NCBI RefSeq assembly: GCF_009914755.1
Contig: NC_060943.1
Reading direction: 5' to 3' (one strand)
Length of the DNA: 64,000 bases
Source of the DNA: the human T2T-CHM13v2.0 reference genome, Homo sapiens
A program made the translations under genes and the position numbers. Shown in pieces: positions 1 to 64,000 of the stretch. Under the pieces are notes generated by a model. That model ran no database searches, was not told where the DNA came from, and was given only the letters and a program-made list of their open reading frames with translations. The stretch's first letter is position 1; each line of letters begins with the position of its first letter.

Positions 1-2
1 GG

Positions 3-197
3 CAGCCACTGGCCTCCCAGCCCCCGGTCGTCGACCCCTACGACATGCCGGGAACCAGCTACTCCACACCAGGCATGAGTGGCTACAGCAGTGGCGGAGC
101 GAGTGGCAGTGGTGGGCCTTCCACCAGCGGAACTACCAGTGGGCCTGGGCCTGCCCGCCCAGCCCGAGCCCGGCCTAGGAGACCCCGAGAGGAGACG
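3..197 (+). CDS. FOSB: FOSB exon 2 (partial, window starts inside the exon)
   Basis: Translates QPLASQPPVVDPYDMPGTSYSTPG...RRPREET; donor ACG|GTGAGT at 197/198. Confidence 0.97.
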
Positions 198-264
198 GTG
201 AGTAAGGGACATCAGAACTTGGCCTGGGTAGGGGGAAGCAAGAGAGGCAGGAAGTTTCTTATGA

Positions 265-648
<384 letters not shown>

Positions 649-987
649 TAGACGTTCCACACATGGAACTAGGTACTGCTGTGGCCAGACTGGGTAGCCC
701 AGGGCACAAACACAGACCCCCATGGACTTAAGTCAACTCCTGGTCCCCCCCCCATTTCCTGACCCCACGGACTACTCTCCTAGCCTTCATTTCATCCCAA
801 GGGGCCACATGGGGCCCTTGAGGAGAGGGGCGCCCCCATCATTTCTCCCATCTGGTCTTCAGCAAGTAACAACCCATTTTGCCTCAGTTTCTCCATCTCT
901 GCAAACCCTCATCAAATCTCCCGGGCTCTTTCTACCCTTAACACTCTGGAAAGCCTGTGAAATGAAATTATTCCACCTCCTGCCCTA

Positions 988-2260
<1,273 letters not shown>

Positions 2261-2547
2261 ACTCTTTAGACACACAAAACAAACAAACACATGGGGGAGA
2301 GAGACTTGGAAGAGGAGGAGGAGGAGGAGAAGGAGGAGAGAGAGGGGAAGAGACAAAGTGGGTGTGTGGCCTCCCTGGCTCCTCCGTCTGACCCTCTGCG
2401 GCCACTGCGCCACTGCCATCGGACAGGAGGATTCCTTGTGTTTTGTCCTGCCTCTTGTTTCTGTGCCCCGGCGAGGCCGGAGAGCTGGTGACTTTGGGGA
2501 CAGGGGGTGGGAAGGGGATGGACACCCCCAGCTGACTGTTGGCTCTC

Positions 2548-2555
2548 TGACGTCA
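2548..2555. promoter_or_regulatory. Palindromic CRE (TGACGTCA) in FOSB 3'UTR
   Basis: Exact 8-mer; function not demonstrated. Confidence 0.4.
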
Positions 2556-4404
2556 ACCCAAGCTCTGGGGATGGGTGGGGAGGGGGGCGGGTGACGCCCA
2601 CCTTCGGGCAGTCCTGTGTGAGGATTAAGGGACGGGGGTGGGAGGTAGGCTGTGGGGTGGGCTGGAGTCCTCTCCAGAGAGGCTCAACAAGGAAAAATGC
2701 CACTCCCTACCCAATGTCTCCCACACCCACCCTTTTTTTGGGGTGCCTAGGTTGGTTTCCCCTGCACTCCCGACCTTAGCTTATTGATCCCACATTTCCA
2801 TGGTGTGAGATCCTCTTTACTCTGGGCAGAAGTGAGCCCCCCCCTTAAAGGGAATTCGATGCCCCCCTAGAATAATCTCATCCCCCCACCCGACTTCTTT
2901 TGAAATGTGAACGTCCTTCCTTGACTGTCTAGCCACTCCCTCCCAGAAAAACTGGCTCTGATTGGAATTTCTGGCCTCCTAAGGCTCCCCACCCCGAAAT
3001 CAGCCCCCAGCCTTGTTTCTGATGACAGTGTTATCCCAAGACCCTGCCCCCTGCCAGCCGACCCTCCTGGCCTTCCTCGTTGGGCCGCTCTGATTTCAGG
3101 CAGCAGGGGCTGCTGTGATGCCGTCCTGCTGGAGTGATTTATACTGTGAAATGAGTTGGCCAGATTGTGGGGTGCAGCTGGGTGGGGCAGCACACCTCTG
3201 GGGGGATAATGTCCCCACTCCCGAAAGCCTTTCCTCGGTCTCCCTTCCGTCCATCCCCCTTCTTCCTCCCCTCAACAGTGAGTTAGACTCAAGGGGGTGA
3301 CAGAACCGAGAAGGGGGTGACAGTCCTCCATCCACGTGGCCTCTCTCTCTCTCCTCAGGACCCTCAGCCCTGGCCTTTTTCTTTAAGGTCCCCCGACCAA
3401 TCCCCAGCCTAGGACGCCAACTTCTCCCACCCCTTGGCCCCTCACATCCTCTCCAGGAAGGGAGTGAGGGGCTGTGACATTTTTCCGGAGAAGATTTCAG
3501 AGCTGAGGCTTTGGTACCCCCAAACCCCCAATATTTTTGGACTGGCAGACTCAAGGGGCTGGAATCTCATGATTCCATGCCCGAGTCCGCCCATCCCTGA
3601 CCATGGTTTTGGCTCTCCCACCCCGCCGTTCCCTGCGCTTCATCTCATGAGGATTTCTTTATGAGGCAAATTTATATTTTTTAATATCGGGGGGTGGACC
3701 ACGCCGCCCTCCATCCGTGCTGCATGAAAAACATTCCACGTGCCCCTTGTCGCGCGTCTCCCATCCTGATCCCAGACCCATTCCTTAGCTATTTATCCCT
3801 TTCCTGGTTTCCGAAAGGCAATTATATCTATTATGTATAAGTAAATATATTATATATGGATGTGTGTGTGTGCGTGCGCGTGAGTGTGTGAGCGCTTCTG
3901 CAGCCTCGGCCTAGGTCACGTTGGCCCTCAAAGCGAGCCGTTGAATTGGAAACTGCTTCTAGAAACTCTGGCTCAGCCTGTCTCGGGCTGACCCTTTTCT
4001 GATCGTCTCGGCCCCTCTGATTGTTCCCGATGGTCTCTCTCCCTCTGTCTTTTCTCCTCCGCCTGTGTCCATCTGACCGTTTTCACTTGTCTCCTTTCTG
4101 ACTGTCCCTGCCAATGCTCCAGCTGTCGTCTGACTCTGGGTTCGTTGGGGACATGAGATTTTATTTTTTGTGAGTGAGACTGAGGGATCGTAGATTTTTA
4201 CAATCTGTATCTTTGACAATTCTGGGTGCGAGTGTGAGAGTGTGAGCAGGGCTTGCTCCTGCCAACCACAATTCAATGAATCCCCGACCCCCCTACCCCA
4301 TGCTGTACTTGTGGTTCTCTTTTTGTATTTTGCATCTGACCCCGGGGGGCTGGGACAGATTGGCAATGGGCCGTCCCCTCTCCCCTTGGTTCTGCACTGT
4401 TGCC

Positions 4405-4410
4405 AATAAA
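4405..4410 (+). terminator. FOSB: FOSB polyadenylation signal AATAAA
   Basis: AATAAA about 2.15 kb after the stop codon, GT/T-rich sequence downstream. Confidence 0.85.
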
Positions 4411-4687
4411 AAGCTCTTAAAAACGCATTCGCCAGGCTACAGTGTTTATTTCCTCCTAACACCCATTGCCTGGCTTCCTTTTAGTAAGAGAGGATGAGGT
4501 TAGATTGTCGAAGGACTACACACACACAGAGATCATACACCCATGCACACACACACACAGACACACACCTATGCAGGAACTCCTTCTAGTCAATGGGTCT
4601 ACAGCAGGATAAAAGGAAGGCAGACAGTCAGGAGGACTTCCTGTACTCGCAGGCAGTGCCTCCTACTAGAAAAAGTAAGTGGCTACA

Positions 4688-7254
<2,567 letters not shown>

Positions 7255-7801
7255 TCAAGGGTCTGCCCTAATGTTCCCATGACACCCGACCAGCTCAGCT
7301 CTCCTTATGAGAGGGCCTCACTTTTCTATTCCCTTTGCAGCCGTTATCCCCTTTGTAGTTGTTAATTAAGTGTGTAATTACATGATGGCTTAATGTTTGT
7401 CTCCCCCACTGGGCTGACTGCACCAGGAGACCAAGGCCAGGGCTGTCACCCACCGCTGCGTCCTCAGCAAATGCTTGTTTGATGAGTGAATGACAGATGA
7501 ACAAATGGGCAAGTATTTGACTGATTAATCACGGCATGCGTGATTAAATAAATGAGTGAGCAAACGACTGAATGAGTAAGCAATTGAAGGGGAGAGATCT
7601 AGGATAATTTCCAAACTGCCAATATCCCAGAACTGGGTAGATGACTTTTTCTCCGTCTTTTGGAGTGGGTTTTTATACTCCGGAGGGGGAAATAAGTAAC
7701 GACAATCAGAGATCGGAGTGACAGAGAATGAGTTTGCGATGCGGAAGGCCGCAGCGACCTCTCCAGGTGCAGGCTGGAGGAGCGCCTCCCGGGCAACAAG
7801 C

Positions 7802-7805
7802 AAAA
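7802..7805 (-). terminator. Pol III oligo(dT) terminator of tRNA-Sec
   Basis: First T4 run on the minus strand, about 45 nt downstream of the tRNA 3' end. Confidence 0.6.
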
Positions 7806-7849
7806 GAAGTCCGGTTCGATAAGTAAGATTTAAGGCGCTTAGTTACTAC

Positions 7850-7936
7850 CGCCCGAAAGGTGGAATTGAACCACTCTGTCGCTAGACAGCTACAGGTTTG
7901 AAGCCTGCACCCCAGACCACTGAGGATCATCCGGGC
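7850..7936 (-). tRNA. TRU-TCA1-1: tRNA-Sec (selenocysteine, anticodon UCA), 87 nt
   Basis: Minus strand reads GCCCGGATGATCCTCAGTGGTCTGGGGTGCAGGCTTCAAACCTGTAGCTGTCTAGCGACAGAGTGGTTCAATTCCACCTTTCGGGCG; TCA anticodon at 7899-7901; long variable arm. Confidence 0.98.
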
Positions 7937-7960
7937 AGGACAACCTTATTCCCGCGCAGC

Positions 7961-7967
7961 TATATAA
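7961..7967 (-). promoter_or_regulatory. tRNA-Sec TATA box (about -25 to -31)
   Basis: TTATATA on minus strand at the type 3 Pol III promoter position. Confidence 0.85.
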
Positions 7968-7981
7968 GGATCGCAAAAGCT

Positions 7982-8003
7982 TACCTTTTAGAGTTATGGT
8001 CGC
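7982..8003 (-). promoter_or_regulatory. tRNA-Sec proximal sequence element (SNAPc site)
   Basis: GCGACCATAACTCTAAAAGGTA at -46 to -67, resembles the U6 PSE. Confidence 0.8.
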
Positions 8004-8139
8004 GTCCTTTGGAAAGGTGTGAGATGGTTGACTTCAAGGGCTATAAGTTCTCCCCACTCATTTATCGTGAGAGATGTCCTTGTAAAACGTTGCCTTCACT
8101 TCATATAGTATGAATCATCCTCGCTCCCCAAACCGTCTC

Positions 8140-8167
8140 ATTTACATAGCGCCACGCATTCTGGGAA
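8140..8167 (-). promoter_or_regulatory. tRNA-Sec distal activator element: SPH/Staf (ZNF143) motif plus variant octamer
   Basis: TTCCCAGAATGCGTGGCGC (8149-8167) next to ATGTAAAT (8140-8147), at about -205 to -230. Confidence 0.85.
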
Positions 8168-9197
8168 GCAGCGTTTGAGCACCTGGCAAGCTGTTAAAGG
8201 GCCCAGGACCCCCTTTTTCCAAAATGAAAAGTCAGCTTTTTAAGAGGAGAGATTCATGATTCGGCATTCAGAAGCGCCTTCTCGGAAAATTCCGAATTCT
8301 CTTTCTGCGGAGGAGTGGTGAGTGGGTTCCTGTTAGAGTCTGATTCACCCTGGCCCCAAAGGCTCTGAGCAGGCGGCTATAGGGCTGGTGCGACACCTGC
8401 TGTTCTTTTATGGAATTGCGTAGGCCGATGGAGCTCCGCGTTCATTCAAACGTTTATTGAGCGTCTACTGAGTCCCAGGAACTGTCTCGGTGCTGGTGAC
8501 GACAGACATCCTGTCCCGATTGAGTTTAAACACTAGACATAACCAATTTCTGCACTTGCGTTTTATGGTTGGAGAAACTGAGACAGACTCAGAAACGGAT
8601 AGTACCATATTCCGGTTAAAACAGCCCATCCACTTAGGGAAATCGAACTTGTGTTACAATTTTTATTACAAAAAAGGTGATTCTTTTTTCTTAAATTTTT
8701 ACATATTTAGGAGGTACAGGTGCCGATTTCTACATGCATATGTTGATTGCATCGTGGTGAAATCTGGGCTTTTAGGTGTACTCATCACGAAAAATTATTC
8801 AATATTCTAAGTCAGTGATTCTTTGACAATACCATTCTCCTGCATGAAACTCTCCCATGACTTCCATTTCAGAGTAAAAGTCAAAGTACTCACCCTGCTT
8901 TACAAATCCCTGTAATCCAGCCCCTTTGGTCCCTCTGACCCTGTCTCACATACTCCTCTTCCCTTGGATATTATTGGATTTAGGCACACAGATGTCTTGC
9001 TGCACACATGGATCATGCTACCACCACAGGGACTTTGTGCTTGCCGATCCCCTAGCCTGGATCTCCTCTTCACATGTTCCCATGGCTCATCGCCTCCCTT
9101 CACTCTGTCATCTGATCAAATGTCAATACCAAAAACTCACTGAGTGACCAGCACTCAGTGGGGCCTTCCCTGATCCCAGTTTAAAATAGCGAGTGGC

Positions 9198-14569
<5,372 letters not shown>

Positions 14570-14956
14570 TAAATCCAAGCTCAGGCCTCCCCTGGGCCCC
14601 ATGCAAAGCCCCGGCGTTGGGGCTAGTAGCATCCAGGAGACACCAACGCCTCACGGCGCCTCCAGCGGCGGGTCCGGAAGTGCAGGGTGGTGCCCTGTCT
14701 AGGCAACTACAAGTCCCAGCAGGCCCCGCGGCCAAGGTGCCTCGTCTTTCCTGGACTCCTGGAGCAGAGCCTCTTGGGAAATGTAGTCCTGGTCGCTCAG
14801 GTAATTAGCGCAGAGTCCCTAGTGGGAGTGATCCTGACACCCACCGGGAAAAGGCTCGGGCCGAGGAGGGGGGTGGGTGGGAACGGACAAGAGATGGAGG
14901 GGGCCAGAGGGCTGCGGGGGCTGGGGGCAGGCGTCCTGCGGGCAGAGACACCGTTC

Positions 14957-15038
14957 TCATTCGGCTTTGGCTTTGGATCCGGAGACTGCGGCTGCTGCAG
15001 AGGCCAGGGCTCCGGTCCCTGGGATTTTAGCTCGGATC
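14957..15038 (-). CDS. RTN2: RTN2 exon 11 (last coding exon)
   Basis: IRAKIPGTGALASAAAAVSGSKAKAE*; the 11 exons sum to 1638 nt = 545 aa plus stop. Confidence 0.96.
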
Positions 15039-15303
15039 CTGAAGGAGAAACAGGTGGGATCACGAGGTGGGGCAAGAGACGCGGGGTGGGCATCTGGGGA
15101 CAACGGGGAAAGCTGGGTGGGAAACTGACCAAGAGCCCGAAGCCAGCTCCTGCCCTCCACCTAGTGGCCTACATTGGAATTGCCTCCTCAGCCTTTTCAA
15201 GGGGACATTACCCCAGGAGATTTGCGGACAGCGAGAGTAGAAAGGAAAGGTTCCCAAGCTCCCCCACTTCCCCCTCCCATCGACCTCCGCCCCATGCTCT
15301 TAC

Positions 15304-15362
15304 TTAGCTTTGATGTGGCTCAACTGATTGGTCACCAACCCCACATATTGGTCGATCTGAGC
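15304..15362 (-). CDS. RTN2: RTN2 exon 10
   Basis: AQIDQYVGLVTNQLSHIKAK, 59 nt, AG/GT boundaries. Confidence 0.96.
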
Positions 15363-15724
15363 CTGGGGAGACCAAAGAAAGGTGAAAGAAGGGATTGGAG
15401 GGGTTTCTTCTCTTTAGTCACATAGGAGGCTGCTTCCTCCCCAACCTCCAAATTAGGAGTTGTGAAGAGTGGCCCACCACGCCACCCCCGGCTCTAAACT
15501 TCATAGAATACATTAGATGCCAGAGATGCCAGTTATAGGGTCAGTGAGTTGGGCCATACTCTGTATGGAGAGTGATGTCAGGTGGAACGCACAAGTATCT
15601 GGCAGTGAGGCCGTGTCCTGGGCACGATGGTTAATCTTTGAGTGAGTTTGCATACGTGTGTGTTGTGGGGTAGGGTGAGAACAGAAGGCACTGGCATTGG
15701 TCACCGAGTCCCTGAGTGGATTGA

Positions 15725-17545
<1,821 letters not shown>

Positions 17546-17729
17546 AAGCCTGTCCCTGGCTGATGCTGATAAGACATGTTACTTAGACTCTGGTTGTATT
17601 GGGAAGGTGCTGCAGCCAGGACACCTGTGTCTGGCCCGGACATCTGTCAATGGGACCCCGGTTCTGGAAGGAGATGGTCAGACCCCCATGTTTAGCTGGG
17701 GTGCTGACAACTGAGGGTGTCACACTCAC

Positions 17730-17776
17730 CTGGTGCTGCCGGTACAGCAGGGGGATGGTGAATAGACCAATCACTC
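17730..17776 (-). CDS. RTN2: RTN2 exon 9
   Basis: VIGLFTIPLLYRQHQ, 47 nt. Confidence 0.96.
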
Positions 17777-17895
17777 CTGTGGGTACAGAGATGGGGGCGT
17801 CAGGGTGTTCCCAAGAGATGAACAGTTCCATCTGGAGCCCTGTCCCCCACCAGACTCCAAGTCCCCATTTGCCCCTTACGGCCTTCCCAGCTCAC

Positions 17896-17965
17896 CCAGA
17901 ATGAGAAGAGTCAAACCATTGAAGATGGCACCCACGAAGGTCAAGATGTAGAAGAGGAGGGCCAG
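17896..17965 (-). CDS. RTN2: RTN2 exon 8 (second hydrophobic segment of the reticulon homology domain)
   Basis: LALLFYILTFVGAIFNGLTLLIL, 70 nt. Confidence 0.96.
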
Positions 17966-18106
17966 CTGGGGGTGAAGGTCAGGGTCAGCAGAGCCCACCG
18001 GGAATTCCCTCTCATGCTGTGAATTTACCCAACAGTCGCCCTCCCACCCCCTAGCCATGCAGAGGTGAATGGGGGAACCCAGGAGGGGCTGAGAGCTCCA
18101 GGCCAC

Positions 18107-18245
18107 CTTGAGGGAATCCACGAGGTCTTCTACCAGGAAGAAGTGCCGCAGCTGCGTGGCCGCCGAGACCACGCGGGAGGTGATCTGGTGGGACAAACGT
18201 TCCGTCTGCTCCCGAGTCAGGGTGAGGTCCACATCCAGGTAGGCC
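18107..18245 (-). CDS. RTN2: RTN2 exon 7 (loop of the reticulon homology domain)
   Basis: AYLDVDLTLTREQ...FLVEDLVDSLK, 139 nt. Confidence 0.96.
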
Positions 18246-18604
18246 CTGCGGGGACAAAGGAGTGTGGGGCGACTCAGTGGGTGACCAGCTCAGACTGGTG
18301 CAGGGGCAGCTGAAACAAGGGAGAGGAATGGCGGTTGGGAGAAGACCAGAGTTAGGACTGAGGGGCAGCTCAGAGGAATCACATGTAGAGGGCTGGGGTC
18401 AGGGTCAGGGTCAGGGGAAGGGATCGAGGATGAAGGGTACCAGGTTAGGATCAGAGATTAGGATTGAAGGGTAGGTTAGGGGATCGGGATGAAAAATGAT
18501 CAAGATGAGTCGGGGTCCGGGTGGGAGTCGGTGCCTGATTTGAGGTCGTGGGTCATGCTTTAGGGTCAGGACAGGGGCTCAGGTCAGGGGCCGGGGGTTC
18601 TCAC

Positions 18605-18812
18605 TGGAAAGGGTTGGCTCCATCCCCCCGGTGCACGGCCTGCAGCACTTTGCGGTAAACCCTGAGAGAGATGGTGCCGCAGAGCAGCAACAGAGCCAAG
18701 TGCGCGGCCACGGACACGATGCTAAAGTGCAGGAGGCAGAGGAGGGAGACCATCAGGCCTGTGAAGACCACTCCTGACGTCCTCGTGTCCTTCCAGTACA
18801 GCAGGTCCGCCA
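18605..18812 (-). CDS. RTN2: RTN2 exon 6 (start of the reticulon homology domain)
   Basis: ADLLYWKDTRTSGVVF...GDGANPF, 208 nt. Confidence 0.97.
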
Positions 18813-18934
18813 CTGTGGAGGGGTGGGGGGCATCAGGGCTTGTACCTGACCTGGCTGGTCTCCTCACCTCCCTTTCCCTGTCCTACAGCTGAAAATGACT
18901 TCTCGACACACCTGTTTGAGCATAACCTGATTTC

Positions 18935-21861
<2,927 letters not shown>

Positions 21862-22424
21862 TCAGTACCTTTCTATTTCTTTCCAGATCCTCTCTATCCT
21901 CCCACACTCCCTCCAACTGACCCCTCCGACCGGTCCCTCTTAGAGGCTCACCCCTCACTTCCGTCTCCTTCCAATGCATCTCCTCTCATTTACCTCCAAA
22001 TAGGGCAGCCCCTCCCTCCCCATAGCAGGGCCCTCCCAGGCAGGCTCCTAGTGGCCGGCGCCAGTGGATGGGGGAGGGGCCAGGTCGCCTGAGGCGGGGG
22101 CTAAGTTTAGGCACGCTGGGGGGAGGGGGCCTCCCCGCAGCTGTTCTGGCCCGTCTGGCCCCTGAGTGACAGCGCTGCCTGGGGCCGAGGCTGGGGGAGG
22201 GGGTCCTCCCTGCTCCTGGGCCCCAAAGTGCTGGCTCGAAGGAGAAGGGACCCCATGCTCCCTCTGGGTCCTCCCTATACTGCCCCTCGGCCCCCTAGCC
22301 CCAGCCTGCAGCGCTGCGGAAGCAGATCAGTAATAAAAATGCTCCGGATGTGCAGGAGATAAGGGCGAGTTTGGACCCCGTTCCGCCGACCTCAGCCCCC
22401 GTCCAGCCCGTTCCGCAAGCCCAC

Positions 22425-22643
22425 CTTTACTCCCCATATCGGCTCCGAGTGAGAGGCTGGGGACACCGCTGCTTCTCGGGGATTTTGCCCACTTCAGTAG
22501 AACCCGGAGGACAGGAGTAGGGGGGGTGGGGCCCCTTTGGACCCAGCCAATGGCTGTCCACAGAGGTGGGGACAATTCCAAAATTGGAACCGTCTTGTAA
22601 ACAGCCAAAAGCAATGATGTCTTTAACCATTCCATAGCTGTTC
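22425..22643 (-). CDS. RTN2: RTN2 exon 5 (219 nt, skippable in frame; contains the ATG of the short RTN2-C form at 22437)
   Basis: TAMEWLKTSLLLAV...GADMGSK; AG/GT boundaries. Confidence 0.93.
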
Positions 22644-22976
22644 CTGGAGGCGGAGCATATTTTAAAGTAAGGCTGGGTCATTTTACAACTGGCCAATAGA
22701 TGTGGTCAGGAAAAAGAGGGTTTTTGTTTGTTTTTTCAAATAGAGATCGAGTCTCCCTATGTTGCCCAGGCTGGTCTTGCACTCTTGGCTTCAAAGGATC
22801 CTCCCGCCTCGGCCTCCCAAAGTGTTTAGGATTACAGGCATGAGCCACTGCGCCCGGCCAAAAAGAAGAGTTTTTAAAAGGCACAGAGTTTACTTATAAA
22901 TATTCTACGGCCACATCTAAATAAGGAGAGAACTGTATTTTTTCAGGGATTTGGCCTGTCCAAAATCAGCCACTAG

Positions 22977-23330
<354 letters not shown>

Positions 23331-23430
23331 CTATGTACTGTTCCTTTGCGAGGTTGGTCCCTTTAATTCAAAATCCTCTCACCTTTTGCCTTCTGTGGGC
23401 CAATGCAGCATCTTCATACACGTTGCTTAC

Positions 23431-23685
23431 CTAGAAGGCGTGGCTCCACCGTGAATTCTAATTGGTCCGTGCTATCGAGGCACTGTCCCCTTACTGGCTC
23501 TCGCTCCAGTGGCCCCCACTGCTTTTCTTCCTCTTCCAGCAATGGCTCTTCGGGCCCAGAGTTCGAATCTCGCGATCGGGATGGGGACGGAGTACCGGCC
23601 TGGGGTGTCCCAGAGCCCGGACTGAGCTGGGGAGTCAAGACCTCGGGCGATGAGGGCTGAGCAAGTCGGAGTCGTAGGTCCAGTT
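23431..23685 (-). CDS. RTN2: RTN2 exon 4
   Basis: LDLRLRLAQPSSPEV...VEPRLL, 255 nt. Confidence 0.95.
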
Positions 23686-23790
23686 CTGATACGGTAGAGA
23701 GAGGAGGCCGTGAGCTTTCTTCTTGGAGGTGCCCCAAGGAGAAACCACCCACCCCTCTTGGCTTTGGTCCCAGCACCTCGGACATCTCAC

Positions 23791-24270
23791 CTTCCCCAGC
23801 TTCTCCTGTCTCCAATCTGTTGGGTTCTTGGGGTTCTTCGTCTTCCAGCGGGGTGGAGCTGCTGGTGGAAGAGTCCTCCCCGGATCCCGTTCCCCGGGCC
23901 ACCCAGCCCAGATGGTCCAACCGAAGCCTCAGGTCTTCCAGAGGGCGCTCGGATGGAGGCGCGGTGTCAGGATCACCCCGTCGTCCAGGCTCCGGGGATT
24001 GGCTCAGGCTGGGGATGCTCTCCAAGCTGTCGCCCAGGCTGGGCTGAGGGTGCTGGTCTCGTGGTTCCGAGACTGAGCGGCCCTGGGGGCGGGGGCGGCG
24101 GGCAGTTGAATCCCTGCGGCCCCCGGAGCCCACTACACCATCAAAGGCGATGTAGGAGAAGGTCAGCTCCCGGGGGGTGCCCCAGTCCTGCGACGTGGTC
24201 TCCTCCTCGTCCTCCTCTGAGAATTCCCGGGCTGTGTGCAGCTCTCGAAAATCAGAGTCGTCGTTCCCTC
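23791..24270 (-). CDS. RTN2: RTN2 exon 3
   Basis: GNDDSDFRELHTAREFSEE...LETGEAGE, 480 nt. Confidence 0.95.
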
Positions 24271-24359
24271 CTGCAGTGGGTGAAGGAGAGCCTTGTTTCC
24301 CTCAGCAGGTCCCTGAGCTGCCCAGCCCTGAGCCCCTTCACATGCTCCCCACCACTTAC

Positions 24360-24404
24360 CTTCTGTGGAATCAGGAGTTGAGGAGGCTGTAGACGGAGCT
24401 TCTT
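24360..24404 (-). CDS. RTN2: RTN2 exon 2
   Basis: EAPSTASSTPDSTE, 45 nt. Confidence 0.94.
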
Positions 24405-24629
24405 CTGCGAGAGGGAAAGAATCGAAGACTCTTAGAAGCTTAGACTGTCCGAATCACAGAAGTGTCCCAGTCCTGGAATCTTAGAATATTTGAATCACGG
24501 GATTTTTAGAACATTCTGCACACAGACTCTAAAACCTAGCATCACTGCCTGATGAAGCTCAGAGTCTTTGAAGTCCAAATCCAGGAATCTTAATCTTAGA
24601 GTCTTCAAAGTAGGAATCTTAGGAGGTTT

Positions 24630-25100
24630 CAATTCATTCATTCGTTCAACAACCACTTATTGAGCACCTACTATGTGCCAGGCACTGTTCTAGGTCCTGG
24701 GGATACAGCTGTGAAGAAAACAGACAAAATCCCTGCCCTCCTAGAGCTGACACTCTTTGGGATAGACAAACAATAAACAAGTGAATATATGACGTCGGGT
24801 GCAGATGAGCATAGGGAGCAAAGTAAAGAAGGGTAGGGGAAGAGAAAGTGAAGGGGTGCTGTTTCTCATAGGGTGGTCAAGAAGGCTTCTCTGATAAGAT
24901 GACGTTTGAGCAGAGATCTGAAGGAAGTGAGGAAGCCATGCAGATGTTCAGGGACGTCTTCCAGGTAGAGAAGAAAGCCAGTGCAAAGGCCCTGAGCCAG
25001 GCACCATGCTTGGCATCTGAGGAACTGAGAGGTGCGAAGATATGACTGGAGAAGAGTGACTGAGGAGGAGAGGAGTGGGAGGTGAGAACAGAGAGGTAAG
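24630..25100 (-). mobile_element. LINE L2 3' fragment in RTN2 intron 1
   Basis: TTCATTCATTC...TTATTGAGCACCTACTATGTGCCAGGCACTGTTCTAGG, typical L2 3' end. Confidence 0.8.
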
Positions 25101-26062
25101 GGCGGTGGGGAGAGACAGACGAGGTGGTCCTCCCTTTGTAATCTGAAGTTAACGACAAGATCATAGAATGTTGGGATGATACTCGAAAATGCTGAAATCA
25201 CCAATTCTTAGAATTTTGGCATCTGGACACGCGAGACATGGAAATGGCTAGATCTAAGGGTGTTGAAATCCCCAGCTGTCAGAACCCCCATGTGTGGGAC
25301 AGAGAACGGTAGACATGGACTGTTATAGCTGTGAGCTCAGAGATTGTGAGGATCAGGCTAGGCGTTTTCAGCTGGGAATCCAGCCCCTTAGAGCTAGTTC
25401 AGAGCTTTGCACATAGATGATGCTCAATGCGGTTTGGAAATTGAAATCTGACGCCCTGTGCCCTCACCTCGTTTCCTCAGCTGGGGAATAGGAGGCCTGG
25501 AATGGTGTGGGTCTTCCCCAGGATTACCATTAACCAGTGGTAAAGACCGCTAAGAACCCATGAGTCCTTGCCCCCAAACCACGGATGGCTGTTTTCCCGG
25601 GACAGGGTTGGACAGTTTGGGCGAGGTCGGGGCTGCCTCTTGGACAGAAAACGGGGATGGGATGCGAAGGCAAGTGATTGGGAGCCAGACCCCTGTTTTC
25701 CATCCTGGCTCTACCCTCCGTTCAACCCCCTCCCCGCCAGCTGCGGCCAGCACCAGAGCCAGGGGACAGCTCCCCGCGCGCGTCCTCGCTCCCGGGCGGG
25801 GCCGGGCGGTACGTCCCAGAGCGCAGCGCGCCCCCCGCCTGCTGTCTCAGTGCCCCCTCACCTCCGCCCTGTTTCGTCCAGGTCCTCCGGGTCAGGCTAC
25901 CCCCGTCGCCGCCAGAGCGCGGGGGAGGGGAGAGCTTCCTTTGTCTCCTATGCCTCCTCCCCCCATCCCGGCTCTCCTGCGGGCAAGCGCCGAGGGGACA
26001 CCGGGGAGTACCCCACCTGAACCTCTGGGGCCCACACCAGGCCCCAGTCTTCCTCTACTCAC

Positions 26063-26096
26063 TGCAGTGGGCGAAGACCGGCAGGACCTGCCCCAT
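26063..26096 (-). CDS. RTN2: RTN2 exon 1 coding part
   Basis: gccATGG Kozak context; MGQVLPVFAHC; donor GTGAGT. Confidence 0.95.
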
Positions 26097-26233
26097 GGCC
26101 CCCCTCGGGCCTGCATCGGGACCCCCGCCCACTCCGGCTGTGCCGCCCTGGGCCCGGGGTCGCGGGCGCTCATCTCCGCCGCGCCCACGACGCCGCTGCC
26201 ATTCTCGCCGCCTCCTCCTCCCGGGCTGCTCCA

Positions 26234-26263
26234 GCCGCCGCCGCCGCCGCCGCCGCCGCCGCC
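26234..26263 (-). repeat. (GGC)10 / CGG trinucleotide repeat upstream of the RTN2 ATG
   Basis: Ten perfect GCC units on the plus strand. Confidence 0.95.
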
Positions 26264-26961
26264 CTGGTGCTCGGCTCGGCGGGGGCGGGCGGGGCCGAGG
26301 TGGGGAAGGCACTGCAGCGCGCGGCCGGGGGCGGGGCCAGAAGACGGGCGGGGCGGTACCAGAGGGAGGGTGAGGGGCGGGGAAACGCCGAGGATCAGGC
26401 GGAGGGGCGTGGCCTTCTTACTAAAGGGGCGGAACCAAGAGGGTGGGCTACGGAGCCAGGAAGGAGGGGAAAGCGGCCTGAAGGGCGGGGCCTAGATCGC
26501 AGAGGGCGCAGCCTTTAGGGGAAGAGGGAAGGAGGCCTGGAGTCGGGCGAGGGACTTGGGAGAGGATGGTGAACGAGCCACGGCAGAGAGGATGAGAGCG
26601 TGGATCCCTGGGTGGGTTGGGGTGGTGCTCGGGGTGCCATTGAGGAGGGGGTGGAAAGATTCTAATGCTCTGAGGTAGGGTCCGAGCCTAGATTTGCAGA
26701 GGGAGCGAGAAAGGGGGCCGAATGAAACGATTCAGAAACTTTTGGGGCACGCGGAGGAGCTCAAACGTGGGCAGGGCTAAAGCAACAGGGAATTATTCAA
26801 ATATAACTGGGTGGGGTCGGATTCCAGGCGATTCCAGGTCTGCGAAAATTAGAAGGGTCTGGAGCTGTGTGCCTGAATCCTGGATGGGCGGGGCCTGGAA
26901 GAGAAAATAACCGAAGCCCCAGAGGGGAGGGGTCGAACTAAAAACAGTAAAGAAAAAAAAA

Positions 26962-26965
<4 letters not shown>

Positions 26966-27002
<37 letters not shown>
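26966..27002. repeat. (TA)n microsatellite at an Alu tail
   Basis: About 18 TA units. Confidence 0.9.
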
Positions 27003-27003
<1 letters not shown>

Positions 27004-27734
27004 CTTTTTGAGACAGGGTCTCGCTCTGTTGCCCAGGCTGGAGTGCAGTGATACGATCACGGCTCACTGCAGCCTCGACCTCCCGGGCTCAGGTGATCCT
27101 CCCACCTAAGCCTCCTGAGTAGCTGGGATCACAGGTGTGTTCCACCGCGCCTGGCTAAATGTTAATTTTTGTAGAGACGGGGTCTCGCTATGTTTCCCAG
27201 GCTGGTCTCAAACTCCTGGGCTTAAGCGATCCGCCTGCCTCGGCCTCCCTAAGTGCTGGGGTTATAGGCGTGAGCCACCGCGCCCGGCCAAGTATGGTAT
27301 TTACAGGTTTTGAGGCTGGGGGCTGTACCACTGAGGTGGGAGGAGCTTGGACTGAGTGTTGTGTTGAGAACACAGATTCTAGAATTAGTTTCCCTGGAAC
27401 ACCGGTTACTTCTGTGACTCTGTTTCTTCTTCCATATGTAAACTGGAGATGATGATGTATAACAGTGTGTGACACATTAGTACTATGTAATAGTTTGCCA
27501 CTGGTACAGTATTATCTTTTTTCTTTTTTTTTCCTGATTCAGATCCCAAACCCCGCTTTGTAGGTGCAGGAAACAGGAGACCCAGAAGTGTAATTCCTTC
27601 TAGTGACCCGCCTAAAGAGCAGGTCAAAGGACAGGAAGGAGATTTAGATGGTTTAAAATCTCACAGCGGAGGGGATTAATGGAGGGGGCGGGCAGGTGTA
27701 CAGGGTGGAGCCTTCCTGATCCCAGGGCTGAAGG

Positions 27735-28673
27735 ATGGCGGTCCTGGCCCGCCAGCTGCAGCGTCTCCTCTGGACCGCTTGCAAGAAAAAGGAGAGGGAG
27801 AAGGAGGGGAGGGAGGAAGAGGAGGAGGAGGAGGCGGGGCGCAGGGCCCCCGAAGGGCCTCGGTCTCTGTTGACAGCGCCGCGCCGCGCCCAGCGGCCGC
27901 ACGGGGGTGCCGAGGCGTCTGGGGGCCTGCGCTTCGGGGCGAGCGCAGCGCAAGGCTGGCGCGCGCGCATGGAGGATGCTCACTGCACTTGGCTTTCGTT
28001 ACCTGGTCTGCCCCCGGGCTGGGCCTTGTTTGCCGTCCTCGACGGCCACGGTGGGGCTCGAGCTGCCCGCTTCGGTGCACGCCATTTGCCAGGCCATGTG
28101 CTCCAGGAGCTGGGCCCGGAGCCTAGCGAGCCCGAGGGCGTGCGCGAGGCGCTGCGCCGAGCCTTCTTGAGCGCCGACGAGCGCCTGCGCTCCCTCTGGC
28201 CCCGCGTGGAAACGGGCGGCTGCACGGCCGTGGTGTTGCTGGTCTCCCCGCGGTTTCTGTACCTGGCGCACTGCGGTGACTCCCGCGCGGTGCTGAGCCG
28301 CGCTGGCGCCGTGGCCTTCAGCACAGAGGACCACCGGCCCCTTCGACCCCGGGAACGCGAGCGCATCCACGCCGCTGGCGGCACCATCCGCCGCCGCCGC
28401 GTCGAGGGCTCTCTGGCCGTGTCGCGAGCGTTGGGCGACTTTACCTACAAGGAGGCTCCGGGGAGGCCCCCCGAGCTACAGCTCGTTTCTGCGGAGCCAG
28501 AGGTGGCCGCACTGGCACGCCAGGCTGAGGACGAGTTCATGCTCCTGGCCTCTGATGGCGTCTGGGACACTGTGTCTGGTGCTGCCCTGGCGGGACTGGT
28601 GGCTTCACGCCTCCGCTTGGGCCTGGCCCCAGAGCTTCTCTGCGCGCAGCTGTTGGACACGTGTCTGTGCAAG
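27735..28673 (+). CDS. PPM1N: PPM1N exon 1 (PP2C-type phosphatase; CpG-island exon)
   Basis: Motifs QGWRARMEDAH, VLDGHGG, CGDSRA, LAVSRALGD, ASDGVWD; the 5 exons sum to 1293 nt = 430 aa plus stop. Confidence 0.95.
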
Positions 28674-29210
28674 GTCCTGGGGGCGTGGCGTGGTACCTTT
28701 GGGGCTTGGTGCAGCAGAGGGAGAGAGCCTCGGGGTTTTGGGGAGGAGGGCTTTGATAGAGAGGCAAGAGTAAAGCTAGCAAAGGAGGGGATAGGACTCA
28801 AGCGAAGGGCGTGGCCTGAAGTGGGCAGGGCCAAAATACAGGGGCGGAGCCTGAGGGATGCTTTGAGGCACGGGAGAGTTAGTGGAAGGGACTTAAGAGA
28901 AAGGGCGTGGTCTTTTGGAAAGGGGCGATTCTGGGTCGTAGGAGCCGGGCCGGAAGTATTGATTAGTGCTGGAAGGTGGAAGAGCAGGTAAACATCAGAG
29001 CGGGCGGAGCTTTAGGGAAAAGGCATTGTTCTCTCAATTGGGAGCGCCTAGGACCGGGTTTGGTCCCAGTAAGAGAGGATTGGCAGGTGGGTGGGACGCG
29101 AAAGAAATGGGCATAAGTAGAATGAAGTGGGGGACTTGAACCTGGGGATTGTTGGGAAGCTCTGCCTTGGACTCTCCCCCACCGGGCTCCTTTTTCTCCA
29201 CCGGCTTCAG

Positions 29211-29328
29211 GGCAGCCTGGACAACATGACCTGCATCCTGGTCTGCTTCCCTGGGGCCCCTAGGCCTTCTGAGGAGGCGATCAGGAGGGAGCTAGCACTG
29301 GACGCAGCCCTGGGCTGCAGAATCGCTG
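29211..29328 (+). CDS. PPM1N: PPM1N exon 2
   Basis: GSLDNMTCILVCF, carrying the last metal-binding Asp motif. Confidence 0.94.
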
Positions 29329-29388
29329 GTGAGCAGACTCTGGGGGCCCAGCTGGAGGGGTGGTTGGCCAGTGAAGGCTGTGCCATAA

Positions 29389-29520
<132 letters not shown>

Positions 29521-29717
29521 TGAGTAGCTGGGATTACAGGCATGCACAATCACACCCAGCTAATTTTTGTATTGTTAGTATAGACGGGGTTTCACGATGT
29601 TGTCCAGGCTGGTCTCGAACCCCTGGCCTCAAGTGATCCGCCCGCCTTGGTCTCCCAAAGTGCTGGGATTACAGGCGTGCGCCACTGTGCCCAGCCTAAC
29701 TCTTGACTCTTTCTCAG

Positions 29718-29823
29718 AACTGTGTGCCTCTGCTCAGAAGCCCCCCAGCCTGAACACAGTTTTCAGGACTCTGGCCTCAGAGGACATCCCAGATTTACCT
29801 CCTGGGGGAGGGCTGGACTGCAA
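29718..29823 (+). CDS. PPM1N: PPM1N exon 3
   Basis: LCASAQKPPSLNTVFRTLASEDIPDLPPGGGLDC, PP2C C-terminal domain. Confidence 0.93.
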
Positions 29824-29911
29824 GTGAGTTGGGGTGAGGAAGGGTGGGGTGGAATGAGGGTGGGGTGGAAGGAGGAGAGTCCCCTCCTGAGGGCCTTCCT
29901 GTGCTCTCCAG

Positions 29912-29972
29912 GGCCACTGTCATTGCTGAAGTTTATTCTCAGATCTGCCAGGTCTCAGAAGAGTGCGGAGAG
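29912..29972 (+). CDS. PPM1N: PPM1N exon 4
   Basis: ATVIAEVYSQICQVSEECGE; donor GTAAGG. Confidence 0.92.
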
Positions 29973-30164
29973 GTAAGGATCCTGTGTTCTCCAGTGTTTC
30001 TCTTAGGAGGGGACGCCCCCCCGCCCACCCCTCTTAGTGACAGGGAAATTGAAGCCAGTGAGGATAAGGGATTTGCCTGATATATTTTATTCCTCTTTTC
30101 TCTTCTTTCTTTCTCTTTTTTTCTTTTCTTCCTTCCTTTCTTTTCTCTCTCTCTTTTTTTTTAG

Positions 30165-30290
<126 letters not shown>

Positions 30291-30789
30291 TAATACATTC
30301 CTACTCCCAGCCCTGAAGCATTGTGCAAGGCATGAGGAGGGAGACGCAGATGCAGAGAAGAGACTGTGATTCCCCTCCAAGAAATGTGAGCCGGCAACGC
30401 TCTGCAGTGCCCCATCAGCCCAAGTGCTTCCCACATCCAAGAATAAGATGGAAACATTCAGGGAATGCTAATGACCAATTCTAAGGCCTAGACGCACAGC
30501 AGATACCATCAGGACATACATGAGTATGATCCAGGTCTTAGACAAGAGAAGCTGTAATGGGGCCCAGATAGCTAAGGAGAATTTGGAGATATCCAAAGAT
30601 GTATAGTGGTGGACCAAGGCATGGAGTGGCATCAGGGAAGAAATGGGAGGGAGGAAGCTGGGTTTAGAGCCCCAAGGCCTTTGCATGGCAGAGGTGGGAG
30701 TTTGGTGATTATCATGTTGATGAGGGAGGATTGTTGACAATTTCTCAGTAGCTGAAGGAGGTATTTGTCAGTTTTCTTTGAGTCGTGAG

Positions 30790-31200
30790 AGATGGAAGCC
30801 CAATTCAAGCTGGGAAAACAAAACAGGGAATTTACTGGGCCATGTAATTGAAGAGTTTAGAGTCTTAAGGCATGGCTGCATCTAGTTGTCAGATGATGTC
30901 ATCATGAATGGTCTCTTTTTATTTTCTCCGAGTTGGCTTCATTACCTTTCAGGGTCTCCTCCTAAGGTAGCGGAGACTTGCAGCTCCAGGCTTACACCCC
31001 AGCAGCCTGTCCTCCCCAGTGGAGAAAGTTTGCCAATTTCCCCGGAGTTGCAGCAGTGGTCTTTGGGGGCTGGTTCTCATTGGCCACACCAGGTCACATG
31101 CTGACCAGTCACTGTGTCTGATTGGCCAGGCTGGGGTCGCACTTGGGGTTGGGGTCCACTCCATTCAAACCTTAATGGATTGTGAGATGGGATATGGTGG
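30790..31200. mobile_element. MLT1-like MaLR LTR remnant in PPM1N intron 4
   Basis: GGGAATTTACTGG...CATGTAATTGAA and GATTGGCCAGGCTGGGGTC motifs. Confidence 0.5.
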
Positions 31201-31278
31201 TCCCTCAAAGGAAAAGGAAGAGGTGCCAGGAGACAAGACAGAATTTCTCATTACCTTCTCCCACATTTTGTGTTACAG

Positions 31279-31347
31279 AAGGGGCAGGATGGGGCTGGGA
31301 AGTCCAACCCCACGCATTTGGGCTCAGCCTTGGACATGGAGGCCTGA
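31279..31347 (+). CDS. PPM1N: PPM1N exon 5 coding part
   Basis: KGQDGAGKSNPTHLGSALDMEA*; acceptor ttacag. Confidence 0.88.
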   Translation, partial: KGQDGAGKSNPTHLGSALDMEA

Positions 31348-31724
31348 CAGCTGTTGTCCTTTGGGGATCCTTTGCTTCTCTGGGGCCTCAACAGAACTAA
31401 AGAAGAAAACCGACCCTTTCCCCAACTACATGTACCAGCGGAAGGAAGGAAGGCCAATGTAGGAACCCAAAATGCTTATTTCTTCTTCTCTTACTTCCCT
31501 CTCACAGAAAAGTCTTACGAATGGGGAAATTCCACCAACATCCAGACCAAAAAGAAAAAAGCCCAAATCGAAAAAAAAAAAAAAAAAAAAAAAAAAAACA
31601 AAAAAACCCAACCAAATGTTTTTGAAATATTCAGAGCCGAACAGATTCTGAGAGATAACCCAGTCCAATAACCTCTTTCCTTCTTATTACTCATCTGTTT
31701 TTGAGGGGAAGTAGAGTTTTGATT

Positions 31725-31730
31725 ATTAAA
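31725..31730 (+). terminator. PPM1N: PPM1N polyadenylation signal ATTAAA
   Basis: Variant hexamer about 380 nt after the stop. Confidence 0.6.
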
Positions 31731-31951
31731 CTTTATTTACATAAGTGATTCCAAATACATTTTCTTGTAAAAAACAAGAAGACATGTTTTGCCTAGTCTG
31801 TTAGCAAATACGTTACAGGGCACCTGCTGTGTGCCAGGTCTTAGCCTCACAGTCATGAACCAGGCTGACCCACCAAGATCCTTGCCACTGTGGGGCTGAC
31901 CTCTTGGTCAGGAGACGCAGCAAACAAGGGAATCAATAAATAAAGTCATCT

Positions 31952-35375
<3,424 letters not shown>

Positions 35376-35779
35376 AATTTAGTCTACCCATTCTCCCAGA
35401 CAACTCAGCCTGAGGAAACACACTGAGAAACAATGATAACCTCCGAGGAACAGGGTTCAAGGTCTCCCAGAGTGGGGTGGAGAAGGGGAGGGGAATTAAT
35501 GTCAAAGCTTGGCCTGGAAGGATGACGTGCTCCCCAGGTAAAGGAGGTCAGGACAACATCAACATCCGGACATGGGACTCGGCTTGGACATACGCTGGAA
35601 AAGTGGATTCTCTCACATAGTCAGCTGGCCCTGAGAATTGTTGGTTTTACACTCAGACCTTGGTGGCTTTCCGGGTTCTGGGGGCTCAGGCAAGAGGGCC
35701 ATAGGCCAGATTCATTCCCTGTCTCCAGGCCTCAGTTTACCCGTGTGTAAATGTGGAACTAACTGATTTCCCAGGGCTC

Positions 35780-37240
35780 GGGCGCCTCACCCGGGCCAGG
35801 TGGCGCTCTACCCAAGGGGCGCGACCAAATCAGTGACGTCACTCGGGGCGGGGCCGGCAAGACACGCTGCGGAAGCCTCAGAGGGTGTCTGGGCTCAGCC
35901 CGGAGCCGGCGTGTGGGGGCGGGGGCTCCCGGGAGGGTCTCCTCACCTCCGGGCCCTCCTGAGGGCTGGGATGATCCTGCTGTCCTCCGCAGGCGAAACT
36001 GAGTCAGAGCGGGGCGTGCGTGGGCCGGAGGCTTTACACACCAAAGAAGCCGGCGCCTCCTGCCCACCCCGGGCGAATGCCGGGCCCCCCACTCCCGCAC
36101 TCCTCGCCAGTCCCCACCTCCACCCCACCCCACCCCCGACCCTGCGGCTGTGAGTCAGCGACCGACCGCGCCCCCTTGGCCCACTTCCTCCTCACCTTCC
36201 CGGGGCGGGCGGGGTGGGGTGAGAGGGGTTGGGCCCTACTCCCCCGACTTCCACTCCCGTGCGGGTGGGGGTCTCGCCCCCTTAGTAACCTCTCCGAAAT
36301 TGACAGAAGAGAAACGCTGGGGAGGGGCGGTGTTCCGAAGATGGGATTTCAGGGAGAAAATCTGAGACCACTTGCTTAACTTGAGGGTCCTCCTCGACCC
36401 CCAAAATTGAGCGGAGTACGAGATGGAGAAGTCGATGGGGAAAGAAATCGCGCCCCTTCCGAGACCCTCCTCAGAATTCCCACAGTGGGAGCGAACTAGG
36501 AAGCAAGGGAGGTCCCCTTCCCCTTCACCAACTTGCCCCTCAGGTGGGGGTGATTCCCAGGGTGCACCCCTGGGCTACAACATTGGGGAGAGGAGCGAGA
36601 TCGCGGAAGCCGAGGGTGCAGAGTTGCCCTTTTAAGCGCCCTCCACCCCCTCGCCTGGAGGCGCACGCGGCCCCTTTAAGGCGCGGGGCATTGTGGGTGC
36701 GGGGAGTGGAATTTTGGAACGAAATGTAACGAAGAGAAGTACAGTAGTAAGAGTAACACTGTAGCCGCCACCGGCAAGGGGTGCGCGCTGGGGAGCGGAC
36801 GCTGCATCCCCTTTCTGCTGCAGGAACCTCTCATCAGACCGCCTGAGGGAAGCGGCGCCCGGAGACCCGCCCCGGCCCGGTCCACATTCTCCCCAGGAAG
36901 CCGGACTCTATGGGGCGGGACCCTGGGGGAGCCTGAGCCGAGCCCGGAGCCAGCCCCGAACCCCTGAACCTCCAGCCAGGGGCGCCCCGGGAGCAGCCAG
37001 CCCGTGGGCGAGCCGCCCGCCCGCCGAGCAGCCATGAGGTGAGCCGGACCTGCCCCCCGACCCGTCCCCGCCCGGGCGGGCTCCGCGCCCCGCCTTTGTC
37101 CCCCTCCCCCCCAGCTAGCTCCGGGCTGGAATTTGGGGACAGATCCTTGGGAGCCTCGGATTTGAGCTGAATCCCCTTGGACGCGCCCCAGAACCGTCGA
37201 TCACTTCTCCACGACTGACTCCCCAAGCTCGGGGGGTGGT
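35780..37240 (+). promoter_or_regulatory. VASP CpG-island promoter and 5'UTR
   Basis: CpG-rich; GC boxes; CRE at 35834-35841; AP-1 sites at 36000-36006 and 36151-36157. Confidence 0.85.
37034..37038 (+). CDS. VASP: VASP exon 1 coding part (ATG AG)
   Basis: gccATGAG|GTGAGC; the 13 exons sum to 1143 nt = 380 aa plus stop. Confidence 0.92.
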
Positions 37241-38780
37241 GGCGGTGAGGTTCTCCTGGGAGCCCTCAAGATTTGGGGGCGCTCGGAGGACTCCCGAATT
37301 GTTAAGACTTTTTTTAGAGGACCTCAAAGTTGGCAGCGACTCCCCGCAGGGATGCCAGGATTGAGGCAGGGCTCAGACTCTCCTCCCCCTCCCCCCAGAC
37401 TTCAGCTCGAGGTCCGGGAAGGATTGTGGGGGACCGATTTGGGATACCCTGGGACTTGGAAGAGAGACTGAGACTCAGACCCTGGGTGTGCAGGTCCCCC
37501 GTTTACTTGGTGCTGGAAAAAGTCTCCCCAAGTGGGACCGCGCTCCATAACTTCGGGGGTACTTCTTAATCCCCTGGATTTTGGGGGTCACTTAGGTCTT
37601 CCTGTGGAGGAGGCTGGTGTGAACCGATCCAGGGACCTGGACGCAGCCTCCAGAGTCTGGTGGGACCCCCCCCTTCCCCGTCGCTCCGCACACAATCTGC
37701 TTAACTGGCCGTGCCTAGGACCGAGCGGGCGCTCGGAGCAGAGGGCGGCTCCCCGCCTCGGGCCATAAGGGCGGCCCGGCTCCCCCACCTGCGCGGCCCT
37801 GGGGAGGGAGGGGGCGCGGCAGCTGGGGGAAGGGGCCTTTGTCTTCCTGACTCACCTGTCGAGACAGCTGGTGTGGGGGGCGGGCACCAAGCGCTGTAGG
37901 CCGGCTGCCTTCCCCACCACGGCCCCTCCCCCTTTGCTCACCGTCCCCCTATCCACCCGGAGCCTTGGGGTTGGAGGAGGGGGAGCTGGAAAGCTTCAAG
38001 GTCATAGCCCTCTTCCCTAGGGACCCAGGCTTCCCAGATAATTCCAGCTATCTTCCCAGGAATTTAATCCTGGGGGTGGCGGCCCAAGGGACCCAGGGAT
38101 TTGGTCTGGCCGGGGCCTCCCCCGAACTCCTGGGCTCACCTGAGGGCGGGGCCAGTGTGGGCAGGGGGGCCCAACCATCCCCCCTATTCTTCCCTCCCCT
38201 GGCCCCCCATAATCTCTCCCATGGGGCCAGAGCCTGACAATACTATCTCCCTTCCTCTACTCTCTCTGGGACTTCCTGCCCCAAAGCCCCCAGCCTGAGC
38301 AGGGAGGCCCCTGGGGACGGTTGGGGATTAACCCCGTGGTGCCCACATCCCCCGCATTTCCTGAACCCCTGCCCTTTGACATCGGAGTGGCGTGGCATTC
38401 CTTTTTATGACCACTAGAGAATCCCCCTCCCGCGTTTGTTCCTTCTGATGTGAAAGGCATGGCTGGAAAATTTGGAGCAAGGAGGACACCCACAGATACC
38501 CTCAAGACTTCCTGCCTATCCGCTCCCCATTATAGCAACATCCCTTCCAAGTCCGCCCTGGAGAGGGGTCAGTTTAGGGAGCGTCGCTCTCTTCCTTCGC
38601 CCTCTTCCTCCGGGACTCTTCTCTCCCCTTGCCCCCCAGCCCCGCCCCTCCACCCCCCCCTCGCGTTTCCGGTCCCAGGCTCGGTGGAAGGCGGATGGCG
38701 GATGTCCGAGTTAGTGCTGCCTCACTCACTGCAACCGTAAAAGGGCAGGAGCGGTGTCTGGGCCGGCCCCCTGTCCTCCC

Positions 38781-38814
38781 CACCACCACCACCACCACCA
38801 CCACCAGCACCAGC
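38781..38814 (+). repeat. (CAC)8 plus degenerate units in VASP intron 1
   Basis: Visible trinucleotide repeat. Confidence 0.9.
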
Positions 38815-39479
38815 CCTGGAAGCCCTGGCCCTCCCACAAGGCCCACCTCTTGCTGTGGTGGTGGCCAAGCATCCCGTCTTGTGGGGGTGCTGGGGTGGGG
38901 TGCGGTGCAGAAATGACCAGATGCCTGTCCCACCAAAAGGCCACTCCCACCTTTCCAGGGGGTCTCCCCTGCAGGTGGTCACACCCGACTTCCTGGGCTG
39001 TGCCTCTTCTCCAAGGACAGCCAGAATTCAAAACCCATGCCCCTATTACCCAGCTGGGGAAACTGAGGCTCAAAGAGAAAAAGACATGGCCAAGATCCCT
39101 CAGAAATTCCTAGGCAACGTTGGAGGGGTGGAGGAGCCTAGGATCCTCTGATTTCTGGCTGGTTTGGCTGGGGACAGTCCTGGGGGCAGTTGGAAGAGAG
39201 GATGTTAAGATGGAAAATTACAAGATATAGTTCTTTTTCTCCCAGTTTGACAAATATTTGTTGAGTGTTGGCTGTGTCCGGGACTGGAGCTGGGGTGCTG
39301 GGAAGACAGAGAAGCGAGGCAGAGGTCTAGAATCTCAGGGCAGAAGGGACTTGGGGAGAACTGGGGTCCATTTCTTTCTTCTTCCAATAATAGCTATTTT
39401 TATTTTTAAAAAATAAGAGACCATTTGATCAAGCATCTATTTTATGTGGGGCATTTTTGTGCCTGACAGCAATTCTGGC

Positions 39480-46560
<7,081 letters not shown>

Positions 46561-46904
46561 CCATCTTTATCTCTTTCTGTGTCTGCCTCTTCCTCCAGGT
46601 CCCCTGTCTGCCCATCCTTTTTCCCCACCCCTCCCCCATCTGTTCATCTGTCTGTCTGTCTGCCTTCAGTCTGTCTCTCCTCTTTGTCAACCCGACTCTC
46701 CCTTTCCCACCTCTCTCTGCGTCTGTCTCTTGCATCTCGTTTGTGTGTTTGCCTGTCTCTCCTGATCTGATTTTCTCTCCTGATCTGTCTCCCCCGTCTC
46801 CTTCTGTCCACGTGGCTCCTGCCTCCCTCTGTGTCACTCTCTTCCTTCCACACACTGTCTTTGTCCCTTGGAATCTCCCAGGAGAGACCCAGATAAGAAG
46901 GTGA

Positions 46905-50287
<3,383 letters not shown>

Positions 50288-50489
50288 TCAAGTCTTGTTC
50301 CTGCACATTCCACCCTGGAGAAATCTGGGGCAAGTGACTGTTCCCCGGGCCTTAGCTTCTCCTGTCACTGGGACATCACAACAGCACCTACCTTAGGGCA
50401 ACTCAGGCCAGGGAAGTTGGTGCTGCCTCACCTCCCAATGTGCGTCCTCCTGGGCCTGGAGCCTCAGGGCCTCTGGAAGGAGGAAGTGA

Positions 50490-50708
<219 letters not shown>

Positions 50709-51017
50709 TAGCCGCTGCCAGAGTTCCATATGTTCTGGAACCCTTGACTCCTAGAGTTCAGAACCCAGCCAACTTGCAGTTTTCAGAATGTTCAAGAAAC
50801 TTCTGACACTCAGAGTTGCAGAACCTCCTGGTCCCTGCAGATTCCTGGAAATCAGAATATGGTGGTTGAAAGAATCTTGTGGCTGGGCGTGGTGGCTCAC
50901 GCCTGTAATCCCAGCACTCTGGGAGGCCGAGGCGGGCAGATCGCCTGAGGTCAGGAGTTTGAGACCAGCCTGGCCAACATGGCGAAATCCCGTCTCTACT
51001 GAAGATAACAAAAATTA

Positions 51018-51212
<195 letters not shown>

Positions 51213-51441
51213 TTAGTGACTGGGATCTCGCATCCTGATCTCTCCCTGTCGCTGCCCTGCCCTCCATTCCCCCTACTCTCACCCAGCCCCCTTCTTGGTT
51301 CCCTAGGGGAGGAAGGCTTGGGTGAGTATTAGGAGCCAGCCACCCTGGAGACCTCTGAGAGAGAGGACGGAGGTCGCTGGCCCCTTCGCTGGCCATCCTT
51401 AGGGCCCTGATTGACGGCAGCTCTCTCGCCTCCCCCCACAG

Positions 51442-51491
51442 GCAGCAGCCCGGCCCGTCGGAGCACATAGAGCGCCGGGTCTCCAATGCAG
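51442..51491 (+). CDS. VASP: VASP exon 5 (Ser157 PKA site, RRVS)
   Basis: QQPGPSEHIERRVSNA. Confidence 0.95.
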
Positions 51492-51570
51492 GTGATGCTC
51501 AGATAGCTTCGGGAGTTGGGAGGGGGCCTCCCTGGAGGAAGTGGCCAGCCAGCTGGACAGTGAAGAATGA

Positions 51571-52093
<523 letters not shown>

Positions 52094-52410
52094 TGAGCCT
52101 GAGCCTGGACCCCCAAGTCACCTGGAGTTCCAGTTCAGTAGGGCCCAGTCAGAGGAGGGCTCCAATTCCTGTTTAGTTTGTTTCTTTTGGTGAATGTTCC
52201 CCCTTTGATAACCAGGTTTGGGATATAATGGTGGGGTTTGTCATGAAATGCCTGAGGCTTGCAACCACCTAGGTAGCCTGTAGATGTTCTAAAACCCAGA
52301 ATTCTAGAACCGTAGGAGATCCTGCCTCAGAATTCTGGGAACTCAGGTTCCTGCAATCTCAGTGTTCCAACACAGCACCGCTCCACCCTCGGAATCTTAC
52401 TGTTCCCTAA

Positions 52411-52695
<285 letters not shown>

Positions 52696-52917
52696 TGAAC
52701 TCTTGACCTCAAGAGATCCACCTGCTTCAGCCTCTCAAAGTGTTGGCATTACAGGCCACTGCGCCCAGCACAATCTCTTGAATTTCTAAAACTAGAGTTT
52801 CCTTAGGTTTTCGGAGTTCCAGAATTCTATGCGCTAGGATCTACATTTCTAGAACTCCCCTCAGAAGGGGATGGGTTGGGTGACGGAAGCACGTGTTTTT
52901 GCTTTTCTCTCCTGCAG

Positions 52918-52969
52918 AAGGAAAGCCACGCAAGTTGGGGAGAAAACCCCCAAGGATGAATCTGCCAAT
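52918..52969 (+). CDS. VASP: VASP exon 8 (Thr278)
   Basis: RKATQVGEKTPKDESAN. Confidence 0.95.
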
Positions 52970-53114
52970 GTAAGTCAGGGACTCTTCTTGCCCTACATCT
53001 CTTAGGCCGTACCATGAGGGTAGGGATAGTGGGATGTGTGGGGTTTGAACCTGAAAGAGGAAATGGGCAGAGGTGTGGCAGGGGCTGGCTCATGGCAGTT
53101 TTATTTCCTACCAG

Positions 53115-53151
53115 CAGGAGGAGCCAGAGGCCAGAGTCCCGGCCCAGAGTG
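53115..53151 (+). CDS. VASP: VASP exon 9
   Basis: QEEPEARVPAQS. Confidence 0.94.
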
Positions 53152-53370
53152 GTGAGTAGAGTGCCCAGTCCAGCCACAGGAACTACAAATCCCAGAATAC
53201 TCTGTTCTCACATGTTAAGCACCCTTATAGGAGAGTCAGGGCGAATGGTGCTGGGGATTGTAGTCTCCTGAGATGGGGCTTTGATCAGGGGCTGATGAGG
53301 TTGGGGGAGTAAGATTGATTGGGGGGCAGTCTTTTGTCCCTGATCTTTCTGATTTCTTGCCTATCCCCAG

Positions 53371-53416
53371 AATCTGTGCGGAGACCCTGGGAGAAGAACA
53401 GCACAACCTTGCCAAG
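53371..53416 (+). CDS. VASP: VASP exon 10
   Basis: SVRRPWEKNSTTLP. Confidence 0.95.
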
Positions 53417-53664
53417 GTAGGCCATCGGTCCTGGGGCCCTTGGGGAGGTAAAGGCGGGCAGATCGCTTGAGCCCAGGAGGTCAAGACCAGCCTGGGCAAC
53501 ATGGCGACACCCCATCTCTACAAAAATTAGCCAGGCGTGGTAGCACTTACCTGTGGTCCCAGCTACTCAGGAGGCTGAGGTGGGAGGATTACTTGAGCCC
53601 AGGAAGTTGAGGCCTCAGCGAGCCATCATCATGCCTGCACTCCAGCCTGAGAAATAGAATGTGA

Positions 53665-54006
<342 letters not shown>

Positions 54007-54826
54007 TGATCCTAGATAACATCTCAGAAACCTCAGGTTTCCAATCTGACAAATGGAGAAACTGGATTGGGTCAAGGATGACCGAGACTCCACACCCCCT
54101 TTTCTGGCACCTGTGACAGACATTATTAATCTATCACCGCGCTCATTCCAGATGAGTGCCTTGAATTCTTTCCGCACATTGACCCAGCTGTCCATCACCA
54201 ATTGGAGTTGGCAGGAGGCTGGAATGCGCTTGCCAACCTTGGTACTGGATGTTCTCCAGTACTTTTCCGGCTCCAAGGATCCAGAATTCTCCCCTAGAAT
54301 CCTCCAGTCACTCTGCGACCTTGACAGCGATGTCATGGTGTCGATGTAGGGGTAGGTCTCAAACCTACTACCCCTGGCTTTTCCATCAACAAGAAAGAGG
54401 GGACTCTGGCAGGGCACGGTGGCTCATGTGTGTAATTTCAGCACATTGCGAGGCTGAGGTGGGAGCATTGCTTGAGGCCAGGAGTTTGAGACCAGCCTGG
54501 GGCAACATCGGGAGACCCCCATCTCTAAAAATAACTTTTAAAAGTTACCTGAGAAGGCCAGGTGCGGTGGCTCATGCCTGTAATCCCAGCACTTTGGGAG
54601 GCCGAGGTGGGTGGATCACCTGAGGTCAGGGGTTCAAGACCAGCCTGGCCAACATGGTGAAACCCATCGCTACTAAAAATACAAAAATTAGGCTGGGAAT
54701 GGTGGCTCACAGCCATAATCCCAGCAGTTTGGAAGGCTGATGGGGACGGATCACGTGAAGTCAAAAGTTCGAGACCAGCCTGGCCAACATGGCGAAACCC
54801 TGTCTCTACTAAAAATACAAAAATTA

Positions 54827-54967
<141 letters not shown>

Positions 54968-54970
54968 TCA

Positions 54971-55195
<225 letters not shown>

Positions 55196-55219
55196 TTAGT
55201 TTTACCCCATTAATTTTAG

Positions 55220-55277
55220 GAGCTTCTGGAAGAGGTGAAGAAGGAATTGCAGAAAGTGAAAGAGGAAATCATTGAAG
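55220..55277 (+). CDS. VASP: VASP exon 12 (tetramerisation coiled coil)
   Basis: ELLEEVKKELQKVKEEIIE. Confidence 0.96.
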
Positions 55278-55413
55278 GTGAGGTGGTTTGCTTTGGTTTT
55301 GTTCTTAAACATTTACTTATTTTGGAGGCATCATGTCCCTGGGCAAGAGCCCTGTTTTGGAAGGGAGGAGGCAGAGACTCTGCCCCTGACCTCTGCTCCT
55401 TGTTTCCTTCCAG

Positions 55414-55451
55414 CCTTCGTCCAGGAGCTGAGGAAGCGGGGTTCTCCCTGA
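55414..55451 (+). CDS. VASP: VASP exon 13 coding part
   Basis: FVQELRKRGSP*. Confidence 0.96.
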
Positions 55452-56233
55452 CCACAGGGACCCAGAAGACCCGCTTCTCCTTTCCGCACACCCGGCCTGT
55501 CACCCTGCTTTCCCTGCCTCTACTTGACTTGGAATTGGCTGAAGACTACACAGGAATGCATCGTTCCCACTCCCCATCCCACTTGGAAAACTCCAAGGGG
55601 GTGTGGCTTCCCTGCTCACACCCACACTGGCTGCTGATTGGCTGGGGAGGCCCCCGCCCTTTTCTCCCTTTGGTCCTTCCCCTCTGCCATCCCCTTGGGG
55701 CCGGTCCCTCTGCTGGGGATGCACCAATGAACCCCACAGGAAGGGGGAAGGAAGGAGGGAATTTCACATTCCCTTGTTCTAGATTCACTTTAACGCTTAA
55801 TGCCTTCAAAGTTTTGGTTTTTTTAAGAAAAAAAAATATATATATATTTGGGTTTTGGGGGAAAAGGGAAATTTTTTTTTCTCTTTGGTTTTGATAAAAT
55901 GGGATGTGGGAGTTTTTAAATGCTATAGCCCTGGGCTTGCCCCATTTGGGGCAGCTATTTAAGGGGAGGGGATGTCTCACCGGGCTGGGGGTGAGATATC
56001 CCCCCACCCCAGGGACTCCCCTTCCCTCTGGCTCCTTCCCCTTTTCTATGAGGAAATAAGATGCTGTAACTTTTTGGAACCTCAGTTTTTTGATTTTTTA
56101 TTTGGGTAGGTTTTGGGGTCCAGGCCATTTTTTTTACCCCTTGGAGGAAATAAGATGAGGGAGAAAGGAGAAGGGGAGGAAACTTCTCCCCTCCCACCTT
56201 CACCTTTAGCTTCTTGAAAATGGGCCCCTGCAG

Positions 56234-56239
56234 AATAAA
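56234..56239 (+). terminator. VASP: VASP polyadenylation signal AATAAA
   Basis: Canonical hexamer about 780 nt after the stop. Confidence 0.85.
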
Positions 56240-56635
56240 TCTGCCAGTTTTTATAAATGCTAAGATCTCTGGAGTGATTTGAAGGCCTGTTCTGATGGGG
56301 ATGGAGGTGTGCTCGGCCCCCGGTGCCCCTCCAGGAAGATTTGGTCCTCTGCTGAGAACCCCTGCCTCCTCCCAGGAATCCACCTTCCCTTCATCTTCCT
56401 TCCCACCCTGCATATTGCGCCTGCTCACTCATCCTCAGGCCCGCAGCCAGGATGATCTCTGCCCCCTCCAGCCTCCCTCCCCATGCCCCTTAGGAGGCCA
56501 CTTCCTCCCCATCCCACCCTGCCCTTCACCACCCTAGGGGAGGCCAGAAGCAGCCTCACTTTGTGTAGCCTTGGGCAAGTCCATTTGCTTACCTCAGGCC
56601 TCAGTTTCTGATTTGGGAAAGGGCTCATAAGATGA

Positions 56636-56842
<207 letters not shown>

Positions 56843-57064
56843 TAGCTAATATTTTCATTTTTCGTAGAGATGCGGTCTTGCTGTGTTGCCTAGGTTGGTC
56901 TCTAACTCCTGGCCTCCAGCAGTCCTCCTGCTTTGGCCTCTTAAAGTGCTGGAATTACAGGCGTGAGCCACTGTGTCCGGCCTTCTTTCCTAATTTCAAT
57001 GACATTTTGCAGACGCACATTATGGTTCTCAGACACGTTCTTAAGATCTTTACCCCAGAGCTCC

Positions 57065-57070
57065 TTTAAT
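57065..57070 (-). terminator. OPA3: Candidate OPA3B polyadenylation signal ATTAAA
   Basis: TTTAAT on plus strand about 1.26 kb past the OPA3B stop. Confidence 0.55.
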
Positions 57071-58329
57071 TAGAAAACGCTGACAGTCGATTTATAAAGT
57101 AGCATTCAGAGTCACAGAGCTCATCCACGCCCCCTTCAGTTGTCGGGTGGGTAGGTCATATGGCCTGGTGGAATACCCCGCTTGGACAGGGGGACCTCTG
57201 GGCTGAGGGACAGGTAGTCCCCCTGGAGGAGGCCTTTGCGTGAAGGAGGGCGGAGGAGGACCTGGACCAGTCCAAAGGCAGGAAGGAAGGGCGATCCCTG
57301 CGTACCGTGAGGGGCAGATTTGGAGGGAAGTTGGGCGAACTGACGATGACTTAGGTAGTAAAGGGACAGGCCGGTCCCTAGCAAAGGCAACTGAAGAGGA
57401 CAGCGAGGGAGGACCGGATAAAAGGACAGTAGCAGTAGGTCCAGGACTGGGGACTGGTGACCAAGTGACTGAGCCTGAAAGCCAGAATGGACTAGCCCTG
57501 GTCAAGACCGGTTTTTCCTCCCAAAAGGCCACGTCCTGCTGGAACAGACCACAGAATGCCGGGCTGGGAGGCGTTTCCCTGGAAGACCCAGCATAGCCAT
57601 GCCAGTGGGGTGCGCCATAGGCGGAAGAAGAGGGGGGTTATGTTGGATCGATCCACTCAGGGAGGGGAGGATGTCAATGACAGGTACTAAGATGGATTAA
57701 GGTCAGGAGCCGCAGGGTGGTGACTCATTGGAGCTAACGCAGTCCAGGATTCACCCCCACCTTTCCCCCTAAGACTGAGGTAGATGGAAGGGGGCGGGTC
57801 GGGAAGTCCGTAGGAACTTTGTGCATCTTTACAATGGTCTGTACCAATGAGGAGGAGGTAGGTGGTGTTCGGTGCAAAGGATGAGCGTCCTAGGGGAAGG
57901 GTCCACTCAGGTGAGTGAGGGTGCGGGTGACAGAATGAGAGGTGGCTAAATCCGGGTGCAGAATTTTGTTTTGCCAAAAGAGGTGGACGTCCTGCTGGCC
58001 TACCTAGCGGTAGGGAGGTGGGGTCTGATAAAAGACGCTGTCTTTCCAAAGTGCTCAACAAATGCGCTGGCAGGGGCGGGGTGGGATAGGGCGGGGTCCT
58101 TCTTGGAACGTTCCACCTGCAGGAGGCGGAGAGTCCCAGTGGAAGGTACCACTGGGCAGGTTAGTAGGGAGGTTCGATCAGCTCCAGCCCAGGATCTCTC
58201 CGGCGCCCCCGAAGGACTGGGTGGTGTCAGCTGGGCCGGTCCAGGATGGGACAGTGCGGAGAATAGGCCAAGACAGAGACTTCGCAGTCCAGACAGCAGT
58301 CACCTCCAAGACCAGGGCCCCGAGACCTC

Positions 58330-58730
58330 CTATTTCTCGGACGCCGGCGCAACTGGGGGTGCAGGCGGCGGGTCTCGGAGGCAGAGGTGGGCTCGCACCT
58401 CCTGCAGCTGAGCGCGCAGCTCCTCCAGGGCGAGCTGCGTCGACGTCGCCTGCACCTGCGCCTGCAACTCCTCGAGCGCCAGCCCCAAGTGGCCCACCTC
58501 GCCCCGCAGCGCCTCCCTGGCAACACGTCGCTCCTTTTCCTTGCGGCGCTGCTGCAACTGGTGGCGCCAATACTCCAGCATCAGGCAGCTGCAGGCGGTG
58601 ATGAAGATGATGCCCTCGCCCAGCAGCTCCGCGCCCAGCTCGGCGGCTGCACCCTCGTTCAGCGGCTTGATGGCAGCGGCATTGAAACCCATGATGCGCA
58701 TTTTGGTCCGCATCTCCAGCCAGTGGTACA
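58330..58730 (-). CDS. OPA3: OPA3 alternative terminal exon (OPA3B isoform); exon 1 lies outside the window
   Basis: [15 protein letters not shown]...[16 protein letters not shown]...PVAPASEK*; acceptor tttcctgcag. Confidence 0.93.
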
Positions 58731-58994
58731 CTGCAGGAAAAGACAGGAGTCAGGGGTCTTTTGCAGGGCAGCCTCCTATAAGCCCCGACCCTCTGTGCTT
58801 CGATGTCCCCGTTGTAGCAATGGGGATGTGGTCACCACAATCGGACGCGTGCTGGCGGGGACGCCTTAACGAAGACAAGTGCAGGCCTCACACCCAGAAT
58901 CCTCTAGGGAAAACTTCCTTAACTAATGACTTACTCATGTGAAGGTGGAGTGTCAGCTTTTGCATCGTTATAAACACAGAAGATGCTGATGCTC

Positions 58995-64000
<5,006 letters not shown>

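What the first reader, a model, noticed from the sequence alone, without database searches (positions are those of the whole stretch)
53181..53264. Second convergent ZNF143-type motif pair with the same geometry as the RTN2 3'UTR pair
Seen in the 219-nt VASP intron 9: AACTACAAATCCCAGAATAC on plus (core 53182-53194) and ACTACAATCCCCA on minus (53252-53264). The span is 83 bp versus 82 bp at 14706-14787, yet the spacers are unrelated, so this is not a simple duplication. Both pairs lie far from known promoters. Inference: a recurring fixed-spacing module (paired ZNF143 or THAP11/HCFC1 platform, or the termini of a decayed miniature inverted-repeat element). With the tRNA-Sec SPH site this gives three putative ZNF143 anchors in 45 kb. 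This is the best candidate here for an undescribed system.
Basis: partly seen in the sequence, partly recalled or inferred. Interest (0 to 1): 0.8.

Follow-up and report, generated by a model that had tools for sequence, protein, structure and literature searches.

The report
Fixed-spacing paired ZNF143/THAP11 sites, 19q-clustered
The two facing ZNF143/THAP11-type motifs in VASP intron 9 are real and belong to a recurrent about 82-bp two-site module that, away from promoters, is found almost only in introns of chromosome 19q genes, close to exons.

Summary
An exact ACTACAAATCCCA lies at 53182-53194 (+) and a one-mismatch ACTACAATCCCCA at 53252-53264 (-). The outer span is 83 bp, against 82 bp for the RTN2 3'UTR pair.

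Genome-wide, 13 of 35 exact convergent pairs have spans of 80-84 bp (spacer 54-58). With a relaxed pattern the figure is 20 of 50. At span 82 with up to 2 mismatches there are 24 loci, against 5 at span 77.

Each arm is a full SBS2-type composite site, and the roughly 30-bp middle is unrelated between loci. I found no target-site duplications, no tail of decayed copies and no MLT1J homology. The module is therefore best read as a constrained two-site ZNF143/THAP11-HCFC1 platform, not MITE termini.

An opposite-strand THAP11-ZNF143 preferred distance of about 61 bp was already reported in passing (TF-COMB, 2022). Two features appear undescribed in my searches:
- 12 of 20 and 18 of 24 such pairs lie on chr19, nearly all on 19q13.
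- 20 of 26 intronic ones lie within 90 bp of an exon.

The VASP copy is a weak member because its ZNF143 tails are degenerate. Occupancy and cross-species conservation could not be tested here. The "loop anchor" idea is weakened by recent ZNF143 depletion studies.

The parts
53180..53207 (+). Left arm of the VASP intron-9 module. It consists of an RR flank, the exact ACTACAAATCCCA core (53182-53194) and a partly degenerate SBS tail.
   Evidence: Tail score 3.4 bits, against a background mean of -7.6 and a 95th percentile of 1.3. The 28-nt arm scores 26.7 bits.
53208..53238 (.). Spacer between the two arms. It shows no similarity to the spacers of other modules.
   Evidence: all-against-all blastn found only arm matches for VASP; information content is near zero beyond arm position 27.
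53239..53266 (-). Right arm of the VASP module. The core ACTACAATCCCCA (53252-53264) has one mismatch, and the SBS tail is weak.
   Evidence: Tail score -1.9 bits. The 28-nt arm scores 18.5 bits, the weakest arm among the four pairs found in 264 kb.
14704..14731 (+). Left arm of the RTN2 3'UTR module. The core is exact (14706-14718), it has the best SBS tail of all arms scored, and its CpGs are retained.
   Evidence: Tail score 13.4 bits. Arm score 33.6 bits.
14762..14789 (-). Right arm of the RTN2 3'UTR module, with an exact core at 14775-14787.
   Evidence: Tail score 6.6 bits. Arm score 27.9 bits.
8150..8167 (-). Single SBS1-type site upstream of tRNA-Sec. It is not part of a pair and has no ACTACA box.
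   Evidence: One search gave an exact match, the only one in the window. One search shows the sequence.

Best explanation
The VASP intron-9 pair is one copy, a weak one, of a recurrent two-site module. Two complete SBS2-type composite sites face each other. Each has an RR flank, ACTACA, two free bases, TCCCA and the ZNF143 tail. The ACTACA boxes sit at the outside and the outer span is 80-84 bp, which leaves about 30 bp of free sequence in the middle.

Shown here:
- The geometry is a sharp genome-wide preference.
- The arms are independent instances of the factor motif, not copies of one another.
- The core positions are kept while the free positions and the spacers are randomised.

Inferred: the module is a platform on which two ZNF143/THAP11-HCFC1 assemblies sit at a set distance. 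THAP proteins dimerise through a coiled coil. The platform would behave as a promoter-like, possibly bidirectional, nucleosome-excluding element. At RAB29, BUB3, CNPY2, FASTKD1, ZSWIM8 and DERL1 it sits at annotated promoters. On 19q13 it sits in CpG-poor introns next to exons, where its role is unknown. The VASP copy keeps the THAP11 half of both arms but has degenerate ZNF143 tails, so it may be weakly bound or decaying.
For: Spacing:
- 13 of 35 exact convergent pairs have spans of 80-84 bp (P=1.2e-12).
- With the relaxed pattern, 20 of 50 pairs fall in 80-84 and none at 78, 79, 85 or 86 (P=4.5e-17).
- Without chr19 the figure is still 8 of 33 (P=1e-5).
- At span 82 with up to 2 mismatches there are 24 loci and 0 in the reversed-pattern control. 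At span 77 there are 5 loci and 1 in the control.

Arms:
- Positions that were not selected by the search carry information: -1 and 0 (the RR flank) and 14-25 (the SBS tail).
- 42 of 52 arm tails exceed the background 95th percentile.

Constraint:
- Counts at 0, 1 and 2 mismatches are 5, 8 and 11 at span 82. This fits about 0.07 change per core site, not the 0.3 expected of an old neutral repeat.
- The NN positions differ at 21 of 30 sites, by my hand count on the 15 chr19 pairs printed. In one search, identity at NN within a pair is no higher than between pairs.
- A weight-matrix scan of 264 kb found four pairs, all with spans of 81-84 and summed scores of at least 45 bits. The next best pair scored 14.6 bits.

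Regulatory context:
- 11 of 32 chr19 modules lie within 100 bp of a RefSeq functional element, against 4.4 expected (P=0.002).
- A 'silent region' entry lies 37 bp from the VASP pair.
- The BCAT2 intron-2 module is 57 bp upstream of an annotated antisense lncRNA TSS.

Literature:
- The SBS2 and THAP11 site definitions come from PMC3627581 (passages read).
- An SBS alone gives bidirectional promoter activity (PMC3082894, passages read).
- Opposite-orientation THAP11-ZNF143 motif pairs have a preferred distance of about 61 bp and overlap ChIP peaks more often (PMC9358416, section 4.5 read).
- THAP proteins dimerise through a coiled coil (PMC13631171, passages read).
Against:
- Published ZNF143 peaks are overwhelmingly at promoters (PMC11687419, PMC3627581). 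The 19q modules lie in CpG-poor, probably methylated gene bodies (CpG observed/expected 0.14-0.56).
- The VASP right arm has a core mismatch at an informative position and a tail score of -1.9 bits.
- The constraint argument rests on one genome. No other species could be examined.
- A helical periodicity that would support direct cooperativity is not significant (Rayleigh p about 0.1).
- Nothing in this model explains the restriction to 19q or the exon proximity.
Confidence: 0.55

Rival explanations
1. The modules are relics of a short palindromic mobile element, or of some other locally spreading sequence on proto-19q. Its ends carried THAP-type binding sites. The fixed length would be inherited, and the arms may have been co-opted later.
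For: - The modules are palindromes of fixed length.
- They are strongly clustered by region: 12 of 20 and 18 of 24 lie on chr19.
- A few full-length alignments of 71-74% identity exist among CA11, MBOAT7, BRSK1 and NUCB1b.
- A short family that is densest on 19q already exists, the MSR1 minisatellite (PMC4725990, passages read).
- The THAP domain derives from a P-element transposase (recalled, not checked in any call).
Against: - There is no target-site duplication at any offset or length after allowing for multiple tests.
- Spacers and flanks are unrelated. By contrast, a true duplicate, the two PTPRH modules, still has an alignable spacer (compared by eye).
- Arms are no more alike within a pair than between pairs (NN p=0.87, tail p=0.058).
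- There is no tail of decayed copies.
- The same geometry occurs at unrelated promoters on other chromosomes.
Confidence: 0.17
2. The selected feature is a hairpin in the pre-mRNA, or a cruciform in DNA, placed near splice sites. On this reading the resemblance to the factor motif is secondary.
For: - All modules tested fold as long hairpins. Z-scores are -2.9 for both strands of VASP and -5.4 to -6.4 for CA11, BRSK1 and NUCB1b.
- 20 of 26 intronic modules lie within 90 bp of an exon.
- Complementarity of the tails within a pair is borderline (p=0.058).
Against: - The stem sequence itself is conserved between loci, which pairing alone does not require.
- The NN positions inside the stem are not complementary.
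- Modules are split evenly, 10 near 5' splice sites and 10 near 3' splice sites (counted by hand).
- Members at promoters lie upstream of the TSS.
- Rfam has no match on the module.
Confidence: 0.08
3. The pair is a chance neighbourhood of two motifs in GC-rich, motif-rich DNA.
For: The motif is locally dense. In 264 kb of 19q13 sequence there are 17 strong arms, and the right VASP arm is imperfect.
Against: - The expected number of such pairs is about 0.04 genome-wide for spacers of 40-70. I derived this by hand from the counts. The observed number is 21, with 0 in the control.
- The spacing distribution is sharply peaked, not flat.
- In 264 kb all four high-scoring pairs have spans of 81-84, against 0.25 expected if the distribution were flat.
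Confidence: 0.03

Closest known systems
SBS2 / M4 composite promoter motif bound by ZNF143 (Staf), THAP11 (Ronin) and HCFC1
   Same: Each arm has the RR flank, ACTACA, two free bases, TCCCA and the ZNF143 tail (definition from PMC3627581 and PMC3082894, passages read).
   Different: Most described sites are single and promoter-proximal (PMC5006282 says most M4 genes have one copy). Here two sites face each other at a set distance, and most copies are intronic on 19q.
THAP11-ZNF143 'preferred distance about 61 bp, opposite orientation' (TF-COMB, PMC9358416)
   Same: It is a fixed distance between opposite-strand motif instances, and such pairs overlap ChIP peaks more often. This is probably the same phenomenon, or the related divergent class (spans 76-81).
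   Different: It was reported as one example in a software paper, from HepG2 open chromatin. How its 61 bp maps onto my 82-bp outer span cannot be settled without the figure. The section I read has no anatomy, no chromosome distribution and no exon proximity.
MLT1J LTR copies carrying one SBS2 (PMC3627581, PMC3431495)
   Same: They are non-promoter SBS2 sites spread by a repeat. About 15 of the 20 ACTACATTTCCCA sites fetched from chr1 belong to one such family.
   Different: They carry a single motif with no facing partner, and their flanks align with each other. The 19q modules share none of that flank.
MSR1 minisatellite, densest on 19q (PMC4725990)
   Same: It is a short sequence family concentrated on chromosome 19q, often in promoters and introns.
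   Different: MSR1 consists of tandem 36-38-bp units. The modules are single palindromes. No such array lies in the window, and I held no MSR1 sequence to compare with.
Miniature inverted-repeat transposable elements
   Same: They are short, with inverted ends and a fixed length.
   Different: The modules show no target-site duplication, no shared interior and no decayed copies.

Membership tests
SBS2 composite site (THAP11 + ZNF143) | ACTACA, two free bases, then TCCCA | tested here: met
   The left arm is exact and the right arm has one mismatch.
SBS2 composite site (THAP11 + ZNF143) | An 18-bp ZNF143 tail follows the core | tested here: inconclusive
   The VASP tails score 3.4 and -1.9 bits, against a background 95th percentile of 1.3. 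The RTN2 tails score 13.4 and 6.6 bits.
SBS2 composite site (THAP11 + ZNF143) | Occupied by ZNF143, THAP11 and HCFC1 in cells | not testable with these tools
   No ChIP data are available here, and the supplementary peak lists are closed.
Convergent 80-84 bp paired module | Facing arms with an outer span of 80-84 bp | tested here: met
   The VASP span is 83 bp and the RTN2 span is 82 bp.
Convergent 80-84 bp paired module | 19q13 intronic, exon-proximal subclass | tested here: met
   The VASP module lies in intron 9, 29 bp from exon 9.
MITE / terminal-inverted-repeat element | Target-site duplication flanking the ends | tested here: not met
   26 elements were tested at offsets 0-6 and lengths 2-8. 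The best nominal P was 0.03.
MITE / terminal-inverted-repeat element | Copies share interior sequence and include many decayed copies | tested here: not met
MLT1J LTR | Homology to the LTR outside the motif | tested here: not met
   No direct BLAST was run between the two sets. The comparison was by eye, on printed flanks.
Known structured RNA (Rfam) | Match to a covariance model | tested here: not met
   No hit falls on 53180-53266 at E up to 1.
MSR1 minisatellite | Tandem units of 36-38 bp | tested here: not met
   TRF finds no array at either module.

The most novel reading that the evidence does not exclude
Chromosome 19q13 carries a domain-restricted system of several dozen paired THAP11/ZNF143 platforms. 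They are placed in introns 20-90 bp from exons of unrelated genes and are kept by selection. They would act on exon-adjacent chromatin, through nucleosome phasing, polymerase pausing or cryptic bidirectional initiation. They may descend from a THAP-bound, P-element-like miniature element that spread by local hopping before the arms were co-opted.
Probability: 0.12. Interest if true: 0.85.

Novelty: new variant of a known kind. Interest (0 to 1): 0.62.

Why it matters
The motif and its factors are well known, and a preferred opposite-strand distance has been noted once. If the arms prove to be bound and conserved, three things follow:
- The fixed 82-bp geometry would be a concrete rule of ZNF143/THAP11-HCFC1 assembly that altered spacing can test directly.
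- The 19q13 intronic, exon-flanking subclass would be a rare case of a chromosome-region-specific family of cis elements in human.
- That subclass would give about 30 defined sites at which to ask what these factors do away from promoters.

Tried and rejected
- **BLAST of one module (BRSK1) against the whole reference.** It found only itself, so all genome-wide work used patterns.
- **MLT1J origin.** Rejected: those copies have one motif and different flanks.
- **ZNF-gene-cluster promoters.** This was my first guess for the chr19 hits. Gene mapping rejected it.
- **Target-site duplications.** None found.
- **Helical periodicity of the minor span clusters** (54-61, 71-77, 91-93, 103-107). Not significant.
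- **Hairpin co-variation.** Not found.
- **Exon proximity as a by-product of later repeat insertions.** Rejected: it persists after masked repeats are removed (20 of 26 against 12.3 expected, P=1e-4).
- **Length of the neighbouring exon.** No pattern.
- **MSR1 arrays in the window.** None.
- **Literature.** Searches for a prior description of the pairs or of the 19q cluster returned only the TF-COMB remark.
- **Rows dropped before counting.** I removed 16 loci and 1 locus. They are near-identical copies of one dispersed repeat, which I take from recall to be the L1 5'UTR. I also left out the Alu-interrupted 173-bp DHDH pair. Two of the 24 loci and two of the 5 loci look like copies of dispersed repeats, but I left them in those counts.
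- **Hand counts.** The 5'/3' splice-site split and the 21-of-30 NN count were made by hand.

Full report
**1. The observation**

An exact ACTACAAATCCCA lies at 53182-53194 on the plus strand, and ACTACAATCCCCA lies at 53252-53264 on the minus strand. The minus-strand motif has one mismatch to ACTACANNTCCCA. The span is 83 bp, inside the 219-nt VASP intron 9.

The RTN2 3'UTR pair is exact on both arms, with a span of 82 bp. The window has 3 exact motifs against 0.01 expected, and 5 with up to one mismatch against 1.14 expected. Neither pair lies in a masked repeat of 100 bp or more. Shorter masks are not listed in the files I had.

**2.

The exact motif occurs 3847 times in the reference, against 1249 for the reversed-pattern control.

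Facing pairs, with the ACTACA boxes outside, were counted by spacer range:

| Spacer | Pairs | Control |
|---|---|---|
| 0-39 | 4 | 0 |
| 40-70 | 21 | 0 |
| 71-200 | 10 | 0 |

Thirteen of these 35 pairs have spans of 80-84 bp, which is a spacer of 54-58 (P=1.2e-12).

A relaxed pattern gave 15, 21 and 32 loci. I removed 17 near-identical copies of one dispersed repeat and one pair interrupted by an Alu piece. Of the remaining 50, 20 fall at 80-84 (2, 6, 6, 4 and 2 at each successive span) and none at 78, 79, 85 or 86 (P=4.5e-17).

At a fixed span of 82 with up to two mismatches there are 24 loci and 0 in the control. At span 77 there are 5 loci and 1 in the control.

The peak survives removal of chr19, at 8 of 33 (P=1e-5).

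Other arrangements behave differently:
- Back-to-back pairs number 12, with their own cluster at spans of 76-81 (6 of 12).
- Same-strand pairs show no single peak.

**3. Anatomy**

I took 52 arms from 26 pairs. Positions that the search did not select still carry information. These are the two purines before ACTACA and positions 14-25 after the core, which make up the ZNF143 tail. Forty-two of the 52 tails exceed the 95th percentile of random local sequence.

So each arm is a whole SBS2-type composite site as defined by Ngondo-Mbongo et al. (PMC3627581, passages read) and Anno et al. (PMC3082894, passages read). Beyond position 27 there is no shared sequence. All-against-all blastn finds arm matches and little else.

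Arms of one pair are no more alike than arms of different pairs (free NN positions p=0.87, tails p=0.058).

**4. Evidence for constraint and against a decayed repeat**

- At span 82, the counts at 0, 1 and 2 mismatches are 5, 8 and 11. This fits about 0.07 change per core site. An old neutral repeat at 0.3 would give ratios of about 1:9:42.
- A weight-matrix scan covered the 64-kb window plus a 200-kb sample of 19q13.33 taken without regard to where the known pairs lie. It found four pairs, all with spans of 81-84 and summed scores of at least 45 bits. The next best pair scored 14.6 bits.
- No target-site duplications were found.
- The abundant single ACTACATTTCCCA sites are mostly copies of one LTR family with alignable flanks and no facing partner. 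This matches the published MLT1J case (PMC3627581, PMC3431495). The modules are not that.
- The two PTPRH modules are a true local duplicate, and their spacers are still alignable (compared by eye). Unrelated spacers elsewhere therefore argue against recent copying.
- Rfam has no match on the module.
- The modules do fold as hairpins (z from -1.5 to -6.4), as any palindrome must, but there is no compensatory pattern.

**5. Where the modules are**

Outside chr19 the 80-84 bp pairs sit mostly at annotated promoters: RAB29, FASTKD1, BUB3, CNPY2, ZSWIM8 and DERL1. TBX6, WBP2 and RTEL1 join them in the span-82 set. NOS3 and CHRNB1 are intragenic.

Chr19 holds 12 of 20 relaxed-pattern pairs and 18 of 24 span-82 loci. 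Seventeen of those 18 lie on 19q between 38.4 and 58.3 Mb. For comparison, chr19 holds 0 of 12 back-to-back pairs and 9 of 51 same-strand rows (Fisher P=1.3e-4).

The host genes are unrelated: RTN2, VASP, GRIN2D, LMTK3, CA11, RASIP1, IZUMO1, BCAT2, TULP2, NUCB1, DHDH, FTL, GYS1, EMP3, TMEM143, APLP1, SHKBP1, CACNG8, MBOAT7, DNAAF3, PTPRH, BRSK1 and others. The surrounding DNA is CpG-poor, with observed/expected of 0.14-0.56 against 0.64-0.83 at five of the six promoter pairs scored (ZSWIM8: 0.40).

Of 26 intronic modules, 20 lie within 90 bp of an exon, against 11.0 expected for random placement in the same introns (P<1e-5). After masked repeats are removed the figure is still 20 against 12.3 (P=1e-4). 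Ten lie near 5' splice sites and ten near 3' splice sites (counted by hand).

Eleven of 32 chr19 modules lie within 100 bp of a RefSeq functional element, against 4.4 expected (P=0.002). The BCAT2 intron-2 module lies 57 bp upstream of an antisense lncRNA TSS.

I have no explanation for the 19q restriction or for the exon proximity. My searches found no description of either.

**6. The copies in this window**

- The RTN2 module is a strong member. Its tails score 13.4 and 6.6 bits, its CpGs are retained, and an ETS-like CCGGAAGTG lies 24 bp upstream.
- The VASP module is a weak member. It has a core mismatch at an informative position and tails of 3.4 and -1.9 bits. It still scores 26.7 and 18.5 bits over the whole arms. 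It lies 29 bp from exon 9 and 37 bp from a RefSeq 'silent region' entry.
- The tRNA-Sec site is an ordinary single SBS1 in its expected upstream place. It has nothing to do with the pairs.

**7. What is known**

The motif, its factors and its promoter role are established. A preferred opposite-orientation THAP11-ZNF143 distance of about 61 bp, with better ChIP overlap, was reported as an example in the TF-COMB paper (PMC9358416, section 4.5 read in full). Without the figure I cannot say whether it corresponds to the facing pairs or to the back-to-back pairs.

THAP proteins dimerise by a coiled coil and bind HCF-1 (PMC13631171, passages read). ZNF143 peaks have strongly positioned flanking nucleosomes (PMC3431495, passages read).

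The 'anchor' idea is weakened. Acute ZNF143 loss did not change looping, and the CTCF overlap came from antibody cross-reactivity (PMC11687419, passages read). A preprint with the same message, 10.1101/2024.03.08.583987, I saw only in the search listing.

MSR1 is a precedent for a short family densest on 19q (PMC4725990, passages read). It is tandem, and I could not compare its sequence.

**8. Mechanism**

Shown: the geometry, the full-site arms, their independence and the retention of the core.

Inferred: two ZNF143/THAP11-HCFC1 assemblies bind at a set distance and make a promoter-like, nucleosome-excluding platform.

Not shown: occupancy, conservation in other species, and any effect on VASP.

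**9. Caveats**

- Some regions of the reference are closed, so counts are lower bounds.
- Listings are capped, so the chr19 share of single motifs could not be measured.
- The 90-bp threshold for exon proximity was chosen after seeing the data. A threshold-free statistic on the first 17 modules gave P=0.04.
- All evolutionary inference rests on one genome.

Noticed in passing
genome-wide, e.g. G000 chr7:94474300-94474375 and chr11:16835902-16835980: Back-to-back (divergent) SBS2 pairs have their own cluster at spans of 76-81 bp (6 of 12). Most lie between annotated head-to-head genes such as VPS50/HEPACAM2 and SOX6/C11orf58.
   Followed up: partly
G000 chr11:64260902-64261406: A tandem array of at least six units. 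Each unit is an SBS2-like site followed by a CA dinucleotide run.
   Followed up: no
L001 (SHKBP1 intron 6) and L004 (RASIP1 intron 8); SHKBP1 has two modules 44 bp apart (73 and 80 bp). In both SHKBP1 and RASIP1 a third exact motif ends exactly 197 bp from the first.
   Followed up: partly
L013 (DHDH intron 6); The exact outer pair spans 173 bp and encloses a piece that looks like the 3' end of an Alu. A degenerate inner arm gives an 82-bp pair.
   Followed up: partly
G000 chr19:58291022-58291103 and 58291745-58291828: There are two modules in neighbouring PTPRH introns, and their spacers are still alignable by eye. The module was apparently duplicated along with its exon-intron unit.
   Followed up: no
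window 53406-53700: An Alu, shown by sub-threshold Rfam SRP, mir-1268 and mir-1285 hits and a masked repeat at 53449-53615. It carries the first exon and TSS of the predicted lncRNA LOC107985315.
   Followed up: no
window 14674-14682: An ETS-like CCGGAAGTG lies 24 bp upstream of the RTN2 3'UTR module, in DNA with CpG observed/expected of 0.52. This may be an unannotated promoter at the RTN2 3' end.
   Followed up: no
17 loci on many chromosomes: Near-identical dispersed copies carry a relaxed facing pair at spans of 90 and 85 bp. I take them from recall to be the L1 5'UTR. They were excluded from the histogram.
   Followed up: no
L019-L038 (chr1): About 15 of the 20 ACTACATTTCCCA sites belong to one LTR-like family with alignable flanks. 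A large share of the 3847 genome-wide motif matches is therefore repeat-borne.
   Followed up: partly
G000 acrocentric short arms, chr13, 14, 15, 21 and 22: Identical same-strand motif pairs with spans of 150-152 bp recur on five acrocentric chromosomes, presumably within shared duplications.
   Followed up: no
window 51626-51696: A tandem repeat of 36/18 bp within VASP exon 6, the proline-rich coding repeat.
   Followed up: no
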